A stretch of DNA of 10,925 nt from a bacterium. Its GTDB lineage: Bacteria > Patescibacteriota > Minisyncoccia > Phycocordibacterales > Zambryskibacteraceae. The DNA lies in the NCBI GenBank assembly GCA_030649135.1, contig JAUSGI010000001.1, positions 1 to 10,925 of the forward strand, written 5' to 3'. The position numbers were made by a program, and so were the translations under genes. The notes under the pieces were generated by a model, which saw nothing but the letters and a program-made list of their open reading frames with translations, was not told the DNA's origin and did no database searches. Positions 1-10,925 of this stretch are shown one piece after another. Every line of letters begins with the position of its first letter. Within the stretch, counting starts at the first letter, position 1.

Positions 1-84
1 TGTGAGCCTACGGTAAACTCAATGACAAGGACTAAGTCGTAACAAGGCACGGGTAGCGGAAGCTGCTCGTGGAGTAATTCAATT
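1..84 (+). rRNA. rrs: 16S rRNA, 3'-terminal fragment (the gene continues upstream of the window)
   Basis: Contains AAGTCGTAACAAGG, the complement of the universal 1492R site. Next comes CACGGGTAGC-GGAA-GCTGCTCGTG, a 10-bp helix with a GGAA tetraloop homologous to 16S helix 45, maintained by compensatory base changes. TGGA then follows, as in the canonical ...TGGATCACCTCCTTA terminus. Seen directly; the homology is by eye against the E. coli 3' end from memory. Confidence 0.75.
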
Positions 85-93
85 TGAAATCGT

Positions 94-109
94 TGTCTCG
101 ATAGAGACA
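94..109 (+). other. Perfect 6-bp hairpin (TGTCTC-GATA-GAGACA) in the 16S 3' trailer; possible processing stem
   Basis: Inverted repeat seen directly. A second GNRA hairpin, TTCAAC-GCAA-GTTGAA, lies at about 148-163. The function is inferred. Confidence 0.3.
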
Positions 110-221
110 GCTTATAGTGTCGATATTTCAACGCAAGTTGAAGTGGACAATTGCGCCAGTCCTAAAAGACGCATGACAATACGGAAAGACGTTACGGAAC
201 AAAATAGAGAACGATATTAAG

Positions 222-246
222 AAAACCGCCGCAAGGCGGTTTTCTT
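222..246. terminator. Bidirectional intrinsic terminator shared by the 16S transcript (+) and tRNA-Ile (-)
   Basis: AAAA-CCGCC-GCAA-GGCGG-TTTTCTTGTT. A GC stem with a GCAA tetraloop is flanked by an A-tract on one side and a T-tract on the other, so it can terminate on either strand. Confidence 0.7.
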
Positions 247-253
247 GTTGAAG

Positions 254-326
254 TGCGCGCACTAGGGGTCGAACCTAGGACCTTTCGAGTATCAGTCGAA
301 TGCTCTACCAACTGAGCTATGCGCGC
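254..326 (-). tRNA. tRNA-Ile (anticodon GAT), 73 nt, CCA not encoded
   Basis: The reverse complement folds into a canonical cloverleaf. The acceptor is GCGCGCA/TGCGCGC and the D arm is GCTC-AGTTGGTA-GAGC. The anticodon stem is TTCGA/TCGAA with loop CTGATAC (U33, GAU, A37). The T arm is CTAGG-TTCGACC-CCTAG, and the discriminator is A. Confidence 0.9.
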
Positions 327-352
327 GGACAAAACACACAATATCAAGAAAA

Positions 353-380
353 TTGCTCTTTCACAATACGTTGGTATAAT
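353..380 (+). promoter_or_regulatory. Sigma70-type promoter with extended -10: TTGCTC -35, 16-nt spacer, TGgTATAAT
   Basis: TTGCTC is at 353-358 and TGGTATAAT at 372-380. The predicted TSS at about 387-388 falls 1-2 nt before ATG 389, giving a leaderless configuration. Confidence 0.5.
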
Positions 381-388
381 GTCCTTTA

Positions 389-646
389 ATGCCGAAAAAT
401 AAGATTATCATCGCCCTAGGATTACTGATAGCGCTTCTGCCGCTTCTCGGGTTTCCTCGTCTCTGGGAGTCATTTTTCCAAGTAGCGACCGGGCTATCCA
501 TAGTACTTATTCTTGTCTGGGCTAGTATAGATAAACGTCTTTCTCTTAAGGCTAAAGCTCAAAGGCGCCAAATTCATAAACGCCGACAAGCAGAGATAGA
601 AGCCAGCAGGGCGACAGAATCCATCGTTCAGGAAGAAATACTCTGA
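389..646 (+). CDS. Small membrane protein, 85 aa, with two predicted TM helices and a basic C-terminal tail
   Basis: Supplied ORF. Hydrophobic stretches IIIALGLLIALLPLLGF and VATGLSIVLILVWA are followed by a Lys/Arg-rich tail. The stop TGA at 644-646 lies 1 nt before the next ATG, so the genes are coupled. A promoter sits immediately upstream. Confidence 0.45.
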   Translation: MPKNKIIIALGLLIALLPLLGFPRLWESFFQVATGLSIVLILVWASIDKRLSLKAKAQRRQIHKRRQAEIEASRATESIVQEEIL

Positions 647-647
647 C

Positions 648-1814
648 ATGTCGTGGTTCAAGCGAAGTCTCGTATCGGTTACCGCGGCAAGTTTCGCCAT
701 TTTTCTTATCACTATTCTGTTGCCATCGTTTTTCGAATCTACTTATGATGCATCAACCTCTCTCACGAATCAGCCCCAAGTAGCATCTGTTCAAGCTGTG
801 GTAGTCAGTCACCAAGAGACCCCCGTACCTCTTAGGGCGCTTTACATGACTGCTTGCGTGGCCGGTACTCCGTCCTGGCGCGAGAATTTGAAAAAACTGG
901 TTGAGACAACCGAACTCAATGCCGTGGTGATAGATATCAAAGATTACACAGGAGTGGTCTCTTTTCCCAACGAATTTCCCAAGACGAATCTTGGCCACGG
1001 GTGTGTAGTTTCCGATATGTCTGAATTTATACAAACGCTTCATGATACTAAGATTTATGTCATTGGACGCATCTCCGTTTTCCAGGACCCTTCTTACACC
1101 AAACTTTTTCCCGCACTCGCAGTTAGAAAGAAAAGTGATGGTGAAGTCTGGAAGGATTATAAGGGTCTTTCTTTTATTGATGTCGGGGCGAAGCCTTATT
1201 GGGATTATATTGTGGCAATTTCGGAAGAGGCTTACGCACTCGGATTTGATGAGCTCAATTATGACTATGTTCGCTATCCTTCCGATGGCAATATAAAAGA
1301 CGCACTCTATACTTGGGCTGTCGGTACGACTACAAAGCCGGAGATGCTTGAAAGTTTTTTTGAATATCTGAAAGATAATTTGGAACATACGGGAGCCAAA
1401 CTTTCTGTCGACCTTTTCGGCATGACCACTACCGTGGAGAATGATATGAATATTGGACAAGTGCTTGAACTGGCCTTGCCTTATTTTGATTATGTCAGCC
1501 CGATGGTTTATCCTTCGCACTATCCTCCCACGTGGAACGGTTTTGCCAAACCTGCCGAGCACCCGTATGAAGTAGTGAAATTTGCTATGGCAAGAGGCAT
1601 GGAACGCGAACGAACTTTAAATACAGCAAACGGCCTAGCCACATCCACTCCGTCCAAACTTCGGCCTTGGTTACAGGACTTCAATCTCGGTGCGACTTAT
1701 GGACCGGACAAAGTCCGTGCCCAAATCCAAGCAACTTATGATGTCGGTCTCTCAAGTTGGATGATTTGGAACGCGGGGAATAAATATACCACTTCCGCGC
1801 TTTTACCGGAGTAG
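648..1814 (+). CDS. Membrane-anchored TIM-barrel putative glycoside hydrolase (DUF4015/GHL-like family), 388 aa
   Basis: Supplied ORF. An N-terminal signal-anchor helix is present. Motifs NAVVIDIKDYTG and ELNYDYVRYPSDG are typical of the putative-glycosyl-hydrolase DUF4015/GHL families (family assignment from memory, moderate). Codon usage matches the rest of the window. Confidence 0.8.
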   Translation: MSWFKRSLVSVTAASFAIFLITILLPSFFESTYDASTSLTNQPQVASVQAVVVSHQETPVPLRALYMTACVAGTPSWRENLKKLVETTELNAVVIDIKDYTGVVSFPNEFPKTNLGHGCVVSDMSEFIQTLHDTKIYVIGRISVFQDPSYTKLFPALAVRKKSDGEVWKDYKGLSFIDVGAKPYWDYIVAISEEAYALGFDELNYDYVRYPSDGNIKDALYTWAVGTTTKPEMLESFFEYLKDNLEHTGAKLSVDLFGMTTTVENDMNIGQVLELALPYFDYVSPMVYPSHYPPTWNGFAKPAEHPYEVVKFAMARGMERERTLNTANGLATSTPSKLRPWLQDFNLGATYGPDKVRAQIQATYDVGLSSWMIWNAGNKYTTSALLPE

Positions 1815-1815
1815 C

Positions 1816-1844
1816 TTGACAATACCTTCTCTAAGGTGTATAAT
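1816..1844 (+). promoter_or_regulatory. Perfect consensus sigma70 promoter: TTGACA, 17-nt spacer, TATAAT, with TG immediately 5' of the -10
   Basis: TTGACA is at 1816-1821 and TATAAT at 1839-1844. The predicted TSS is at about 1851. Confidence 0.7.
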
Positions 1845-1891
1845 ACTAAGAGACGTAGAATTGGCCGAATTTCCGCTAAGGAGAGCTTAAA

Positions 1892-2236
1892 ATGCTCGCT
1901 TCCACGAAACCCAACAAGGTAAAGCTGTACCGGCATCCCGGACAGGTAACCTCGAGTCTGACTGTGCGCCGAATTCTCTTCGACTTCGAGAAGATGGGGG
2001 TTAAGTGTCTGAGTATCGAGGACGACATCGTGAAGGGGTGGTGCCGCAATCCGGCGACCTACCCGCAGGAATTCCGCGACAAGGTCCTCTACCTCGGGGG
2101 GAAGACCGAGGTTCGAGGAGGCTGCGAGTCGGTACCCTGCCTGACGTGGTTTCCAGGCCTGGTGTCCGAGAAGTGGCTGCCGCTCGATACCAAGATCGGA
2201 GACACGTTCGTTGTCGCTCGACTGGCATCGTTCTAG
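1892..2236 (+). CDS. Hypothetical 114-aa protein encoded in a GC-rich, compositionally foreign island; Cys-containing, no recognisable family
   Basis: A strong SD, AAGGAGAG at 1878-1885, lies 8 nt before ATG 1892, which is the first in-frame start after a TAA. Codon third positions are about 77% G/C while the region is about 58% GC. That period-3 bias argues for coding rather than ncRNA. The stop TAG at 2234-2236 comes just before the terminator. Confidence 0.7.
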   Translation: MLASTKPNKVKLYRHPGQVTSSLTVRRILFDFEKMGVKCLSIEDDIVKGWCRNPATYPQEFRDKVLYLGGKTEVRGGCESVPCLTWFPGLVSEKWLPLDTKIGDTFVVARLASF

Positions 2237-2246
2237 TTCTGCAGTT

Positions 2247-2290
2247 CGCCCGGCACCCACGCAAGTGAGTGCCGGGCGGTTTTGTTTTTT
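2247..2290 (+). terminator. Strong rho-independent terminator
   Basis: CGCCCGGCAC (2247-2256) pairs perfectly with GTGCCGGGCG (2269-2278) as a 10-bp stem with a 12-nt loop. GTTTTGTTTTTT follows. Confidence 0.85.
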
Positions 2291-2292
2291 GT

Positions 2293-2300
2293 TGTATAAT
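2293..2300 (+). promoter_or_regulatory. TGTATAAT extended -10-like element 7 nt upstream of the ATPase ATG; a leaderless configuration, and a direct repeat of 1837-1844
   Basis: The 8-mer is identical to the one in the consensus promoter at 1837-1844. There is no good -35 upstream, because that region is the terminator stem. Confidence 0.4.
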
Positions 2301-2307
2301 TAGCGCG

Positions 2308-3978
2308 ATGGCAGATTCGCCAAAAGACCAAGTAATATATTTTGCCGAGACAGACTCGCGTAATAACCGCAAGAAGTTTGGAATTAAGACCGAAGATCGC
2401 TCCAAACATGTCTATGTCATAGGTAAGACCGGCATGGGCAAGTCCACGCTTCTTGAGAACATGGCTATTCAGGATATTCAAAATGGCAACGGTATTGCTT
2501 TCATCGACCCTCATGGCGGTACGGCAGAAAAACTTTTGGATTTTGTGCCCAAAGAGCGCATCAAGGATGTGTTGTATTTCGCTCCTTTTGATACTGAATA
2601 TCCGGTTGCCTTTAACGTCATGGAAGATGTCGGCGCCAACAAACGGCATCTAGTAGTCAGCGGTCTTATGAGCGCCTTCATGAAGCTCTTCGGGGAAGAG
2701 AGTTTTTCCGACAGAATGCAGTACATTCTCCAGAATACCATTCTTGCTCTTCTTGAGTATCCCGGTTCGACCATGCTCGGTATCAATAAAATGCTCGTTG
2801 ATAAGGAATATCGAAAAAATGTAATAGCGAATATTACTGATCCGTCGGTTAAGGCCTATTGGACACAGGAATATGCCGGTTACACAGAACGTTTCGCCGC
2901 AGAAGCTATACCCGCCATTCAGAACAAGATAGGCCAGTTCACATCAAATCCACTCATCAGAAATATCATTGGTCAAGAGAAATCCAGTTTCAATCTTCGA
3001 AAAATCATGGACGAGAAGAAGATTGTAATCGTCAATCTTTCCAAAGGCCGCGTAGGTGAAGACAATGCCCGCCTGCTTGGCTCGATGTTAATTACCAAAA
3101 TATATCTGGCGGCCATGTCACGCGCCGACGAGCGCGCCTCCTCGCTTGCCAAGCTCCCGCCATTTTTTCTGTACGTAGACGAATTCCAATCATTTGCCGA
3201 CAAGTCCTTCGCCGATATTTTGTCGGAAGCTCGCAAATATAAACTCAACCTGACCATGGCTCATATGTATATAGAACAGATGGAAGAAGAAGTGCGCGAT
3301 GCCGTCTTCGGCAACGTCGGCACCATGATAGTCTTCCGCGTGGGGGCTTACGACGCCGATGTATTGGAAAAGGAATTTGCCCCGGTTTTTATTGCAGAGG
3401 ATTTGGTCAACTTGGGATTGCGCCAAATCTACCTCAAACTGATGATAGACTCGGTGGCATCGCCGCCATTCTCCGCCACCACCATGCCGCCAATGCAGTC
3501 TTCAGAGGTTTCCCACACGGAGGAAATTATAGAATATTCTCGCAAGACCTTCGCCCAGCCAAGAAGTGAGGTTGAGAAACGTATCACCGACTGGCATGAA
3601 GCAGGCCGAGTGGCGGTAAAGACCGCTCCGCCCAGAGTGTTTAGCGCGCCTCCGATAGTTAAACCACAGGAGAAAAGACCGATAGAGAAAGTAATCTTAC
3701 CTGTCATGCCCGCGCATGCAGGGCAGGTAGGGAGTAAAATAGAACCCAAACCGCTTCCAAGCATTTCTCTCGAAACTCTGAAAAAGAGCACTGATAATCA
3801 GCGCAAGCCGGACGCCAAGCATGTCGCTGACCTGCGAGATGCGCTCAGAGCCATGACAGGGAATCAGCCGAAGCTAGAGACACCACCCCAGCCTCAAGTA
3901 CAACCGGTACACCCCCAGCCGACCATAAAGAAGGAACCTAGTCAGGAAGAGCTCAAAAAAATCCTCGATGTCCAATAA
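2308..3978 (+). CDS. TraG/VirD4/TrwB-like (type IV coupling-protein-like) P-loop ATPase with no N-terminal TM segment and a Pro/Gln-rich disordered C-terminal tail
   Basis: Walker A is VIGKTGMGKST, followed by IAFIDPHGG. Walker B is FFLYVDEFQSF, then NVGTMIVFRVG. This pattern is typical of the VirD4/TraG/DUF87 ATPase family. The start is taken as ATG 2308 (MADSPKDQ...) rather than the track's GTG 2269, which lies inside the terminator hairpin. The stop TAA at 3976-3978 overlaps the next gene. Confidence 0.8.
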   Translation: MADSPKDQVIYFAETDSRNNRKKFGIKTEDRSKHVYVIGKTGMGKSTLLENMAIQDIQNGNGIAFIDPHGGTAEKLLDFVPKERIKDVLYFAPFDTEYPVAFNVMEDVGANKRHLVVSGLMSAFMKLFGEESFSDRMQYILQNTILALLEYPGSTMLGINKMLVDKEYRKNVIANITDPSVKAYWTQEYAGYTERFAAEAIPAIQNKIGQFTSNPLIRNIIGQEKSSFNLRKIMDEKKIVIVNLSKGRVGEDNARLLGSMLITKIYLAAMSRADERASSLAKLPPFFLYVDEFQSFADKSFADILSEARKYKLNLTMAHMYIEQMEEEVRDAVFGNVGTMIVFRVGAYDADVLEKEFAPVFIAEDLVNLGLRQIYLKLMIDSVASPPFSATTMPPMQSSEVSHTEEIIEYSRKTFAQPRSEVEKRITDWHEAGRVAVKTAPPRVFSAPPIVKPQEKRPIEKVILPVMPAHAGQVGSKIEPKPLPSISLETLKKSTDNQRKPDAKHVADLRDALRAMTGNQPKLETPPQPQVQPVHPQPTIKKEPSQEELKKILDVQ

Positions 3979-5062
3979 ACGCATTCTAATATTTTCCCTC
4001 GCATATTATCCGGTGGAAGGCGGTGCAGAGATTGCAGTTAAAGAAATCACCAATCGTATTTCCGACATTGAATTTGACATGATTACTTTGCGTTTCGATC
4101 AGGCACACTTGCCTAAAGAGAAAATAGGGAATTGCACGGTATATCGTATAAACACCTCTAAGAATCTATACCCGTTTAGAGCTTTTTTATTTGCCCGGAA
4201 GTTGCATAAAAACCGGCCATACGATGCTACATGGGCCATTATGGCCAATTGGGCTGGATTTGCTGCGCTCTTTTTCAAGTTTTATTTTCCAAGTGTACCC
4301 TATGCACTCAACCTACAAGAAGGTGATCCCATCTCCTATATCAAACATAAGGTCTGGTTTGTCTACCCCTTGTTCAAAAGGATTTTTCTCTATGCGGACA
4401 TTATCCAGGCCATTTCAAAATATTTAGCAGACTGGGCACGAGAGATGGGTTACGAGGGACGATTAGAAGTGATACCCAACGGAGTAAATGTAAAAAGATT
4501 TGAAAACGAGAATCCAAAAGCTAAAAACGAGACAATCACTCTTATAACCACCTCCCGCCTTGTAGAGAAGAATGCTGTCGGAGATATCATAGATGCTTTA
4601 AAATTCCTGCCAGTGAATATGAAATTAAAGATTCTTGGCACGGGACCACTAGAATCGGATTTGAAGCAAAAAACTAAAGATCAGAGTTTGGAGAGTAGGG
4701 TAGAATTTTTAGGAAATATTCTTAATGATAATCTGCCAAAATATTTACACGAAGCCGATATTTTTATCAGACCATCACTTTCGGAAGGTATGGGCATCTC
4801 GTTTATTGAAGCTATGGCTGCCGGTTTGCCGGTCATTGCCACACCAGTTGGCGGTATTCCGGATTTTCTGAAAGATAGAGAGACTGGACTCTTCTGCAGA
4901 GTTAATGACCCAAAAAGTATTGCAGATAAAGTGATGGAGTATGTAAATAATCCCAAACTGGCATCTCAAATTGTAAAAAATGCAAAAGAAATGGTCGTTA
5001 GGAAATACGACTGGGACTTGATTGCGGAGGAGATGAAAAGGCAAGTTTTTGATAAAGTGTAG
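3968..5062 (+). CDS. GT4-family (GT-B fold) glycosyltransferase
   Basis: EGMGISFIEAMAAGLPVIATPVGGIPDF is an E-X7-E motif in a GT4 C-terminal domain. The start overlaps the upstream stop by 11 nt, consistent with translational coupling. Confidence 0.9.
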   Translation: MSNKRILIFSLAYYPVEGGAEIAVKEITNRISDIEFDMITLRFDQAHLPKEKIGNCTVYRINTSKNLYPFRAFLFARKLHKNRPYDATWAIMANWAGFAALFFKFYFPSVPYALNLQEGDPISYIKHKVWFVYPLFKRIFLYADIIQAISKYLADWAREMGYEGRLEVIPNGVNVKRFENENPKAKNETITLITTSRLVEKNAVGDIIDALKFLPVNMKLKILGTGPLESDLKQKTKDQSLESRVEFLGNILNDNLPKYLHEADIFIRPSLSEGMGISFIEAMAAGLPVIATPVGGIPDFLKDRETGLFCRVNDPKSIADKVMEYVNNPKLASQIVKNAKEMVVRKYDWDLIAEEMKRQVFDKV

Positions 5063-5064
5063 AT

Positions 5065-6069
5065 ATGCGCATTCTTATAGTCACAGGTATATATCCTCCT
5101 GAAATAGGGGGCCCGGCTGAATATGCCCTAAACCTCAAAGATACTTGGGTAAGGCAGGGCCATAAGGTAAAGGTCAAGATTTTTGGCCGATTTAGAAAAA
5201 TTCCATGGGGTATAAGGCATGTAATATTTCTTGTTTATATTTTGCCATCAGTAATGTGGTCAGACTGTATTTTTACACTCGATGCCTTTACTGCGGGAGT
5301 GTCTACTGTGGCCTCAAAGTTATTCAATAAGAAAAACATCTTCCGTACGGGAGGGGACGCGCTCTGGGAGCTATATGTAGAAAGAACGAACGATTTGGTT
5401 TTGTTACGGGATTTTTATAGAACGAGGCTTAAAAAATTGTCTGTGAAAGAGAAAGTAACATTCCATCTGATGAAATGGGCCCTACGAAATTTGTCCGCTA
5501 TTATCTGGAGTACCGAATGGCAGAAGAATATTTTCATGGAGCCGTATCATCTTTCTCGGCAAAACCATTTCATCGTGGAGAATTACTATGGGCCGAAGCT
5601 GGAATCGCGAAGGCCTGCAACCAAGAATTTTATCGCTGGGACTCGAAAGCTGAAATGGAAAAATATCGTGTTAGTTCAAAAAGTTTTTGAGCATAAGGAT
5701 ACCAAAGAGTCCGGAGCTATTTTGGATACTAGCATTGTCCATCACGACGAGTTTCTCAATAAGTTAAGCCAATCTTACGCTGTTATCATCGCCTCGCTAG
5801 GTGATATTAGCCCGAATACGATATTGGATGCCATAAGGTGTGGCAAACCCTTCATTCTGACTAGAGAAAATGGTCTCTACAGCCGTATTAAGGATATCGG
5901 TCTCTTTGTTGATCCCCAAGACGAGGAAGATATCAAAAGCAAGGTCCTTTGGCTCGTGCAAGAGGGCAATTATGCGAGCCAAAAGGCTAAGATTGATAGT
6001 TTCAGCTTCAGTCATACCTGGGAAGAAATTGCCGGAGAGTACATAACAGCTTTTAACTCAATCAAATGA
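5065..6069 (+). CDS. Divergent GT-B fold glycosyltransferase (GT4-like N-terminal domain)
   Basis: MRILIVTGIYPPEIGGPAEY is a typical GT4 N-terminal motif. The C-terminal half is Rossmann-like without a clean EX7E. The ATG lies 2 nt after the upstream TAG. Confidence 0.75.
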   Translation: MRILIVTGIYPPEIGGPAEYALNLKDTWVRQGHKVKVKIFGRFRKIPWGIRHVIFLVYILPSVMWSDCIFTLDAFTAGVSTVASKLFNKKNIFRTGGDALWELYVERTNDLVLLRDFYRTRLKKLSVKEKVTFHLMKWALRNLSAIIWSTEWQKNIFMEPYHLSRQNHFIVENYYGPKLESRRPATKNFIAGTRKLKWKNIVLVQKVFEHKDTKESGAILDTSIVHHDEFLNKLSQSYAVIIASLGDISPNTILDAIRCGKPFILTRENGLYSRIKDIGLFVDPQDEEDIKSKVLWLVQEGNYASQKAKIDSFSFSHTWEEIAGEYITAFNSIK

Positions 6070-7196
6070 AAGTTTTAATGATCTCAAGTGATAGGAATAT
6101 TTTGGTTCCCGGGAGCGCTGTTTCGGAGCGGATGAAAGAGTATGGAAATTTAGTCGAAGAGCTTCATATTGTGCTTATGTCAGATGCACGGCACAAATTG
6201 AAGGATAAGCAGTTGTCGAATAATGTATGGGTCTACACAACGAATTCCCCGATGACTTTTATGCGTCCGTTCAATGCCGCTCGGCTTGGCAGAAAAGTGG
6301 TATTTGATAGTCAGTTTGTGCGGGGGCGATCCATTATCACCACCCAAGATCCTTTCGAGTGTGGATGGGCTGGATTAAGGATAAAGAAGAGATGGAAGAT
6401 ACCATTGGAAGTACAACTGCATACTGACCCGTTTTCACCGTATTTTTCTGGTTTATTAAATCAGATCCGAAAAATTATTGCGAGAAGAGTTTTGCGTAAT
6501 GCCAATAGTGTACGGGTGGTTACTCTCGGTCTTAAAACTAAAGTTTCCGCTTTTACTTCTGCCGACATTAGTGTCTTGCCGATATATGTTGACCGTAAGC
6601 ACATTGAGGAGGCGAAAATTTCCTTTGACCTGCATACGCGTTATCCTTGGCATTTTATTCTGCTTGCCGTCTCGCGTCTTGCACCAGAGAAGAATCTTAG
6701 TCTGGCTCTTCGGGTGCTTGTACTTGTGCGAGAAAGATTCCCGGATACGGGACTGGTGATAGTCGGCTCTGGTCCGGAAGAAGGGCGGCTTAAGGCACTT
6801 ACTCAAAAGCTTAAACTTGTAGGAGCGGTTGAGTTTGTGGGTTGGCAGGACGATTTAACTTCCTTTTATAAAACTGCCAATGTCTTTATTCAAACCTCTA
6901 TCTTTGAGGGTTATGGCCTGTCATTAGTGGAGGCTGGTCTGTCCGACTTACCGGTCGTTACCACACCGGTTGGCATTGCACAAGAGTTGGAGAATGGTAA
7001 GGACGCATATATATATCCTGCAAATAATATCGAGGCTTTCGCAAATGGCATTGTAGACTTAATCGAGAATAATCAAAAGCGTGAAAACTTGCGTTTAAAC
7101 ATGAAGCAAACTCTCGAGGTAATGCTTATATCTAAAGGAGAATATCTAAAGGAGCTAAAGTCCAGTTGGGAGAAAACTGCTTTAAAGGTTAATTAG
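6066..7196 (+). CDS. GT4-family (GT-B fold) glycosyltransferase
   Basis: The segment LAVSRLAPEKN...EGYGLSLVEAGLSDLPVVTTPVG carries an EX7E motif. There is an ATGA start/stop overlap with the upstream gene. Confidence 0.9.
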   Translation: MKVLMISSDRNILVPGSAVSERMKEYGNLVEELHIVLMSDARHKLKDKQLSNNVWVYTTNSPMTFMRPFNAARLGRKVVFDSQFVRGRSIITTQDPFECGWAGLRIKKRWKIPLEVQLHTDPFSPYFSGLLNQIRKIIARRVLRNANSVRVVTLGLKTKVSAFTSADISVLPIYVDRKHIEEAKISFDLHTRYPWHFILLAVSRLAPEKNLSLALRVLVLVRERFPDTGLVIVGSGPEEGRLKALTQKLKLVGAVEFVGWQDDLTSFYKTANVFIQTSIFEGYGLSLVEAGLSDLPVVTTPVGIAQELENGKDAYIYPANNIEAFANGIVDLIENNQKRENLRLNMKQTLEVMLISKGEYLKELKSSWEKTALKVN

Positions 7197-7443
7197 AACA
7201 GGGAAGCTGTGGATAAGTATAAGATATTAGAAATTAAATCAACATAGCCATAATAGTCATAAGAATGGGTCAATGCACATTATGAATATAATTATAAAGG
7301 TTTTTCTTAATAAAATTAAAATAGTTTATTAAGGTTTAATAATGTTTGTAAATCTTTCTACTCGGACTTAAAAAGCATAAGTTCACTACTTTTTGAGTCT
7401 TCATTCTATCCTTATTTTATAAGGCATTTTACCAATTTTTACT

Positions 7444-7452
7444 TGGTATAAT
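7444..7452 (+). promoter_or_regulatory. Extended -10 element TGGTATAAT (identical 9-mer to the one at 372-380), with a weak -35
   Basis: It lies at the end of a 275-bp region of about 75% AT. The predicted TSS at about 7459 falls just after an in-frame TAG (7456-7458) and 12 nt before the TTG start. Confidence 0.45.
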
Positions 7453-7470
7453 CATTAGACAACAAATAAT

Positions 7471-10400
7471 TTGAAAGCCCAAAGATTGCTAGCAACTGGA
7501 TTGAGCGGTTTTATAATCGGAATTTTGGTTCTCAGTTTTTTAGGGGTATCTTTAAATAAGGTTTTTGCGGCGGGACCACCCTCAATTTTGAGCTATCAAG
7601 GTCGCCTTACTAATGCTTCAGGAAGTCTTCTTGGTGGTTCATCCGGAACTACTTTCTATTTCAAATTTTCAATATGGAGTGCTGCTAGTGGCGGGGCAAA
7701 GCTCTGGCCAGCATCCGACCCGACATCTTATGGCATTACGGTCAGAGAAGGCGTATTCAATGTAAATATTGGCGACACTACGAATGGTTATCCAGATACG
7801 CTTAATTATGATTTCTCGACGAGCACGAATGTATTTTTAAAGGTTGAAGTTTCTGATGATGATGTTGATTTTGAAACTCTCACTCCGCGACAGCAAATCA
7901 ATTCTGTCGCTTTTGCTCAAGTGGCGGGGGCGGTAGTTAGTGCATCTTCCACCATCGCCAATCTCACTGGTACTAACGCCACTACTACCAATGCTACTTC
8001 CACAAATTTCTTTAGTACTACAGCATCTTCAACAAATCTTTTTTCTGCCGCCATAACTTCAGGCTCTGCTATCTTTGCGAATCTTTTGGTAACCAGCTCA
8101 TCAACGCTCCAAAATTTCACTTTCACAAATGCTACAGGAACTTCCGCTACTACGACCAATCTCTTCTCCACCACTGCATCATCTTCCAACTTATTCACGG
8201 CATTATTCAACGGCGCTGGGTTAGCCACTTGCCAATCGAACAACGTCCTCACCTGGTCTGGTGGTATTTTCGGTTGCGAAACGGACGACAACACCTTCGC
8301 ATGGACTCCCATCTCTTACGGTACTCAAAACGTAGTTGCGACATCGACCGGCCTCTGGCTCAAAGGCTCACCTCTAGGCTTAGTTGCTTCTTCTACTTTC
8401 GCCACTTACTCCACCTCGACCAATGCCACCTCGACTAACTTTTTCTCTACTATCGCTTCGTCTACCAGTCTTTTCACATCAGCTTTGACCGTGAATGGCT
8501 TCGCCTTCACGGTCAATGGCGCTCCCACTTTGAACGACTGGTTCGACCAGTCCCTTAAGATCTCGGACGGGCCCGCTTTTTCCACTATCGATACTGGCCA
8601 TGGGGGTAATGAGCTCTATGCTATGGACCAAAACGTTCGGATCTCCGACGACGTAATCTTCGACGAACTCTTGCTAACCGGTTCTTCCACTTTGAGAAAT
8701 TTCACCTTCTTAAACGCCACCGGCACTTCCGCTACTACCACTAACTTCTTCGCCACGAATGCAAGTTCGACAAATCTCTTTACTACTCGACTTGGCATTG
8801 GCACTTCAAACCCCAGCAGTGCTCTAGAAGTTAATGGTGATATTCGTATCACCGCGAATTCCGGAGGGCGTCTCTACTTTAGTGATAGTTCCACACAAAA
8901 TAGTGCAATCGTGTCGGGAAGTGGTATTACAAGTTGGAGCGACTTGAATTTTCAAACCGGCGGAATCATGAACTTCCAAACCGGTAATGGTCTCGGCACC
9001 GCTACCACTACTCATATGGTTTTGGCTAATAACGGTAATATCGGGATTGGTACCACAACCCCAGGCACCCCGCTTGCTGTCACCGGTGCCGGAGTATTTA
9101 CTGGGTTAGTGACGGCACCCTTTTTCAATGCCACTTCTACAACCGATGTTTCTAATTTCCAACAAGTTCTCGTCCTTGCTTCCTCCACTCTTCAAAACTT
9201 TACTTTCTTAAACGCCACCGGCACTTCTGCTACTACCACTAGCTTCTTTGCTACTGTTTTAAATGCTACTACTGCTTCCACCACTAATCTTTTAGTAACC
9301 AGCTCATCAACGCTCCAAAATTTCACTTTCACAAATGCTACAGGAACTTCCGCCACCACCACCAATCTTTTCTCCACCACCGCATCATCTTCCAACTTAT
9401 TCACAGCATTATTCAACGGTGCCGGTCTTGCCACCTGCCAAACCAACAACGTCCTCACCTGGTCTGGTGGTATTTTCGGTTGCGAAACGGACGACAACAC
9501 CTTCGCATGGACTCCCACCTCTTACGGTACTCAAAACGTAGTTGCGACATCGACCGGTTTATGGCTCAAAGGTTCGCCTCTAGGCTTAATTGCCTCTTCT
9601 ACTTTCGCCACTTACTCCACCTCGACCAATGCTACTTCTACTAATTTCTTTGCCACCACGGCTTCATCCACTAGTCTTTTCGCAGCGGTCTTATCATCAG
9701 GCTCCGCCACCCTCGGCGATCTTTTACTTAACAGCTCATCGACACTCCAAAACTTTACTTTCCTAAATGCTACTGGCACTAACGCTACCACTACCAATAT
9801 TTTCTCCACCACTGCTTCTTCTACTAATCTTTTCACCGCTCTTTTCAATGGCGCTGGTCTTGCTACCTGCCAGACCAACAACATGCTCACTTGGGCTGGA
9901 GGAACATTCGGTTGCGAGGTTGATAATGATACCTTCGAATGGACTCCCACCGCTTGGGGCAACTCTACTTCCACCACTCTCGGTTTCTCGCAAGGTTTCC
10001 TCTCTACCGCTTCTTCTACCATAGACTCCAACTTGATTATCACTGGTAACTCCACTACTACCAACGCCACCACTACCAATATTTTCTCCACCACCGCATC
10101 ATCAACCGGTCTTTTTGCAGCGGTTTTATCATCAGGCTCCGCCACCTTCGGCGATCTTTTAATAAATAGCTCATCGACACTCCAAAACTTTACTTTCTTA
10201 AATGCTACTGGCACTAACGCTACCACTACCAATATTTTCTCCACCACCGCATCCACCACTAACTTCTTTGGTGCTGACTTAACCCCATGTACTTCAAATA
10301 ACGTCTTGACTTGGACAGGGGGGAAGTTTGGCTGTGAAGCAGATGACACCGGTAGTGCCACCTTCGGCAAAGACTGGAACATCTTTACCGTTGGCCGGCT

Positions 10401-10925
10401 TGCCCCGACTACCACAGTGGCTGTTTATGTGGGAGCAACCACCACAGCCTCCCTTACCAACAACTCGTACTTCCAAGTGAATGCGACTTCCACTACTGGA
10501 GACTTAATCGTGGCTTCTTCCTCCCAGGACTTCACTGGCAACTTCTTAAGATTCCTCAATGCCGCTGGTGCAACTCTCTTCTCTGTTGATAATACCGGTT
10601 CTTTGATTGCCGCTTCCACTACTTTCACCAACGCTACCTCGACCAATCTCTTCTCCACCACCGCATCTTCATCGAACCTCTACACCGCTCTCTTTAATGG
10701 CGCCGGTCTTGCCACTTGCCAAACCAACAACGTCCTCACCTGGGCCGGTGGAGAGTTCGGTTGCGAAGCGGATGATAGCGGCAGCGCTGGCTTCGGCAAA
10801 ACTTTTGAAATGTCCAACACCAACTTCCTCGCTCCCACCACCACGGTCTCGGTGATTATCGGCTCCACCACCACCCCGGACAAAAGCGCTTTATTCCAAG
10901 TGAACGCCACCGGCACCACAGGTAA
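7471..10925 (+). CDS. Giant secreted Thr/Ser/Asn-rich tandem-repeat surface protein, 3'-partial (at least 1,151 codons; continues beyond the window)
   Basis: I translated the frame by hand from TTG 7471 (TTG 7486 is an alternative start) to the window end and found no stop codon. The N-terminus, KAQRLLATGLSGFIIGILVLSFLGVSLNKVFA|AG, is a signal peptide. The body consists of repeated modules S-T-L-Q-N-F-T-F-x-N-A-T-G-T-x-A-T-T-T-N-x-F-S-T-T-A-S-S-x-N-L-F followed by A-L-F-N-G-A-G-L-A-T-C-Q-T-N-N-V-L-T-W-x-G-G-x-F-G-C-E-x-D-D. The ORF track omits it because no stop lies in the window and the start is TTG. Confidence 0.85.
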   Translation, partial: MKAQRLLATGLSGFIIGILVLSFLGVSLNKVFAAGPPSILSYQGRLTNASGSLLGGSSGTTFYFKFSIWSAASGGAKLWPASDPTSYGITVREGVFNVNIGDTTNGYPDTLNYDFSTSTNVFLKVEVSDDDVDFETLTPRQQINSVAFAQVAGAVVSASSTIANLTGTNATTTNATSTNFFSTTASSTNLFSAAITSGSAIFANLLVTSSSTLQNFTFTNATGTSATTTNLFSTTASSSNLFTALFNGAGLATCQSNNVLTWSGGIFGCETDDNTFAWTPISYGTQNVVATSTGLWLKGSPLGLVASSTFATYSTSTNATSTNFFSTIASSTSLFTSALTVNGFAFTVNGAPTLNDWFDQSLKISDGPAFSTIDTGHGGNELYAMDQNVRISDDVIFDELLLTGSSTLRNFTFLNATGTSATTTNFFATNASSTNLFTTRLGIGTSNPSSALEVNGDIRITANSGGRLYFSDSSTQNSAIVSGSGITSWSDLNFQTGGIMNFQTGNGLGTATTTHMVLANNGNIGIGTTTPGTPLAVTGAGVFTGLVTAPFFNATSTTDVSNFQQVLVLASSTLQNFTFLNATGTSATTTSFFATVLNATTASTTNLLVTSSSTLQNFTFTNATGTSATTTNLFSTTASSSNLFTALFNGAGLATCQTNNVLTWSGGIFGCETDDNTFAWTPTSYGTQNVVATSTGLWLKGSPLGLIASSTFATYSTSTNATSTNFFATTASSTSLFAAVLSSGSATLGDLLLNSSSTLQNFTFLNATGTNATTTNIFSTTASSTNLFTALFNGAGLATCQTNNMLTWAGGTFGCEVDNDTFEWTPTAWGNSTSTTLGFSQGFLSTASSTIDSNLIITGNSTTTNATTTNIFSTTASSTGLFAAVLSSGSATFGDLLINSSSTLQNFTFLNATGTNATTTNIFSTTASTTNFFGADLTPCTSNNVLTWTGGKFGCEADDTGSATFGKDWNIFTVGRLAPTTTVAVYVGATTTASLTNNSYFQVNATSTTGDLIVASSSQDFTGNFLRFLNAAGATLFSVDNTGSLIAASTTFTNATSTNLFSTTASSSNLYTALFNGAGLATCQTNNVLTWAGGEFGCEADDSGSAGFGKTFEMSNTNFLAPTTTVSVIIGSTTTPDKSALFQVNATGTTG
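8083..8476 (+). repeat. Intragenic direct repeat, copy A (about 390 nt), paired with 9289..9682
   Basis: The offset is exactly 1206 nt with no indels. Roughly nine in ten nucleotides are identical by eye across the compared core (8091-8230 vs 9297-9436). Nearly all differences are synonymous third positions, and the proteins differ at only about 3 of roughly 118 residues. Confidence 0.8.
9289..9682 (+). repeat. Intragenic direct repeat, copy B, paired with 8083..8476
   Basis: See copy A. Confidence 0.8.

Follow-up and report, generated by a model that had tools for sequence, protein, structure and literature searches.

Genomic context of the 16S rRNA 3' end

The window, i.e. the whole stretch of DNA analysed here, is 10,925 bases long; a protein search listing the longest contig gives the same length for the contig, so that the window is one whole MAG contig, the part of this genome covered here, and its 5' edge lies inside a 16S rRNA gene. 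The end of this gene is followed by a structured trailer, an intrinsic terminator, a convergent tRNA-Ile gene and a series of protein-coding genes (Table 1). The order of 16S rRNA, trailer, terminator, tRNA-Ile, an ORF of ~85 aa, a DUF4015 (glycoside-hydrolase-like) gene, a TraG-like ATPase gene and then glycosyltransferases is common to the relatives identified. The adjacent DUF4015 protein has homologues labelled Minisyncoccia, Parcubacteria group or Candidatus Zambryskibacteria, and the organism can be placed among the Parcubacteria (CPR; Minisyncoccia/Paceibacteria, near Zambryskibacteria). Six related lineages were picked via the DUF4015 gene (73-80% amino acid identity) from NCBI, ENA, JGI and Logan assemblies. 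A look-up of the window's own DUF4015 protein returned solely a 2.9-kb Logan contig that begins inside the tRNA. For a 114-aa ORF at position 1892, the homologue search gave only the ORF itself and one Parcubacteria relative.

Table 1. Features of the 16S rRNA 3' end, its trailer and the gene starts downstream (window coordinates)
Feature	Position	Strand	Evidence
End of 16S 3' minor domain: final stretch of h44 (3' strand), then linker	1..47	+	Covariance model alignment, sequence
Helix 45: 10-bp stem 48-57/62-71 with GGAA tetraloop 58-61	48..71	+	Sequence, covariance model, fold, covariation
Non-canonical single-stranded 3' tail GAGUAAUUCAAUUUGAAA	72..89	+	Identical tail in relatives, alignment
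Trailer hairpin 1 (GUUGUCUC-GAUA-GAGACAGC), precursor trailer	92..111	+	Fold
Conserved trailer box UUAUAGUGUCGAU	112..124	+	Comparison of relatives
Trailer hairpin 2 (UUUCAAC-GCAA-GUUGAAG)	124..145	+	Fold
Pre-16S processing stem, 3' strand ACGGAACAAAAUAGAGAACGAUA	194..216	+	Leader/trailer co-fold in L004, L033
Intrinsic terminator hairpin AAAACCGCCGCAAGGCGGUUUUC and T run	217..246	.	Fold, weak Rfam terminator-like matches
tRNA-Ile(GAT), convergent with 16S	253..326	-	
Extended -10 box TGGTATAAT (TATAAT 375-380), 8 nt, ATG 389; 85-aa ORF 389-646	375..391	+	
Stop/start junction without SD, TGA-C-ATG	644..650	+	
TATAAT 2295-2300, 7 nt, ATG 2308; TraG/VirD4-like ATPase gene	2295..2310	+	

Positions 1-84 of the forward strand correspond to positions 1450-1533 of the Rfam covariance model SSU_rRNA_bacteria and reach the 3' end of the model (47.1 bits, E = 1.3e-12). 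The score lies just below the Rfam gathering score of 50 bits, and the sole cause is that the fragment is only 84 nt long. Direct reading of the sequence finds the universal linker AAGUCGUAACAAGG (AAGTCGTAACAAGG as read) at 34-47, followed by helix 45 (h45). The two strands of this helix, CACGGGTAGC (48-57) and GCTGCTCGTG (62-71), form 10 pairs, two of which are G.U, and its loop is the usual position of the two dimethyl-adenosines.

The initial annotation had described the same linker and GGAA-capped helix, and had proposed that all pairs of the helix are maintained by compensatory substitutions. Every pair is kept, but only half of them (5/10) differ from the E. coli 3' end, a reference that is 100% identical in 5426/5426 E. 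coli genomes; four of the changes are two-sided and one is one-sided. Among 52 related 16S ends, 520/520 h45 cells are paired and 5/10 pairs show double compensatory changes, a degree of pairing that shuffles and slid registers come nowhere near. One relative, L004, has a G-C pair swapped to C-G. Complete 16S genes with the same tail are present in the relatives L004 and L033, with scores of 1348 and 1354 bits along positions 1-1533 of the model. This covariation and these complete genes bear out the earlier view of a functional rRNA under selection, and the covariance model, reached to its end, gives no sign of a truncated or pseudogenised gene.

The trailer that follows is also structured. 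The site of hairpin 1 is occupied by a hairpin in the relatives as well, with different sequence and length, and the GUCGAU portion of the conserved box (119-124) recurs in most families of non-canonical tails described below. In relatives the ACGGAACAAAAUAGAGAACGAUA strand pairs with UAUCGUUUUCUCUUUUGUUCCGU just 5' of the 16S gene; the window's own leader lies outside the window. A leader box, UUUYGUYYCG, pairs with a trailer box, CGRRACRAAA, in 22 of 25 full-length loci with non-canonical tails and in none of nine with canonical tails. The fold of the trailer, consisting of the two hairpins and the terminator, is more stable than shuffles (z = -5.8). The terminator would end the 16S transcript and, on the other strand, that of the convergent tRNA. 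The 16S gene is thus a stand-alone transcription unit, with no 23S gene after it.

A non-canonical tail replaces the anti-Shine-Dalgarno

After G71 the sequence continues as GAGTAATTCAATT (GAGUAAUUCAAUUUGAAAUC; GAGUAAUUCAAUU as read) in place of an end of the canonical GAUCACCUCCUUA type. When the sequence is aligned to canonical ends without gaps, the CCUCC columns are filled by AUUCA (77-81), in which U79 and C80 are the equivalents of U1537 and C1538. The claim that positions 1-250 contain no CCTCC and that the tail lacks an anti-Shine-Dalgarno (anti-SD) holds over a longer range, as no CCTCC occurs on either strand of the window before position 1524.

The tail is shared by the relatives. 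In 6/6 related lineages GGAGTAATTCAATTTGAAATC directly follows h45, with identity through the following UC (window 72-91), and a canonical end of the GGAUCACCUCCUU type, which the initial annotation had said would overturn its reading if present on a second intact rrs copy, is absent from all six. A metagenome scan, in which the h44 end and the universal linker were fixed and the tail was left free, recovered 120 loci, 116 of them readable past h45. Among these 16S ends 98 lack CCUCC and 18 carry the canonical GGAUCACCUCCUUUCUA. The non-canonical tails fall into ~30 families, which include GGAGUAAUUCAAUUUGAAA (the window type), GGAACAUAUCCAAUUUGGAA, GGAAUAUUUCAAGGUGAAAA and GGAGUAUGUCAAUUGAC. 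The distribution of the leader-trailer box pairing, found in nearly all full-length non-canonical loci vs no canonical ones, points to one clade and probably to a single ancient loss of CCUCC. A separate scan of genome contigs with the pattern GGAAGN9GGAGTAATTCAA gave 26 matches. The five that were inspected (L005, L006, L012, L018, L024) all lack rRNA and the remainder are in unrelated phyla, so all 26 were taken as chance. Species-representative CPR MAGs evidently rarely carry the window-type 16S end.

An artefact or decay of the gene might produce such an end: the rRNA could be a pseudogenised fragment, the contig could be chimeric at its end, or its edge could contain a sequencing error. 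The contig does start within the 16S gene, an independent Logan contig breaks inside tRNA-Ile, and the tRNA-Ile gene of the window is inverted relative to most relatives, in which it is co-directional with the 16S gene. However, the inverted order recurs in the relatives L056 and L070, and no fewer than six independent assemblies share the identical tail, as do 15 distinct metagenome sequences of the window type. In addition, the trailer retains its processing box and terminator, and both the covariation of h45 and the complete genes with this tail argue against decay. The anti-SD might also be displaced, with an intron or insertion after h45 and the true CCUCC-containing 3' exon further downstream. 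The 16S genes of the clade are rich in introns and insertions, as is typical of CPR: in L002 a group I intron containing a LAGLIDADG ORF lies at AAGUCGUA^ACAAGG, and L031, L034 and L035 contain other insertions. However, no intron model matches window positions 1-400 at E-values up to 10, the leader-pairing strand and the terminator follow within ~130 nt of the tail, and the 3' exon of L002, after the intron, has the same non-canonical tail. On the basis of the intron search, the CCTCC search and the L002 exon, displacement was rejected. Given the same tail in relatives, the complete genes and the L002 3' exon, an artefact is very unlikely and a displaced exon, if anything, more unlikely still.

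Conservation of the replacement tail

Among the 15 distinct window-type sequences, conservation extends 18 nt past h45, beyond which they differ freely. In the canonical relatives 16 nt are conserved, exactly to the Bacillus-type mature end. Based on this comparison, the mature 3' end of the 16S rRNA probably lies near window positions 87-89. The conservation of 18 nt within each family is not explained by simple drift or relaxed selection. Within the tail, alignment A1 shows no variation at U38 and at least 90% conservation at C39. U1537 is kept in all tail families and C1538 in nearly all, while both 5' C's of CCUCC are lost.

The tails also carry a UYC-AAWWU-GRA palindrome, which can form a mini-hairpin with UUC/GAA in the window type and with UCC/GGA, GUC/GAC and others elsewhere. 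The hairpin potential of the real tails is far above that obtained when the 3' halves are shuffled internally (mean stem 3.0 against 1.9, p<0.0005). Exchanging 3' halves among the 30 tail families, however, gives a potential that the real tails do not surpass (3.03 for the real tails, 2.95 after exchange; p = 0.30), and in the fold of the window the hairpin is only marginal. The swap between families led to rejection of the mini-hairpin as a covarying helix, and it is retained here as a conserved palindromic motif. A pairing of leader with tail was also considered, in which AAAAUUGAAUGAAUUA in the leaders of L004 and L033 complements GUAAUUCAAUUU; it was set aside, with no counterpart visible in the leaders of other families. 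Given the ~18 nt kept within each family, the retention of U1537-C1538 across families and the palindrome, a new role for the vacated tail is conceivable, which could be that of a terminal mini-hairpin or of a binding or processing site replacing the missing Era/anti-SD interaction.

Shine-Dalgarno usage

Pairing between the Shine-Dalgarno (SD) sequence and the anti-SD is the textbook means of finding start codons in bacteria, and few rRNA sequences are as conserved as the anti-SD. SD cores (GGAG, GAGG and AGGA) were counted upstream of each ATG heading an open frame of 80 codons or more, with no gene caller involved, and the count at distances 5-10 was divided by that at distances 15-32. This ratio is 0.59 for the window-type loci (194 kb) and 1.13 for all non-canonical loci (547 kb; p = 0.07, not significant), vs 2.30 for unrelated control bacteria with the same script (88 kb; p = 1.6e-10). 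Orthologous regions beside the 16S gene make up part of the gene sets, which inflates the p-values for the window-type loci, and the samples are not genome-wide. Loci with canonical tails failed as an internal positive control, as they too lack SD enrichment (0.92x in a small sample of 131 kb), and the unrelated bacterial loci L008-L029 were used as the positive control instead. Among 80 called genes from six window-type lineages only five have an SD core 4-12 nt upstream, at or below chance. The upstream regions are A-rich and G-poor, and show no excess duplex stability over shuffles with the canonical tail (z = -0.13).

These data agree with the earlier statements that the native genes lack convincing SD motifs and that the small-subunit rRNA, having no CCUCC, cannot pair with them; the enrichment upstream of start codons that would have spoken against this was not found in the loci beside the 16S gene. 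The observation made in the initial annotation is thus confirmed, and its interpretation is supported.

The new tail (GUAAUUCAAUUUGAAA) could itself serve as an alternative anti-SD with a co-evolved, non-canonical SD. Its conservation over 18 nt within the family would suit such a role, as would the retention of U1537 and C1538 across families. However, the upstream regions show no excess duplex stability over shuffles with the clade's own tail (z = -0.42), and 5-mers complementary to it are present in 33/80 upstream regions vs 95/230 gene-interior controls, again with no excess. Many mRNAs would moreover offer no leader for pairing, and no pair of variant SD and variant anti-SD has evolved in 128 organisms that lack the anti-SD and are likewise without SD motifs (Amin et al. 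2018, PMC6107228). This alternative is very unlikely as an account of the tail, and was dismissed on the missing upstream complementarity.

Gene starts and promoter boxes

The starts of genes in the window fall into several classes. Two starts directly follow a promoter box. The 85-aa ORF is predicted to have a leaderless start or a leader of 1 nt, and the orthologous starts in L004, L033 and L035 have TATAAT 6-7 nt before ATG. For the TraG/VirD4-like gene, the orthologues in L002, L004, L031, L033 and L035 all read TTGTATAAT-N7-ATG, as does the window. A leaderless start is predicted at ATG 2308, and the upstream GTG 2269 would not be the real start.

The same arrangement is enriched across the clade. 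TAnAAT ending 6-8 nt before ATG is 8.2x enriched in window-type loci (p = 1.5e-15, inflated by orthology) and 5.6x in all non-canonical loci (p = 1e-16), vs 2.1x in the control, where it is not significant. The loci with canonical tails also have an ATG-proximal -10 peak (4.7x, p = 0.002, 131 kb). Approximately half of the operon-first genes (16/30) have TAnnnT at 5-9 nt, and every such start is ATG; the remaining 14 have no -10 box at this distance. Only two TTG starts are credible (window 7471 and L004 17479), and both lie 18-20 nt from a -10 box behind a short leader without SD.

Other genes start at or within the end of the preceding gene. The initial annotation had pointed out that several starts overlap the upstream stop, and this is the case for gene 3968, which overlaps its upstream neighbour by 11 nt (3968/3978), and for gene 6066, which has an ATGA overlap (6066/6069). 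Genes 648 and 5065 abut the upstream stop, 1 nt and 2 nt past it, respectively (5062/5065 for the latter), and gene 7471 has a TTG start with an SD-less leader of ~12 nt. Overlaps, mostly of 4 or 11 nt, make up 25 of 64 same-strand junctions, and a further 16 have a spacer of 1-3 nt.

The main alternative for these starts is SD-independent, leader-dependent initiation on unstructured A/U-rich 5' UTRs, assisted by bS1 as in Bacteroidia and plastids, with ATG-proximal TATAAT playing only a minor part. The base composition of the upstream regions is in keeping with it, as are the ~12-nt leaders and TTG starts of gene 7471 and its L004 orthologue and the operon-first genes that lack a -10 box at 5-9 nt. 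However, the TAnAAT peak is sharp (5.6-8.2x) and has the exact 6-8 nt spacing expected for transcription starting on AUG, and orthologous starts keep the -10 box across six lineages. As a general account of initiation in the clade, the leader-dependent route is thus rather unlikely. Leader-dependent and leaderless routes can coexist. The short SD-less leader of gene 7471, together with roughly half of the operon-first genes having no well-placed -10 box, points to a third, minor route of initiation that is SD-independent and leader-dependent, and such a route must presumably also exist here.

Proposed mode of initiation

The observations can be combined into the following model. A large subclade of Parcubacteria has lost the CCUCC anti-SD, and its translation would not use SD pairing. 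Promoter-proximal genes would be translated from leaderless mRNAs, since a -10 box 6-8 nt before AUG places the start of transcription at or beside the start codon. Promoter-distal genes, with stops and starts that overlap or lie 1-3 nt apart, would be translated by ribosomes that restart directly after terminating on the gene before, in A-rich and G-poor surroundings. Selection on CCUCC would then be relaxed, because there would be no SD to pair with and because Era is mostly absent from the class. The assembly GTPase Era binds GAUCACCUCC, a second constraint on this sequence where the protein is present (PMC10582724), and era is mostly missing in Paceibacteria (PMC12641178). The tail would have drifted into family-specific sequences, ~18 nt of which are conserved within each family. 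The identity of the rRNA, the loss of CCUCC and its spread among relatives, the lack of an SD signal and the placement of the -10 boxes are established by the sequence analysis. Leaderless initiation, coupling between genes, relaxed selection, the position of the mature 3' end, the transcription starts and the initiation sites are all inferred from DNA in this model. Taken as a whole, with a genuine and functional Parcubacterial 16S 3' end at window positions 1 to ~89, a CCUCC-less clade, leaderless and coupled initiation and relaxed selection, it is considered a probable explanation.

The loci with canonical tails have no SD peak (0.92x) and already have the -10 peak (4.7x), which suggests, for this small sample of 131 kb, that SD use may have been given up first and that CCUCC decayed later. 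The fuller scenario, in which the subclade abandoned SD-led initiation for leaderless mRNAs and reinitiation in this order and the tail was perhaps recruited again, is put forward tentatively and is on balance doubtful.

Comparison with known systems

Leaderless-rich Actinobacteria and Deinococcus retain the anti-SD, and the loss of this sequence has reportedly been described in other prokaryotes by Lim et al. in 2012. Within the Parcubacteria, loss of the anti-SD is already a published trait of about half the group: CCTCCT is reported from just 48% of the 16S genes of Parcubacteria, and the passages of that study concerned with it state that SD helices presumably do not form in the CCTCCT-less members, which overlap with lineages lacking uL1 (Tsurumaki, Saito, Tomita & Kanai 2022, RNA 28:1041; PMC9297842). 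The window, a Parcubacterial sequence with no CCTCCT after h45, agrees with this group in both respects and is one more example of it. However, those passages deal with presence or absence of the motif, and do not describe replacement tails, SD usage or the mode of initiation. A limited literature search, itself weak evidence of novelty, found no work tying the loss in Parcubacteria to leaderless mRNAs or to conserved tails. The leaderless signature and the lineage-conserved 18-nt replacement tail may therefore be new.

Similar losses are known from other groups. Weeksellaceae (Chryseobacterium, Elizabethkingia, Riemerella), Blattabacterium, some Mycoplasma and Carsonella likewise keep h45 and lack both CCUCCU and SD (PMC6107228), but belong to phyla other than that of the window organism. 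In the Flavobacteriia the loss has a background of a sequestered anti-SD and A-rich leaders, and not of ATG-proximal promoters. Bacteroidia-type initiation, in which the anti-SD is retained and sequestered, differs from the situation in the window, where the 16S end has no CCUCC.

A parallel is provided by the Nanoarchaeia, where a 2024 survey linked loss of CCUCC to leaderless mRNAs (PMC10783764). The logic proposed here is the same, in that first genes would be mostly leaderless and selection on CCUCC relaxed. However, the archaea use TATA/BRE promoters, whereas the window clade combines a sigma-70-type -10 box with loss of the anti-SD. As in leaderless systems (Nanoarchaeia, Mycobacterium, Deinococcus), a promoter box lies at a fixed short distance from AUG; in the window clade this is a -10 box at ~6-8 nt, and AUG is the codon at the predicted leaderless starts. 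Mammalian mitochondrial 12S rRNA also has h45 with its dimethyl-A loop and no anti-SD, and serves leaderless or near-leaderless mRNAs. The mitochondrial homologue of Era binds h45 and not CCUCC (PMC10582724). However, this is an organelle with initiation factors of its own, and the likeness implies no sequence relationship.

Implications

The absence of an anti-SD has practical consequences for annotation. In such genomes, start prediction by gene callers that rely on SD scoring will go wrong, as in the choice of GTG 2269 over the predicted leaderless ATG 2308, and 16S 3' ends will be mis-annotated wherever a pipeline uses the anti-SD as its trimming point. To the published loss of the motif, the window and its relatives add a testable proposal for initiation, by leaderless mRNAs and coupling, and evidence of selection on the replacement tail. 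A whole, species-rich branch of CPR without the anti-SD shows that free-standing bacterial lineages, and not just organelles and a few symbionts, can do without SD/anti-SD pairing.

The 16S rRNA tail and its precursor

Most of the non-canonical tails, meaning those that lack CCUCC after helix 45, contain a short palindrome (positions 78-88 in the window and the equivalent positions in the metagenomic 16S-end loci L039-L158). It takes forms such as UUC-AAUUU-GAA, UCC-AAUUU-GGA, GUC-AAUU-GAC and UUUC-AAGGU-GAAA. The hairpin potential of the tails exceeds that of shuffled sequences but not that of between-family swaps, and a structure is therefore unproven. In two related loci, the 16S leaders (L004, ~7720-7740; L033, ~7380-7400) share a conserved motif, AAAAUUGAAUGAAUUA, which is complementary to the tail sequence GUAAUUCAAUUU. 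The motif might sequester the tail within the 16S precursor. Leaders belonging to the other tail families did not show it.

Where 16S ends retain GGAUCACCUCCUUUCUA, it is often followed by GGGAG (L039, L040, L047, L060, L083, L087, L097, L100 and others), which is able to pair with the anti-SD within the precursor. SD enrichment is absent from the genes on these canonical-tail loci as well, and the ATG-proximal -10 peak is present in them.

Genomic context of the 16S gene

The 16S genes of four close relatives are interrupted by insertions (see table). In the window, a terminator at 217-246 is common to the 16S gene and the tRNA-Ile. The two genes are co-directional in the related loci L002, L004 and L031-L038 and in most metagenomic loci with the window's tail; the inverted order recurs in L056 and L070. 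The break in L001, an independent Logan contig, lies within the tRNA-Ile. A GIY-YIG ORF occurs immediately downstream of the tRNA-Ile in L031 and L032.

Coordinates of features in the window and in related loci (L-numbers)
Feature	Position	Strand	Remarks
tRNA-Ile(GAT)	253-326	-	convergent with 16S gene
Promoter TTGACA-17-TATAAT	1816-1844		perfect; part of cassette 1815-2290
Leader of cassette gene			~47 nt; contains AAGGAG
Canonical SD AAGGAG	1879-1884		7 nt upstream of ATG 1892
Orphan ORF	start ATG 1892		114 aa; in cassette; higher GC
Intrinsic terminator of cassette	~2249-2290
TraG/VirD4-like ATPase ORF	2269-3978		mechanical start GTG 2269
Secreted/surface protein	7471-10925	+	very large, >1150 aa; extends past contig end
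Group I intron with LAGLIDADG ORF	L002 208-980		E. coli 16S position ~1506
16S insertion with LAGLIDADG ORF	L031 ~470-1340
16S insertion with LAGLIDADG ORF	L035 ~740-1570
16S insertion with LAGLIDADG ORF	L034 4924-7825

Genes and their starts

Between the DUF4015 and TraG-like genes lies a cassette that is missing in five related lineages. A homologue search with its ORF returned a single match, in one other Parcubacteria MAG. Given its canonical SD, this is an SD-led gene in a genome without a ribosomal anti-SD. Textbook SDs also precede a few genes of relatives lacking the anti-SD: GGGGGAGG sits 7 nt upstream of the ATG of a response-regulator gene (L004, 2388), and AAGGAG precedes a NUDIX gene (L031, 5545, minus strand). 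Either recent acquisition or chance may account for them.

The large secreted or surface protein has a TTG start and an N-terminus resembling a signal-anchor. Modules rich in Ser/Thr/Asn recur inside it as long repeats that are nearly identical to one another; one example is the pair of identical hairpin-like strings at 8249 and 9455. Long ORFs on the minus strand of this region are shadows of the protein.

For the TraG/VirD4-like ATPase, the sequence indicates that GTG 2269 is almost certainly the wrong start, because TATAAT followed by 7 nt precedes ATG 2308, with the same arrangement in all orthologues. The mechanical ORF call missed this ATG, and errors are therefore to be expected from SD-trained start callers in this clade.

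Follow-up and report, generated by a model that had tools for sequence, protein, structure and literature searches.

Genes and signals at the locus

The window analyzed here, 10,925 nucleotides of DNA, is one whole contig of a Patescibacteria MAG (Paceibacteria/Zambryskibacteria-like). Two operons (389–1814 and 2308–7196) are found between the 3' end of a 16S rRNA gene and the beginning of a giant gene that runs off the contig. The features are as follows.

1–84, plus strand: 16S rRNA 3' end, with helix 45 intact (Rfam SSU_rRNA_bacteria alignment)
353–358, plus strand: −35-like TTGCTC, 16 nt 5' of the operon 1 −10 hexamer (read from the sequence)
372–380, plus strand: extended −10 TGGTATAAT, putative operon 1 promoter, hexamer at 375–380 (motif search)
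389–646, plus strand: 85-aa membrane protein, first cistron of operon 1 (ORF list; orthologues in 20 loci)
648–1814, plus strand: DUF4015 glycosyl-hydrolase-like gene (Pfam PF13200, E = 1.7e-90)
1816–1844, plus strand: TTGACA-17-TATAAT promoter, TATAAT at 1839–1844 (12/12 match in promoter scan)
1878–1883, plus strand: SD-like hexamer AAGGAG, 8 nt before ATG 1892 (sequence)
1892–2236, plus strand: 114-aa orphan ORF, GC 58.6%
2246–2290, plus strand: intrinsic terminator, hairpin 2246–2279 and U-tract 2280–2290 (RNA fold)
2293–2300, plus strand: TGTATAAT, putative operon 2 promoter, hexamer at 2295–2300 (motif search)
2308–3978, plus strand: T4SS coupling-protein-like ATPase, first cistron of operon 2 (Pfam DUF87, TrwB_AAD_bind)
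3968–5062, 5065–6069 and 6066–7196, plus strand: three glycosyltransferase genes (ORF list, Pfam)
7444–7452, plus strand: extended −10 TGGTATAAT ahead of the giant gene (motif search)
7471–10925, plus strand, running off the contig: giant repeat-rich secreted protein of more than 1151 aa, TTG start (translation)

The ATG of the gene at 648–1814 is located 1 nt past the preceding TGA, to which it is coupled without an SD. In operon 2, the ATPase and glycosyltransferase genes meet in overlaps of 11 and 4 nt and one 2-nt gap, and no SD was found at any of the three glycosyltransferase genes.

Start codons and promoter boxes

The start codons ATG 389 and ATG 2308 are unambiguous. The 85-aa protein contains no other Met, and its orthologues (20 loci) start with MPKNKII. 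The ATPase homologues are 65–82% identical and their alignments begin at residue 1; the only in-frame start codon 5' of ATG 2308 is GTG 2269, which lies within the terminator hairpin.

Ahead of operon 1, TGGTATAAT at 372–380 is followed by the 8-nt spacer GTCCTTTA and then by ATG 389, and the initial annotation was correct in placing a TGnTATAAT element at these coordinates, 8 nt before the ATG. Transcription would be expected to start at 387–389, which makes ATG 389 the predicted 5'-terminal start codon. In the orthologues, TATAAT or TATACT is mostly found 6–8 nt before the ATG.

Operon 2 is preceded by a strong terminator, whose hairpin has 14 pairs and a GCAA loop (z = −3.3 in the RNA fold) and whose 3' end is 4 nt 5' of the hexamer at 2295, so the operon needs a promoter at this point. 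Here TGTATAAT (2293–2300) is followed by 7 nt, TAGCGCG, and ATG 2308, and the predicted TSS is at 2307–2308. The initial annotation had called this site an extended −10 as well; its 7-nt spacing to the ATG stands, but the match to TGnTATAAT does not, because the TG directly adjoins the hexamer (−14/−13), and the element is thus not a canonical extended −10. Neither a recognizable −35 nor a canonical TGn was found at this promoter. Most ATPase orthologues keep TTGTATAAT 7–10 nt before the ATG, and a −10 occurs at 5–10 nt in 47 of the 81 family members. Taken over up to 80 related genomes, the orthologues of both leading genes mostly have a TATAAT-like box at 6–9 nt from the ATG. In some orthologues, the box is displaced to 15–27 nt upstream or absent, so the layout is not obligatory.

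The same annotation had noted that the 9-mer recurs at 7444–7452. It does, and the window holds two matches to TGnTATAAT (372–380 and 7444–7452) against 0.32 expected, but as a leaderless-type site this third case fails, because the box is 18 nt from the TTG at 7471. The frame of the giant gene has a TAG at 7456–7458, after which TTG 7471 is the first start codon; no in-frame ATG was found near the 5' end of the gene. TTG 7471 opens a textbook signal peptide (MKAQR...VFA/AG), and the gene carries dispersed repeats. With a TSS predicted near 7459, its transcript would have a G-free leader of about 12 nt.

Within the span studied, the orphan ORF at 1892–2236 offers a leadered contrast, with a perfect promoter and AAGGAG. 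Its TATAAT (1839–1844) sits 47 nt before the ORF, leaving a leader of about 40–47 nt. The ORF was found at 0 loci by tblastn across 80 relatives, has one homologue in a database of 5.8 billion proteins and is probably an inserted foreign cassette.

Loss of SD pairing

The initial annotation had also reported that the anti-SD is missing, a claim borne out by the Rfam SSU_rRNA_bacteria alignment, in which the 16S tail reads GGAGUAAUUCAAUU in place of the expected GGAUCACCUCCUUU and therefore holds no anti-SD, and by a search for CCTCC, which was not found within 220 nt at the 16S end of the window. A 16S end is present in 21 relatives, with a tail of this kind in each, and CCUCC/CCTCC is absent in all 22 of these 16S genes, including that of the window (220 nt searched). 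On the mRNA side, SD k-mers are not enriched in the upstream windows of the clade (6.4% vs 7.2% in controls). The same code applied to E. coli gave 33% vs 6% for SD k-mers, and a box at 6–9 nt in 0 of 124 genes. Regions 5' of the clade's starts are generally A-rich and G-poor.

Box spacing across the clade

The window is the organism's whole contig, and box localization was scored on the loci of relatives (81 loci, 1.16 Mb, 1078 crude genes). Pooled gene starts were taken by a crude rule, under which a long ORF begins at its first ATG, and gene families are sampled repeatedly because all loci are syntenic neighborhoods of one gene. The scan for TATAAT near ATG starts that had been proposed with the initial annotation, run on this set, revealed a sharp, ATG-specific peak at 6–9 nt. 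Exact TATAAT occurs 27, 24, 17 and 18 times at spacings of 6, 7, 8 and 9 nt before the first ATG, compared with about 2 times at other spacings, and the clade mode is 6. Four control hexamers of the same composition were flat. GTG, TTG and CTG starts showed no peak at 6–9 nt. The peak remains after removal of the ATPase family. Within the window itself, the two strands together hold 10 exact copies of TATAAT against 5.96 expected, and by our own estimate it is improbable (on the order of 1e-4) that 2 of about 8 gene starts would have TATAAT at 7–8 nt by chance.

In terms of genes, a −10-like box at 6–9 nt precedes 17.9% of clade genes, compared with 3–5% at control spacings. With the crude starts, the fraction among first-in-operon genes is 23.9% vs 6.8% in the control, that is, about 17% above background, and 16.7% after cluster weighting. 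At least one member has the box in 96 of 416 protein clusters, and 49 of the 173 genes with a recognizable promoter are of the leaderless type. Operon-internal genes show a smaller peak at 6–9 nt, about half as strong as that of operon-leading genes, and internal promoters are needed to explain it.

The sequence context of the boxes is that of promoters. Box-aligned sites carry TTG at the −35 position, with T at −23 (0.62), T at −22 (0.57) and, less markedly, G at −21 (0.26 vs 0.19 in intragenic controls), and TGn accompanies 28–31% of box sites vs 5% of intragenic look-alikes. At 5–10 nt, the density of supported promoter-like sites is about 3 times that at any other distance. Short leaders are common too, with supported promoters at 11–20 nt in 25 genes. 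In a more distant contrast set, SD-using loci lack the peak (4.1%, equal to the control), and loci in which SD is rare or absent reach 13–14%.

Proposed leaderless initiation and its alternatives

We propose that both operons are led by −10 boxes placed at leaderless distance, in an organism and a clade without SD pairing, and we put the probability of this reading at roughly 0.75. The boxes at 375–380 and 2295–2300 would be the sigma70-type −10 elements of operons 389–1814 and 2308–7196, respectively. RNA polymerase would start 7–9 nt past each box, either on the first base of the ATG or 1–2 nt earlier, giving an mRNA essentially without a 5' UTR, which could be recognized through its 5'-terminal AUG by the known leaderless route. 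Downstream cistrons would be reached by termination-reinitiation at the junctions where stop and start codons overlap or abut. The TSS positions are predictions by E. coli-type rules, and the mode of ribosome loading and the reinitiation at tight junctions are likewise inferred from sequence. With spacings of 7–8 nt, the transcripts may have a leader of 1–2 nt instead of none.

The core of the initial annotation, a −10 at leaderless distance without SD use, thus held in the orthologue, clade and SD tests. Its further suggestion that leaderless or SD-independent initiation is the native mode in this organism holds for SD-independence, but the leaderless layout belongs to a sizeable minority rather than to most genes; on a crude estimate, it is found at about a fifth to a quarter of the genes that lead operons. 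The remaining genes are covered by tight gene coupling and by A-rich, G-poor leaders.

Instead of a promoter, the TATAAT-like element may act in the mRNA, as an AU-rich, non-SD ribosome-binding site or enhancer like those of Bacteroidia or 'group B' genomes, inside a longer leader transcribed from farther upstream. With neither SD nor anti-SD, the organism could plausibly rely on another signal near the start; the sequence ahead of starts is generally rich in A and poor in G, and operon-internal genes do show the weaker 6–9 nt peak. At operon-leading genes, however, the peak is about double. The element is the exact sigma70 −10 consensus and is accompanied by TTG at the −35 distance and by TGn, which an RNA motif would have no cause to carry. 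Moreover, the same hexamer with a perfect −35, 47 nt before ORF 1892, can only be a promoter, and the terminator 4 nt 5' of the 2295 hexamer leaves no room for another one. We consider an mRNA-level role unlikely.

It is about equally improbable that the boxes are real promoters whose transcripts carry a short, unstructured leader, owing to an early start or an extra upstream promoter, and are loaded on the 30S subunit in the ordinary SD-less way. At 7 and 8 nt, the two boxes stand 1–2 nt farther from the ATG than the clade mode of 6, and the supported promoters at 11–20 nt, like that of the giant gene (18 nt, TTG), are examples of such leaders. However, a leader of 1–2 nt is too short to fill the part of the 30S mRNA channel that lies 5' of the P site. 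Leaderless initiation depends on AUG, and a peak seen for ATG only fits this dependence, whereas TTG can serve as the start of leadered genes in the clade, as it does in the giant gene.

That the layout arose by chance in AT-rich intergenic sequence, in which the relaxed motif (4/6 matches) is common everywhere, or of mis-called starts is effectively refuted, since both genes keep it in orthologues at 55–80% protein identity, control hexamers of the same composition have no peak, control spacings in the same intergenic regions reach only 3–7%, and both start codons are unambiguous.

Comparison with known systems and significance

Leaderless initiation as proposed here resembles that of the GeneMarkS-2 'group C' genomes (Actinobacteria and Deinococcus-Thermus; M. 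tuberculosis, M. smegmatis, D. deserti), in which a Pribnow box (TAnnnT) is located 6–8 nt before the AUG of the first operon gene (PMC6028130). The share affected in group C is 25–50% of operons (PMC6028130), and here, as a crude estimate, about 17–24% of operon-leading genes. The other genes of group C use SD and the 16S rRNA keeps its anti-SD, whereas here the anti-SD is gone and SD is not enriched. In haloarchaea ('group D'), too, many transcripts begin with the start codon and SD plays a minor part, but the transcription and initiation-factor machinery is different; the archaeal promoter box is about 22–26 nt upstream, and 60–80% of operons are concerned (PMC6028130).

Bacteroidia have a different promoter consensus and are not known to be rich in leaderless genes. 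With their SD-blind translation ('group B'; Flavobacterium johnsoniae ribosome, PMC7797042), they share with the clade the lack of SD and the A-rich, G-poor upstream regions. Bacteroidia are reported to keep a canonical anti-SD that is sequestered on the 30S platform by bS21, bS18 and bS6 (PMC7797042, PMC9976891), whereas the 16S rRNA of the window has lost the anti-SD sequence itself.

For Parcubacteria, Tsurumaki et al. (2022) detected the CCUCCU motif in only 48% and presumed that SD helices are not formed in its absence (PMC9297842); the 16S 3' ends of the window and its 21 relatives, without CCUCCU, are like those of the anti-SD-lacking members. The start mode that replaces SD pairing is not stated in that study, in which the word 'leaderless' is absent (PMC9297842), and the promoter-to-ATG layout is a candidate answer. 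No report of leaderless transcription in Patescibacteria was found in the literature searched. Anti-SD loss in Parcubacteria is already published, and the link to leaderless initiation appears to be unreported.

The conserved layout of a promoter at the start codon offers a definite answer that can be tested and that would apply to a sizeable share of operons in anti-SD-less Parcubacteria. For annotation, gene finders that assume a ribosome-binding site will mis-call starts in these genomes, and for Patescibacteria genetics, expression tools could use such promoters without any ribosome-binding site. The lineage also lends itself to studying what takes the place of SD pairing that has been lost outright, as opposed to masked as in Bacteroidia.

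More tentatively, and with odds that we would place below even, a class-level lineage of Patescibacteria may have wholly dropped SD and anti-SD and use three SD-free routes: leaderless initiation at a 5'-terminal AUG (at least a fifth of operons), termination-reinitiation (downstream cistrons) and, for all other genes, short G-free leaders. Across the radiation, leaderless genes would then gain in share as SD use falls, and TCTAAYGGGAT, a second element abutting the start in some members, would be a further initiation signal of an undescribed kind.

Gene layout and lineage of the window

The window, the whole contig of an uncultured MAG, carries the following features.

Features of the window (coordinates, strand where noted, description)
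1-84: 16S rRNA 3' end
253-326, minus strand: tRNA-Ile(GAT)
389-646: 85-aa membrane protein
648-1814: DUF4015 protein
1892-2236: orphan 114-aa ORF
2308-3978: T4SS coupling-protein-like ATPase
3968-5062, 5065-6069 and 6066-7196: three glycosyltransferases
7197-7470: spacer of 274 nt, 24.8% GC, separating the glycosyltransferase operon from the giant gene
TTG 7471 to contig end: giant repeat protein

In a homologue search, the ATPase shares 65-82% identity with proteins of Candidatus Zambryskibacteria, Paceibacteria, the Parcubacteria group and Minisyncoccota. The 16S has no 23S downstream; tRNA-Ile(GAT), encoded on the other strand, comes next, so the rRNA operon is unlinked; a terminator-like hairpin follows the 16S at about 228-246. 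An Rfam match to 'Plastid-ycf2 5'UTR' on the plus strand of 253-326 (34.5 bits, under the gathering score) was discarded as the antisense of the tRNA-Ile gene, and the same artefact is seen at tRNAs of two relatives' loci (L009, L019).

Start-adjacent promoters of the two operons

A gene is called leaderless here when its -10 box lies so near the ATG that the mRNA is predicted to begin at the AUG. Between TATAAT at 375-380 and ATG 389, the start of operon 1, lie 8 nt; 7 nt separate TATAAT at 2295-2300 from ATG 2308, the start of operon 2. The initial annotation placed motifs at 372-380, 2293-2300 and 7444-7452, and all three coordinates proved right when the sequence was re-checked. It also described an extended -10 (TGnTATAAT) at both operon starts, which holds for 372-380 but not for 2293-2300, where the TG abuts the hexamer. 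TGnTATAAT occurs twice in the window (372-380 and 7444-7452) against 0.32 expected.

The start codons ATG 389 and ATG 2308 are secure, because the 85-aa protein has only one Met and its orthologues start with MPKNKII, the alignment of ATPase homologues begins at residue 1 (consensus MDDxxKVTYFAETD), and the sole in-frame start upstream of ATG 2308, GTG 2269, lies within the 3' arm of a terminator hairpin. The hairpin (2246-2279) is part of a strong intrinsic terminator whose U-tract extends to 2290. The terminator stops 4 nt ahead of the hexamer at 2295, leaving operon 2 no other room for a promoter. We consider it probable (roughly 0.75) that the transcripts of both operons start at the AUG or no more than 1-2 nt from it, and that their translation follows the leaderless route. 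The downstream cistrons of both operons would then be reached by coupling.

Boxes near start codons across the clade

An ATPase orthologue scan with one genome per species gave 80 loci, which together with the window form a pool of 1.16 Mb; all pooled loci are neighbourhoods of one gene, and gene families are thus sampled repeatedly. Crude gene calling, which took long ORFs that do not overlap and started each at its first ATG, yielded 1078 genes and 88.5% coding. The scan for boxes near ATG proposed in the initial annotation, run on this pool, revealed a peak at 6-9 nt. For ORFs of 80 codons or more, exact TATAAT precedes the first ATG 27, 24, 17 and 18 times at spacings 6-9, compared with about 2 times at each other position, and four hexamers of the same composition gave no peak in the pooled loci. 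With the ATPase family left out the peak stays (61, 45, 31 and 22 of 999 genes, 5-of-6 rule). A box at 6-9 nt precedes 17.9% of genes, compared with 4.9% and 3.1% at control spacings; for first-in-operon genes the figure is 23.9% versus 6.8% in control windows (16.7% when cluster-weighted), subject to the crude start calls. At least one member has such a box in 96 of 416 protein clusters. Leaderless initiation is known to depend on AUG, and the peak agrees with this in being ATG-only, neither GTG nor TTG starts showing one.

The candidates also resemble promoters beyond the hexamer. When they are aligned on it, T reaches 0.62 at -23 and 0.57 at -22, and these two T's make up most of the -35 signal, since G at -21 stands at just 0.26 (intragenic controls: 0.19). 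The spacer between the -35 element and the hexamer is then 17 nt. Position -3 favours T and position -2 favours G, and TGn is present in 28-31% of sites versus 5% of intragenic look-alikes. The density of promoter-like sites with TGn or -35 support is highest at 5-10 nt from the start, with 8.2 per nt, and at most 2.7 elsewhere. Among the 173 first-in-operon genes with a supported site within 200 nt, it lies at 5-10 nt in 49 and at 11-20 nt in 25.

The order 16S, small membrane protein, DUF4015, ATPase, glycosyltransferases is widely retained in the 80 loci. Most ATPase orthologues, anchored on the YFAET motif, have TTGTATAAT, TGTTATAAT or TATAAT 7-10 nt ahead of the ATG. Under a fixed rule (TAnnnT, at least 5/6 matches, spacing 5-10), 47 of 81 ATPase family members qualify, with spacing modes of 7, 8 and 9. 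Orthologues of the small membrane protein carry TATAAT or TATACT, mostly 6-8 nt ahead of the ATG, and by the same rule the box is present in 9/10, 3/3 and 2/8 members of its families. In a few orthologues the box is 15-29 nt upstream or missing.

Many MAG records among the relatives (L003-L082) are titled 'uncultured Candidatus Saccharibacteria bacterium'. They share the Paceibacteria-type gene order with the Zambryskibacteria/Paceibacteria records, as well as the 16S tail lacking an anti-SD, and these titles look unreliable as taxonomy.

The 16S tail and Shine-Dalgarno use

Nucleotides 1-84 of the window occupy positions 1450-1533 in an alignment to Rfam's bacterial SSU model. Helix 45 is intact, and the alignment gives the tail as GGAGUAAUUCAAUU in place of the expected GGAUCACCUCCUUU. 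CCTCC is not found in the 220 nt past the window 16S, nor in the same stretch of any of the 21 relatives whose locus has the 16S end (21/21). Both results confirm the missing anti-SD. The tail after helix 45, GAnnAATTCAAnTTGAAA, is conserved among relatives. According to Tsurumaki et al. 2022 (PMC9297842), the anti-SD motif is present in only 48% of Parcubacteria, the group without it overlaps the uL1-lacking lineages, and SD helices are presumably not formed; what replaces the helices is left unaddressed there, and the word 'leaderless' is absent. Most CPR have likewise lost Era, which binds GAUCACCUCC (PMC10582724).

SD enrichment is not seen upstream of clade genes, GGAG/GAGG occurring at -18 to -4 in 6.4% versus 7.2% in the control window. 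In an E. coli control of 150 kb run with the same code, these values were 33% and 6.5%, and 0 of 124 genes had a -10 at 6-9 nt. Upstream regions in the clade are A-rich and G-poor (G 0.08-0.14). As for a replacement SD, the only k-mers enriched upstream of starts are generic AT-rich ones; complements of the new 16S tail (UAAUUCAA...), among them TTGAA, GAATT and TGAAT, show no enrichment there. Same-strand neighbours in the clade are spaced by 10 nt or less in 45% of cases, the commonest junction being a 4-nt ATGA overlap, and 4/4 internal junctions of the window are of this tight type, which would fit reinitiation coupling.

A contrast set of 80 taxonomically unassigned metagenome loci (L086-L165) was collected via distant ATPase homologues. 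Compared with the window protein and its close relatives, these homologues (33-50% identity) are extended at the N-terminus by about 300-450 residues.

SD k-mers and -10 boxes at 6-9 nt in the contrast set
SD-using (12 loci, 145 genes): SD k-mers 49% vs control window 12%; -10 box 4.1% vs control spacings 3.4-4.1%
Intermediate SD (26 loci, 379 genes): SD k-mers 24% vs control window 7.7%; -10 box 12.7% vs control spacings 2.4-3.2%
No SD (21 loci, 294 genes): SD k-mers 6.5% vs control window 9.2%; -10 box 13.6% vs control spacings 4.4-4.8%

Per locus, SD use and the leaderless-like fraction show a trend only (rho = -0.25, p = 0.056). The single 16S tail in this set (L162) is canonical.

The orphan cassette

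Positions 1816-2290 form a self-contained cassette with a perfect TTGACA-17-TATAAT promoter, AAGGAG 8 nt ahead of ATG 1892, the 114-aa ORF and a strong terminator. The orphan ORF (1892-2236) has 58.6% GC versus 40-48% in its neighbours, no Pfam match, no copy in the 80 relatives, and one homologue only in a large protein database, from a Parcubacteria group MAG. In the 80 loci of relatives the ATPase gene directly follows DUF4015, the cassette being missing in all. It looks like a recent insertion that brought along an SD unpairable by the host ribosome. With no Pfam match, one homologue and no counterpart in relatives, its AAGGAG is uninformative on native initiation.

The third site and the giant gene

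The extended -10 at 7444-7452 had been grouped with the two operon boxes, and we reject it as leaderless. The in-frame TAG at 7456-7458 bounds the giant ORF. The earliest start codon beyond it is TTG 7471, which opens a classical signal peptide in translation; the start is thus non-AUG and lies 18 nt from the box, predicting a G-free mRNA leader of about 12 nt. In the spacer before the gene (7197-7470), TATAAT boxes on both strands overlap at 7287-7296. The secreted product (7471-10925) exceeds 1151 aa, runs off the contig end and is rich in Ser, Thr and Asn. Neither Pfam nor a tblastn search of the 80 relatives yielded a match. Tandem Repeats Finder reported no tandem repeats of note in the gene; its repeats are dispersed instead, about 110-300 nt apiece, with units such as STLQNFTFxNATGTSATTTN...CQTNNVLTWxGGxFGCExDD.

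Relation to known systems

Leaderless architecture and anti-SD loss are each already known. In group C of GeneMarkS-2, typical of Actinobacteria and Deinococcus-Thermus, a Pribnow box lies 6-8 nt from the start in 25-50% of operons (PMC6028130). The architecture predicted for the two operons here is like that of group C, whereas the remaining genes here lack an SD and the anti-SD is lost. Bacteroidia, as described in the abstracts (PMC7797042, PMC9976891), retain the anti-SD but conceal it; here it is gone. Leaderless layout is a substantial minority mode in the clade, not the only one. No report linking leaderless transcription to CPR, Patescibacteria or Parcubacteria was found in the literature searched, and the conjunction of leaderless layout and anti-SD loss in Paceibacteria-like Patescibacteria, likewise not found there, appears unreported.

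A second start-adjacent element

An 11-nt motif, TCTAAYGGGAT, adjoins the ATG (GGG-ATG) in six relatives' loci (L009, L013, L019, L023, L045 and L068). No Rfam family corresponds to it, a complete 16S contains no complement of it, and it does not represent a sigma70 -10. In L009, L013 and L019 it replaces the TATAAT-7-ATG layout ahead of the ATPase gene. It often forms an inverted pair at the two ends of an intergenic region (about 80-110 nt) between divergent genes, each copy beside the ATG of its own strand; examples are L019 +11875 / -9180 and L023 +6444 / -6568.

What the first reader, a model, noticed from the sequence alone, without database searches (positions are those of the whole stretch)
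1816..2310. The island sits precisely between a promoter and the ATG it probably once served, bounded by an 8-bp direct repeat TGTATAAT
TGTATAAT occurs at 1837-1844, inside the consensus promoter's -10, and again at 2293-2300, 7 nt before the ATPase ATG. If the segment 1845-2292 is removed, TTGACA-N17-TATAAT-N7-ATG is restored. That is a perfect leaderless promoter for the ATPase/glycosyltransferase operon. The simplest reading is an insertion with an 8-bp target duplication that captured the strong promoter for the incoming gene. It left the downstream operon with only a -10 copy behind a strong terminator. I found no terminal inverted repeats and no transposase, so the mobilisation mechanism is unclear. 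The alternative is that the 8-mer recurs simply because it is this organism's preferred -10 element.
Basis: inference. Interest (0 to 1): 0.75.

Follow-up and report, generated by a model that had tools for sequence, protein, structure and literature searches.

The report
Inserted lectin-fold gene; repeat is two promoters
A small self-contained gene has been inserted between two neighbouring genes of an uncultured Parcubacteria bacterium, but the 8-base "repeat" flanking it is two separate promoter boxes, not a transposon footprint, and the gene encodes a fixed relative of the hypervariable lectin-fold proteins that retroelements diversify in these bacteria.

Summary
TGTATAAT occurs at 1837-1844 and 2293-2300, and nowhere else in the window. 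The target-duplication and promoter-capture reading fails.

- **Empty sites.** The nearest relatives read DUF4015-stop, 12-14 nt, TGTATAAT-N7-ATG. They have the right-hand 8-mer but no TTGACA.
- **Right copy.** It is the ATPase gene's own ancestral leaderless -10. 67 of 84 Parcubacteria orthologues have a -10 box 4-12 nt before the ATG, and 18 have exactly TGTATAAT.
- **Left copy.** It belongs to the inserted gene's own promoter. That promoter travels with the gene in a second genome, where it reads TGTTATAAT with no second copy and a different downstream gene. Paralogues at unrelated loci have it too.

The insertion itself is real. About 470 nt (about 1815-2283) form a complete unit of promoter, leader, ribosome-binding site, 114-aa ORF and terminator.

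The protein is predicted to have a C-type-lectin fold. It belongs to a Parcubacteria family whose members in two other genomes are genuine diversity-generating-retroelement (DGR) targets: every mismatch between their template repeat (TR) and variable repeat (VR) is at a TR adenine. The window copy has no template repeat or reverse transcriptase on its contig and is conserved rather than hypervariable, so it looks like a fixed orphan. How it was inserted is unknown.

The parts
648..1814 (+). DUF4015 (putative glycosyl hydrolase) gene, the left flank. The insertion starts immediately after its TAG stop codon.
   Evidence: Pfam PF13200, E 1.7e-90. It is 74-80% identical to the orthologues in L002, L003 and L006. 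It lies upstream of the ATPase gene in most of the 80 Parcubacteria loci.
1815..2283 (+). The inserted autonomous transcription unit as a whole. The left edge is sharp. The right edge falls somewhere in the T-rich tract 2279-2292.
   Evidence: Absent from L003/L004 and L006/L007. Deleting 1815-2283 gives a sequence collinear with those empty sites apart from a 3-5 nt indel. Homology with L002 runs from the DUF4015 gene through the promoter, ORF and terminator stem and then stops.
1816..1844 (+). The cassette's own sigma-70-type promoter: TTGACA (1816-1821), 17-nt spacer, TATAAT (1839-1844). The left TGTATAAT (1837-1844) is part of it.
   Evidence: 12/12 consensus match. Conserved with the gene in L002 (TTGACA-N18-TATAAT). 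L089 and L091 have TTGACA-N17-TATAAT, and L095 has TTGACT-N17-TACAAT. L093 has TTGATA-N17-TATAAC by my reading of the upstream sequence printed.
1845..1891 (+). 5' leader with the Shine-Dalgarno sequence AAGGAG at 1878-1883, 8 nt before the ATG.
   Evidence: Read directly from the sequence. L002 has AAGGAGG in the same place.
1892..2236 (+). 114-aa ORF. Predicted C-type-lectin-fold protein and a divergent, apparently non-diversifying member of a Parcubacteria family of DGR variable proteins.
2247..2292 (+). Terminator-like element: a hairpin with 14-nt arms (2247-2260 and 2265-2278) and a GCAA loop, then a T-rich tail. The last roughly 9 nt of the tail may be the ancestral T-run of the empty site.
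   Evidence: The stem is conserved in L002. Other family members also have GC-rich hairpins after the stop codon.
2293..2300 (+). Right-hand TGTATAAT: the resident, ancestral -10 element of the leaderless ATPase/glycosyltransferase operon.
   Evidence: The same TGTATAAT-N7-ATG is present in the empty sites of L003 and L006. 67 of 84 orthologues have a -10 scoring at least 5/6 that ends 4-12 nt before the ATG (mode 7). 18 have exactly TGTATAAT and only 2 have a Shine-Dalgarno-like motif.
2308..3978 (+). ATPase gene resembling a type IV secretion coupling protein (VirD4/TraG/TrwB-like). It is the right flank and the first gene of the glycosyltransferase operon.
   Evidence: Pfam DUF87 and TrwB_AAD_bind. 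More than 8000 homologues; named ones are Parcubacteria or Zambryskibacteria.

Best explanation
The two TGTATAAT copies are the -10 boxes of two independent promoters. They are not a target-site duplication.

The right copy (2293-2300) is the ancestral promoter of the ATPase/glycosyltransferase operon. It has a -10 but no clear -35, and it is predicted to start transcription at or next to the ATG, giving a leaderless mRNA.

The left copy (1837-1844) sits inside the full consensus promoter of an inserted gene cassette. That cassette (about 1815-2283) landed between the DUF4015 stop codon and the T-run that precedes the ATPase -10. It is a complete expression unit: TTGACA-N17-TATAAT, a 47-nt leader, AAGGAG, a 114-aa ORF and a strong hairpin terminator. 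It therefore expresses itself and insulates the downstream operon, which keeps its own promoter just 3' of the terminator.

The encoded protein is a C-type-lectin-fold protein. It is homologous to a Parcubacteria family of variable (target) proteins of diversity-generating retroelements (DGRs). This copy lacks a template repeat (TR) and a reverse transcriptase on the contig, and its region equivalent to the variable repeat (VR) is under purifying selection. It most likely acts as a fixed-specificity ligand-binding protein.

Shown: the coordinates, the empty sites, promoter conservation, homology, and the A-only TR/VR mismatches in relatives. Inferred: promoter and terminator activity, leaderless initiation, the fold, ligand binding, and the absence of a DGR elsewhere in this genome. 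The insertion mechanism is unknown. The likeliest routes are illegitimate recombination, or recombinational exchange at an operon boundary that tolerates gene gain.
For: **Empty sites.**
- L003/L004 (ATPase 82% identical) and L006/L007 (75%) have orf85, DUF4015, then TAA + 12-14 nt + TGTATAAT + N7 + ATG of the ATPase gene.
- Their best -35 match is 2 of 6. Across 67 orthologues the -35 score is near background and none reaches 6/6.
- Deleting 1815-2283 makes the window collinear with these sites.

**Resident leaderless promoter.**
- 67 of 84 orthologues have a -10 scoring at least 5/6 that ends 4-12 nt before the ATG. 18 have exactly TGTATAAT and 2 have a Shine-Dalgarno-like motif.
- Across 567 kb of related loci, 38 of 54 TGTATAAT copies lie within 60 nt upstream of an ATG-started ORF, and 32 of those lie 6-11 nt upstream.
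- orf85 in the window is also preceded by TATAAT-N8-ATG.

**Cassette-borne promoter.**
- L002 has DUF4015-TAG-C-TTGACA-N18-TATAAT, AAGGAGG, the orthologous 114-aa ORF and the same hairpin. Homology then ends, with a convergent Mur ligase gene downstream and no second 8-mer.
- Paralogues in L089, L091 and L095, at other loci, have TTGAC(A/T)-N17-TA(T/C)AAT, long leaders and hairpin terminators.

**The ORF is coding.**
- Third-position substitutions dominate.
- In the 40 VR-equivalent codons the counts are 4/3/13 by codon position, with 83% nucleotide identity.

**Family and fold.**
- establish the family.
- The AlphaFold2 model has pLDDT 80.8.

**The family is a DGR target family.**
- L089 and L091 have VR/TR pairs of 118 and 122 nt.
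- 17 of 17 and 10 of 10 mismatches are at TR adenines.
- DGRs are known to be common in Patescibacteria and to target C-type-lectin folds (PMC11661182, PMC5758913).
Against: - No transcript data exist. Promoter, terminator and leaderless start are consensus-based inferences.
- Only one contig of this genome was available, so a remote TR and reverse transcriptase cannot be excluded.
- Only two genomes carry this subfamily, so conservation is judged from a single pair.
- The window and L002 share the exact left junction (TAG-C-TTGACA), but the window's closest relative L003 is empty. The DUF4015 tree supports (L002,(window,L003)) at only 59%. One gain plus one clean loss cannot be separated from two gains.
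- The uniformly high GC3 of the family (0.72-0.86) in hosts of 40-50% GC is unexplained.
Confidence: 0.8

Rival explanations
1. A mobile element (1845-2292) transposed into the -10/ATG interval of a TTGACA-N17-TATAAT-N7-ATG leaderless promoter. It duplicated the 8-bp target TGTATAAT and captured the strong promoter for its own gene.
For: The exact 8-mer flanks the ORF and occurs nowhere else in the window. Removing the island plus one repeat copy recreates a formally perfect promoter-ATG arrangement. The segment is compositionally foreign and is absent from relatives.
Against: - Real empty sites lack TTGACA and the 23 nt between the DUF4015 stop codon and the left 8-mer.
- L002 carries the island with the same promoter. 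There the -10 reads TGTTATAAT, there is no downstream 8-mer and no ATPase gene.
- Family members at unrelated loci carry the same kind of promoter.
- There are no terminal inverted repeats, no transposase, and no further copies in the viral or metagenome collections.
- TGTATAAT-N7-ATG is conserved upstream of ATPase orthologues that have no island.
Confidence: 0.03
2. The cassette is ancestral to the clade of the window, L003 and L002 (a single gain). It was later lost cleanly from L003, for example by recombination with an empty allele. L002 then suffered a rearrangement downstream. On this view the window did not experience a recent insertion.
For: - The left junction is identical in the window and L002: TAG-C-TTGACA, against TAA in all the empty relatives.
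- Cassette divergence (75% nucleotide, 70% amino acid) is about the same as that of the flanking DUF4015 gene (72% nucleotide, 74% amino acid).
- The neighbour-joining tree places L002 as sister to (window, L003).
Against: - That node has only 59% bootstrap support.
- The L003 intergenic region is clearly homologous to that of the outgroup L006 (TAAATCYGTTTTT..ATTGTATAAT), so a loss would have had to restore the ancestral sequence exactly.
- Short gaps are the rule in distant outgroups.
Confidence: 0.3
3. The ORF is an active remote DGR target. A TR and reverse transcriptase elsewhere in the genome diversify its C-terminus, and the GC-rich hairpin after the stop codon is the target-recognition cruciform.
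For: - The ORF is homologous to verified DGR targets.
- A GC-rich hairpin with a 4-nt loop begins 10 nt after the stop codon. That lies within the 4-34 bp range reported for DGR hairpins (PMC3240598).
- Non-adjacent and remote targets are known (PMC5758913).
- L089 and L091 themselves show no reverse transcriptase gene within 4 kb.
Against: - The VR-equivalent 40 codons are 83% identical to L002, and the changes are mostly at third positions.
- There is no TR-like repeat in the window or in L002.
- There is no nucleotide similarity to the L089 or L091 TRs.
- The C-terminus lacks the family's W.WL...W....PALL motif.
- The loop is GCAA, not the GRNA consensus (PMC3240598).
Confidence: 0.08
4. 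Assembly chimera: the GC-rich segment was stitched into the contig from another organism.
For: There is an abrupt rise in GC within a metagenome-assembled contig.
Against: The same junctions appear in an independent Logan assembly of the run (L001). The DUF4015-cassette junction recurs in a different sample and assembly (L002). The family shows the same GC3 excess in every genome examined.
Confidence: 0.01

Closest known systems
DGR variable (target) proteins with a C-type lectin fold: Bordetella phage BPP-1 Mtd, Treponema denticola TvpA, and the targets catalogued in CPR/Patescibacteria
   Different: There is no TR, reverse transcriptase or accessory gene on the contig. The C-terminal region is conserved between two genomes rather than hypervariable and lacks the family's C-terminal motif. 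The hairpin loop is GCAA rather than GRNA. It works like a lectin-fold binding module, but membership as an active DGR target is not shown.
Phage 'morons': autonomous promoter-gene-terminator units inserted between two genes that are adjacent in related genomes (definition from my own knowledge of Hendrix, Juhala and colleagues, 2000)
   Same: The cassette has its own consensus promoter and its own intrinsic terminator. It sits between two genes that abut in relatives, and its base composition is atypical.
   Different: The setting is a bacterial chromosome next to an rRNA/tRNA-Ile locus and housekeeping genes, not a phage. There are no hits in the viral collection or in PHROGs.
Leaderless mRNA promoters with a -10 box placed 6-9 nt before the start codon, some of extended -10 (TGn) type
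   Same: The right-hand TGTATAAT-N7-ATG has no Shine-Dalgarno sequence, and the arrangement is conserved across orthologues.
   Different: In TGTATAAT the TG abuts the hexamer, rather than being separated from it by one base as in the canonical TGnTATAAT. 25 orthologues do have the canonical TGn form. No transcription-start mapping is available.
IS or MITE insertions with 8-bp target-site duplications
   Same: An exact 8-bp direct repeat brackets a roughly 450-nt segment that is absent from relatives.
   Different: There are no terminal inverted repeats, no transposase and no multicopy distribution. The repeat copies are accounted for as promoter elements, and the left copy is internal to the inserted unit.

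Membership tests
Transposable-element insertion with 8-bp target-site duplication | The empty site contains one copy of the duplicated target. The sequence outside the two copies is contiguous in the empty site. | tested here: not met
   The empty sites in L003 and L006 have a single TGTATAAT. They lack the 23 nt (CTTGACA...AAGG) that lie between the DUF4015 stop codon and the left copy.
Transposable-element insertion with 8-bp target-site duplication | Terminal inverted repeats and/or an element-encoded transposase or recombinase | tested here: not met
   There are no terminal inverted repeats in 1760-2340; the only strong inverted repeat is the terminator. The single ORF has no Pfam, PHROG or PADLOC match.
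Transposable-element insertion with 8-bp target-site duplication | Other copies of the element at other sites, each with its own duplication | tested here: not met
   There is only one other copy in 5.8 billion proteins. It sits at the same left junction and has no flanking repeat. None was found in the metagenome or viral scans.
DGR variable (target) gene | C-type-lectin (or Ig) fold carrying the variable region at the C-terminus | tested here: met
DGR variable (target) gene | A cognate template repeat whose differences from the VR are confined to TR adenines | tested here: not met
   There is no repeat of the ORF's 3' end in the window or in L002, and no similarity to the L089 or L091 TRs. 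The feature is met for the family members L089 (17/17) and L091 (10/10). The rest of this genome could not be examined.
DGR variable (target) gene | A DGR reverse transcriptase in the genome | not testable with these tools
   None of the seven window ORFs scanned against Pfam has a reverse transcriptase domain. The remaining long reading frame is a repetitive T/S/N/A-rich protein that was not scanned. Only this 10.9-kb contig of the genome was available.
DGR variable (target) gene | Hypervariability of VR codons between strains or orthologues | tested here: not met
   In the 40 VR-equivalent codons, the window and L002 are 83% identical at nucleotide level. Substitutions by codon position are 4/3/13, and 34 of 40 residues are identical.
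DGR variable (target) gene | A GC-rich hairpin with a 4-nt GRNA loop 4-34 bp downstream of the VR (PMC3240598) | tested here: inconclusive
   A 14-nt-arm GC-rich hairpin with a 4-nt loop begins 10 nt after the stop codon. Its loop is GCAA and it is followed by a T-tract, so it is equally well an ordinary intrinsic terminator.
Moron-like autonomous transcription unit | Own promoter and own terminator, inserted between genes that are adjacent in relatives, with deviant base composition | tested here: met
   Promoter and terminator are sequence-level matches only.
Moron-like autonomous transcription unit | Resides in a phage or prophage genome | tested here: not met
   The neighbours are the 16S 3' end, tRNA-Ile, DUF4015, the ATPase gene and glycosyltransferase genes. 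There are no viral hits.
Leaderless promoter with a -10 and no clear -35 (ATPase operon) | A -10 hexamer 5-10 nt upstream of the start codon, no Shine-Dalgarno sequence, conserved in orthologues | tested here: met
   67 of 84 orthologues have it, with a modal spacing of 7 nt. Only 2 have a Shine-Dalgarno-like motif, and -35 scores are near background.
Leaderless promoter with a -10 and no clear -35 (ATPase operon) | A transcription start mapped at or next to the start codon | not testable with these tools
   No transcriptome data are available for this uncultured organism.

The most novel reading that the evidence does not exclude
The promoter, lectin-fold gene and terminator form a discrete cassette that moves as a unit between operon boundaries in Parcubacteria genomes. 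It would have entered the identical DUF4015/ATPase junction independently in two lineages by an unrecognised mechanism that uses no transposase and leaves no duplication. That mechanism might be linked to the DGR machinery with which its paralogues are associated. The family's constant GC3 excess in hosts of different GC content would then be the signature of that mobility.
Probability: 0.1. Interest if true: 0.7.

Novelty: new member of a known kind. Interest (0 to 1): 0.35.

Why it matters
The specific claim, a transposition footprint with promoter capture, is wrong, and that is a useful caution. In lineages that use leaderless promoters consisting mainly of a -10 box, identical -10 octamers recur next to start codons and can mimic target-site duplications.

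Three positive results remain.
- The ATPase gene resembling a type IV secretion coupling protein has a conserved leaderless promoter across about 80 Parcubacteria species.
- The DUF4015/ATPase boundary repeatedly gains small genes. These include pilin-like genes, a lectin-fold gene and others.
- An unannotated Parcubacteria small-protein family turns out to be a DGR target family. The window carries a fixed, non-diversifying offshoot of it.

Fixed orphans of hypervariable proteins may show how DGR-selected binding specificities become hard-wired in ultra-small symbionts.

Tried and rejected
- **Known RNAs.** An Rfam scan of the window found only tRNA-Ile. The island is not a known RNA, and the codon-position pattern shows it is coding.
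- **Protein libraries.** Pfam, PHROGs, PADLOC and PDB sequence searches gave nothing significant for the 114-aa protein or its relatives.
- **More copies.** Searches for further copies of this subfamily found none: the metagenome scan with two peptide patterns, a degenerate WFPGLVSEKWLPLD pattern, and the viral contigs.
- **Co-transfer of the flank.** I looked for a recombination tract that would show the cassette arrived together with the 3' end of DUF4015. Sliding-window identity and informative-site counts show no switch towards L002 near the junction.
- **Gain versus loss.** A DUF4015 neighbour-joining tree left the key node at 59% bootstrap, so the question is unresolved.
- **afdb50 fold library.** It was unavailable.
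- **Paul et al. 2017.** The paper could not be opened. It is cited only through PMC11661182.
- **DGR cruciform.** I considered reading the hairpin as a DGR cruciform. I rejected this as a positive claim because the loop is GCAA and a T-tract follows.
Full report
**1. The observation**

The window is a complete 10,925-bp contig of an uncultured Parcubacteria-group (CPR) bacterium.
- TTGACA is at 1816-1821, followed by a 17-nt spacer and TATAAT at 1839-1844.
- TGTATAAT occurs at 1837-1844 and 2293-2300, and the ATPase ATG is at 2308.
- These are the only two copies of the 8-mer on either strand. 0.34 are expected, and 6 of 200 shuffles give two or more.
- The 1816-1844 site is the only 12/12 sigma-70 match in the window.
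- Between the two copies lie AAGGAG (1878-1883) and a 114-codon ORF (1892-2236) with GC3 of 0.77, against 0.40-0.54 in its neighbours.
- A hairpin with 14-nt arms follows, with a GCAA loop and a T-tract: -31.5 kcal/mol, z = -4.3.
- There are no terminal inverted repeats.
- One slip in the finding: removing 1845-2292 alone leaves the two octamers in tandem. One copy must also be removed to recreate TTGACA-N17-TATAAT-N7-ATG.

**2. Is it an insertion? Yes**

The ATPase gene resembles a type IV secretion coupling protein (Pfam DUF87 and TrwB). It is widespread in Parcubacteria.
- In its closest relatives the gene order is orf85, DUF4015, ATPase, glycosyltransferase. Only 27 nt (L003/L004, ATPase 82% identical) or 29 nt (L006/L007, 75%) separate the DUF4015 stop codon from the ATPase ATG.
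- The window has 493 nt in that position.
- Across 80 species fetched from the genome collection, DUF4015 is the usual upstream neighbour.
- Many distant outgroups have gaps of 18-36 nt, so the compact junction is ancestral.
- Other lineages have filled the same junction with unrelated small genes. L028, L033, L035 and L044 have pilin-like genes. L010, L022, L024, L046 and L056 have various small ORFs. L005 has three genes.

**3. Is TGTATAAT a target-site duplication? No**

*The empty sites*
- They read L003 ...CCGGAATAA-ATCCGTTTTTAT-TGTATAAT-TAGCGAA-ATG and L006 ...CCGGAATAA-ATCTGTTTTTTTAT-TGTATAAT-GAGTCAA-ATG.
- They contain the right-hand octamer at the same 7-nt distance from the ATG, but no TTGACA. 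The best -35 match is 2 of 6.
- A construct that deletes 1815-2283 aligns collinearly with these sites, with a 3-5 nt indel.

*The right-hand copy is a resident promoter*
- Among 84 non-redundant orthologues, 67 have a -10 scoring at least 5/6 that ends 4-12 nt before the ATG, with a mode of 7 nt.
- 18 have exactly TGTATAAT. 25 have the canonical TGn extended -10 form. Only 2 have a Shine-Dalgarno-like motif.
- Their -35 scores are near background, and none reaches 6/6.
- Across 567 kb of related loci, 38 of 54 TGTATAAT copies lie within 60 nt upstream of an ATG-started ORF, and 32 of those lie 6-11 nt upstream.
- The window's orf85 is likewise preceded by TATAAT-N8-ATG.
- The right copy is therefore the ancestral, probably leaderless, promoter of the ATPase operon.

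**4. The left copy belongs to the cassette**

- The only close homologue of the 114-aa protein among 5.8 billion proteins is in another Parcubacteria MAG (L002).
- There the gene again follows DUF4015 directly, as TAG-C-TTGACA-N18-TATAAT, AAGGAGG, a 114-codon ORF starting at GTG, and the same hairpin.
- Its -10 context is TGTTATAAT. There is no second octamer. Homology with the window ends at the terminator stem, and the downstream gene is a convergent Mur ligase gene.
- Homology therefore runs straight through the proposed left junction at 1844/1845.
- Distant paralogues at unrelated loci carry the same kind of promoter. L089 and L091 have TTGACA-N17-TATAAT, and L091 even reads TGTATAAT. L095 has TTGACT-N17-TACAAT. 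L093 has TTGATA-N17-TATAAC by my reading of the upstream sequence printed.
- All four also have long leaders and GC-rich hairpin terminators.
- The promoter is a property of the gene family. It was not captured.

**5. What the cassette encodes**

*It is coding.* Substitutions between the window and L002 are 23/16/48 by codon position.

*It belongs to a family.*
- A full HMMER scan of 1.8 billion representative proteins found 47 distant relatives.
- A profile search found 102 clusters. Nearly all of those that carry a name are from Parcubacteria or Patescibacteria, and all are annotated as hypothetical.
- The shared core is FELYxHPxQ..G..LExHL.ETGLIxRxLSLEDExVKGWxxNPxTYPEEFKxKxVxLWKS...R.VACLxW..GRVxVxWxWL...W....PALL.
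- The family has no Pfam, PHROG, PADLOC or PDB sequence match.

*Predicted fold.*
- An AlphaFold2 model built with this alignment has pLDDT 80.8 and pTM 0.70.
- Foldseek is only marginal (E 0.2).

*The family is a DGR target family.*
- In L089 and L091 the last 118 and 122 nt of the gene are repeated about 500 nt downstream.
- All 17 and all 10 mismatches lie at adenines of the downstream copy. Adenine-only TR/VR mismatch is the hallmark of diversity-generating retroelements.
- DGRs are known to be frequent in Patescibacteria and to target C-type-lectin folds (PMC11661182, PMC5758913).
- The window protein is 36% identical over 109 residues to the L089 target, E 3e-19.

**6. The window copy looks fixed**

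- There is no TR-like repeat in the window or in L002.
- There is no similarity to the L089 or L091 TRs.
- None of the seven window ORFs scanned against Pfam is a reverse transcriptase. The remaining long frame is a repetitive surface-type protein that was not scanned.
- The VR-equivalent 40 codons are 83% identical between the window and L002. Changes are 4/3/13 by codon position, and the stretch WFPGLVSEKWLPLD.KIGDTF is almost invariant.
- The C-terminus also lacks the family's W.WL...W....PALL motif.
- I therefore read it as a non-diversifying offshoot of a DGR target family. A remote TR and reverse transcriptase elsewhere in the genome cannot be excluded from one contig.
- The hairpin after the stop codon could in principle be a DGR cruciform. 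Its loop is GCAA rather than GRNA (PMC3240598) and a T-tract follows, so an ordinary terminator is the simpler reading.

**7. History and mechanism**

- By nucleotide identity over orf85-DUF4015, L003 (0.80) and L006 (0.77) are closer to the window than L002 is (0.72).
- A neighbour-joining tree gives (window, L003) at 92% bootstrap and (L002,(window,L003)) at only 59%.
- The shared TAG-C-TTGACA junction, and a cassette divergence similar to that of the flank, favour a single old gain followed by loss in L003.
- The ancestral-looking L003 spacer favours independent gains, or allele replacement by recombination.
- No recombination tract is visible at the 3' end of DUF4015.
- The mobilisation mechanism remains unknown. 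What can be said is that it left no duplication and brought no recombinase. It used an operon boundary that tolerates gene gain.
- Functionally, the cassette's terminator insulates the ATPase operon, whose own -10 lies immediately downstream.

**8. Verdict**

- The insertion is confirmed, with revised borders of about 1815-2283.
- The cargo is a new, apparently fixed member of a known kind of protein, the lectin-fold DGR variable proteins. It is packaged like a phage moron but sits in a chromosome.

Noticed in passing
L089 4331-4932 and L091 4363-5003: These loci have genuine DGR VR/TR pairs with A-only mismatches, but no reverse transcriptase gene within 4 kb on either side. The flanking genes are an RNase III gene and an SMC-like gene in L089, and an aminoacyl-tRNA synthetase gene and a peptidase M16 gene in L091. 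The TR plus about 30 nt downstream (CTCTTCATTTCTCT...) is 83% identical between the two genomes. This may be a DGR RNA with a remote reverse transcriptase.
   Followed up: partly
L089 4510-4595 and L091 4569-4659: A conserved non-coding block (about 74% identity, containing CGGCTTCCGGC...CCAGTATCCAT) lies between the target gene's terminator and the TR. It has no Rfam match at the gathering threshold.
   Followed up: partly
window 1892-2236; L089, L091, L093 and L095 at 4001 onwards: Every examined member of the family has GC3 of 0.72-0.86. Neighbouring genes have 0.3-0.7, in genomes of 40-50% GC. Adenine avoidance in the VR cannot explain this for the whole gene. It remains unexplained.
   Followed up: partly
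window 253-326 (and 1-70): tRNA-Ile(GAT) is on the minus strand here. It is on the plus strand, between the 16S gene and orf85, in L002, L003, L005 and L006. Window 1-70 looks like the 3' end of 16S rRNA. This is either a small inversion or an assembly artefact at the contig end.
   Followed up: no
window 375-391: orf85, the first gene of the orf85-DUF4015 pair, is preceded by TATAAT-N8-ATG with no Shine-Dalgarno sequence. This is a second apparently leaderless promoter in the window.
   Followed up: partly
L028, L033, L035 and L044 (upstream of the ATPase ATG); L005 3505-6000: In other lineages the same DUF4015/ATPase junction holds type IV pilin-like genes (N-terminus KGFTLIELLVVIAIIGILSS) or other small ORFs. 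In L005 it holds three genes (AAA_33, His_Phos_1 and a lactonase-like gene). The junction is a recurrent gene-gain spot.
   Followed up: partly
window 7459-10925 (+): An open reading frame of more than 1155 codons runs off the contig end. It encodes a repetitive T/S/N/A-rich protein with a hydrophobic N-terminal segment and repeated units of about 71-300 nt. It is probably a large surface protein.
   Followed up: no
L093 4001-4360 and L006: The MAG with an empty DUF4015/ATPase site (GCA_030647535.1) comes from the same sample as the window. It carries a family member elsewhere, between a PaaX-like gene and an SMC-like gene, with an RNase III gene further upstream. L089 has its member between the same RNase III and SMC-like genes. 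That may be the family's usual location.
   Followed up: partly
L002 1-588; L006 340-948: LAGLIDADG homing-endonuclease ORFs lie next to or within the rRNA genes upstream of the syntenic block. This fits the intron-bearing rRNA genes known in CPR bacteria.
   Followed up: no

Follow-up and report, generated by a model that had tools for sequence, protein, structure and literature searches.

A GC-rich accessory cassette in a Parcubacteria contig that probably encodes a fixed orphan relative of DGR target proteins

What is a small, sharply bounded and GC-rich gene with a textbook promoter and an SD-like motif doing in a bacterium whose 16S rRNA has no anti-SD sequence? The question arises from a Parcubacteria (CPR) MAG deposited at NCBI, one entire contig of which (10.9 kb; hereafter, the window) was analysed here. 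Overall GC of the window is 45.4%, whereas the plus-strand ORF at 1892-2236, which encodes 114 amino acids, reaches 58.6%, and the jump over one small gene that the initial annotation described is thus real. The shift is confined to the third, synonymous codon position, as GC1/2/3 is 0.57/0.43/0.77, and the GC3 of 77% that had been counted by hand (A or T at 27 of 115 third positions) is reproduced on recomputation, against 0.40–0.54 in the remaining genes of the window. Codon choice is correspondingly skewed, with AAG:AAA at 9:1 rather than the 68:88 of the other window genes, and with leucine encoded exclusively by CTG or CTC. All of the elements listed in the initial annotation are where it had placed them, and its picture of a self-contained, compositionally deviant expression cassette with its own promoter, SD-like motif and hairpin terminator is accurate (Table 1). 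The same features had been taken as a sign of recent acquisition from an SD-using, high-GC donor or of a chimeric or engineered insertion. We consider it likely instead that the gene is an orphan relative of C-type-lectin-fold DGR targets, residing in a genuine accessory cassette, fixed and no longer diversified.

Table 1. Features of the cassette and its surroundings (window coordinates)
Feature	Position	Strand	Remarks
Host 16S rRNA 3' end	1..84	+	Rfam SSU match, model positions 1450-1533
Sigma-70-type promoter, TTGACA-17-TATAAT	1816..1844	+	Begins 2 nt past the DUF4015 stop codon
Putative 5' leader of ~40 nt with SD-like CTAAGGAG (1876-1883)	1851..1891	+	Motif 8 nt before ATG
Gene for 114-aa protein with predicted C-type-lectin fold	1892..2236	+	NCBI: hypothetical protein Q7R69_00020
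VR-equivalent region, last 45 codons	2099..2233	+	Aligns to VRs of L005, L007, L008 and others
GC-rich hairpin with GCAA loop and T-tract (predicted intrinsic terminator)	2246..2292	+	dG -28.1 kcal/mol
TATAAT and leaderless start of T4SS-type ATPase (ATG 2308)	2295..2310	+	Read from sequence

Very sharp compositional borders and textbook expression signals are what might be expected of a chimeric assembly or of an engineered or contaminant insertion, but both junctions are reproduced exactly by an independent assembler, the Logan assembly of SRR13727527 being identical to the window from 297 to 3240 and spanning both borders. Moreover, a Parcubacteria MAG from another study (JBBDZK010000019.1; L002) has at this junction an orthologous cassette that is 25% diverged in nucleotide sequence, and on its right the island passes into the leaderless promoter native to the ATPase gene. 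We therefore give an artefactual or engineered origin essentially no credence. L002 shares with the window the gene order 16S, tRNA-Ile, 85-aa gene, DUF4015 and small gene, and its cassette begins directly after the DUF4015 stop codon, the same left junction as in the window. It has the promoter at the equivalent place (as TTGACA-18-TATAAT), CTAAGGAG, the full-length reading frame, with a GTG start at position 2481 of L002 (the NCBI annotation is shorter, at 86 aa), and the hairpin. The composition is shared as well, with a GC3 of 0.75–0.78 in the small gene and of 0.42–0.59 in its neighbours, so that a low-GC relative carries the same gene with the same bias, a finding that speaks against recent transfer. 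Protein identity between the two genomes is 70% for the cassette gene, 77% for DUF4015 and 65% for the 85-aa gene. Because its divergence is like that of its flanks, the cassette is about as old at this locus as the genes around it, and together the independent assembly and the orthologous cassette rule out both a chimera and a recent acquisition. A scan of genome contigs gave no relative beyond L002.

Comparison with L002 also settles whether the ORF is coding. Differences between the two copies are distributed over codon positions as 23/16/47, and dN/dS is 0.18/0.87 (a ratio of about 0.2); since substitutions are concentrated at third positions and the ratio is low, the gene at 1892-2236 is protein-coding and under purifying selection, in agreement with the initial annotation, which had preferred a protein to a structured RNA. 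The probability is close to nil that the product of this promoter-to-terminator unit is instead a structured, GC-rich non-coding RNA in which the ORF is incidental: structured RNAs often form GC-rich islands in low-GC genomes, and the folding z-score of the transcript is -2.8 (terminator hairpin included), but the frame is conserved along with the substitution pattern just described, homologues are recognizable at the protein level down to 30% identity, the protein model is confident, and the island has no match in Rfam, whether thresholds are set at gathering level or permissively. An antisense ORF of 173 codons (1736-2260) was discarded as a candidate as it is not conserved in L002.

Where the cassette begins and ends is evident from genomes that lack it. 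The closest relatives by DUF4015 (81–82% amino acid identity), L038 and L039, have the same gene order as the window, namely 85 aa, DUF4015, T4SS-type ATPase and GT4 glycosyltransferase, with the cassette absent and a DUF4015-ATPase spacer of just 28–30 bp. Alignment of the window to these syntenic loci leaves one clean gap of 464 bp from the DUF4015 stop codon to the end of the hairpin, which sets the extent of the island at ~1814/1815 to 2277/2279. The initial annotation was thus right that there is a discrete island but, in giving its span as 1845-2292, placed the left border about 30 bp too far in and left out the promoter; what occupies 1815-2279 is a genuine single-gene accessory cassette, complete from promoter through terminator. 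In L038 and L039, TTGTATAAT-N7-ATG follows directly after DUF4015, the same arrangement as at the ATPase start in the window. The site is also occupied in L041 and L042, by a different GC-rich cassette: the genes there encode uncharacterized proteins of 233 and 234 aa, 53% identical to each other, have GC3 values of 0.59 and 0.62, and likewise come with an SD-like motif and a GC hairpin at the end. No flanking direct repeats were found at the island and no integrase or other mobility gene lies beside it, and an integron cassette or integrative element was rejected on these grounds. It may be mentioned that the genes adjoining the cassette include the DUF4015 glycoside hydrolase and glycosyltransferases.

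As L002 is farther from the window (76%) than are the empty-site genomes L038 and L039, the distribution of the cassette requires that it was lost several times or else gained twice at this site. Its flank-like divergence favours the view that it is old and was later lost, though it may instead have moved laterally among CPR lineages, with two gains in place of several losses.

The expression signals bear on the second half of the question. The promoter is the sole 12/12 match to TTGACA (1816) -17- TATAAT (1839) in the window and no perfect match arose in 200 shuffles; the description of it as a textbook promoter is accurate. AAGGAG lies at 1878-1883, at the spacing of 8 nt from the ATG at 1892 that had been reported, and the longer motif CTAAGGAG is kept at 8 of 8 positions in L002 whereas the remaining leader is only about half conserved, which indicates that the motif is under selection. 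Predicted structure in the leader is weak (-5.6 kcal/mol). The other window genes have no SD, and those at 389 and 2308 begin 7–8 nt after a TATAAT and are thus leaderless; such a start is the native gene-start style of this host, and the start of the ATPase gene forms the right border of the island.

The 16S rRNA of the host makes the presence of this motif puzzling, as the initial annotation had recognized. The 3' end reads ...GUGGAGUAAUUCAAUU where GGAUCACCUCCUUA would be expected; the tail in window 1-84 is GGAGUAAUUCAAUU against an expected GAUCACCUCCUUA, and CCTCC is absent from window positions 1-400, the 16S 3' end included. L002, L038 and L041 share the 16S tail of the window, and the tail GGAGUAAUUCAAUUUGAAA, without CCUCC, is seen in all relatives with a readable 16S 3' end. 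These tails agree with the report that the anti-SD has been lost in about half of Parcubacteria (PMC9297842). As the host 16S has no CCUCC, canonical SD:anti-SD pairing is impossible for AAGGAG, and the incongruence between motif and host noted at the outset stands. A search for other pairing between the leader and the 16S tail gave only matches of 5–6 nt, which is chance level, and a covariance model (R1) of a leader RNA common upstream of many family genes had no match in the window leader.

At the other end of the gene, the GC terminator stem with a U-tract that had been described is present as a hairpin at 2246-2279, UCGCCCGGCAC-C-CAC-GCAA-GUG-A-GUGCCGGGCGG, with a stem of 11 plus 3 bp, which a simple terminator scan with a loop rule of 3–8 nt overlooked. 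TTTTGTTTTTTGTT lies directly 3' of it, and a GC-rich stem-loop followed by the U-tract UUUUGUUUUUUGUU has the features of a predicted intrinsic terminator. The hairpin begins 10 nt past the stop codon and is near-identical in L002, in a spacer that is otherwise unconserved. Its T-tract reaches into the promoter region of the ATPase gene. The hairpin also sits where DGR targets carry a GC-rich inverted repeat, and at the same time it resembles an ordinary intrinsic terminator.

The identity of the protein comes from its distant relatives. Searches of Pfam, PHROGs, NCBIfam, PADLOC and the PDB (by sequence) returned nothing significant for the 114-aa protein, and no relatives are present in IMG/VR, among INPHARED phages or among PLSDB plasmids. 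An exhaustive HMM search of 1.84 billion cluster representatives, in contrast to these collections, yielded 47 relatives at E<=1e-3. They are mostly 100–190 aa long and share the motif ELYxHPxQ...SLEDExVKGWxxNPxTYPEEFKxKxVFLWKS...VAxLxW..GRVVVxWxWL...W...PALLAS; the window protein matches the family profile with E=4.5e-26 and is 30–36% identical to members. By sequence comparison it is a divergent member of an unannotated and CPR-restricted family. An AlphaFold model based on an alignment of 25 sequences (pLDDT 80.5, pTM 0.70) predicts a C-type-lectin fold that matches TvpA and Mtd. Neither a signal peptide nor a transmembrane segment can be read from the sequence of the 114-aa protein.

Several relatives are components of recognizable DGRs. 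In L005/L006 and in L007, genes for bAvd (PF22296) and RVT_1 come after the family gene, and in L005, L007 and L008 the last ~125 nt of the gene are repeated 444–506 bp downstream. Every mismatch between VR and TR falls at a template adenine (20/20 in L005, 16/16 in L007 and 13/13 in L008), and the downstream copies are typical templates with AAC/AAT codons, e.g. ...VAYLYWNDDRVIVNWNWLENRWNGNNPALLA. Additional VR/TR pairs were found in L009, L012, L014, L019, L022-L024, L028 and L031. L004, with no template nearby, matches the template of L007 in the same assembly at 87% identity and with all 16 of 16 mismatches at A, which identifies it as a remote target, and several family loci have a target gene and a template with no RT within reach. 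The duplicate loci L015/16/17, L026/27, L029/30, L012/18 and L005/6 are identical and so give no diversification signal. Given the adenine-specific VR/TR pairs and the adjacent Avd and RT genes, the family consists of DGR variable proteins of CPR. Small targets composed of the lectin fold only, remote targets and GC-rich inverted repeats have all been described (PMC5758913), as has a CPR-specific clade of DGRs (PMC8144416).

It is less obvious whether the copy in the window is itself still a target of diversification. No repeat of 2096-2261 that could serve as template exists in the 10.9-kb window or in L002, the VR-equivalent does not match the templates of L005, L007 or L008, neither RVT_1 nor bAvd was detected among the window genes scanned, and tblastn with the RT and Avd proteins of L005 and L007 gave no match in the window. 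An active remote target, for which template, Avd and RT are encoded elsewhere in the genome and for which the hairpin serves target recognition, could present the same picture, as the data here are one 10.9-kb contig of the genome; the family offers precedents both in L004, which is served through the L007 template, and in the loci with target and template but no RT within reach, and the hairpin has changed very little between window and L002. What makes this unlikely, in our judgement, is the VR-equivalent itself. No other part of the gene is as well conserved between the two genomes, most of the nucleotide differences in it are synonymous, and of its 10 codons that correspond to AAC/AAT in templates just 2 have changed (C78H and T100A), as have 6 of the 40 others. 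Third-position adenine is not depleted, at 0.16 as compared with 0.05 in the VRs of the family. Similarity to known family templates is lacking, and residues of the VR scaffold that are conserved across the family are altered in the window protein (LWKS to LGGK, PALLAS to VARLAS). To judge from the substitutions, the VR-equivalent has been under ordinary purifying selection ever since the split from its orthologue. The reading of a fixed orphan would imply that diversification was lost in the window copy, or the protein could come from a side branch that was never diversified.

The composition of the family bears directly on the proposal of a foreign donor. In a comparison of 24 loci with their neighbouring ORFs, mean GC3 is 0.73 for family genes and 0.47 for other ORFs, and at 23 of these loci the family gene has the higher value. 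Outside the VR, third positions of family genes are A.12, C.37, G.34 and T.17, as opposed to A.24, C.24, G.23 and T.30 in other ORFs, and the family VRs show an extra depletion of adenine (A3.05). Avoidance of adenine was considered as the cause of the high GC3 and rejected, as A3/T3 in the non-VR part is 0.74 and that of the host 0.78. The Avd and RT genes in the family cassettes are low in GC (0.34–0.43), below that of the host, so the high GC is specific to the target gene and not a property of the element or of a donor. Expression signals recur in the same way. Most family genes have TTGACA or TTGACT as -35 and a -10-like hexamer of varying quality upstream, with leaders of about 45–105 nt and with AAGGA/AGGAG placed 5–9 nt ahead of the start. 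The motif is present at about 22 of 25 non-redundant family genes and at 8 of 105 other ORFs, or no more than 21 of the 105 if these are scored just as liberally. In all four loci examined (L004, L005, L007 and L008), a GC hairpin with a T-tract lies behind the family gene.

As high GC3, strong promoter, SD-like motif and hairpin are found family-wide in low-GC hosts, they are not the signature of a donor, and the odd composition and the SD-like motif of the window cassette are evidence neither of recent transfer nor of assembly error. It is consequently very unlikely that, as the initial annotation had envisaged, the gene came recently and horizontally from an SD-using, high-GC donor, one outside CPR. 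Such a transfer would account for a GC3 of 0.77 against about 0.46, for the AAG:AAA ratio, for an SD-like motif in a host with no anti-SD and for the absence of the cassette from the same site in the closest relatives; but the cassette occupies the identical junction in L002, with a divergence comparable to that of the genes beside it, and all detected relatives are in low-GC contexts, several of them beside intron-bearing rRNA genes, as in CPR. Members that are just 30–50% identical have, moreover, retained a high GC3, in contrast to the low GC of the Avd and RT genes linked to them, the cassette promoter matches the host's own style, and the phage, plasmid and viral collections contain no relatives. 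Among the family matches there is no donor-like relative outside CPR-like contexts.

How the cassette might work can be outlined from these features and by analogy. Transcription would start near 1851 from the consensus sigma-70 promoter and produce a weakly structured leader of ~40 nt with AAGGAG, and would stop at the hairpin with its T-tract, shortly before the leaderless promoter of the ATPase gene; the cassette may be highly expressed. By analogy to DGR variable proteins, the C-terminal third of the product would provide the surface that binds a ligand. In active members, the last ~125 nt are rewritten from the downstream template repeat by adenine-specific mutagenic retrohoming, whereas the module in the window is most likely left over from, or derived from, a DGR target and would now be a fixed ligand-binding module.

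It is tempting to speculate that in Parcubacteria without an anti-SD there is a class of accessory cassettes that long keeps a consensus promoter, an AAGGAG-type leader and GC-shifted synonymous codons, and that includes DGR targets as well as the unrelated gene of L041 and L042, although we rate this as a rather improbable generalization. If it were true, it might point to dedicated ribosome recruitment that does without SD:anti-SD pairing, for example through a protein or an alternative rRNA contact that recognizes AAGGAG and so marks a special expression class. Alternatively, whole target genes might be reshaped by a process that is gene-specific and coupled to retrohoming, for instance if cDNA-mediated conversion is repaired with a bias towards GC. 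The window cassette would in that case be a fossil carrying such a footprint. In the literature consulted we found no earlier description of small CPR DGR targets whose GC3 exceeds that of their hosts by ~0.26 along the entire gene, next to linked Avd and RT genes of low GC, of conserved SD-like leaders on DGR targets despite a 16S without anti-SD, or of fixed, template-less target copies that persist as independent transcription units. The observations on the family are relevant to translation initiation in Parcubacteria that have no anti-SD and to the expression, maintenance and retirement of DGR targets. They also mean that a compositional island in CPR cannot be read as a recent transfer before its gene family has been inspected: an island that seemed foreign or even engineered is here, in all likelihood, an orphan relative of DGR variable proteins.

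In comparison with known systems, the cassette has points in common with three. It resembles canonical SD-led genes in having AAGGAG 8 nt upstream of the ATG, a motif that the orthologue has kept and that turns up family-wide, but differs from them in that the host 16S tail GGAGUAAUUCAAUUUGAAA has no CCUCC and that neighbouring genes are leaderless after TATAAT. Like genomic islets, it is deviant in composition, has its own promoter and terminator and forms a clean indel of 464 bp at a fixed intergenic site, one that in other relatives is occupied by a different GC-rich cassette. Unlike them, it is without flanking direct repeats, integrase or mobility gene, its orthologous copy in a second genome is as diverged as the flanks, and its deviant composition belongs to a gene family and is no pointer to a donor. 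The third comparison is with DGR targets, among them Mtd of Bordetella phage (PDB 1yu0), TvpA of Treponema denticola (2y3c) and the lectin-only targets of CPR. Pfam, NCBIfam, PHROGs and PADLOC contain no entry for the family, and with Mtd and TvpA the fold match is the sole link, there being no sequence similarity to the window protein. The window contig, in contrast to a complete DGR, has no cognate template repeat, Avd or RT, and its VR-equivalent is fixed between orthologues, with several scaffold residues changed. The GC-rich hairpin just after the gene may correspond to the inverted repeat of DGR targets or may be a plain terminator. What the window gene does share with DGR targets is the predicted fold, a small size like that described for the smallest targets (PMC5758913) and, with the CPR targets in particular, homology to members that have A-specific VR/TR mismatches and adjacent bAvd and RT genes.

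The 16S rRNA 3' end in the window (1-84) lacks the anti-Shine-Dalgarno CCUCC, as it does in the relatives tabulated below, and an alternative tail, GUGGAGUAAUUCAAUUUGAAA, is conserved between the window and three related genomes. Two window genes, beginning at 389 and 2308, have a TATAAT 7-8 nt before the start and no SD, and their mRNAs are therefore apparently leaderless; the same arrangement recurs in L002, a Parcubacteria contig (JBBDZK010000019.1) with an orthologous cassette, and in the closest relatives, L038 and L039, in which the site after the DUF4015 gene is empty. The NCBI start for the L002 orthologue (2481-2825) is an internal ATG that gives 86 aa; conservation of the SD-like motif and of the 28 upstream codons, together with a GTG at 2481, indicates a full-length product of 114 aa starting at that GTG.

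The site after the DUF4015 gene appears to be a hotspot for GC-rich cassettes that are led by an SD-like motif and end in a hairpin. In the relatives L041 and L042 it holds a different gene, whose 233/234-aa products have no match in Pfam, NCBIfam or PADLOC. These genes are GC-rich (GC3 0.59 and 0.62, respectively), carry GAAAGGAG or GGGAGG as the SD-like motif, and finish with a GC hairpin terminator. Between the 16S and DUF4015 genes, L002 and L038-L042 have a plus-strand tRNA, its identity as tRNA-Ile being confirmed in L002 only. The minus-strand tRNA-Ile of the window would reflect either a local inversion of the tRNA gene alone or an assembly quirk; the independent Logan assembly of SRR13727527 begins at window position 297 and leaves the left border uncovered. 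L041 (~450-660) has a second copy of the tRNA 3' end (CCCCAAGTGCGCGCACC) ~130 nt 3' of the tRNA gene, possibly a scar left by an element that integrated there.

Coordinates of features in the window and related loci
Feature	Locus	Position	Strand
16S 3' end without CCUCC	L002	~540-600	
16S 3' end without CCUCC	L038	~2825-2885	
16S 3' end without CCUCC	L041	~190-250	
tRNA-Ile(GAT)	window	253-326	-
TATAAT and start without SD	window	375-391; 2295-2310	
Unknown gene, 233/234 aa, same post-DUF4015 site as window cassette	L041; L042	2272-2973; 2700-3404	
Long ORF, at least 1155 aa, runs off contig end	window	7459-10925	+
5S rRNA-associated locus	L011	833-938	
5S rRNA-associated locus	L014	642-747	
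5S rRNA-associated locus	L015	1348-1453	
5S rRNA-associated locus	L022	12-117	
~45-nt leader RNA	L008, L009, L010-L014, L018-L023, L026, L027	e.g. L012 3388-3462	

At the right of the window, an AT-rich spacer (7200-7500; GC ~25%) with several TATAAT boxes separates the last glycosyltransferase gene from a long repetitive ORF. The ORF has a hydrophobic N-terminal segment and many Thr/Ser/Asn-rich repeats in units of ~59 and 150-430 nt, and probably encodes a large surface protein of repetitive sequence. Its GC skew is strongly negative, and the short minus-strand ORFs within it are probably spurious.

Many genes of the family to which the window protein belongs are preceded by a conserved ~45-nt leader RNA, laid out as GGCAAACCUUAAG, a hairpin, AUAAGAGGYAAGCC and then AAGGAG. 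It folds into three helices (paired cells, 96.5%; compensatory changes in 5 of 12 pairs), has no match in Rfam, and is found in neither the window nor L002. Another, distinct leader is conserved in L015, L024, L028 and L031, and both are candidate novel cis-regulatory RNAs for DGR targets.

The association of family genes with rRNA loci is recurrent. In several genomes a DGR-target member lies directly 3' of the 5S rRNA gene, and in the window and L002 the 16S and tRNA-Ile genes precede the family gene by ~1.5-1.8 kb. A template repeat (TR) lies 300-500 bp 3' of the target gene in L008 (6001-6985), L009, L012, L014, L019, L022-L024 and L028. There are no RT calls within 6 kb in L008, and in the others, many of them short contigs, tblastn found neither RT nor Avd, the sequence searched in L023 reaching ~3.5 kb past its TR. 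In the usual DGR the TR adjoins the RT.

Follow-up and report, generated by a model that had tools for sequence, protein, structure and literature searches.

The 114-aa open reading frame (ORF) at positions 1892 to 2236 of a 10,925-nt stretch of bacterial DNA (the window, meaning this whole stretch) is a genuine monocistronic gene, and its product probably belongs to a family of C-type-lectin (CLec)-fold proteins that are targets of diversity-generating retroelements (DGRs) in ultra-small (CPR) bacteria; this copy has probably dropped out of diversification and likely acts as a binder of fixed specificity. In typical members of this family, a reverse transcriptase (RT) copies a template repeat (TR), introducing errors specifically at adenines, and the copy overwrites the final ∼40 codons of the gene, the variable region (VR). 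About 10 residues, which form the putative ligand-binding face, are randomized in this way. Both the window copy and its orthologue would have kept the scaffold and left the diversification cycle, such that the once-hypervariable positions would now be conserved under ordinary purifying selection. The protein most likely binds one fixed ligand via the formerly variable face.

Four features were assigned to the gene and its flanks.

1892..2236, plus strand: coding sequence for a 114-aa, single-domain protein with a predicted C-type-lectin fold (ATG at 1892, TAG at 2234-2236)
1816..1844, plus strand: sigma-70-type promoter, TTGACA-17 nt-TATAAT, matching the consensus at 12/12 positions
1879..1884, plus strand: Shine-Dalgarno sequence AAGGAG, 7 to 8 nt before the ATG
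2247..2291, plus strand: intrinsic-terminator-like hairpin, found by folding, with stem CGCCCGGCAC / GTGCCGGGCG (kept in the orthologous locus L001) and then a T-run

The sole orthologue found was located on L001, a 3.7-kb contig of a Parcubacteria MAG (assembly GCA_040900205.1). A search of 5.8 billion protein clusters through a k-mer index returned nothing beyond the protein and an 86-aa relative in this MAG, and no close orthologue other than that of L001 was detected in scans of genome contigs and metagenomes. The deposited L001 annotation (WD897_00930; 86 aa; 2565..2825) begins at an internal ATG. The frame at 2481..2825 has a GTG aligned to the window ATG, a conserved Shine-Dalgarno sequence, and 114 codons, and the tblastn match covers residues 5 to 114; the 86-aa annotation is a start-codon miscall. 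The frame of the gene was the only one open in both the window and L001, and the two ORFs were equal in length, at 114 codons each, without indels. Substitutions between them were 3-periodic, with 23/16/48 at the three codon positions (chi-square P = 6e-5). Values of ∼0.22 for dN/dS and ∼0.86 for dS were obtained, and these, like the conservation figures, describe one orthologue pair (window and L001) because the collections searched held one orthologue of the nondiversified subtype. Protein identity was 71%, in comparison to 74% for the DUF4015 protein and 65% for an 85-aa membrane protein, whose genes lie upstream in both loci in the same order (the 85-aa gene and then DUF4015). The shared frame, the dN/dS ratio, and an identity like that of the neighbors therefore indicated that the ORF is real, vertically inherited, and under purifying selection, and not the spurious frame that had been contemplated with the original prediction.

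The expression signals were also conserved. Both promoter hexamers are kept in L001, where the spacer is 18 nt as opposed to 17 nt in the window; CTAAGGAG at the Shine-Dalgarno sequence is unchanged between the two; and the hexamers, the Shine-Dalgarno sequence, and the whole element align at the DNA level. Downstream of the stop codon, a GC-rich hairpin at 2247..2278 with a stem of 10 to 11 bp is followed by GTTTTGTTTTTTG, and the 70-nt flank containing this hairpin folds at -31.5 kcal/mol. The terminator was missed in a consensus scan solely because its loop exceeds 8 nt. From these signals we infer that the gene is probably transcribed strongly. The product is a basic protein of 12.9 kDa (pI 9.2; GRAVY, -0.13), and no transmembrane (TM) segment or signal peptide was evident from the GRAVY value, the N terminus, which is not hydrophobic, or the globular model described below. 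It is likely to be a soluble, cytoplasmic protein and apparently is not secreted. Its four cysteines are not conserved as a set: C51 and C78 were found in this copy alone, C39 recurs in 33 of 61 family sequences, and C83 recurs in 25 of 61; C78 occupies a hypervariable-equivalent position. The original prediction was accurate with regard to the ORF (coordinates, strand, quoted sequence, and four cysteines), the possession of its own promoter and terminator, and the lack of TM segments or a signal peptide.

The remainder of the window and the L001 contig had the following composition. A tRNA-Ile(GAT) gene (253..326, minus strand; the sole ARAGORN match) lies upstream of the 85-aa and DUF4015 genes of the window. 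The L001 locus lies just downstream of the 3' end of a 16S rRNA gene and a tRNA gene, with a LAGLIDADG ORF upstream (L001 1..900). The next gene in the window (2269..3978, plus strand) encodes a HerA/DUF87/TraD/VirD4-like P-loop ATPase that matches PADLOC mad8 (E = 3.8e-16). This ORF was listed from a GTG within the terminator hairpin and has an in-frame ATG at 2308; a TATAAT at 2295-2300 lies 7 nt before this ATG, which suggests a leaderless or very-short-leader transcript. An AT-rich gap (7200..7450; 27 to 29% GC) separates a glycosyltransferase cluster from a large repetitive ORF. The latter (7459..10923, plus strand) is one open frame of 1,155 aa that runs off the contig end and, because it has a hydrophobic N-terminal segment and internal repeats, probably encodes a large surface protein. 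Minus-strand ORFs at 7917-10919 are antisense shadows of this frame, in a region of strongly negative GC skew.

The protein had been described as having no recognizable family. This was correct for the curated libraries, as no match was obtained in Pfam, NCBIfam, PADLOC, or PHROGs and no Rfam match was obtained for the region, but did not hold for an exhaustive profile search. At E <= 1e-3, an hmmsearch of 1.84 billion representatives detected 47 proteins, of which P0003, a repetitive 1,745-aa protein with a six-stretch match, was discarded as spurious. This left ∼46 credible distant relatives, all of 100 to 190 aa except for two longer proteins. The window protein aligned end to end with the family profile (E = 4.5e-26) and shares the core ELYxHPxQ...LExHLxETGLIxRCxSLEDExVKGWxxNPxTYPEEFKxKxVxLWKS...VxCLxW..GxVxVxWxWL...W....PALLAS. 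W50 and Y57 are invariant in the family, and the near-invariant P54, P58, L68, L84, and W86 are present in the window protein. A near-invariant scaffold residue, Trp69, is replaced by G in the window and by P in L001, and the binding face may have been remodelled as a result. Full-length profile similarity and the core motif place the protein in an unnamed family of small CPR proteins of the CLec type; the host of the window gene belongs to the Parcubacteria group. No Pfam model matches any of the 61 family members, PHROGs returned nothing for three relatives, a PDB search by sequence gave chance-level matches only for both the window protein and the family profile, and the sequence gave no connection to any known CLec family. 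Searches of phage, plasmid, and viral collections detected no homologues. Family neighborhoods on long contigs consisted mostly of housekeeping genes, such as those for tRNA synthetases, PolA, and YceG. The protein itself did not match a housekeeping family, an outcome that would have spoken against the original prediction.

The link to known folds came from structure prediction. A 2-sequence alignment gave an AlphaFold2 model with a pLDDT of 39, which was replaced by a model from the 61-sequence alignment with a pLDDT of 82.9 (>90 over residues 41 to 100) and a pTM of 0.71. Structure matches of this model were almost all C-type lectin-like domains (CLEC12A, CD72, tetranectin, invasin, intimin, and others), on which the predicted model can be superposed. 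The AlphaFold and Foldseek check proposed with the original prediction thus gave a confident model and a consistent set of C-type lectin matches, although the Foldseek E-values did not reach significance; matches spanning the full length (TM-score, 0.45 to 0.53) were again C-type lectins. The window protein is therefore predicted to be a single minimal CLec-fold domain. The residues of the window protein equivalent to the hypervariable positions of its relatives (C78, S80, T85, F87, K94, L96, T100, G103, T105, and F106) fall at alternate positions on two predicted beta-strands and in the following loop, a placement that would be expected of a displayed binding face.

Evidence that this is a family of DGR targets was obtained from the relatives. 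The last ∼40 codons constitute a DGR VR in seven related loci, and a repeat search detected a second copy of the ∼120-nt 3' stretch of the family gene, 420 to 510 nt downstream, which is the TR. A TR was present in cis in five loci, in which the VR and TR differed as follows.

L005: 16/16 mismatches at TR adenines; bAvd and an RT (RVT_1) adjoin
L006: 20/20 mismatches at TR adenines; an RT (RVT_1) adjoins
L004: 13/13 mismatches at TR adenines
L007: 14/16 mismatches at TR adenines
L011: 16/17 mismatches at TR adenines

Mismatches confined to template adenines, with a VR in the gene and a TR downstream, are the defining signature of a DGR. The TR copies were rich in AAC/AAT codons. A further VR, at 7222..7343 of L003 (protein P0056), was compared with the L005 TR (7861..7982) and exhibited 17 mismatches at adenines and none at other bases. 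The two loci are on different contigs of one assembly (GCA_964553285.1), and L003 is a remote target of the L005 DGR because it matches this TR with adenine-only mismatches. Locus L009 had no cis TR, yet the codon imprint described below was complete (10/10). No RT was called within 6 to 7 kb of the TR in L004, L007, or L011, so the RT can lie at a distance from a target and its TR. The VR/TR pairs and the remote target L003 therefore indicated that the family consists of DGR variable proteins of CPR/Patescibacteria. In L004 (7859..8060), L005 (7861..8030), L006 (7785..7960), L007 (1603..1790), and L011 (1199..1390), the TR is followed by a conserved motif, TCTTCATTTC, a GC-rich hairpin, and TTTTG. 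Two candidate elements were rejected: CCTTGG-type repeats downstream of some VRs, considered for target recognition, are absent from the remote target L003 and hence are not general, and the post-stop hairpin is uninformative as a DGR-specific cruciform because a terminator-like hairpin occurs at all of the loci.

The window copy differed from these relatives in the features of diversification that were compared. The segment under comparison is as follows.

2105..2233, plus strand: VR-equivalent segment, residues ∼72 to 114, not diversified (codon alignment to the VR/TR pairs of L003 to L007 and L011)

No TR-like copy was detected in the 10.9-kb window or the 3.7-kb L001 contig with blastn-short or an adenine-tolerant scan, and no RT (RVT_1) or Avd gene was detected among the window ORFs scanned. 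All DGR-linked loci end the VR in CTCCTCGCAA(G/A)T or a near variant; this IMH-like sequence is absent from the window, which has GCTCGACTGGCATCG, and the element is degenerate in both the window and L001. A codon copied from an AAY template necessarily retains a pyrimidine at its third position (NNY). At the hypervariable-equivalent codons, NNY was observed in 9 or 10 of 10 in each of seven DGR-linked or imprinted loci (66/70 when pooled), compared with 4/10 in the window and 5/10 in L001 (Fisher P = 3.5e-6). The latter fractions equal the gene-wide background of ∼0.5, and A or G is the last base of six of the ten window codons (TCG, ACG, AAG, CTG, GGA, and ACG). Furthermore, the window and L001 share 8 of the 10 hypervariable-equivalent residues at a dS of ∼0.86; the two differences (TGC/CAC at residue 78 and ACC/GCC at residue 100) keep the third-position C in both copies. 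Nine of the 43 VR-equivalent codons carry synonymous-only changes, and amino-acid-changing codons are less frequent there (7/43) than upstream (27/71), making this the best-conserved part of the protein. Overall, the TR, the RT and Avd genes, the IMH, and the adenine imprint were all missing from the sequence examined, and the window copy appears, on these comparisons, not to be hypermutated.

The gene had been termed foreign in the original prediction. The GC content of the island around the ORF is 59%, compared with ∼45% in the surroundings, and the excess lies at synonymous sites, with a GC3 of 0.77 compared with 0.40 to 0.53 in the neighboring genes. A GC3 of 0.6 to 0.86 was found in every family member examined, compared with 0.2 to 0.6 in adjacent genes, in hosts of 37 to 49% GC. 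This excess spans the VR and non-VR parts of the genes and includes the nondiversified copies and L001. Because it is family-wide and persists across a dS of 0.86, it is no sign of recent transfer, and the DUF4015 synteny in two genomes and an identity of 71% like that of the neighbors were likewise at odds with a foreign gene. Avoidance of adenine was rejected as a cause because A3 and T3 are both depleted in the family genes. The family-wide GC3 may reflect an unrecognized nucleotide-level constraint tied to DGR biology.

The remainder of the original prediction, namely, that the gene is a horizontally acquired single-gene cargo encoding a toxin, antitoxin, defense, or antidefense factor, is highly improbable. 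In its favor are the small size and orphan-like character of the protein, the gene's own strong promoter and terminator, and the raised GC content, and it gains something from the mad8 match of the downstream ATPase and from a report that DGR-diversified CLec domains are conflict-system sensors in some bacteria (PMC10907252). Neither the protein nor its relatives matched PADLOC, Pfam, or PHROGs, however, and NCBIfam gave no toxin-antitoxin or antiphage defense assignment for the protein; there is no partner gene, and the downstream gene is not conserved. The gene in L001 at this position is a convergent Mur ligase gene, so that the upstream DUF4015 gene alone is conserved among the flanks and the location in front of an ATPase/glycosylation operon loses its meaning as context. 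The terminator, described as insulating, has a comparable GC-rich hairpin 3' of the stop codon at every family locus. Examination of homologue neighborhoods, another check proposed at the outset, yielded the housekeeping genes noted above and an RT in two loci; the link to ATPase and glycosyltransferase genes is not conserved. The family-wide GC3 excess and the lack of homologues in phage, plasmid, and viral collections also argue against such a cargo. An even smaller probability, extremely low, was given to the proposal that the GC-rich island is a structured noncoding or dual-function RNA in which the ORF is incidental. The 3-periodic substitutions, the dN/dS of 0.22, the single shared open frame, the conserved Shine-Dalgarno sequence and start, and a product with ∼46 credible homologues and a confident fold model all weigh against this proposal, as do the Rfam 15 results: no family was found at gathering or permissive thresholds, and terminator-hairpin look-alikes only were found at E <= 10. 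A consensus promoter and a terminator do bracket an island of 59% GC, both strands fold better than shuffled sequences (z, -2.9 and -4.6), and GC3 is enriched at synonymous sites. With nothing from Rfam and a strong coding signature, an RNA as the sole explanation was largely refuted; a secondary RNA-level role may exist.

Two further explanations accept the family assignment and differ in the present state of the gene. On the first, the window gene would be an active remote target on which a DGR outside the 10.9-kb contig acts in trans, its C-terminal ∼40 codons still being rewritten from time to time. Remote targets do occur in the family, as seen with L003 and the L005 TR on another contig, and L009 (NNY at 10/10 without a cis TR) and the TRs of L004, L007, and L011 without an RT within 6 to 7 kb are compatible with action at a distance; the differences at residues 78 and 100, with their third-position C, would also fit rare past DGR events. 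We consider this explanation unlikely, because AAY templates cannot give the six codons ending in A or G, because 8/10 residues are identical at a dS of ∼0.86, because the window has a degenerate form of the IMH-like 3' end that every DGR-linked locus conserves, and because the VR-equivalent region exhibits ordinary synonymous drift. It is very unlikely that the gene is a decaying relic, that is, a onetime DGR target, now without its retroelement and devoid of function, that is on its way by drift to becoming a pseudogene. An intact frame of identical length in two genomes, a dN/dS of 0.22, the conservation of the promoter, Shine-Dalgarno sequence, and terminator, and the position of the VR-equivalent region as the best-conserved part (7/43 versus 27/71 amino-acid-changing codons) do not fit with decay, even though the IMH, the NNY imprint, and the near-invariant Trp69 have been lost and the subtype is very rare in the collections searched.

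A CLec-fold DGR-target relative that is out of diversification and likely has a fixed specificity was hence the explanation that we favored. How this state arose is a separate matter. One possible history, which we propose tentatively and hold with less confidence than the main explanation, is that a lineage-specific CLec binder was drawn from a hypervariable pool because of what it bound and later became domesticated, with loss of the IMH and TR and with the face coming under purifying selection. If this "locked-in" history is true, the gene and its still-diversifying relatives would form a natural fixed-versus-variable pair for finding the ligands of CPR DGR targets, which are apparently intracellular. 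The conserved putative binding face of the nondiversified orthologue pair could in any case guide ligand hunting for these proteins. An orphan "hypothetical protein" has now been placed as a minimal domain with a predicted C-type-lectin fold in an unnamed, Pfam-less family of CPR DGR targets, and a false lead has been removed, since high GC content and a strong promoter are here no mark of a foreign defense or addiction gene. The family (∼60 sequences) is a compact resource that offers a confident model, clear VR/TR pairs, and one proven remote target. These results add little to the understanding of DGR mechanism, and their value is practical, mainly for annotation.

Several known systems were compared with the window protein. 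The CPR/Patescibacteria DGR variable proteins, described as clade 2 (Roux et al. 2021, PMC8144416) and as the "CPR set" (Wu et al. 2018, PMC5758913), have full-length homology to it. Targets of CPR DGRs are small and usually lack recognizable domains or TM segments, and what they do and where in the cell they act is still debated ground (PMC8144416); the smallest DGR targets comprise nothing but a CLec fold, and many of the VR classes from CPR have no classification (PMC5758913). The window protein is similarly small, has neither a TM segment nor a signal peptide, contains no known domain, and comes from the same host lineage. Unlike these targets, the window copy has no TR, RT, Avd, IMH, or adenine imprint, and its hypervariable-equivalent positions are conserved. 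A DGR variable protein with non-DGR homologues has been reported previously (PMC5006420). No sequence similarity to the window protein was detectable in the CLec-fold DGR proteins Mtd (1yu0), TvpA (2y3c), and AvpA (Handa et al. 2016, PMC5006420); the window protein is much smaller, a bare domain of 114 aa that lacks the inserts and the N-terminal domains seen in Mtd and TvpA, and has no FGE-sulfatase or DUF1566 signature. Identity to CLEC12A, CD72, tetranectin, the C-terminal domains of invasin and intimin, and the fibre tip of Bdellovibrio Bd2740 (8oks) was 6 to 12%, and no evidence was seen in the window protein for Ca2+- or carbohydrate-binding motifs or for the canonical disulfides of C-type lectin-like domains, C39 and C83 being the only cysteines that recur in the family.

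What the first reader, a model, noticed from the sequence alone, without database searches (positions are those of the whole stretch)
2308..7196. Translationally coupled operon: a TM-less TraG/VirD4-like ATPase followed by three GT4 glycosyltransferases
Four genes have overlapping or abutting start and stop codons: 3968/3978, 5062/5065 and 6066/6069. The first has coupling-protein-type Walker A/B motifs (GKTGMGKST, IDPHGG, VDEFQSF) but lacks the N-terminal membrane anchor of canonical VirD4/TrwB. It ends in a tail of about 130 aa rich in Pro/Gln/Lys that is probably disordered. Coupling such an ATPase to three GT-B glycosyltransferases is not a canonical conjugation, polysaccharide or N-glycosylation locus. 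There is no initiating phosphoglycosyl transferase, flippase or oligosaccharyltransferase. It suggests cytoplasmic, sequential glycosylation of a protein substrate with an ATPase acting in substrate handling or export.
Basis: partly seen in the sequence, partly recalled or inferred. Interest (0 to 1): 0.6.

Follow-up and report, generated by a model that had tools for sequence, protein, structure and literature searches.

The report
Orphan VirD4-like ATPase in glycan operon
A membrane-anchor-less relative of the conjugation "coupling" ATPases sits in a tightly packed operon with three sugar-transferring enzymes, and this arrangement is kept across one large group of ultra-small (Patescibacteria) bacteria; the sugar enzymes look like ordinary cell-envelope glycan builders, and what the ATPase does is still unknown.

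Summary
Four + strand genes (2308-3978, 3968-5062, 5065-6069, 6066-7196) overlap or abut. The first is a TM-less, catalytically intact VirD4/TrwB-fold ATPase with a ~125-aa disordered Pro/Lys-rich tail. The other three are GT4-type glycosyltransferases, the middle one divergent.

The window is a whole 10.9-kb Patescibacteria MAG contig. In 80 related Paceibacteria loci the block "2-TM protein, DUF4015, ATPase, GT4 genes" persists while the outer flanks change:
- DUF4015 lies upstream in 54/58 loci.
- A GT-A orthologue lies downstream in 58/68.
- All three GTs are present in 34/52.

The "cytoplasmic protein glycosylation plus export" reading is not supported:
- Relatives carry an initiating phosphoglycosyl transferase, a Wzx-type flippase, GT-C enzymes, and GtrA directly after or fused to GT-C. 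These indicate a lipid-linked envelope glycan.
- The adjacent Ser/Thr-rich giant protein is not conserved.
- Sister ATPase clades lack DUF4015 (0/80 loci), and only one has a GT-A-like gene. Many carry an N-terminal TM+DUF8128 extension. A few sampled loci sit near ComEC, DprA or TopA, and 4 of 150 representatives carry an S1 domain.

The ATPase belongs to the orphan T4CP homologues already reported in Patescibacteria. Its operon link to glycan genes appears undescribed. Its role is unresolved.

The parts
389..646 (+). Small membrane protein (85 aa) with a two-helix hairpin and a basic C-terminal tail. It is the first gene of the conserved block.
   Evidence: Hydrophobic windows are present. 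A small ORF with 2 hydrophobic segments and the motif LPxLGxPxxWK ends at the DUF4015 start in 53 of 61 related loci, and 59 of 61 have at least 1 segment. No Pfam match.
648..1814 (+). DUF4015 putative glycoside hydrolase (388 aa) with an N-terminal membrane anchor, presumably outside the cytoplasm.
   Evidence: Pfam PF13200, E 1.7e-90. Hydrophobic segment at residues 6-26. The only solved relative is 4s1a, an uncharacterised protein. It lies upstream of the ATPase in 54 of 58 loci.
1816..2289 (+). Inserted high-GC cassette: a consensus promoter (1816-1844), orf114 (1892-2236) and a hairpin terminator (2246-2279, then a U-run to 2289). It is not part of the conserved block and it insulates the ATPase operon from DUF4015 transcription.
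   Evidence: The promoter matches 12 of 12 consensus positions. orf114 has GC3 of 76.5% against a window GC of 45%. The hairpin folds at -30.2 kcal/mol, z -5.2. It is absent from the 80 loci. One homologous cassette exists, in L086.
2308..3978 (+). TM-less VirD4/TrwB-fold P-loop ATPase (556 aa). The core is about residues 1-430 (2308-3597). The disordered Pro/Lys-rich tail with conserved short motifs is about residues 431-556 (3598-3975).
   Evidence: TATAAT lies at 2295-2300, 7 nt before the ATG (read directly).
3968..5062 (+). GT-A: GT4 glycosyltransferase (364 aa) with an EX7E motif.
   Evidence: Glycos_transf_1 E 1.5e-36 and Glyco_transf_4 E 4.6e-9. All NCBIfam equivalog matches are far below their cut-offs. 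The closest solved relatives are BshA, PimB, TarM and PglA types. An orthologue lies downstream of the ATPase in 58 of 68 loci.
5065..6069 (+). GT-B: divergent GT-B-fold/GT4-like glycosyltransferase (334 aa) with DX7D in place of EX7E. The public record calls it hypothetical.
   Evidence: Glyco_trans_1_4 scores 29.6 bits against a cut-off of 27. hhalign against the GT-A profile gives 97.5%, E 5e-12, and the acidic motif is conserved in 37 orthologues. Record name.
6066..7196 (+). GT-C: GT4 glycosyltransferase (376 aa) with an EX7E motif. In relatives it is followed by, or fused to, a GtrA membrane domain.
   Evidence: Glycos_transf_1 E 6.9e-34. GtrA lies directly after or fused in 24 of 43 loci. 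The window has no GtrA.

Best explanation
This is a lineage-specific operon, conserved in Paceibacteria (Parcubacteria), that sits at the edge of a cell-envelope glycan locus.

The glycosyltransferases (inferred from family and neighbours): the three GT4 enzymes most likely add sugars in turn to a lipid-linked, undecaprenyl-phosphate-type acceptor at the inner face of the membrane. In relatives an initiating phosphoglycosyl transferase, GtrA, a flippase and GT-C enzymes complete the pathway.

The ATPase: it is one of the orphan type IV coupling-protein (T4CP) homologues that are abundant in Patescibacteria. Shown: it has the fold and intact catalytic motifs, has no membrane anchor or DUF8128 domain, is not next to any T4SS gene here or in the annotated relatives, and is stably linked to the 2-TM protein, DUF4015 and the GT4 genes. 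Inferred: it forms an ATP-driven ring. It is held at the membrane through its motif-bearing tail or through the 2-TM and DUF4015 proteins. It handles a polymer, more likely nucleic acid than glycan or glycoprotein. Its operon link reflects co-expression with envelope remodelling, not a direct step in glycosylation.
For: - Fold and family. Catalytic residues are invariant.
- Block kept while flanks change: DUF4015 upstream in 54/58 loci, GT-A downstream in 58/68 (39 within 150 nt), all three GTs in 34/52. By contrast RsmI appears in 23, MurD in 18 and SecDF in about 11 of the loci. The 2-TM protein is present in 53-59 of 61.
- Lipid-linked glycan context in relatives: Bac_transf, GtrA (adjacent or fused to GT-C in 24/43), GT2, YdjC, PMT_2, UbiA, an epimerase and a Wzx-type flippase.
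- Where the GT4 trio is missing (6 of 52 loci), the five loci that keep DUF4015 upstream (L012, L023, L045, L065, L067) have convergent GT2, GT11 or GT4-like genes, or a MurD gene followed by such genes, after the ATPase (GT2-like and GT11-like N-termini read; Pfam confirmed for one GT2, one GT11, one weak GT4-like and MurD in L012 and L023). L078 has neither.
- Hints of nucleic acid in the wider family: an S1 domain in the tail of 4 of 150 representatives, including a short form at 66% identity. Neighbours include DprA and TopA in L083, TopA in L084 and a HARE-HTH protein in both (L085 has none of these), and ComEC in L088. Tails are basic.
- Literature: 5,713 VirD4-like T4CP homologues were found in 2,918 Patescibacteria genomes, only 148 of them near virB4, and the authors raised exaptation as a possibility (PMC12102498).
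Against: - No experiment or expression data exist.
- The block is kept far better than its flanks, which would also fit a direct role of the ATPase in glycan or glycoprotein handling.
- The nucleic-acid hints come from other clades of the family and are few: 4 of 150 fusions and a handful of loci.
- In the window a strong terminator and a foreign cassette separate DUF4015 from the ATPase, so the block is not one transcript here.
- The window lacks GtrA and every other membrane component, so for this genome the pathway is inferred from relatives only.
Confidence: 0.4

Rival explanations
1. One reading: the three GTs glycosylate a protein substrate step by step in the cytoplasm (for example the Ser/Thr-rich giant protein next door), and the ATPase unfolds, chaperones or exports it. 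This would be analogous to accessory-Sec glycoprotein export.
For: - The ATPase and GT genes are translationally coupled and the coupling is conserved.
- A 1,151+ aa secreted-looking protein with 32% Ser+Thr and 33 N-x-S/T sequons starts 275 nt downstream.
- GT-C has weak similarity to SdgA and GtfA.
- T4CP relatives can translocate proteins (general knowledge).
Against: - The giant protein is absent from that position in 40 relatives, none of which has a Ser/Thr-rich ORF there.
- The giant protein has its own promoter-like site (read).
- The SdgA and GtfA scores are 77 and 52 bits against cut-offs of 800 and 575.
- Relatives carry Bac_transf, GtrA, a flippase and GT-C enzymes, typical of lipid-linked pathways.
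- The ATPase tail motif is kept in loci with and without GT neighbours.
- No SecA2/SecY2-like or channel gene is present in the window.
Confidence: 0.08
2. The ATPase has been recruited as a true component of a new glycan assembly or export machine (2-TM protein + DUF4015 + ATPase + GTs). It would supply energy or act as a scaffold for polymer secretion across the envelope.
For: - The block is kept at 85-93% while the flanks are kept at 40% or less.
- Five of the six loci without the GT4 trio still have other glycan genes, or MurD followed by such genes, next to the ATPase.
- The tail carries conserved docking-type motifs.
Against: - No known polysaccharide pathway uses an FtsK/HerA-type motor.
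- Sister clades work without glycan neighbours: 0/80 loci have DUF4015 and 1/80 a GT-A-like gene.
- Unrelated genes (pilin, LigT-like, the orf114 cassette) are often inserted inside the block.
- The tail motif does not co-vary with GT presence.
Confidence: 0.17
3. The 2-TM protein, DUF4015 and ATPase form a minimal envelope-crossing DNA (or RNA) transfer or uptake module: a wall glycosidase plus a coupling-type motor, as in monoderm conjugation. The GT genes are bystanders of the neighbouring glycan locus.
For: - The ATPase is homologous to DNA translocases.
- S1 domain fusions occur.
- ComEC, DprA and TopA lie near sister-clade genes.
- DUF4015-ATPase adjacency (54/58) is at least as strong as ATPase-GT adjacency.
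- DUF4015 is found fused to YkyA, a domain that partners cell-wall deacetylases (PMC12700454).
Against: - No DNA-binding, relaxase or channel protein is present in the block.
- The substrate of DUF4015 is unknown.
- GT-A is immediately downstream, often overlapping, in most loci.
- The T4CP homologue of a cultured Saccharibacterium was reported as non-essential for epibiotic growth (PMC12102498).
Confidence: 0.2
4. The linkage has no functional meaning. The ATPase is a conserved housekeeping-type gene that marks the border of a variable glycan locus, much as conserved genes flank O-antigen clusters.
For: - The ATPase is the best conserved gene: in the tblastn comparison the ATPase matches are 55-84% identical and the orthologue-level matches of GT-A are about 38-78%, of GT-B about 32-63% and of GT-C about 28-66%.
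- Its GC3 is higher than that of the GTs (0.54 against 0.40-0.46).
- GT content downstream varies, and GT2 or GT11 genes replace the trio in some loci.
Against: Same strand, overlapping or under 40-nt junctions in most loci, and persistence across lineages whose outer flanks differ, all argue for a selected co-transcription unit.
Confidence: 0.15

Closest known systems
Type IV coupling proteins (VirD4 / TrwB / DotL / Cag-beta; Pfam T4SS-DNA_transf, TrwB_AAD_bind, TraG-D_C)
   Same: - Same FtsK/HerA-superfamily P-loop core with an inserted helical domain. These are the best structural matches (Foldseek E 4e-10 to 1e-8, target TM-score about 0.6).
- TrwB is the only solved protein that the family profile matches, apart from a marginal P-loop-only hit (E 0.06) (E 3e-4).
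- A C-terminal extension carries short conserved motifs, as in TraD and DotL tails.
   Different: - No N-terminal transmembrane domain.
- No T4SS or relaxase genes nearby.
- NCBIfam TraD, CD1115 and CedD scores are 25-40 bits against cut-offs of 250-650.
- Only 12-15% identity to solved T4CPs.
Orphan VirD4-like T4CP homologues of Patescibacteria (PMC12102498, 2025)
   Same: The window protein is annotated [quoted passage not shown] and belongs to this population: 5,713 homologues in 2,918 genomes, only 148 near virB4, with exaptation raised as a possibility.
   Different: In the passages retrieved from that paper (a term search; 'glycosyl' does not occur in its text) no genomic context with DUF4015 or GT4 genes is reported, nor a split into TM-less short forms and TM+DUF8128 long forms. 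Both are shown here.
Long-form CPR paralogues: TM + DUF8128 (PF26449) + T4CP-like ATPase; PHROG_5156
   Same: The ATPase domain is 45-55% identical, including the conserved beta-hairpin before the P-loop. The window protein matches PHROG_5156 at E 8e-61 over profile positions 401-805.
   Different: - Long forms carry about 400 extra N-terminal residues with 1-2 TM helices and DUF8128.
- They lie after SecD-SecF, or near TopA, DprA or HARE-HTH genes, with no DUF4015 or GT4 genes.
- The window and its 80 relatives have no DUF8128 nearby.
HerA / HerA-like defence ATPases (Sir2-HerA, DUF4297-HerA), PADLOC mad8
   Same: Same superfamily. Pfam DUF87 (E 9e-7) and second-tier structural matches. PADLOC mad8 matches at E 3.5e-16.
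   Different: There is no HAS-barrel-type N-domain of HerA size, no NurA, Sir2 or other effector partner, and no defence-island context. It is a near-universal syntenic gene in this clade.
Accessory Sec (SecA2/Y2) glycoprotein export with GtfA/GtfB, and SdgA/SdgB
   Same: The concept matches: cytoplasmic GT4 enzymes encoded beside an export ATPase and a Ser-rich surface protein.
   Different: - No SecA2, SecY2 or Asp genes.
- GtfA and SdgA scores are far below their cut-offs.
- The Ser/Thr-rich neighbour is not conserved.
Lipid-linked envelope glycan loci (Bac_transf-initiated Wzx-type clusters; GtrA/GtrB/GT-C three-component glycosylation)
   Same: GT4 enzymes in series. Relatives add Bac_transf, an epimerase, GtrA (adjacent or fused to GT-C), GT2, PMT_2 GT-C enzymes and a Wzx-type flippase.
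   Different: Such loci are not known to include an FtsK/HerA-type ATPase or DUF4015. The window itself holds only the three GT4 genes.

Membership tests
Type IV coupling protein (VirD4/TrwB) | FtsK/HerA-type nucleotide-binding domain with Walker A and B motifs | tested here: met
   Motifs lie at residues 39 and 290 and are invariant in 40 homologues. Foldseek's best hits are DotL and TrwB.
Type IV coupling protein (VirD4/TrwB) | All-alpha domain inserted in the NBD; Pfam TrwB_AAD_bind or T4SS-DNA_transf above the gathering score | tested here: inconclusive
   The model has a helical insert at about residues 110-235. TrwB_AAD_bind scores 21.8 bits against a cut-off of 20.5. T4SS-DNA_transf was not reported for the window protein in my scan, but it is precomputed for most homologues.
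Type IV coupling protein (VirD4/TrwB) | N-terminal transmembrane anchor | tested here: not met
   The highest 19-residue hydropathy mean is 1.04 and no window reaches 1.6. The protein starts at the beta-hairpin before the P-loop.
Type IV coupling protein (VirD4/TrwB) | Encoded with a T4SS (VirB4 and others) or a relaxase | tested here: not met
   The window has no such gene, nor do the Pfam-annotated loci L081 and L082 within 10 kb either side. The literature finds only 148 of 5,713 near virB4. Whole genomes were not examined.
Type IV coupling protein (VirD4/TrwB) | Hexameric ring that binds and translocates DNA or protein substrates | not testable with these tools
   Only a monomer model could be made.
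GT4 glycosyltransferases (GT-B fold, retaining) | Glycos_transf_1 C-terminal domain above the Pfam cut-off, with an EX7E motif | tested here: met
   GT-A scores 126 bits and GT-C 117 bits against a cut-off of 26.4. EGMGISFIE and EGYGLSLVE are read. GT-B: Glyco_trans_1_4 29.6 against 27, hhalign 97.5% against the GT-A profile, and a conserved [DE]x7[DE] motif.
GT4 glycosyltransferases (GT-B fold, retaining) | Assignment to a named equivalog (donor and acceptor known) | tested here: not met
   All NCBIfam matches are far below their cut-offs. The best are EpsE at 121 against 400 and BshA at 107 against 274. GT-B has none.
Accessory-Sec type glycoprotein export | SecA2/SecY2/Asp genes, a GtfA-GtfB pair and an adjacent conserved Ser-rich substrate | tested here: not met
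   No such genes in the window. GtfA scores 48-52 bits against a cut-off of 575. The Ser/Thr-rich neighbour is absent in 40 relatives.
Lipid-linked (polyprenyl-phosphate) envelope glycan locus | Initiating phosphoglycosyl transferase, flippase or GtrA, and downstream polymerase, ligase or GT-C enzymes in the same locus | tested here: inconclusive
   Met in relatives: Bac_transf, GtrA after or fused to GT-C in 24/43 loci, PMT_2 and a Wzx-type flippase. Not present in the 10.9-kb window. The rest of this genome could not be searched.
HerA helicase / HerA-type defence systems | HAS-barrel N-domain plus a nuclease or effector partner (NurA, Sir2, DUF4297) | tested here: not met
   Only a two-strand hairpin precedes the P-loop. 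There are no partner genes. PADLOC HerA models match only short stretches.

The most novel reading that the evidence does not exclude
In Paceibacteria a coupling-protein-type ring ATPase lost its own membrane domain and was recruited, together with a 2-TM hairpin protein and the membrane-anchored DUF4015 glycosidase-like protein, into a previously unknown ATP-driven machine. That machine would assemble or export a cell-surface glycan or glycoconjugate made by the co-translated GT4 enzymes. It would be the first FtsK/HerA-type motor in glycan secretion.
Probability: 0.15. Interest if true: 0.8.

Novelty: new variant of a known kind. Interest (0 to 1): 0.45.

Why it matters
Patescibacteria genomes hold thousands of T4CP-like ATPases that are not next to any secretion system, and a 2025 survey left their role open. 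This window shows that one large clade of them is TM-less. That clade is locked into an operon with a 2-TM protein, a DUF4015 glycosidase-like protein and GT4 glycosyltransferases at the edge of the envelope-glycan locus. Sister clades instead carry TM+DUF8128 extensions; a few sampled loci lie near DNA-uptake or DNA-processing genes and a few representatives carry an S1 domain. This gives concrete, testable partners (the 2-TM protein, DUF4015, GT-A) and a family structure for asking what these motors do in organisms that depend on surface contact with hosts. If the ATPase really works on the glycan pathway, it would be a new secretion principle. If not, the locus is an ordinary glycan operon with a conserved neighbour.

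Tried and rejected
- Structured RNA in 1815-2307: Rfam found nothing at gathering score, and only a chance NrrF match at E 0.62. blastn found nothing in the 80 loci and nhmmer only one non-significant match (E 0.55). The GC3 of 76.5% and a conserved ORF in L086 show a protein-coding cassette.
- The giant Ser/Thr-rich protein as a conserved glycosylation target: no tblastn match and no Ser/Thr-rich ORF after GT-C in 40 relatives. No Pfam domain.
- Defence-system reading: the GT4-conflict Pfam hits are weak (30 bits), and PADLOC has no GT hits, only mad8 and HerA fragments for the ATPase. The near-universal synteny does not fit a defence island.
- Remnant of DUF8128 upstream of the ATPase: no tblastn hit in the window or the 80 loci.
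- Tail motif co-varying with GT neighbours: no association (Fisher p = 1.0 with a regex that missed some motif variants). By eye the motif is present in all six listed loci that lack the GT4 trio.
- DUF4015 function from solved structures: only 4s1a, an uncharacterised protein, even with a 41-sequence profile.
- Clean monophyly of short against long forms: a neighbour-joining tree gave one large short-form block containing the window, but other short forms are mixed among long forms. Some of these may be split gene calls.

Full report
**What is in the window**

The window is a complete 10,925-bp contig of an uncultured Patescibacteria MAG (locus tags Q7R69_000xx). Every gene discussed is already called in the public record:
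- the ATPase as [quoted passage not shown];
- GT-A as "glycosyltransferase family 4 protein";
- GT-B as "hypothetical protein";
- GT-C as "glycosyltransferase";
- the upstream gene as "putative glycoside hydrolase".

The + strand carries, in order:
- a tRNA-Ile(GAT) on the minus strand at 253-326;
- an 85-aa two-helix membrane protein (389-646);
- a DUF4015 protein with an N-terminal anchor (648-1814; Pfam E 1.7e-90);
- a high-GC cassette (1816-2289);
- the four genes of the finding (2308-7196);
- after a 275-nt AT-rich spacer, a very long repeat-protein gene that runs off the contig (from TTG 7471).

**Check of the observation**

The coordinates and junctions are exact: an 11-nt overlap at 3968/3978, a 2-nt spacer at 5062/5065, and an ATGA overlap at 6066/6069.

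The ATPase:
- It carries GKTGMGKST (residue 39), IDPHGG (66) and VDEFQSF (290). The Walker residues are invariant across 40 homologues.
- It has no hydrophobic segment; the maximum 19-residue hydropathy is 1.04.
- It ends in a ~125-aa tail with 16% Pro, 12% Lys and 8% Gln, which AlphaFold2 leaves disordered (pLDDT <50 for 435-502 and 516-544).
- The tail is not featureless. NQRKP occurs in 104 of 120 close homologues. A terminal motif of the type (E/I)PE[DE]xL[KR]xxL occurs in at least 100 of 120.

The glycosyltransferases:
- GT-A and GT-C are clear GT4 enzymes with EX7E motifs.
- GT-B barely passes Pfam. It aligns over its full length to the GT-A orthologue profile (hhalign 97.5%, E 5e-12) and keeps a conserved [DE]x7[DE] motif in 37 orthologues.

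"Three GT4-type transferases" is therefore correct, with GT-B a divergent member.

**What the ATPase is**

- Pfam gives DUF87/HerA (E 9e-7) and TrwB_AAD_bind (E 1e-4), both just above their cut-offs.
- NCBIfam gives only sub-threshold TraD, CD1115 and CedD matches.
- A 40-sequence profile matches TrwB among solved structures (E 3e-4; the only other match is a marginal P-loop-only hit, E 0.06).
- The AlphaFold2 model (core pLDDT mostly 85-95) is closest to DotL, TrwB, HerA, Cag-beta and VirB4 (Foldseek E 4e-10 to 1e-6).

It is a coupling-protein-type member of the FtsK/HerA superfamily without the membrane anchor.

The family is very large. More than 8,000 close homologues were scored. An exhaustive search gave 5,909 clusters (50% identity) at E <= 1e-30.

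Many relatives at 45-55% identity are "long forms". They carry about 400 extra N-terminal residues: one or two TM helices plus DUF8128 (PF26449). A neighbour-joining tree puts the window in a large block of short forms, with long forms and a few other short forms beside it.

A 2025 survey had already counted 5,713 VirD4-like T4CP homologues in 2,918 Patescibacteria genomes. Only 148 lay near virB4, and the authors raised possible exaptation (PMC12102498).

**Conservation of the linkage**

I fetched 80 loci from species-representative genomes (Zambryskibacteria, Taylorbacteria, Lloydbacteria, Nomurabacteria and other Paceibacteria), with ATPase identity of 55-84%.

| Feature | Count |
|---|---|
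| GT-A orthologue downstream, same strand (loci with >=1.5 kb downstream) | 58 of 68 |
| GT-A start within 150 nt of the ATPase stop (gaps -11 to +105) | 39 of 68 |
| All three GTs present (loci with >=6 kb downstream) | 34 of 52 |
| All three GTs in the order A-B-C | 32 of 52 |
| DUF4015 upstream | 54 of 58 |
| 2-TM protein (motif LPxLGxPxxWK) directly before DUF4015 | 53-59 of 61 |

As a control, genes further out differ by lineage: RsmI in 23 loci, MurD in 18, Bac_transf-SecD-SecF in 10-11. The block is therefore kept much better than general synteny.

**What the GT genes are part of**

The argument that no initiating transferase, flippase or oligosaccharyltransferase exists is an effect of the short contig.
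- In relatives, Bac_transf lies 5-10 kb upstream.
- In relatives the operon continues after GT-C. A GtrA membrane protein follows directly or is fused to GT-C in 24 of 43 loci. Further genes include GT4 and GT2 enzymes, YdjC, PMT_2-type GT-C enzymes, an epimerase and a UbiA-type protein.
- A Wzx-type flippase occurs in the flanking cluster of L067.
- Of the six loci that lack the GT4 trio, the five that keep DUF4015 upstream have convergent GT2, GT11 or GT4-like genes, or MurD followed by such genes, after the ATPase. L078 has neither.

This is the make-up of lipid-linked envelope glycan synthesis. The window has none of these extra genes; here the cluster stops at GT-C.

It has 32% Ser+Thr, 33 sequons and repeat units of about 144 aa. 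However, it has its own promoter-like site and is not found after GT-C in any of 40 relatives.

**What the wider family says about the ATPase**

I sampled a sister clade with 80 metagenome loci around P0190-like proteins.
- None has DUF4015 and one has a GT-A-like gene.
- Many have DUF8128 in front and SecD-SecF upstream.
- One locus has ComEC 3 kb downstream, and two have a second T4CP-like gene.
- Of the three annotated long-form loci (one named Saccharimonadia in the hit list), two follow TopA and a HARE-HTH protein, one of them also DprA; the third has neither.
- Four of 150 representatives carry an S1 (OB-fold) domain in the tail, including a short form 66% identical to the window protein (E 3.6e-22).
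- Tails are mildly basic in 89% of short forms.
- The terminal tail motif is present whether or not GT genes are adjacent.

These hints point towards nucleic acid rather than glycan or glycoprotein, but they are few and come mostly from other clades.

**Explanation and rivals**

Best supported (confidence about 0.4): the GT4 trio is an ordinary part of a lipid-linked envelope-glycan pathway. The ATPase is an orphan, TM-less T4CP-type ring motor that in this clade is co-transcribed with it and with the 2-TM and DUF4015 pair. Its substrate is unproven and is more likely nucleic acid. The linkage most likely reflects co-expression with envelope remodelling.

Rivals:
- direct recruitment into a new glycan-export machine (0.17);
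- a DUF4015 + ATPase DNA-transfer or uptake module, with the GTs as bystanders (0.20);
- a meaningless border-gene linkage (0.15);

Shown: gene structure, fold, motifs, absence of TM, conservation of the block, glycan-pathway genes in relatives, and absence of the linkage in sister clades.

Inferred: hexamer formation, membrane recruitment, lipid-linked acceptor, substrate of the ATPase, and operon transcription in this genome.

**Transcription signals in the window**

A perfect sigma-70-type promoter (1816-1844) drives orf114. A hairpin of -30.2 kcal/mol (z -5.2) followed by a U-run ends 17 nt before the ATPase ATG. A TATAAT box at 2295-2300 lies 7 nt before ATG 2308 (read). This would give a leaderless or near-leaderless ATPase-GT transcript, unless read-through occurs. 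This is inference only.

**Novelty and score**

The protein family and its orphan status are known. I found no paper describing three things: the TM-less clade, its fixed block with the 2-TM protein, DUF4015 and GT4 genes, and the contrast with TM+DUF8128 relatives. The literature search covers open-access text only.

I rate it a new variant of a known kind, with interest 0.45. It is a solid, conserved and unexplained association that sharpens an open question, but no evidence yet shows that the ATPase acts in glycosylation.

Noticed in passing
window 1816-2289 (orf114 at 1892-2236); L086 2404-2890: A self-contained foreign-looking cassette lies between DUF4015 and the ATPase. It has a 12/12 consensus promoter, an AAGGAG ribosome-binding site, a 114-aa ORF with GC 58.6% and GC3 76.5% (window GC 45%), and a strong terminator. 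It has no Pfam, Rfam, PHROG or PADLOC match. Among 5.8 billion proteins it has one homologue (78% identity), in another Parcubacteria MAG, again directly after DUF4015. There the promoter, RBS, ORF and terminator are all conserved (84% nt identity), but a convergent Mur ligase follows instead of the ATPase.
   Followed up: yes
L007, L019, L021, L026, L028, L046, L076 (gap between DUF4015 and the ATPase): Seven related loci carry a type IV pilin-like gene (GFTLIELLVV N-terminus; Pfam N_methyl confirmed for L021) at the same junction where the window has the orf114 cassette. The junction behaves as an insertion hotspot for small genes.
   Followed up: partly
window 7471-10923 (+), runs off the contig end: A giant secreted-looking protein of more than 1,151 aa starts at TTG 7471. 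It has a signal-anchor-like N-terminus, 32% Ser+Thr, 33 N-x-S/T sequons and Cys-containing repeat modules of about 144 aa (432-nt DNA repeats, some spaced 1,206 nt apart). It has no Pfam domain and is not conserved at this position in relatives. A TATAAT-containing promoter-like site lies at about 7443-7451.
   Followed up: partly
P0127, P0195, P0226, P0236 (family representatives): Four of 150 representatives of the ATPase family carry an S1 (OB-fold, RNA/ssDNA-binding) domain in the C-terminal tail. The strongest is in a TM-less short form 66% identical to the window protein (E 3.6e-22).
   Followed up: partly
P0174, P0187, P0189 and others; L083-L085; L114-L165: Many CPR relatives are long forms with an N-terminal TM region plus DUF8128 (PF26449), a domain for which no paper was found. 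They often follow SecD-SecF, and in some long-read contigs DUF8128 and the ATPase are called as separate genes. PHROG_5156 (unknown function) has the same long architecture, so the family also occurs in phage or prophage collections.
   Followed up: partly
L101 11825-13339; L111 11567-13015; L088 12238-13689: In the P0190-like sister clade, two T4CP-like ATPase genes can lie about 2 kb apart, in L101 separated by an unannotated protein of about 580 aa (in L111 by two smaller ORFs). One locus has ComEC (the DNA-uptake channel) 3 kb downstream.
   Followed up: no
L034 14937-16505: The GT-C orthologue is fused to a GtrA/DPMS transmembrane domain in one 522-aa protein. In 24 of 43 loci a separate GtrA gene directly follows or is fused to GT-C. 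This ties that transferase to membrane, lipid-linked sugar chemistry.
   Followed up: yes
window 2295-2308: The only -10-like box for the ATPase operon (TATAAT, 2295-2300) ends 7 nt before ATG 2308 and directly follows the terminator U-run. This suggests a leaderless mRNA or dependence on terminator read-through.
   Followed up: no
window 2308-7196: GC3 falls from 0.54 in the ATPase to 0.40-0.46 in the three GT genes. The ATPase is also much better conserved than the GTs in the tblastn comparison: ATPase matches 55-84% identical against about 28-78% for the orthologue-level GT matches. This resembles a conserved gene next to a faster-evolving glycan cluster.
   Followed up: partly

Follow-up and report, generated by a model that had tools for sequence, protein, structure and literature searches.

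A probable Sec-exported surface fiber of Patescibacteria laid out on a phage tail-fiber plan

Introduction

Work on host recognition by ultra-small episymbionts has so far dealt mostly with type IV pili and a few adhesin candidates. Several well-described fibers and adhesins offer points of comparison for such candidates. For example, the K1F endosialidase and the T5 L-shaped tail fiber pb1 are phage tail spikes and fibers with a C-terminal Peptidase_S74 intramolecular chaperone (PF13884), a domain with a Ser-Lys dyad that nucleates folding of the trimer at the C-terminus and then cleaves itself off. The serine-rich repeat (SRRP) adhesins of Gram-positive bacteria are characterized by an extended signal peptide of the KxYKxGKxW type, SX dipeptide repeats, a locus with SecA2/Y2 and GtfA/B, and LPXTG. 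Within CPR bacteria, giant surface proteins are proposed to make up a fibrous coat and to attach the cells to their hosts (PMC8080830, PMC13059738).

Here, we report on a 10,925-nt stretch of DNA that is an entire GenBank contig, referred to below as the window. A gene that opens at position 7471 of its plus strand, and of which the contig end leaves the first 1,151 residues, encodes what is probably a cell-surface fiber adhesin of Patescibacteria (CPR) built on the plan of a phage tail fiber.

Results

The gene has been deposited in GenBank as MDO8589655.1 ("hypothetical protein Q7R69_00045, partial"; 1,133 aa, 100% identical), so it is not unannotated. The deposited version starts at TTG 7525, which is 18 codons late and drops the n-region of the signal peptide together with about half of its hydrophobic core. 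The best start is most likely the TTG at 7471..7473 (+), judging from the sequence, and the GenBank start should be moved there. This codon is the first possible start past an in-frame TAG (7456-7458), and six related loci (L002, L003, L006, L007, L013, and L067) have TTG or GTG and then AAA in the matching position. The related loci also place their start about 18 nt downstream of a TGnTATAAT box, which is invariant across 6 of them in spite of diverged flanks (mean column identity 62%). In the window the corresponding extended -10 promoter box, TGGTATAAT, lies at 7444..7452 (+). It precedes the start codon by 18 nt, and the interval contains no Shine-Dalgarno sequence. The conservation of the box so close to the gene suggests that the transcript has only a very short leader.

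Translation from TTG 7471 yields a canonical Sec signal peptide at aa 1-33 (7471..7569, +), which reads MKAQRLLATGLSGFIIGILVLSFLGVSLNKVFA and is followed by AG. It has an n-region with K2 and R5, a hydrophobic core (mean Kyte-Doolittle value of 2.69 in the best 15-aa window), and a cleavage motif between VFA and AG. About 40 homologues keep the hydrophobic core and A-x-A, 7-9 residues ahead of a conserved SYQGRL motif. The start and the signal peptide had both been proposed in the first-pass annotation, and both hold up, the former through the canonical peptide, the starts of the related loci, and the conserved box, the latter through its core and the layout common to the homologues. The protein is accordingly predicted to be Sec-exported. 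Cleavage at the predicted site would give a mature chain beginning AGPPSILSYQGR.

The signal peptide leads directly into a conserved N-terminal domain (NTD) of ~135 aa (aa 34-170; 7570..7980, +), in which aa about 154-170 form a disordered linker. A globular region had been expected here, and the domain is indeed predicted as a confident seven-strand beta-sandwich (pLDDT 85). Neither the NTD nor the shaft modules that follow it are covered by a Pfam model. An alignment of the domain (A1) has 15 invariant columns, all of which are present in the window sequence, and it defines an unnamed patescibacterial NTD-fiber family. Like other members, the window protein has an A-x-A signal peptide (here VFA before AG) directly before the NTD, the invariant NTD positions Q, G, L, F, W-P, G-x-F, G-D, and P-R, and a shaft with SSTLQNFTF / NATSTNLF units and C-x14-C modules. 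Its NTD matches those of relatives with phmmer E-values from 1e-23 to 1e-64.

We identified 174 homologues of the window protein at E<=1e-5. Those with a named taxon belong nearly all to Patescibacteria lineages, the nearest being Zambryskibacteria and Paceibacteria. PF13884 is present in many of the homologues, which NCBI names "tail fiber domain-containing protein". The NTD occurs in 47 of the 120 homologues listed, nearly always straight after the signal peptide. In GTDB species-representative genomes it was found at 416 loci, of which the 80 listed come without exception from Patescibacteria or unclassified MAGs, and it matches 18,652 protein cluster representatives, with members of up to 5,047 aa. 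The window MAG itself has several paralogues, P0006 and P0027. A search of the literature found no published description of the family. On sequence grounds, the window gene is a new member of a large family that is known to databases but unstudied.

The NTD is joined to shafts that differ greatly in how long they are and what they contain. In proteins of about 330 aa, it is instead joined to a compact C-terminal domain of ~170 aa. We count this variety of partners as support for the NTD being a constant base. Among the 80 loci listed, 54 end at a contig edge ~0.7-6 kb from the NTD start, mostly at <3 kb. Truncation in MAGs is thus routine for the genes of this family, which leads to underestimates of how many there are and how large they are.

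The remainder of the protein (aa 171-1151; 7981..10925, +) is a modular shaft rich in Ser, Thr, Asn, and Ala that is still open at the contig end. Over the whole protein, Thr accounts for 19% of residues, Ser for 13%, Ala for 10%, and Asn for 9%. The Thr/Ser/Asn/Ala-rich repeats noted at first are real, and they take the form of ~144-aa modules, not of short tandem repeats: shaft identity autocorrelation peaks at a lag of 144 aa, and the smaller units are a paired 10-residue element (NATSTNLFST-TASSSNLFTA) and SSTLQNFTF. A candidate periodicity of 11 residues was rejected, as the short repeat consists of paired 10-mers and 144 aa is the dominant period. At the DNA level, three tandem copies of a ~432/435-nt module occupy 9182..10483 (+) and an earlier copy begins at 7976. 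The module repeat families recovered by DNA repeat search (D1-D4) are 64-90% identical to the reference copy and are spaced by 1206/432/435 nt, all in one codon phase.

Each shaft module has a C-x14-C hairpin, and the window encodes five of them, all on the plus strand: CQSNNVLTWSGGIFGC at aa 254-269 (8230..8277), followed by aa 656-671 (9436..9483), aa 800-815 (9868..9915), aa 940-955 (10288..10335), and aa 1083-1098 (10717..10764). An alignment of 33 modules shows no variation at the C, G, F, and C positions of the hairpin. The hairpin, modeled as two beta-strands, is the sole part of the module model with pLDDT ~80. As a whole, the AF2 monomer model of shaft aa 590-770 is of low confidence (pLDDT 53), as would be expected if the fiber must oligomerize. 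Shaft units are also found in homologues with another N-terminus, consisting of a helix-turn-helix and a transmembrane segment. Searches of the 1,151 residues against Pfam, NCBIfam, PHROGs, and PDB sequences returned nothing significant.

How the protein may end can be judged from its relatives. Full-length relatives have Peptidase_S74 or a different domain near the end, and behind it come a conserved Cys-containing tail and then a Pro-rich one. At least two C-terminal types occur among the relatives. P0029 and P0035 carry the NTD and S74, and P0002, the closest full-length relative, has no Pfam-detectable S74. The syntenic orthologue L003, which shares the TTG start and the upstream genes for DUF4015, a VirD4-like protein, and three GT4 enzymes, ends past a scaffold gap in Peptidase_S74 (33.8 bits, cut-off 22) and the conserved tail. 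The tail motif, W-L-A-D...T-K-E-L-C...C, is present in 25 of the 120 homologues listed, always 40-160 aa from the end. An "ADYAEYF..." C-terminal domain of some relatives, which we had taken to be Peptidase_G2-like, had no Pfam or PDB sequence support and that assignment was dropped.

The true C-terminus of the window protein lies beyond the contig, and PF13884 had no match within the 1,151 residues, also when sub-segments were scanned at E<=1. SLH, T9SS, and sortase-type domains likewise had no Pfam match in these residues, which end before the C-terminus, and the sorting signals that had been suggested (LPXTG, T9SS CTD, SLH) are absent from the Pfam results of the relatives examined. An exact 36-mer from the repeat found no match in the genome contig collection, nor did an exact 28-mer from the window end in the metagenome contig collection. 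A protein-based metagenome scan recovered no close orthologue, the best match being 65% identical over the NTD. The missing C-terminal part may be P0006, an N-terminally cut protein of 1,641 aa from the same MAG. It starts inside the same type of ~144-aa module and continues with an LVIVD beta-propeller and the conserved tail.

We propose that the NTD is the proximal end of the fiber and docks on the cell envelope, and that the variable shaft and distal domains would point outward, binding host cells or particles. The fiber probably serves attachment, and we infer that it is trimeric. Its missing C-terminus would resemble that of the full-length relatives and of L003, with a Peptidase_S74 chaperone or other domain and then the Cys-containing and Pro-rich tails. 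An S74 chaperone would start trimer folding at the C-terminus and then self-cleave, as in phage tail spikes and fibers. We identified no anchoring motif, and the protein might be shed instead of staying on the cell.

Directly upstream of the gene are three GT4 genes and a gene for a DUF4015 putative glycosyl hydrolase, in an arrangement kept in L002, L003, and L006. Glycosyltransferase (GT) genes are also upstream in L007, L030, and L079, and P0002 is flanked by GT and methyltransferase genes. Combined with a Ser+Thr content of 32% and 33 N-x-S/T sequons in the protein, this neighborhood allows a different reading, in which the product is mainly a structural envelope coat, similar to an S-layer glycoprotein, and the three GT4 enzymes glycosylate the Ser/Thr/Asn-rich shaft to give a fibrous or glycan coat. 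We regard this as unlikely. Enrichment in N-glycosylation sequons was rejected, because the 33 observed equal the expectation from composition (about 32). By reading, the GT4 genes have no signal or membrane features, neither an accessory Sec system nor an oligosaccharyltransferase is encoded within the window, and most NTD loci have no homologues of the window GT genes within 8 kb upstream. Moreover, the family shows a high degree of mosaicism, with several paralogues in one genome, as in the window MAG, which better fits variable binding proteins than a lattice-forming coat.

The probable adhesin has some links to phage tail fibers. The shaft segment FDQSLKISDGPAFSTIDTGHGGNELYAMDQNVRISDDVIFDELL (aa 358-406; 8542..8688, +) is 51-63% identical to a tandem unit of ~27 aa (BLASTP E=4e-16) in L131, a metagenomic protein of 2,260 aa that matches many PHROG tail-fiber families (best E=2.6e-41), and the segment has many further matches in diverse metagenome contigs. 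A "GIGT...NIGIGTTTP" module at aa 441-537 (8791..9081, +) is of a kind seen in tail-fiber-like proteins. The region aa 414-546 weakly matches phrog_9942 "tail fiber protein" (E=0.001, 18 bits), and the paralogue P0006 matches the same family at 1.3e-22.

These links, together with the tail-fiber name and the Peptidase_S74 domain of relatives, could be taken to mean that the gene belongs to a phage or prophage on a bacterial contig and is not cellular at all. We consider this very improbable. The Sec signal peptide, kept across about 40 homologues, is unexpected for a virion protein, which is assembled in the cytoplasm. No phage genes and no prophage context were found in the window, where the neighbors are glycosyltransferases, DUF4015, a VirD4-like ATPase, and a tRNA (the gap at 1815-2300 has no RNA gene above the Rfam threshold), and different species preserve the synteny with housekeeping-type genes. 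The NTD had no match in 50,697 phage genomes, and neither did the shaft by tblastn; among 2.9 M IMG/VR contigs the NTD has only 9 weak relatives, against its 416 loci in species-representative genomes.

That the 7471 frame is a real gene is confirmed by its translation. It stays open over 1,151 codons, up to the end of the window, as the first-pass annotation had counted, and no in-frame stop was overlooked between 7471 and 10925; the remaining five frames have 20-120 stops each. The view that it is a compositional accident, or hides a true gene on the opposite strand, is already refuted: one antisense frame has just 20 stops and an open run of 270 codons, but the probability of 1,151 stop-free codons is ~4e-21 from base composition, codon positions 1/2/3 differ 92/38/207 times among the internal DNA repeats, homologues of the plus frame reach E-values from 0 to 1e-186, and the encoded NTD folds with high confidence. 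The homologues and the divergence at codon position 3 thus favor the plus frame over conserved antisense coding. Since the repeat substitutions fall mainly at that position, the antisense and shifted ORFs are shadows of the gene, as had been suspected, and every listed antisense and +1 ORF falls inside it. The codon bias given as their cause is also present, with ACC/ACN-rich codons read as Pro in the +1 frame and only 20 stops in one antisense frame. The gene was indeed missing from the supplied ORF list, because the tool leaves out ORFs that run off a sequence end.

Discussion

By itself, the window gene is an ordinary, already-deposited partial gene of a large family (about 18,650 clusters). 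A constant base, a mosaic shaft, phage-fiber segments, and, in relatives, a chaperone-type C-terminus are what would be expected of exchangeable host-recognition fibers. More tentatively, Patescibacteria might have turned the phage tail-fiber plan into a family of Sec-exported fibers that extends across the phylum and sets host recognition. The N-terminal beta-sandwich would then plug into the envelope of the episymbiont, and swappable shaft and distal domains, folded by the self-cleaving C-terminal chaperone, would choose the host cell. If so, the NTD-fiber family would be a main determinant of host range in Patescibacteria, and it would be systematically under-counted because its genes break MAG assemblies.

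The SRRP adhesins (Fap1, GspB, SraP) resemble the window protein as Ser/Thr-rich exported fibers encoded beside GT4-type glycosyltransferases. They differ in architecture: the window protein has a signal peptide of 33 aa and not the long KxYKxGKxW type, its repeats are modules of ~144 aa and not SX dipeptides, and the window has no SecA2/SecY2 genes. The giant proteins of Vampirococcus lugosii and Strigamonas methylophilicida are likewise large, carry a signal peptide or are membrane-targeted, and come from episymbiotic CPR bacteria (PMC8080830, PMC13059738). However, those proteins belong to Absconditabacteria and contain FN3, integrin, PKD, DUF11, and other adhesion domains (PMC8080830, PMC13059738), whereas the window protein has no Pfam-recognized domain in 1,151 residues and the named homologues of its family are mostly of the Paceibacteria/Parcubacteria type.

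Phage S74 fibers are similar to the relatives of the window protein in having a conserved N-terminal end, a modular shaft, a variable distal part, and an S74 end, and one shaft segment of the window protein is held in common with a phage fiber. In contrast to phage fibers, the window protein is predicted to be Sec-exported and is encoded chromosomally in a non-phage context, and the listed loci of its NTD are all from Patescibacteria or unclassified MAGs, with viral relatives few and weak. The patescibacterial "tail fiber domain-containing" proteins P0029, P0035, P0044, and P0082 differ in being complete and having Peptidase_S74, whereas the window gene breaks off ahead of any domain of that kind. 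They are like the window protein in the kinds of shaft units and in phylum, and P0029 and P0035 also share its combination of signal peptide and NTD.

Coding frame, translation start and export signal

Translation confirmed the open frame that the first-pass annotation had read from 7471: positions 7471-10925 (+) run for 1,151 codons to the end of the 10,925-nt GenBank contig, all of which the window covers, with no in-frame stop, and the remaining five frames contain 20-120 stops each. The internal 432/435-nt DNA repeats all share one codon phase, most repeat pairs compared differ predominantly by synonymous codon changes, and the plus-frame protein has homologues with E values down to 0 and 6.6e-186. 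The gene encloses all of the antisense ORFs (7917-8312, 9612-10415 and others) as well as the Pro-rich +1 ORFs, both of which, as had been proposed, arise from its codon make-up (19% ACN, 10% GCN and 10% TCN, with C or T in position 3); the idea that the frame is non-coding, or that the antisense strand is the coding one, is refuted by the distribution of repeat differences over codon positions 1/2/3 of the plus frame (92/38/207) and by the chance of such a stop-free run, computed from base composition as ~4e-21. The gene had also been described as hidden. It is indeed absent from the ORF list, because only ORFs that do not run off a sequence end are reported there, but it had been deposited in GenBank as MDO8589655.1 ("MAG: hypothetical protein Q7R69_00045, partial"; 1,133 aa, 100% identical).

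The deposited start, TTG 7525 (MVLSFLG...), apparently lies 18 codons too far downstream and deprives the signal peptide of its n-region and roughly half of its hydrophobic core. An in-frame TAG is located at 7456-7458; the first possible start downstream, TTG 7471, appears to be the conserved TTG/GTG-AAA start and gives a complete signal peptide (MKAQRLLATGLSGFIIGILVLSFLGVSLNKVFA before and AGPPSILSYQGRL after the cleavage site). The Sec signal peptide recognized at first pass recurs in ~40 homologues with a common layout of K/R residues, a hydrophobic stretch and A-x-A 7-9 residues ahead of a conserved SYQGRL. In six related loci the gene begins TTG-AAA or GTG-AAA, ~18 nt past a TGnTATAAT box (here 7444-7452, +) that is invariant despite diverged flanks. 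No Shine-Dalgarno sequence was found between this box and 7471, and the leader should therefore be only ~11 nt. A perfect palindrome, CCTTATTTTATAAGG, lies at 7410-7424, ~20 nt 5' of the -10 box, and a similar hairpin followed by a T-run (GGCCTTATTTTAAGGCCTTTTTT) occupies the equivalent position in a related locus (L007); the palindrome may serve either to terminate the upstream operon or as an operator.

Domain organization

Directly behind the signal peptide, aa 34-170 (+ strand) form an N-terminal domain (NTD) conserved among homologues. It occurs in 47 of the 120 listed, nearly always directly after the signal peptide, and its alignment has 15 invariant columns. AlphaFold2 predicts a seven-strand beta-sandwich (pLDDT 85, core >90). 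The following shaft, aa 171-1151, consists of 19% Thr, 13% Ser, 10% Ala and 9% Asn, in keeping with the repeats initially noted here, and combines paired units of 10 residues (NATSTNLFST-TASSSNLFTA) with SSTLQNFTF units and with higher-order modules of ~144 aa. Five modules carry a C-x14-C segment (CQ[ST]NNVLTW.GG.FGC) in which C, G, F and C do not vary across 33 aligned modules drawn from many proteins. This segment, modeled as a beta-hairpin that is probably disulfide-bonded, is the sole part of the module with moderate AlphaFold2 confidence; pLDDT elsewhere is ~45-55, a pattern to be expected of a shaft that requires oligomerization to fold. The protein showed no domain of the SLH, T9SS, sortase-substrate or trimeric-autotransporter type.

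A large family of patescibacterial proteins

The gene adds a new member to a family already in databases, where its members are labeled hypothetical proteins or, by NCBI, "tail fiber domain-containing protein". Pfam has no model for the NTD or shaft, and a full-text literature search found no published description of the family. The NTD profile identified 416 loci in GTDB species representatives, and every one of the 80 listed is from Patescibacteria or an unclassified MAG. A single Pyrinomonadaceae MAG aside, taxon-named homologues likewise belong to patescibacterial groups (Parcubacteria, Paceibacteria, Zambryskibacteria, Magasanikbacteria, Doudnabacteria and Minisyncoccia). Among cluster representatives, which reach 5,047 aa, there are 18,652 matches at E<=1e-3 and 554 at <=1e-30, and the NTD starts at ~residue 30-50 in nearly all of the best 150.

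Family members have one of two N-termini, either a signal peptide with the NTD or a cytoplasmic helix-turn-helix with a transmembrane segment. Where a complete relative shares the NTD or the shaft units, its C-terminal domain is Peptidase_S74 (PF13884; homologues P0029 and P0035) or another, such as an LVIVD propeller, Laminin_G_3 or DUF5011. A conserved tail, "FF.N.F.R...WLADA.NGI..FFA....TKELC......C.TK.QLD.LL", follows the C-terminal domain and precedes a Pro/Thr/Glu-rich end; 25 of 120 homologues have it, in each case 40-160 residues short of the C-terminus. In a subclass of short proteins (~330 aa including the signal peptide; loci L016, L026, L040, L052, L063 and L081), a compact conserved domain ("...ENLWVCSGGSCG...NKFKLKQIDASTT.MYD.T...ILEFDEGQ*") makes up the C-terminal part behind the NTD, which shows that the NTD can be reused as an N-terminal module.

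In 56 of the 80 listed species-representative loci (L002-L081) the NTD gene is open at the locus edge, and in ~54 of these the contig ends ~0.7-6 kb past the NTD start, mostly <3 kb. Repeat-rich NTD genes systematically break MAG assemblies, so the number and size of such genes are underestimated; complete members reach 2,700-5,000 aa. The gene described here is itself an ordinary, poorly understood partial gene, and its main value is that it points to a large unstudied family of patescibacterial fibers.

Orthologues and the missing C-terminus

The same upstream gene order precedes the NTD gene in three loci (L002, L003 and L006), including one from Candidatus Zambryskibacteria (L002) with an NTD 77% identical to ours. 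The scaffolded orthologue L003 starts with TTG and continues through the NTD and shaft into a run of N; beyond this gap, its last part consists of Peptidase_S74 (33.8 bits against a gathering cut-off of 22) followed by the conserved tail and a Pro-rich stretch. This end of L003 is the best available evidence for the sequence past 10925. The source MAG contains two more fragments of genes with the same shaft units. P0027 (MDO8589656.1) has a helix-turn-helix type N-terminus and is cut at the C-terminus, and P0006 (MDO8590345.1) is cut at the N-terminus and ends in an LVIVD beta-propeller and the conserved tail. The first residues of P0006, "NTFAWTPTTYGTQNVVATSTGLWLKGSPLGLIASSTFATYSTSTN", are the same module as aa 274-320 and 676-722 of our protein. 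P0006 may be its missing C-terminal part, in which case the whole protein would be ~2,900 aa or more.

Genomic context

The region 5' of the gene encodes tRNA-Ile (anticodon GAT; 253-326, -; 74.2 bits to Rfam tRNA), a DUF4015 putative glycosyl hydrolase, a VirD4/TrwB-like coupling-protein ATPase (2269-3978, at the same position in L002, L003 and L006) and three GT4 glycosyltransferases. The protein could possibly be a glycoprotein coat made with these GT4 enzymes, but sequons are not enriched (33 observed vs ~32 expected from composition), no homologue of the GT genes appears in the 8 kb upstream of most NTD loci, and the window contains no machinery to export a pre-glycosylated protein.

No type IV secretion genes other than the ATPase were found in the window; a survey reported that most patescibacterial VirD4 homologues are not adjacent to virB4 (PMC12102498). 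A TATAAT box at 2295-2300 suggests that the ATPase transcript may be leaderless, because it lies only 7 nt ahead of ATG 2308 (MADSPKDQ...). Upstream of it is a GC-rich island (1816-2291; 54.5% GC) with a consensus promoter (TTGACA 1816-1821, 17-nt spacer, TGTATAAT 1837-1844), a Shine-Dalgarno AAGGAG (1878-1883), an ORF of 114 aa without a Pfam family (1892-2236) and a strong terminator hairpin (2247-2278) with a T-run. The ORF has a GC3 of 77%, and most neighboring genes have ~39-50% GC. The island has no Rfam match and no detectable similarity in the syntenic L002, L003 and L006, and may be a foreign insertion.

Proposed function and relationship to phage tail fibers

In Peptidase_S74 proteins such as K1F endosialidase and T5 pb1, a C-terminal intramolecular chaperone nucleates the trimer and then self-cleaves. 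By analogy, and from the C-termini of relatives, such a chaperone could nucleate a trimer here and then cleave itself off. Position and conservation pattern suggest that the constant NTD would be the cell-proximal docking end and that the variable shaft and distal domains would bind targets. A role in host-cell attachment would be consistent with the lifestyle of cultivated Patescibacteria and with proposals for giant surface proteins of CPR bacteria (PMC8080830, PMC13059738). The first interpretation of the gene as encoding a secreted repeat protein is supported. We consider it very probable that the product is a Sec-exported surface fiber of the NTD family, and the overall reading, a cellular fiber adhesin on the phage tail-fiber plan, is likely; that it would be a trimeric adhesin with NTD-proximal polarity is about evenly balanced.

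Parts of the shaft resemble phage-fiber sequences. Residues 358-406, with matches in many marine and freshwater contigs, contain ~1.5 copies of a ~27-aa tandem unit ("MDQNVRTTD.xTFATVDTGQGANELYA") and are 51-63% identical to it in a 2,260-aa metagenomic protein (L131, 7094-13876) that matches many PHROG tail-fiber families (best E = 2.6e-41); aa 414-546 show a weak match to phrog_9942, "tail fiber protein" (E = 0.001). These similarities might suggest a prophage tail fiber, but this is contradicted by the signal peptide, by the non-phage gene context and by the distribution of the family, which among the classified NTD loci listed is restricted to Patescibacteria. Neither the NTD nor the shaft matched any of 50,697 phage genomes by tblastn, and IMG/VR contains only nine weak NTD relatives. 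The protein does not belong to the serine-rich repeat adhesins and, from evidence within the window, is not assignable to the Peptidase_S74 class. The protein would act in the manner of a phage tail spike or tail fiber that has been adapted to serve as a fiber on the cell surface.

Follow-up and report, generated by a model that had tools for sequence, protein, structure and literature searches.

Results

The Host Gene and Its Modules

The 3′ part of the window (the whole 10,925-nt stretch of DNA analysed here) is occupied by a truncated gene encoding a giant, Thr/Ser/Asn-rich, putative surface protein (Table 1). A single frame stays open after the stop codon at 7456-7458 until the window ends. 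NCBI annotates it as a partial hypothetical protein (Q7R69_00045) with a model start 18 codons downstream of 7471, and its product is 100% identical to P0001. Judging from the N-terminus of the homologue P0002, translation probably starts at the TTG at 7471. The hydrophobic leader that follows is likely to be a signal peptide or membrane anchor, and the same layout is present in P0002. The next domain is also common to both proteins (72% match between nt 97-384 of the window gene and the P0002 gene) and gave no match in Pfam. Three GT4 glycosyltransferase genes adjoin the surface-protein gene. The product contains 33 N-x-S/T sequons compared to 31.9 ± 4.4 in composition-shuffled sequences; because the observed count equals the shuffled expectation, there is no enrichment in N-glycosylation sequons.

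Five modules were recognized in the gene, each carrying one Cys pair with 15-residue spacing. Copies A and B are the closest pair. Every other pair has dS of at least about 1.1 and 56-68% nucleotide identity. The spacer between A and B contains partial module matches only (protein residues 399-453 and 565-600), and its elements are also found in the translations of P0002 and P0024.

Table 1. Position of the truncated gene and of its features in the window.
Feature	Position	Strand	Remarks
Truncated gene, giant Thr/Ser/Asn-rich putative surface protein	7471..10925	+	At least 1151 codons; runs off contig 3′ end
Putative N-terminal signal peptide or membrane anchor	7471..7569	+	(M)KAQRLLATGLSGFIIGILVLSFLGVSLNKVFA then AGPPS; read from translation
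Conserved N-terminal domain	7570..7950	+	SILSYQGRL...TPRQQINSVAFAQVAG; common to P0002
Copy A, 132-aa composite module	8080..8475	+	NxT/STNLF stalk repeats, Cys-x14-Cys loop, FAWTP...GLWLKGSPLGL element, next stalk repeat
59-nt A/B-identical tract	8089..8147	+	Partner 9295-9353
Divergent patch	8214..8238	+	A vs. B, 9 differences in 25 nt
Copy A Cys codons	8230-8232 and 8275-8277	+	
73-nt A/B-identical tract	8239..8311	+	Partner 9445-9517
Divergent 3′ block	8427..8466	+	14 differences in 40 nt; inside generic NATSTNFF-STxASSTSLF stalk repeat
A-B spacer, non-repeated	8476..9285	+	810 nt; TVNGFAFTVNGAPTLNDWFDQ element, one partial stalk unit, two xGIGTxxP units
Copy B of module	9286..9681	+	Cys codons 9436-9438 and 9481-9483
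Module M3, older A/B paralogue	9718..10116	+	67-69% aa identity, dS about 1.3-1.4
Module M4, older variant	10153..10533	+	Different C-terminal half (FGKDW...LAPTTTV...FQVNATSTTG)
Module M5, M4-type variant	10612..10925	+	Cut by contig end

Copies A and B Differ Mainly at Silent Sites

As originally predicted, A and B align without gaps at a fixed offset of 1206 nt, and they do so in the same frame (396 nt, 132 codons). The predicted intervals (8083-8476 and 9289-9682) gave the right location, with the best 5′ end lying 3 nt further out (8080) and the 3′ end one base earlier (8475); the module is 132 aa long and not 118 aa as proposed. A self-BLAST of the window returned the pair at 90.5% identity over 399 nt. 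Beyond the ends of the copies, identity at the same offset drops to 49% upstream and 33% downstream.

There are 37 differences between the copies in 396 nt (90.7% identity), compared to 38 over the exact 394 nt first delimited. Thirty differences fall at third, five at first and two at second codon positions, and they comprise 28 transitions and 9 transversions. In the first 140 nt the actual count is 11, slightly fewer than the 13 or so reported earlier, and not all of these are third-position changes, since the TTA/CTT replacement includes a first-position change. At the protein level, 5 of 132 residues differ (S/T, I/T, V/I, S/A, and I/T), the first three of which had been noticed before.

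The Nei-Gojobori method assigns 29.5 changes to the synonymous and 7.5 to the nonsynonymous class, with dS = 0.36 (bootstrap 95% CI 0.23-0.53), dN = 0.026 and omega (dN/dS) = 0.072 (95% CI 0.025-0.138; Fisher p = 6e-13). If point changes were placed at random in copy A, 74% of them would be nonsynonymous. The codon alignment thus has low nonsynonymous divergence and no frame difference. Purifying selection on the module protein, which was part of the original prediction, is supported. It is also seen when A or B is compared with the homologous modules of P0123, a relative from a different genome (dN/dS 0.08-0.11), at saturated synonymous sites (dS 1.5-2.1). The silent-site divergence of A and B is what an old internal duplication kept by purifying selection ordinarily leaves behind, not a special design.

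Divergence Between the Copies Is Mosaic

The differences are unevenly distributed. Perfect tracts of 73, 59, 39, and 38 nt remain, and over the 113 nt from 8239 to 8351 the sole difference is nonsynonymous (ATC/ACC), leaving about 38 codons free of synonymous change. In the final 18 codons, by comparison, 13 are changed. The longest identical runs (24 and 19 codons) indicate clustering, with p about 0.002 in a permutation weighted by synonymous opportunity.

Third copies of the module bear on the two densest groups of differences. In the divergent patch, B matches M5 (10699) at 34 of 36 positions and A at 28 of 36, and it is A that carries the odd version among A, B, M3, and M5. In the divergent 3′ block, the match to third copies at other places in the gene equals or surpasses that to the partner copy. 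It is most likely that this mosaic is due to occasional short gene conversion among module copies of this gene and of same-genome paralogues. The basis for this view is the clustering in a single 132-codon pair plus one third-copy patch, part of which uneven synonymous constraint could mimic.

Paralogues and Relatives

At least two further module copies, 86-93% identical to A and B in amino acids, lie in a gene fragment (P0006) of the same metagenome-assembled genome (MAG), which has another paralogous fragment in P0030. Module copies are far more similar within a genome than between genomes, both at silent sites (dS 0.36 for A/B versus 1.5-2.1 against P0123) and in protein sequence (96% versus about 70% aa identity), and both P0123 copies are likewise closest to each other. 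The homologous module pair of P0123, whose members lie 837 nt apart, is nucleotide-identical over about 87 consecutive codons (about 260 nt) except for one synonymous difference, and then diverged. This pattern is a signature of conversion or of recent copying.

The genes of ten other relatives contain 25 dispersed in-frame repeats with identities from 99% to 69%. Their pairs with dS of at least 0.2 have dN/dS of 0.04-0.13, and the two most recent pairs (dS 0.02 and 0.07) have dN/dS of about 0.35, based on very few changes. Identical tracts of 260-496 nt are found inside otherwise diverged repeats. Because repeat identity in relatives covers this whole range, the roughly 91% identity of A and B reflects their age and not a set point. 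The pair thus falls on a continuum in which modules duplicate, diverge and probably convert one another from time to time.

Protein Family and Fold

Among the matches listed, homologues of the window protein are almost all from Patescibacteria, and 32 of 120 carry a Peptidase_S74 domain (PF13884). The window protein matches proteins with PF13884 or named tail fiber domain-containing proteins with E values between 1e-185 and 1e-17. In P0123, a complete relative of 3935 aa, Peptidase_S74 is combined with LVIVD repeats. P0002, the closest full-length homologue, had no Pfam match at all, PF13884 being absent at E<0.01.

An exhaustive HMMER search of 1.84 billion proteins recovered 227 representatives of the module family at E<=1e-3, in host proteins of up to 6621 aa. 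Module loci were found on genome contigs labelled Patescibacteria, Parcubacteria, Paceibacterota, Saccharibacteria, or unclassified "bacterium," in a scan that covered GTDB species representatives, the source MAG not being one of them. Neither the module profile nor the window protein had a match in Pfam, PHROGs, NCBIfam, or PDB sequences. When only the module was used as query, a word-indexed protein search returned one weak match, probably because of the module's low-complexity composition. AlphaFold2 monomer models of the module from two runs (23- and 40-sequence alignments) had pLDDT of 49 and 55 and pTM of about 0.2; the only recurrent element in these low-confidence models was a beta-hairpin between the two cysteines. 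A search of the literature on Patescibacteria fibre proteins found nothing specific.

The module family is small and clade-restricted and belongs to giant, modular, putative surface proteins that lack a curated domain model. The window protein itself is most likely a cell-surface fibre, secreted or membrane-anchored, and by analogy with its Peptidase_S74-bearing relatives it might assemble as a trimer.

Discussion

We consider it probable that A and B are paralogous 132-aa modules, in a giant surface protein of a Patescibacteria bacterium of the Parcubacteria/Paceibacteria type, that diverged under purifying selection, with occasional gene conversion. The gene was probably assembled from modules that were duplicated repeatedly and not in tandem, and A and B are the youngest pair in the window. 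After copying, both gathered mutations up to a dS of about 0.36, and purifying selection on the protein purged nearly all amino acid changes (dN/dS about 0.07), which is why mainly silent differences are left. Short conversion events would alternate blocks of perfect identity with blocks of dense differences, some of them resembling a third copy.

A simpler version, in which the copies of one old duplication drifted apart entirely on their own under purifying selection, without gene conversion, and the uneven spacing stems from few-option codons or chance, is unlikely but has the most to recommend it among the alternatives. Both dN/dS and dS fit simple divergence, the differences are mostly third-position transitions, and the third-copy signal in the patch is modest (six positions in 36). 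However, the permutation already weighted codons by synonymous opportunity, and the two longest identical runs still had p = 0.002. The contrast between the stretch 8239-8351 and the last 18 codons is also difficult to reconcile with drift only, and relatives carry unmistakable identical tracts of hundreds of nucleotides in repeats that are otherwise diverged.

It was also suggested that silent divergence lowers recombination or slippage between the repeats, an idea that the data do not support. In its strongest form, synonymous recoding would itself have been selected to stabilize the gene, which we regard as very unlikely. A divergence of 9% would somewhat reduce recombination efficiency. 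Nevertheless, the minimal processing segment for RecA-type recombination is roughly 25-30 nt, and since the four perfect A/B tracts all exceed this length, they are evidence against the idea. The two longest, of 73 and 59 nt, persist, and the differences are clustered although an even spread would break homology best. Same-type genes in relatives keep repeats of 93-99% identity with identical runs up to 496 nt, and repeat identities are continuous down to 69% with no avoidance of high values. Neither over-dispersed synonymous differences nor an intragenic dS above orthologue dS was seen. A duplicated module with silent drift is ordinary and is therefore not evidence of a recombination-avoidance design.

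An equally improbable explanation is that strain variants or paralogous genes were stitched during assembly, so that A and B do not reside in one gene. The window belongs to a short-read metagenome contig that ends inside a repeat array, and the same MAG has paralogues with near-identical modules. Independent support comes from a contig in the Logan assembly of run SRR13727527, which is 100% identical to window positions 3294-8118 and reaches no further. It ends inside the 59-nt tract shared by A and B, as expected if the repeat is truly present in the reads. Against stitching, the frame runs unbroken from A across the spacer into B and on through M3, M4, and M5, and the arrangement of modules separated by unique elements is also found in relatives whose genes are complete, P0123 among them. 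In addition, assembly k-mers above 73 nt, the longest identical tract, can resolve A from B.

Finally, programmed variation (e.g., DGR template and variable repeats) or an overlapping antisense gene can practically be dismissed: although DGRs are described as frequent in Patescibacteria in the part of the literature consulted, adenine is involved in only 8 of 37 differences and in both directions, the changes are silent third-position transitions and not first- or second-position A-to-N changes, and no reverse-transcriptase domain was found among the window ORFs; although antisense ORFs overlap both copies (7917-8312 and 9192-9518) and one was called by the gene caller on the Logan contig, they show four amino acid changes compared to two in the sense frame over the same stretch, their lengths vary between modules, and their apparent conservation is automatic because they have wobble positions in common with the sense frame.

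Near-identical modules are distributed over at least two, and probably three, paralogous giant genes of this one small genome (the window gene, Q7R69_03725, and Q7R69_00050), and they could form a cassette pool that swaps short segments by gene conversion. We regard this as rather improbable. If true, an episymbiotic Patescibacteria cell could vary or re-assort the fibres that it may use for host contact, and the result would be a recombination-based variation system whose building block is an undescribed module containing a disulfide-loop element.

More modestly, the locus draws attention to an uncharacterized family of giant, modular surface proteins confined to Patescibacteria. The family has neither a curated domain model nor a predictable monomer fold, yet conservation of its modules is strong (dN/dS about 0.1 even between genomes). 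Its members might plausibly serve these episymbionts in host attachment. Because of their repeats, these genes break metagenome assemblies.

The closest likeness is to the Peptidase_S74-ended giants of the same clade, including tail fiber domain-containing proteins. They have in common with the window protein the Thr/Ser/Asn-rich stalk repeats (SSTLQNFTFxNATGTSATTTNFFSTTASSTNLF), the Cys-loop element, the xGIGTxxP units and a modular, internally repeated build. The difference is at the C-terminus, where PF13884, an intramolecular-chaperone domain, would sit; this part of the window gene lies beyond the contig end.

Concerted evolution by gene conversion among intragenic repeats and among paralogous surface-protein genes is a general phenomenon. 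The modules studied here resemble it in that within-genome copies are far closer than between-genome copies, identity is mosaic, and one patch is common to a third copy. However, homogenization of A and B is weak and old, their dS of 0.36 representing long and mostly independent evolution.

Periscope proteins, which are found on bacterial surfaces, contain long tandem repeats of very high identity, and the near-identical DNA of these repeats is proposed to permit repeat gain and loss (Whelan et al., 2021; PMC8201768). The window protein is also large and made of repeated domain-sized units, presumably forming a stalk, and recombination between repeats is relevant to the evolution of both. In contrast to Periscope repeats, A and B have 810 nt of unrelated sequence between them and a divergence of 9% (30-40% for neighboring modules), and Tandem Repeats Finder detected no long-period array.

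The contrast with contingency loci that was drawn originally is correct but trivial. The sole common feature is the presence of repeats inside a surface-protein gene. There is no simple-sequence tract in the window, in which Tandem Repeats Finder returned only a 14-nt unit (x1.9) and a 15-nt unit (x2.1), whereas A and B are non-adjacent, diverged modules of 396 nt.

A diverged pair of modules in a giant gene

Codon-by-codon comparison at an offset of 1206 nt delimited a block of similarity, copies A and B, that is gapless, in frame and sharply edged over 132 codons, with identity at that offset of 49% in the upstream flank and 33% downstream. The copies differ at 37 of 396 nucleotides (90.7% identity); 30 of these differences are at third codon positions, 28 are transitions, and five residues are changed (S/T, I/T, V/I, S/A and I/T). 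Nei-Gojobori estimates were dS = 0.36 (bootstrap CI 0.23-0.53) and dN = 0.026, with an omega of 0.072 (CI 0.025-0.138; Fisher p = 6e-13). Random point changes in a repeat copy would alter the protein in 74% of cases. The original prediction, two copies differing almost only synonymously, holds in substance but not in its details: the units span 132 residues, not 118, with five residue differences instead of three, and the first 140 nt carry 11 differences rather than 13. Nor are all differences at third positions, since some fall elsewhere in the codon.

The window is one complete metagenomic contig of 10925 nt. Its last third is a single ORF that opens after the stop codon at 7456-7458 and continues past the 3' end, and the product of this ORF is 100% identical to the NCBI entry "MAG: hypothetical protein Q7R69_00045, partial [bacterium]". 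The product has an N-terminal leader, basic at first and then hydrophobic, that ends in VFA|AGPPS; Thr makes up 19%, Ser 13% and Asn 9% of the protein. Its visible part comprises at least five modules of ~130-145 aa and three partial units, with five Cys pairs of 15-residue spacing, one pair per module. Each module consists of a stalk repeat (SSTLQNFTFxNATGTSATTTNLFSTTASSSNLF), a Cys loop (GAGLATCQxNNVLTWxGGxFGCExDD), the element FAWTP...TSTGLWLKGSPLGLxASSTF (in A, B and, more loosely, M3) and the next stalk repeat. A and B are the closest two modules; the remaining pairs have dS of ~1.1 or more, or are saturated. The 810-nt spacer between A and B is unrepeated at offset 1206 and carries TVNGFAFTVNGAPTLNDWFDQ and two xGIGTxxP units, elements also present in homologues. 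Because of this spacer, the arrangement is a dispersed duplication of one module and not a tandem array. GC skew of the coding strand is strongly negative (-0.17 to -0.42 over 7601-10925) because ACC, ACT, TCC, TCT and GCC codons dominate.

Positions of features in the window
Feature	Position (nt)	Strand	Remarks
tRNA-Ile (anticodon GAT)	253-326	-	Left end of contig
DUF4015 putative glycosyl hydrolase	648-1814	+	Upstream of HerA/TrwB-like ATPase gene
HerA/TrwB-like P-loop ATPase	2269-3978	+	Weak Pfam matches only; 11-nt overlap with first glycosyltransferase gene
Three GT4 glycosyltransferase genes	3968-7196	+	Consecutive, partly overlapping; immediately upstream of giant gene
Intergenic region	7197-7470		274 nt, AT-rich (~35% GC); ahead of giant gene
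Extended -10-like TGGTATAAT	7444-7452		Only ~19 nt before proposed TTG start
Antisense ORF	7917-8312	-	
Copy A	8080-8475	+	
Antisense ORF	9192-9518	-	
Copy B	9286-9681	+	
Antisense ORF	9612-10415	-	

The contig was assembled from short metagenome reads, and independent confirmation, by a Logan contig (run SRR13727527) identical to window 3294-8118, reaches only position 8118. That contig ends within a 59-nt tract common to A and B, as expected if reads hold both continuations. Assembly breaks fall inside the repeat family, the window's own end at 10925 lying in module M5. A second contig of the same MAG opens mid-module, with P0006 (Q7R69_03725) beginning NTFAWTPTTYGTQ. This gene fragment may represent the 3' part that the window gene lacks, or it may be a paralogue.

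Selection and probable exchange among module copies

Strong purifying selection, as originally proposed, was borne out beyond the pair itself: against homologous modules of P0123, a complete relative of 3935 aa, A and B gave dN/dS of 0.08-0.11 at saturated dS (1.5-2.1). Selection on the module is clear and extends across genomes. A survey of gapless, in-frame, non-overlapping internal repeats in long genes at ten further related loci yielded 25 pairs, 99.1% to 69% identical. Runs of identity as long as 496 nt remain in the youngest pairs, and every pair with dS of at least 0.2 has a dN/dS of 0.04-0.13. A and B are a point on this continuum.

Identity between A and B is mosaic. Perfect tracts of 73, 59, 39 and 38 nt are interleaved with dense patches (nine differences in 8214-8238 and 14 in 8427-8466), and the two longest runs were reached in only 0.2% of permutations in which an equal number of changed codons was distributed according to synonymous opportunity. 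In the patch 8212-8247, B agrees with M5 at 34/36 positions and with A at only 28/36; of the four modules A, B, M3 and M5, it is A that stands apart. The homologous pair in P0123 (399 nt, 90.5% identity, 837 nt apart) has ~87 codons whose nucleotides are identical except at one synonymous site; beyond these the sequence is diverged. P0006 holds at least two more module copies (86-93% aa identity), and a third gene fragment of the same MAG has other modules in common. The simplest account is that module duplication would have been followed by long-term purifying selection on the copies and occasional short gene conversion among them; we infer conversion from one pair, A and B, and from relatives.

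A family of putative surface fibres

Whole-protein search found 223 relatives, nearly all in Patescibacteria, Parcubacteria, Paceibacterota or Minisyncoccia MAGs. Peptidase_S74 (PF13884) occurs in 32/120 among the matches listed, and the name "tail fiber domain-containing protein" is given to several of them. When module A alone was run exhaustively with HMMER against 1.84 billion proteins, only 227 representatives matched at E<=1e-3; many are giants, reaching 6621 aa and as many as 36 matching stretches. Loci from genome contigs carry Patescibacteria-group labels (Parcubacteria, Paceibacterota, Saccharibacteria, Zambryskiibacteriota) or are unclassified "bacterium". The window protein had no match in Pfam, PHROGs, NCBIfam or PDB sequences, and two AlphaFold2 runs on the module gave no reliable model (pLDDT 49 and 55), sharing only a hairpin between the two cysteines. 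In trimeric phage tail spikes and fibres, S74 domains act as intramolecular chaperones, so by analogy the window protein may be a trimeric cell-surface fibre.

P0123 (L036 1001-12808, JGI metagenome 3300076124) combines a C-terminal Peptidase_S74 domain with LVIVD repeats and a mid-protein intein carrying an inserted NYN-domain region; an intein within a surface-fibre gene is unusual. P0123 and the relative P0008 (L002/L003) have common upstream neighbours, GatB and then a small opposite-strand MerR/HTH_17 gene, and both proteins begin with a conserved segment, IGYA(S/A)DYVGQLCR.KKIP, that precedes the membrane anchor. At its N-terminus the window protein carries a plain signal-like leader instead.

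Near the gene for P0002, the closest full-length homologue, a GT4 and methyltransferase cluster likewise lies at a distance of a few kb, but on the downstream side (L037 8709-12558). The fibre may be linked to glycan synthesis. An N-x-S/T sequon excess beside the glycosyltransferase cluster was only apparent, equalling the prediction from composition; the test for sequon enrichment in the fibre protein found none. No obvious Shine-Dalgarno sequence precedes the proposed TTG start, and the extended -10-like site was unranked in the consensus scan because it has no -35 match. The long antisense ORFs over the repeats, one of them gene-called on the Logan contig, were rejected as genes; they look like artefacts of the Thr/Ser-rich sense codon composition, with wobble positions in common with the sense frame.

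Comparison with known systems

The A/B feature is real and was accurately described, and its mechanism is ordinary. The sole aspect that is not ordinary is the host protein family, which is uncharacterised and Patescibacteria-restricted. It had been suggested that relaxed nucleotide identity lowers recombination. As an adaptive feature this is not supported: A and B keep long identical tracts, their differences are clumped and not spread, relatives tolerate near-identical repeats, and there are signs of real exchange between copies. The nature of the A/B differences excludes DGR-type variation. A known class, periscope proteins, has tandem repeats identical in DNA that are proposed to cause changes in length (PMC8201768). 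Their repeats are tandem and near-identical, whereas A and B differ on both of these defining points.

Follow-up and report, generated by a model that had tools for sequence, protein, structure and literature searches.

Paired-cysteine, predicted hairpin modules punctuate the stalk of a large, probable fibrous surface protein of Patescibacteria

The 3' part of the window (the whole stretch of DNA analysed here, 10,925 nucleotides long, from an ultrasmall bacterium of the Patescibacteria or CPR, probably of the Parcubacteria/Paceibacteria) encodes what is, on balance, probably a large Sec-exported fibrous surface protein, tail-fibre-like and a probable adhesin, whose stalk is punctuated by cysteine-stapled hairpin modules. 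The elements of this region are as follows.

7471..10925, + strand: large ORF, at least 1151 aa, running past the contig 3' end at 10925
7471..7572, + strand: putative N-terminal signal peptide or signal anchor, LKAQRLLATGLSGFIIGILVLSFLGVSLNKVFA/A, read from the sequence
7573..7938, + strand: N-terminal globular domain (GPPSILSYQGRL...AQVAGAVV), an all-beta sandwich as predicted by AlphaFold2
7945..8043, + strand: stalk element variant SSTIANLTGTNATTTNATSTNFFSTTASSTNLF, no Cys module after it
8095..8196, + strand: stalk element SSSTLQNFTFTNATGTSATTTNLFSTTASSSNLF, before module 1
8212..8289, + strand: Cys-hairpin module 1, GAGLATCQSNNVLTWSGGIFGCETDD
8683..8781, + strand: stalk element, no Cys module after it
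9181..9294, + strand: stalk element, no Cys module after it
9301..9402, + strand: stalk element before module 2
9418..9495, + strand: Cys-hairpin module 2, GAGLATCQTNNVLTWSGGIFGCETDD
9733..9834, + strand: stalk element before module 3
9850..9927, + strand: Cys-hairpin module 3 (the copy modelled), GAGLATCQTNNMLTWAGGTFGCEVDN
10168..10269, + strand: stalk element before module 4
10270..10347, + strand: Cys-hairpin module 4, with a divergent lead-in, GADLTPCTSNNVLTWTGGKFGCEADD
10618..10683, + strand: short stalk element TTFTNATSTNLFSTTASSSNLY, before module 5
10699..10776, + strand: Cys-hairpin module 5, GAGLATCQTNNVLTWAGGEFGCEADD

The reading frame is open from 7459, after an in-frame stop at 7456-7458, and offers candidate TTG starts at 7471, 7486, 7501 and 7525. 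Its product, which is rich in Thr (19%), Ser (13%; Ser+Thr 32%), Ala (10%), Gly (9%) and Asn (9%), is 100% identical to the NCBI entry 'MAG: hypothetical protein Q7R69_00045, partial [bacterium]', whose start at 7525 would cut into the hydrophobic N-terminus; an earlier start is favoured by the closest full-length homologue (P0002), which begins with MKNRKSSVLWLSVFIVGLLTLGSLGFTLKTYA/AGPP. The putative signal segment consists of a basic n-region followed by a 21-residue hydrophobic core and ends in V-F-A, suggesting that the protein is exported via a signal peptide or anchor. The AlphaFold2 model of the adjoining globular domain, built from 29 sequences, contains seven strands (mean pLDDT 86.8, pTM 0.78); 27 homologues of this domain were found, mainly Patescibacteria fragments, and searches of PDB and BFVD yielded no significant match to it (best E 0.03 and 0.013, to generic Ig-like sandwiches).

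The protein contains exactly ten cysteines, which form five pairs with identical C-x14-C spacing (first-Cys codons at 8230, 9436, 9868, 10288 and 10717) within five + strand copies of the module GAGLATC-x14-C-E-x-D-D. These are the five cysteine-loop units of the original prediction, which placed their starts correctly to within ~15 nt; the C-x13-C spacing that it gave is to be corrected to C-x14-C, as 14 residues separate the two cysteines in the motif it wrote out, and that motif (G-L-A-T-C-Q...D-(D/N)) is exact in units 1, 2, 3 and 5 but is replaced by GADLTPCTSNNVLTWTGGKFGCEADD in unit 4. At the DNA level the repeat copies have diverged to 64-90% identity, with the Cys pair still invariant, which speaks against a chance pattern.

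The stalk element spans ~33 residues and is Thr/Ser/Asn-rich with fixed aromatic positions (SSTLQNFTFxNATGTxATTTNxFSTTASSxNLF). Described earlier as an NFTF/NATGT segment preceding every unit, it occurs in full form before four of the five, and unit 5 has the short form TTFTNATSTNLFSTTASSSNLY. Because three stalk elements (7945, 8683 and 9181) are not followed by a Cys module, the two building blocks are separable. Asn and Thr autocorrelate within the element at 5- and 10-residue lags, and it can be read as ~seven pentads (SSSTL/QNFTF/TNATG/TSATT/TNLFS/TTASS/SNLFT). After the element at 8683..8781, RLGIGTSNPSSALEVNG at 8791 represents a GIGTxxP motif that is also common in homologues.

In a 70-sequence module alignment, the Cys pair provides the only invariant columns. 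No Cys substitution is seen in 85 module instances from the 120 homologues listed, and both cysteines are kept in 490 of 490 full-length module instances from 127 further proteins; a search whose profile had its Cys columns masked gave 529 C/C instances (~99%), with one real C-to-V change and other apparent exceptions being register shifts of Cys1. Homologues that had lost the cysteines would have spoken against a structural role, and ~600 copies keep both with that one true exception. Moreover, 874 of the 978 cysteines (89%) in the 120 homologues listed lie in local pairs, and the number of cysteines is even in 96 of these 120 proteins. The loop varies from x14 to x18 in the wider family, through extra residues behind Cys1 or within the turn, with F-x-C fixed. 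Conservation is 90% or higher at positions G15, L18, L27, G32 and F34 of module alignment A2, and the window copies conform to these positions as well as to the family features of a G-x-G-L lead-in, an L-x-W/Y first strand, a G-rich turn and an F-x-C second strand. That the paired cysteines staple a loop of an exported protein, as proposed earlier, is supported by this invariance, by the local pairing and by the AlphaFold2 hairpin predicted within the loop (see below).

By sequence, profile or fold, the Cys module has no match in Pfam, NCBIfam, PHROGs or PDB, in agreement with the earlier view that it is not a named repeat, and it is best read as an undescribed family, GAGL-x2-C-x14-18-C, without an entry in the domain databases searched. 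A trimeric autotransporter adhesin of the YadA/Hia type, already doubted at the outset, was also rejected, as no YadA head, stalk or anchor Pfam model matches at E<=0.01.

A very high density of N-x-S/T sequons had been highlighted as a distinct feature, which is not supported, although the number of sequons (33 in 1155 aa) is ~six times that of a typical protein. It equals what composition predicts: residue shuffles contain 32.6 +/- 4.6 sequons and 51% of them reach 33, so that the triplets are numerous because the protein is rich in Thr, Ser and Asn. Individual sequons are kept in 35-57% of homologous segments, with adjacent Thr/Ala positions at >90%, and the extended bacterial sequon D/E-x-N-x-S/T is absent from the 1155 aa. 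The triplets are not evidence of N-glycosylation. A PglB-type N-linked glycoprotein was rejected, there being no extended sequon, enrichment or sequon conservation; the window encodes no oligosaccharyltransferase or HMW1C-like N-glycosyltransferase, and the only glycosyltransferases in it are GT4-family enzymes. The latter belong to a broader alternative, which we consider unlikely, in which the protein is a heavily glycosylated mucin-like or S-layer-like glycoprotein with functional sequons or Ser/Thr residues, decorated by the upstream GT4s, the Cys modules being of lesser importance. Immediately upstream are a DUF4015 putative glycosyl hydrolase gene and three GT4 genes in the same orientation (3968-5062, 5065-6069, 6066-7196), GT4 and methyltransferase genes likewise occur 3.7 kb from P0002, and the Ser+Thr content and the recurrence of NFT and NAT in the stalk element point the same way. 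Against it stand, in addition to the sequon statistics and the missing N-glycosyltransferases, the conserved stalk aromatics, which suggest that the element is folded and not disordered like a mucin, and the finding that no relative of the window GT4s is detected at 22 other module-bearing loci by phmmer, a comparison of low sensitivity over short loci. Ser and Thr residues of the protein may be O-glycosylated.

As to the stapled hairpin itself, an AlphaFold2 monomer model of window:9673-10050, around module 3, contains a moderately confident hairpin inside the Cys loop, in which N70-A75 pairs with T78-V83 across a G76-G77 turn (pLDDT 76-85). The rest of the model has a pLDDT of 47-68 (model mean 63), and no strands are predicted in the stalk element (pLDDT 47-62). 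Such a lack of structure beyond the hairpin in a monomer model would fit an obligate oligomer but does not prove one.

In the architecture that we favour, a stalk of ~33-residue elements would be punctuated by the ~26-residue module G-A-G-L-x-x-C-x14-C-E-x-D-D, with L-T-W and F-G-C as the predicted strands of a tight beta-hairpin around the G-G turn. The two invariant cysteines would most probably be disulfide-bonded after export, and this link would hold the lead-in against the hydrophobic L/W/F side of the hairpin, creating a rigid knot in the fibre. We infer both the formation of this disulfide and its intrachain topology; no thiol-oxidoreductase gene is found in the window. Since Cys81 lies across from Leu72 in the predicted hairpin, and not from Cys66, an intrachain bond would require a folded-back lead-in, and an interchain bond within a trimer would be equally compatible with the model. 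It is nonetheless quite unlikely that the six cysteines at one level of a trimer join the chains by disulfides, in a covalent ring or cystine knot, or bind a metal on the three-fold axis. Besides the position of Cys81, this arrangement would suit the relationship of the family to trimeric tail fibres and has a parallel in the structural disulfide networks of phage tails, for example that of phage Milano (PMC10811340). The local and fixed Cys spacing and the variable length of the lead-in are, however, typical of an intrachain loop, and two cysteines per chain make a poor metal site, with no conserved His, Asp or Glu ligands except the E-x-D-D tail of one subtype.

The module recurs in hundreds of related proteins of cell-surface or phage-tail-fibre-like type. 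The metagenomic search for the signature that had been recommended, carried out with a profile against 1.84 billion protein representatives, returned 612 carriers; those that are named are Parcubacteria and Peregrinibacteria, all Patescibacteria, and one carrier is called 'cell wall surface anchor family protein'. A back-translated DNA pattern, covering strictly the x14 form, matched 26 loci in 185,579 species genomes (GTDB), 15 of which are genuine (14 in named Patescibacteria and one, L012, in an unclassified 'MAG: bacterium'); the remaining 11, found in other phyla, match out of frame by chance, and ~9 such matches were expected. In IMG/VR, five of five matches are genuine, and at least four of these five contigs have portal or tail genes nearby, neighbours including SU10-like portal, collagen-like tail fibre, minor tail and Gly_rich_2 genes. 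As far as tested by the strict x14 scan, the module is confined to Patescibacteria and phage-like contigs.

Most module-bearing homologues begin with a signal peptide or an HTH-plus-TM N-terminus. PF13884 (Peptidase_S74) is found at the C-terminus of 29 of the 120 homologues listed, several of which are called 'tail fiber domain-containing protein' by NCBI; the domain was confirmed in P0019 (E 1e-8), and P0002 has no Pfam-detectable copy. Because relatives end in this intramolecular-chaperone domain of phage tail fibres, the window fibre is probably tail-fibre-like, and we infer that it is trimeric. By analogy, the protein probably functions as an adhesin, the fibre likely serving to attach to host cells or a substrate.

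The genomic contexts of homologues are of two kinds: P0003 and P0019 lie among Collar, NUMOD3, HNH, Amidase_2 and S74 genes, and P0013 is in a chromosomal setting (GroES/EL, SecG, RNase J), with some relatives on contigs of 0.2-0.66 Mb. A tentative scenario, to which we give little credence, is that Patescibacteria cells and their phages share a lineage-specific disulfide-locked fibre module, that cellular copies are exported, 'domesticated' tail-fibre-like receptor-binding fibres by which these obligate epibionts would recognise their hosts, that modules are swapped between phage and cell, and that even the phage copies, which bear signal peptides, may be exported to the cell surface and not become part of virions. 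That the ORF is instead itself a phage or prophage tail-fibre (receptor-binding) protein is very unlikely. The settings of P0003 and P0019, the five IMG/VR contigs with adjoining portal/tail-type genes and the presence of PF13884 in many homologues would fit such an origin, but no phage structural gene block surrounds the ORF, whose neighbours are the DUF4015 gene, a HerA/VirD4-like ATPase and the three GT4s, with no structural PHROGs and no capsid, portal, tail or lysis genes; furthermore, the ORF has no PHROG match, its product carries the putative signal peptide or anchor, and relatives are found in clearly chromosomal surroundings and on the long contigs mentioned above.

Least probable is that the stalk forms a pentapeptide-repeat-like beta-helix as a monomer (x-N-hydrophobic-x-x, similar to A(D/N)LXX), with the Cys loops as solenoid caps or insertions, a reading which is suggested by the lag-5 and lag-10 autocorrelation and the pentad reading of the stalk element, but is opposed by the lack of Pentapeptide Pfam matches in the ORF (E<=0.01) and in 70 module segments (E<=1), by runs of at most ~7 pentads, less than two coils, and by the strandless low-pLDDT stalk model from AlphaFold2, which readily models pentapeptide repeats.

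Compared with known systems, the fibre shares with pentapeptide repeat proteins (PF00805 clan) an Asn/Thr five-residue periodicity over ~seven pentads, but its runs are short and interrupted, and membership was rejected as the stalk has neither a Pfam match nor a predicted beta-helix. In Foldseek, the modelled hairpin is matched best by EGF-like and furin-like Cys-rich repeats (EGFR/HER), small disulfide-stapled modules of extracellular proteins that likewise place a Cys in the second strand of a short two-stranded hairpin; the matches (18 columns, rmsd 0.6-0.7 Å) are not significant (E > 2), and these repeats have 2-3 disulfides each and no sequence similarity to the Cys module. The resemblance is a matter of principle only.

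Serine-rich repeat glycoproteins of Gram-positive bacteria (Fap1/GspB type) are glycosylated by the GT4-family enzymes GtfA/GtfB, and the window protein resembles them as a Ser/Thr-rich, putatively exported fibrous surface protein encoded beside GT4 glycosyltransferases. Membership was rejected: the window repeats are 33-residue T/S/N/F elements and not SxSx (SASASAST-type) dipeptides, no accessory SecA2/SecY2 genes are present in the window, the conserved aromatic/Asn positions and Cys modules of the window stalk are lacking in serine-rich repeat glycoproteins, and linkage to glycosyltransferases is not general in the Cys-module family.

Among the closest known systems are the tail fibres and tailspikes with a C-terminal Peptidase_S74 domain, such as the phage K1F endosialidase and the T5 L-shaped tail fibre, to which homologues of the window protein are likened by a C-terminal PF13884, long repetitive stalks, GIGTxxP motifs and, in some cases, a location in phage structural gene blocks. 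The window protein differs from them in its putative signal peptide and non-phage neighbours, with its own C-terminus missing, and neither the Cys hairpin nor the NFTF/NATGT element matches a PHROG, a Pfam family or a solved tail-fibre structure.

Finally, giant or large Patescibacteria surface proteins have been proposed as host-attachment adhesins (PMC13059738; PMC10633639). The features reported there, fibronectin III, Ca-stabilised adhesin repeats, concanavalin A and integrin domains, or type IV pili and T4SS, differ from those of the window protein, and neither paper mentions 'tail fiber', 'fiber'/'fibre' or 'cysteine'. Those candidates and the protein described here nevertheless belong to the same phylum-level group, are large, carry a signal peptide or TM segment, which is putative in the window protein, and share a proposed role at the interface between epibiont and host.

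All ten cysteines of the fibre ORF fall into five pairs of identical spacing, each within a copy of the Cys-hairpin module, GAGLATC-x14-C-E-x-D-D:

8212-8289, + strand: Cys module 1, GAGLATCQSNNVLTWSGGIFGCETDD
9418-9495, + strand: Cys module 2, GAGLATCQTNNVLTWSGGIFGCETDD
9850-9927, + strand: Cys module 3, GAGLATCQTNNMLTWAGGTFGCEVDN
10270-10347, + strand: Cys module 4, GADLTPCTSNNVLTWTGGKFGCEADD
10699-10776, + strand: Cys module 5, GAGLATCQTNNVLTWAGGEFGCEADD

The original prediction located the starts of these units correctly to within ~15 nt but read their spacing as Cys-X13-Cys; it is C-x14-C in all five pairs. The module stands up as genuine: it is strongly conserved, restricted in lineage and not previously described. 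A search with the whole fibre protein found 195 homologues, the named ones nearly all from Parcubacteria, Paceibacterota, Minisyncoccia, Zambryskibacteria and other Patescibacteria; among the 120 homologues listed, a module HMM identified 85 instances, every one with both cysteines (C/C in 85/85). Local pairs hold 89% of all cysteines across homologues, and the two Cys columns are the sole invariant ones in a 70-sequence alignment of the module and its flanks. When a 46-column module profile was searched against 1.84 billion cluster representatives, 612 proteins matched at E ≤ 0.001, of which 220 also pass E ≤ 1e-10; 127 new carriers have C/C in 490/490 full-length module instances. Repeating the search with the Cys columns masked, to avoid circularity, returned 529 C/C instances, ~45 apparent exceptions in which the first Cys is shifted by one to three positions, and a single genuine one (Cys-to-Val). 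The loop varies from x14 to x18 by insertions in the turn or after the first Cys, with F-x-C fixed. The pair is therefore conserved in homologues, the point on which the original prediction had staked the module.

In line with the original prediction, the module matches no named family. Full-text literature searches and a term search of two papers on Patescibacteria surface proteins (PMC13059738; PMC10633639) turned up no description of it; no Pfam, NCBIfam or PHROGs family covers it in the whole fibre ORF, 70 module segments gave nothing consistent in Pfam, four distant carriers have no Pfam family on it, and PDB searches by sequence and by profile returned just two chance-level matches (E 0.77 and 1.2).

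The second component of the fibre is a stalk element of ~33-34 residues, SSSTLQNFTF(T/L)NATGT(S/N)ATTTN(L/I)FSTTAS(S/T)(S/T)N(L/F)F. It had been described as preceding every unit; its full form stands before four modules, and module 5 has a shorter version. Because the element also occurs three times without a Cys module, the two are separable building blocks. Repeat copies are 64-90% identical as DNA, which marks them as old duplications rather than an assembly artefact; Tandem Repeats Finder detected no long tandem array in the window, owing to the spacing and divergence of the units. Between modules 1 and 2, two (L/I)GIGTxxP motifs lie in an insert that is not repeated:

8791-8814, + strand: RLGIGTSNPSSALEVNG
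9040-9063, + strand: NIGIGTTTPGTPLAVTG

This motif, of which homologues P0006, P0023 and P0027 have many occurrences, looks like another family-wide building block.

The fibre gene directly follows a co-directional block (648-7196, + strand), and its frame (frame 1, + strand) is open from 7459 through the window end:

648-1814, + strand: DUF4015 putative glycosyl hydrolase (E 2e-90)
2269-3978, + strand: HerA/VirD4/TraD-like P-loop ATPase, with a strong match to the uncharacterised phrog_5156 (E 8e-61)
3968-5062, 5065-6069 and 6066-7196, + strand: three GT4 glycosyltransferases, whose ends overlap or abut
7444-7452: perfect extended -10 motif TGGTATAAT, just upstream of the ORF opening
7471, 7486, 7501 and 7525, + strand: candidate fibre ORF starts, all TTG, none ATG

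No obvious Shine-Dalgarno sequence was seen in the start region. Counted from 7471, the product has at least 1151 aa and is 100% identical to the NCBI entry 'MAG: hypothetical protein Q7R69_00045, partial [bacterium]', which is shorter by 18 residues and hence starts at 7525; this start is probably too far downstream, because most of the hydrophobic signal sequence is lost. The longer N-terminus, LKAQRLLATGLSGFIIGILVLSFLGVSLNKVFA followed by A, looks by inspection like a Sec signal peptide or a signal anchor. It is followed by a 122-residue domain (7573-7938) that AlphaFold2 models confidently as a β-sandwich (pLDDT 86.8); neither the PDB nor BFVD yielded a significant structural match to this generic fold, which was left unassigned. 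Homologues of this domain (P0255-P0281) are mostly partial sequences, 110-210 aa long, from short contigs. Another N-terminal architecture is seen in P0004, P0005, P0008, P0009, P0023, P0027, P0032 and P0040, with a conserved basic segment of ~60 residues (FLDGKEYISAxRASKKIGYASDYIGQLCRAKKIPGxLxGxTWYV); one such relative is named 'helix-turn-helix domain-containing' by NCBI, and in P0023 and P0027 a hydrophobic segment separates the basic segment from the fibre. We read the architecture as a fibre protein of type II membrane topology whose cytoplasmic head is DNA-binding-like.

Beyond the N-terminal domain, the protein consists of 19% Thr, 13% Ser, 10% Ala, 9% Gly, 9% Asn and 8% Phe. Minus-strand ORFs at 7917-8312, 9192-9518 and 9612-10415 are shadows rather than genes, being Val-rich (22-28%) mirrors of the Thr-rich coding strand. 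A strong negative GC skew (-0.16 to -0.34), confined to the fibre gene (window 7500-10500), results from codon content, because abundant Thr, Ser and Ala codons raise C to 42% of second and 38% of third codon positions.

The same composition bears on the very high sequon density noted originally. The raw count is indeed high, with 33 N-x-S/T triplets in the fibre ORF, but residue shuffles give 32.6 ± 4.6 and half of them reach 33, so the density is an ordinary by-product of composition. The ORF has no D/E-x-N-x-S/T extended sequon, and stalk sequons are kept in only 35-57% of homologous segments, as against >90% for adjacent Thr/Ala positions. These statistics, which correct a tempting but unsupported N-glycoprotein reading of the abundant sequons, give no backing to the idea that the fibre is a functional glycoprotein. 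The three GT4 genes adjoining the fibre gene do speak for that idea, as do those near the closest full-length homologue, P0002; among 23 other module-bearing loci, however, a low-sensitivity phmmer comparison over short loci finds the linkage for P0002 and not at the other 22, and we consider a functional glycoprotein unlikely, although O-glycosylation may occur.

What the Cys pair might do structurally was approached by AlphaFold2 modelling of one unit (window 9673-10050) from the 70-sequence alignment. The model of this module 3 unit is poor overall (pLDDT 63) and gives no confident structure to the stalk element; its only well-defined piece is a β-hairpin, N70-A75/T78-V83, with a turn at G76-G77 (pLDDT 76-85). 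Hairpin geometry suggests that L72 and W74 of the first strand would share one face with F79 and C81 of the second. Cys66 lies four residues ahead of the first strand, so that an intrachain disulfide would pin the lead-in onto this hydrophobic face. As far as the model goes, an interchain bond within an oligomer would be equally possible; as an overall account of the pairs, interchain disulfides or a metal site appear to us quite unlikely.

The family was further traced by scanning a back-translated pattern, C-x3-N-x-L-T-W-x2-G-x-F-x-C, over one genome per species (185,579 species). This gave 26 loci, 15 of them genuine in-frame modules: 14 belong to Saccharibacteria, Parcubacteria, Minisyncoccia, Adlerbacteria or 'Patescibacteria group' MAGs, and the other (L012) is labelled just 'MAG: bacterium'. 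Saccharibacteria, which offer a cultivable relative, have the module at L011, L014-L016, L019, L024 and L032. The remaining 11 hits come from other phyla; they lie out of frame or are full of stops and were rejected as chance matches, of which ~9 were expected. Taxon-named profile carriers are Parcubacteria and Peregrinibacteria, one of them with the annotation 'cell wall surface anchor family protein'; their contigs reach 0.66 Mb. P0013 is flanked by GroES/EL, SecG and RNase J.

Four carrier proteins listed have about 6-19 C-x12-21-C loops each. Three giant proteins of Parcubacteria or Peregrinibacteria type, P0121 (5078 aa), P0125 (3137 aa) and P0128 (1845 aa), have about 11-19. Nearly all loops of P0125 and P0128 belong to a variant module, EGAASGSSLY(V/I)A(S/T)S(L/I)(N/Q)GAGL(T/V)DCDxxxxSKLLWDxTTGRFSCGTD, which recurs at intervals of 100-120 residues in the absence of the Thr-rich stalk element. 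Of the two building blocks, the hairpin module is thus the more independent and has the wider distribution. P0006 (Q7R69_03725), from the same MAG as the window, opens with NTFAWTPTTYGTQNVVATSTGLWLKGSPLGLIASSTFATYS, which is near-identical to window 9496-9618; downstream come an LVIVD propeller (PF08309), many GIGTT motifs and a conserved piece at the C-terminus. P0006 may be the missing C-terminal continuation of the window ORF, or a paralogue. The conserved C-terminal piece, WLAD(A/S)GNG(I/L)..FFA......(E/K)LC(I/V)....(5-7 residues)..C(I/V)T(K/G) in P0002, P0006 and P0023, contains a second, shorter Cys pair before a Pro/Glu/Thr-rich tail, and in these three proteins lies outside Pfam coverage. 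Assemblies break repeatedly at genes of this family: the window, P0006 and P0013 each start or end inside the gene.

The same pattern also matched five IMG/VR viral contigs (5/5 genuine), at least four of which encode neighbours such as an SU10-like portal, Gly_rich_2 or tail-fibre-assembly-like proteins, collagen-like tail fibres and a minor tail protein. P0003 and P0019 neighbour Collar, NUMOD3, HNH, Amidase_2 and Peptidase_S74 genes, and 29 of the 120 homologues listed carry Peptidase_S74 (PF13884), which serves phage tail fibres and tailspikes as an intramolecular chaperone. That the window copy is itself a prophage tail fibre is unlikely, because its protein has a putative signal peptide and its neighbours are non-phage. 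Sec-type signal peptides, unusual for virion tail fibres, are also found on fibre proteins in phage-like blocks with portal, tail, HNH and amidase neighbours (L007 5512-7590; L005 4433-7945; P0019 at L003; P0003 at L002), for example MKKLLYIILGVIIGASALTVSAQ.

Taken together, we infer export, disulfide formation, an oligomeric state and an adhesive function for the fibre. The protein would most likely be exported and form or join a long cell-surface fibre, probably trimeric by analogy with S74-bearing relatives; the conserved T/S/N/F element would build its shaft, the Cys-hairpin modules would act as rigid, oxidatively locked knots ~144 residues apart (432-435 nt), and binding would fall to the missing distal part. 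Patescibacteria (CPR) account for a large fraction of bacterial diversity, and those in culture live attached to other cells; to our knowledge, their attachment molecules are mostly unknown. The module marks several hundred large surface or tail-fibre-like proteins now 'hypothetical' in databases, and a profile of it (alignment A2) offers a specific handle for candidate attachment fibres in CPR genomes, a means to recognise CPR-associated phage contigs and a guide for structural-work constructs. As a structural repeat it is a lead rather than a discovery, valuable as a marker and structural starting point for CPR surface biology.

Among known systems, a Foldseek search of the PDB with the module model, too poor outside the hairpin to inform, gave nothing below E 2.5, its top, non-significant matches being disulfide hairpins of EGFR-family Cys-rich domains. 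A Cys-less counterpart of the hairpin, of the GxxLxWNGSxW type seen in other tail-fibre-like proteins, was sought as a possible relative; the 120 homologues listed gave just four loose matches, an insufficient number for profile comparison. The stalk element resembles pentapeptide repeats in the recurrence of Asn and Thr at 5- and 10-residue intervals, but it has neither a Pentapeptide profile match nor a predicted β-helix, and a monomeric pentapeptide-like solenoid is unsupported and very improbable. The module is best classed as a novel sequence module in an established type of protein, namely fibrous, tail-fibre-like surface proteins that bear disulfide-stapled mini-domains.
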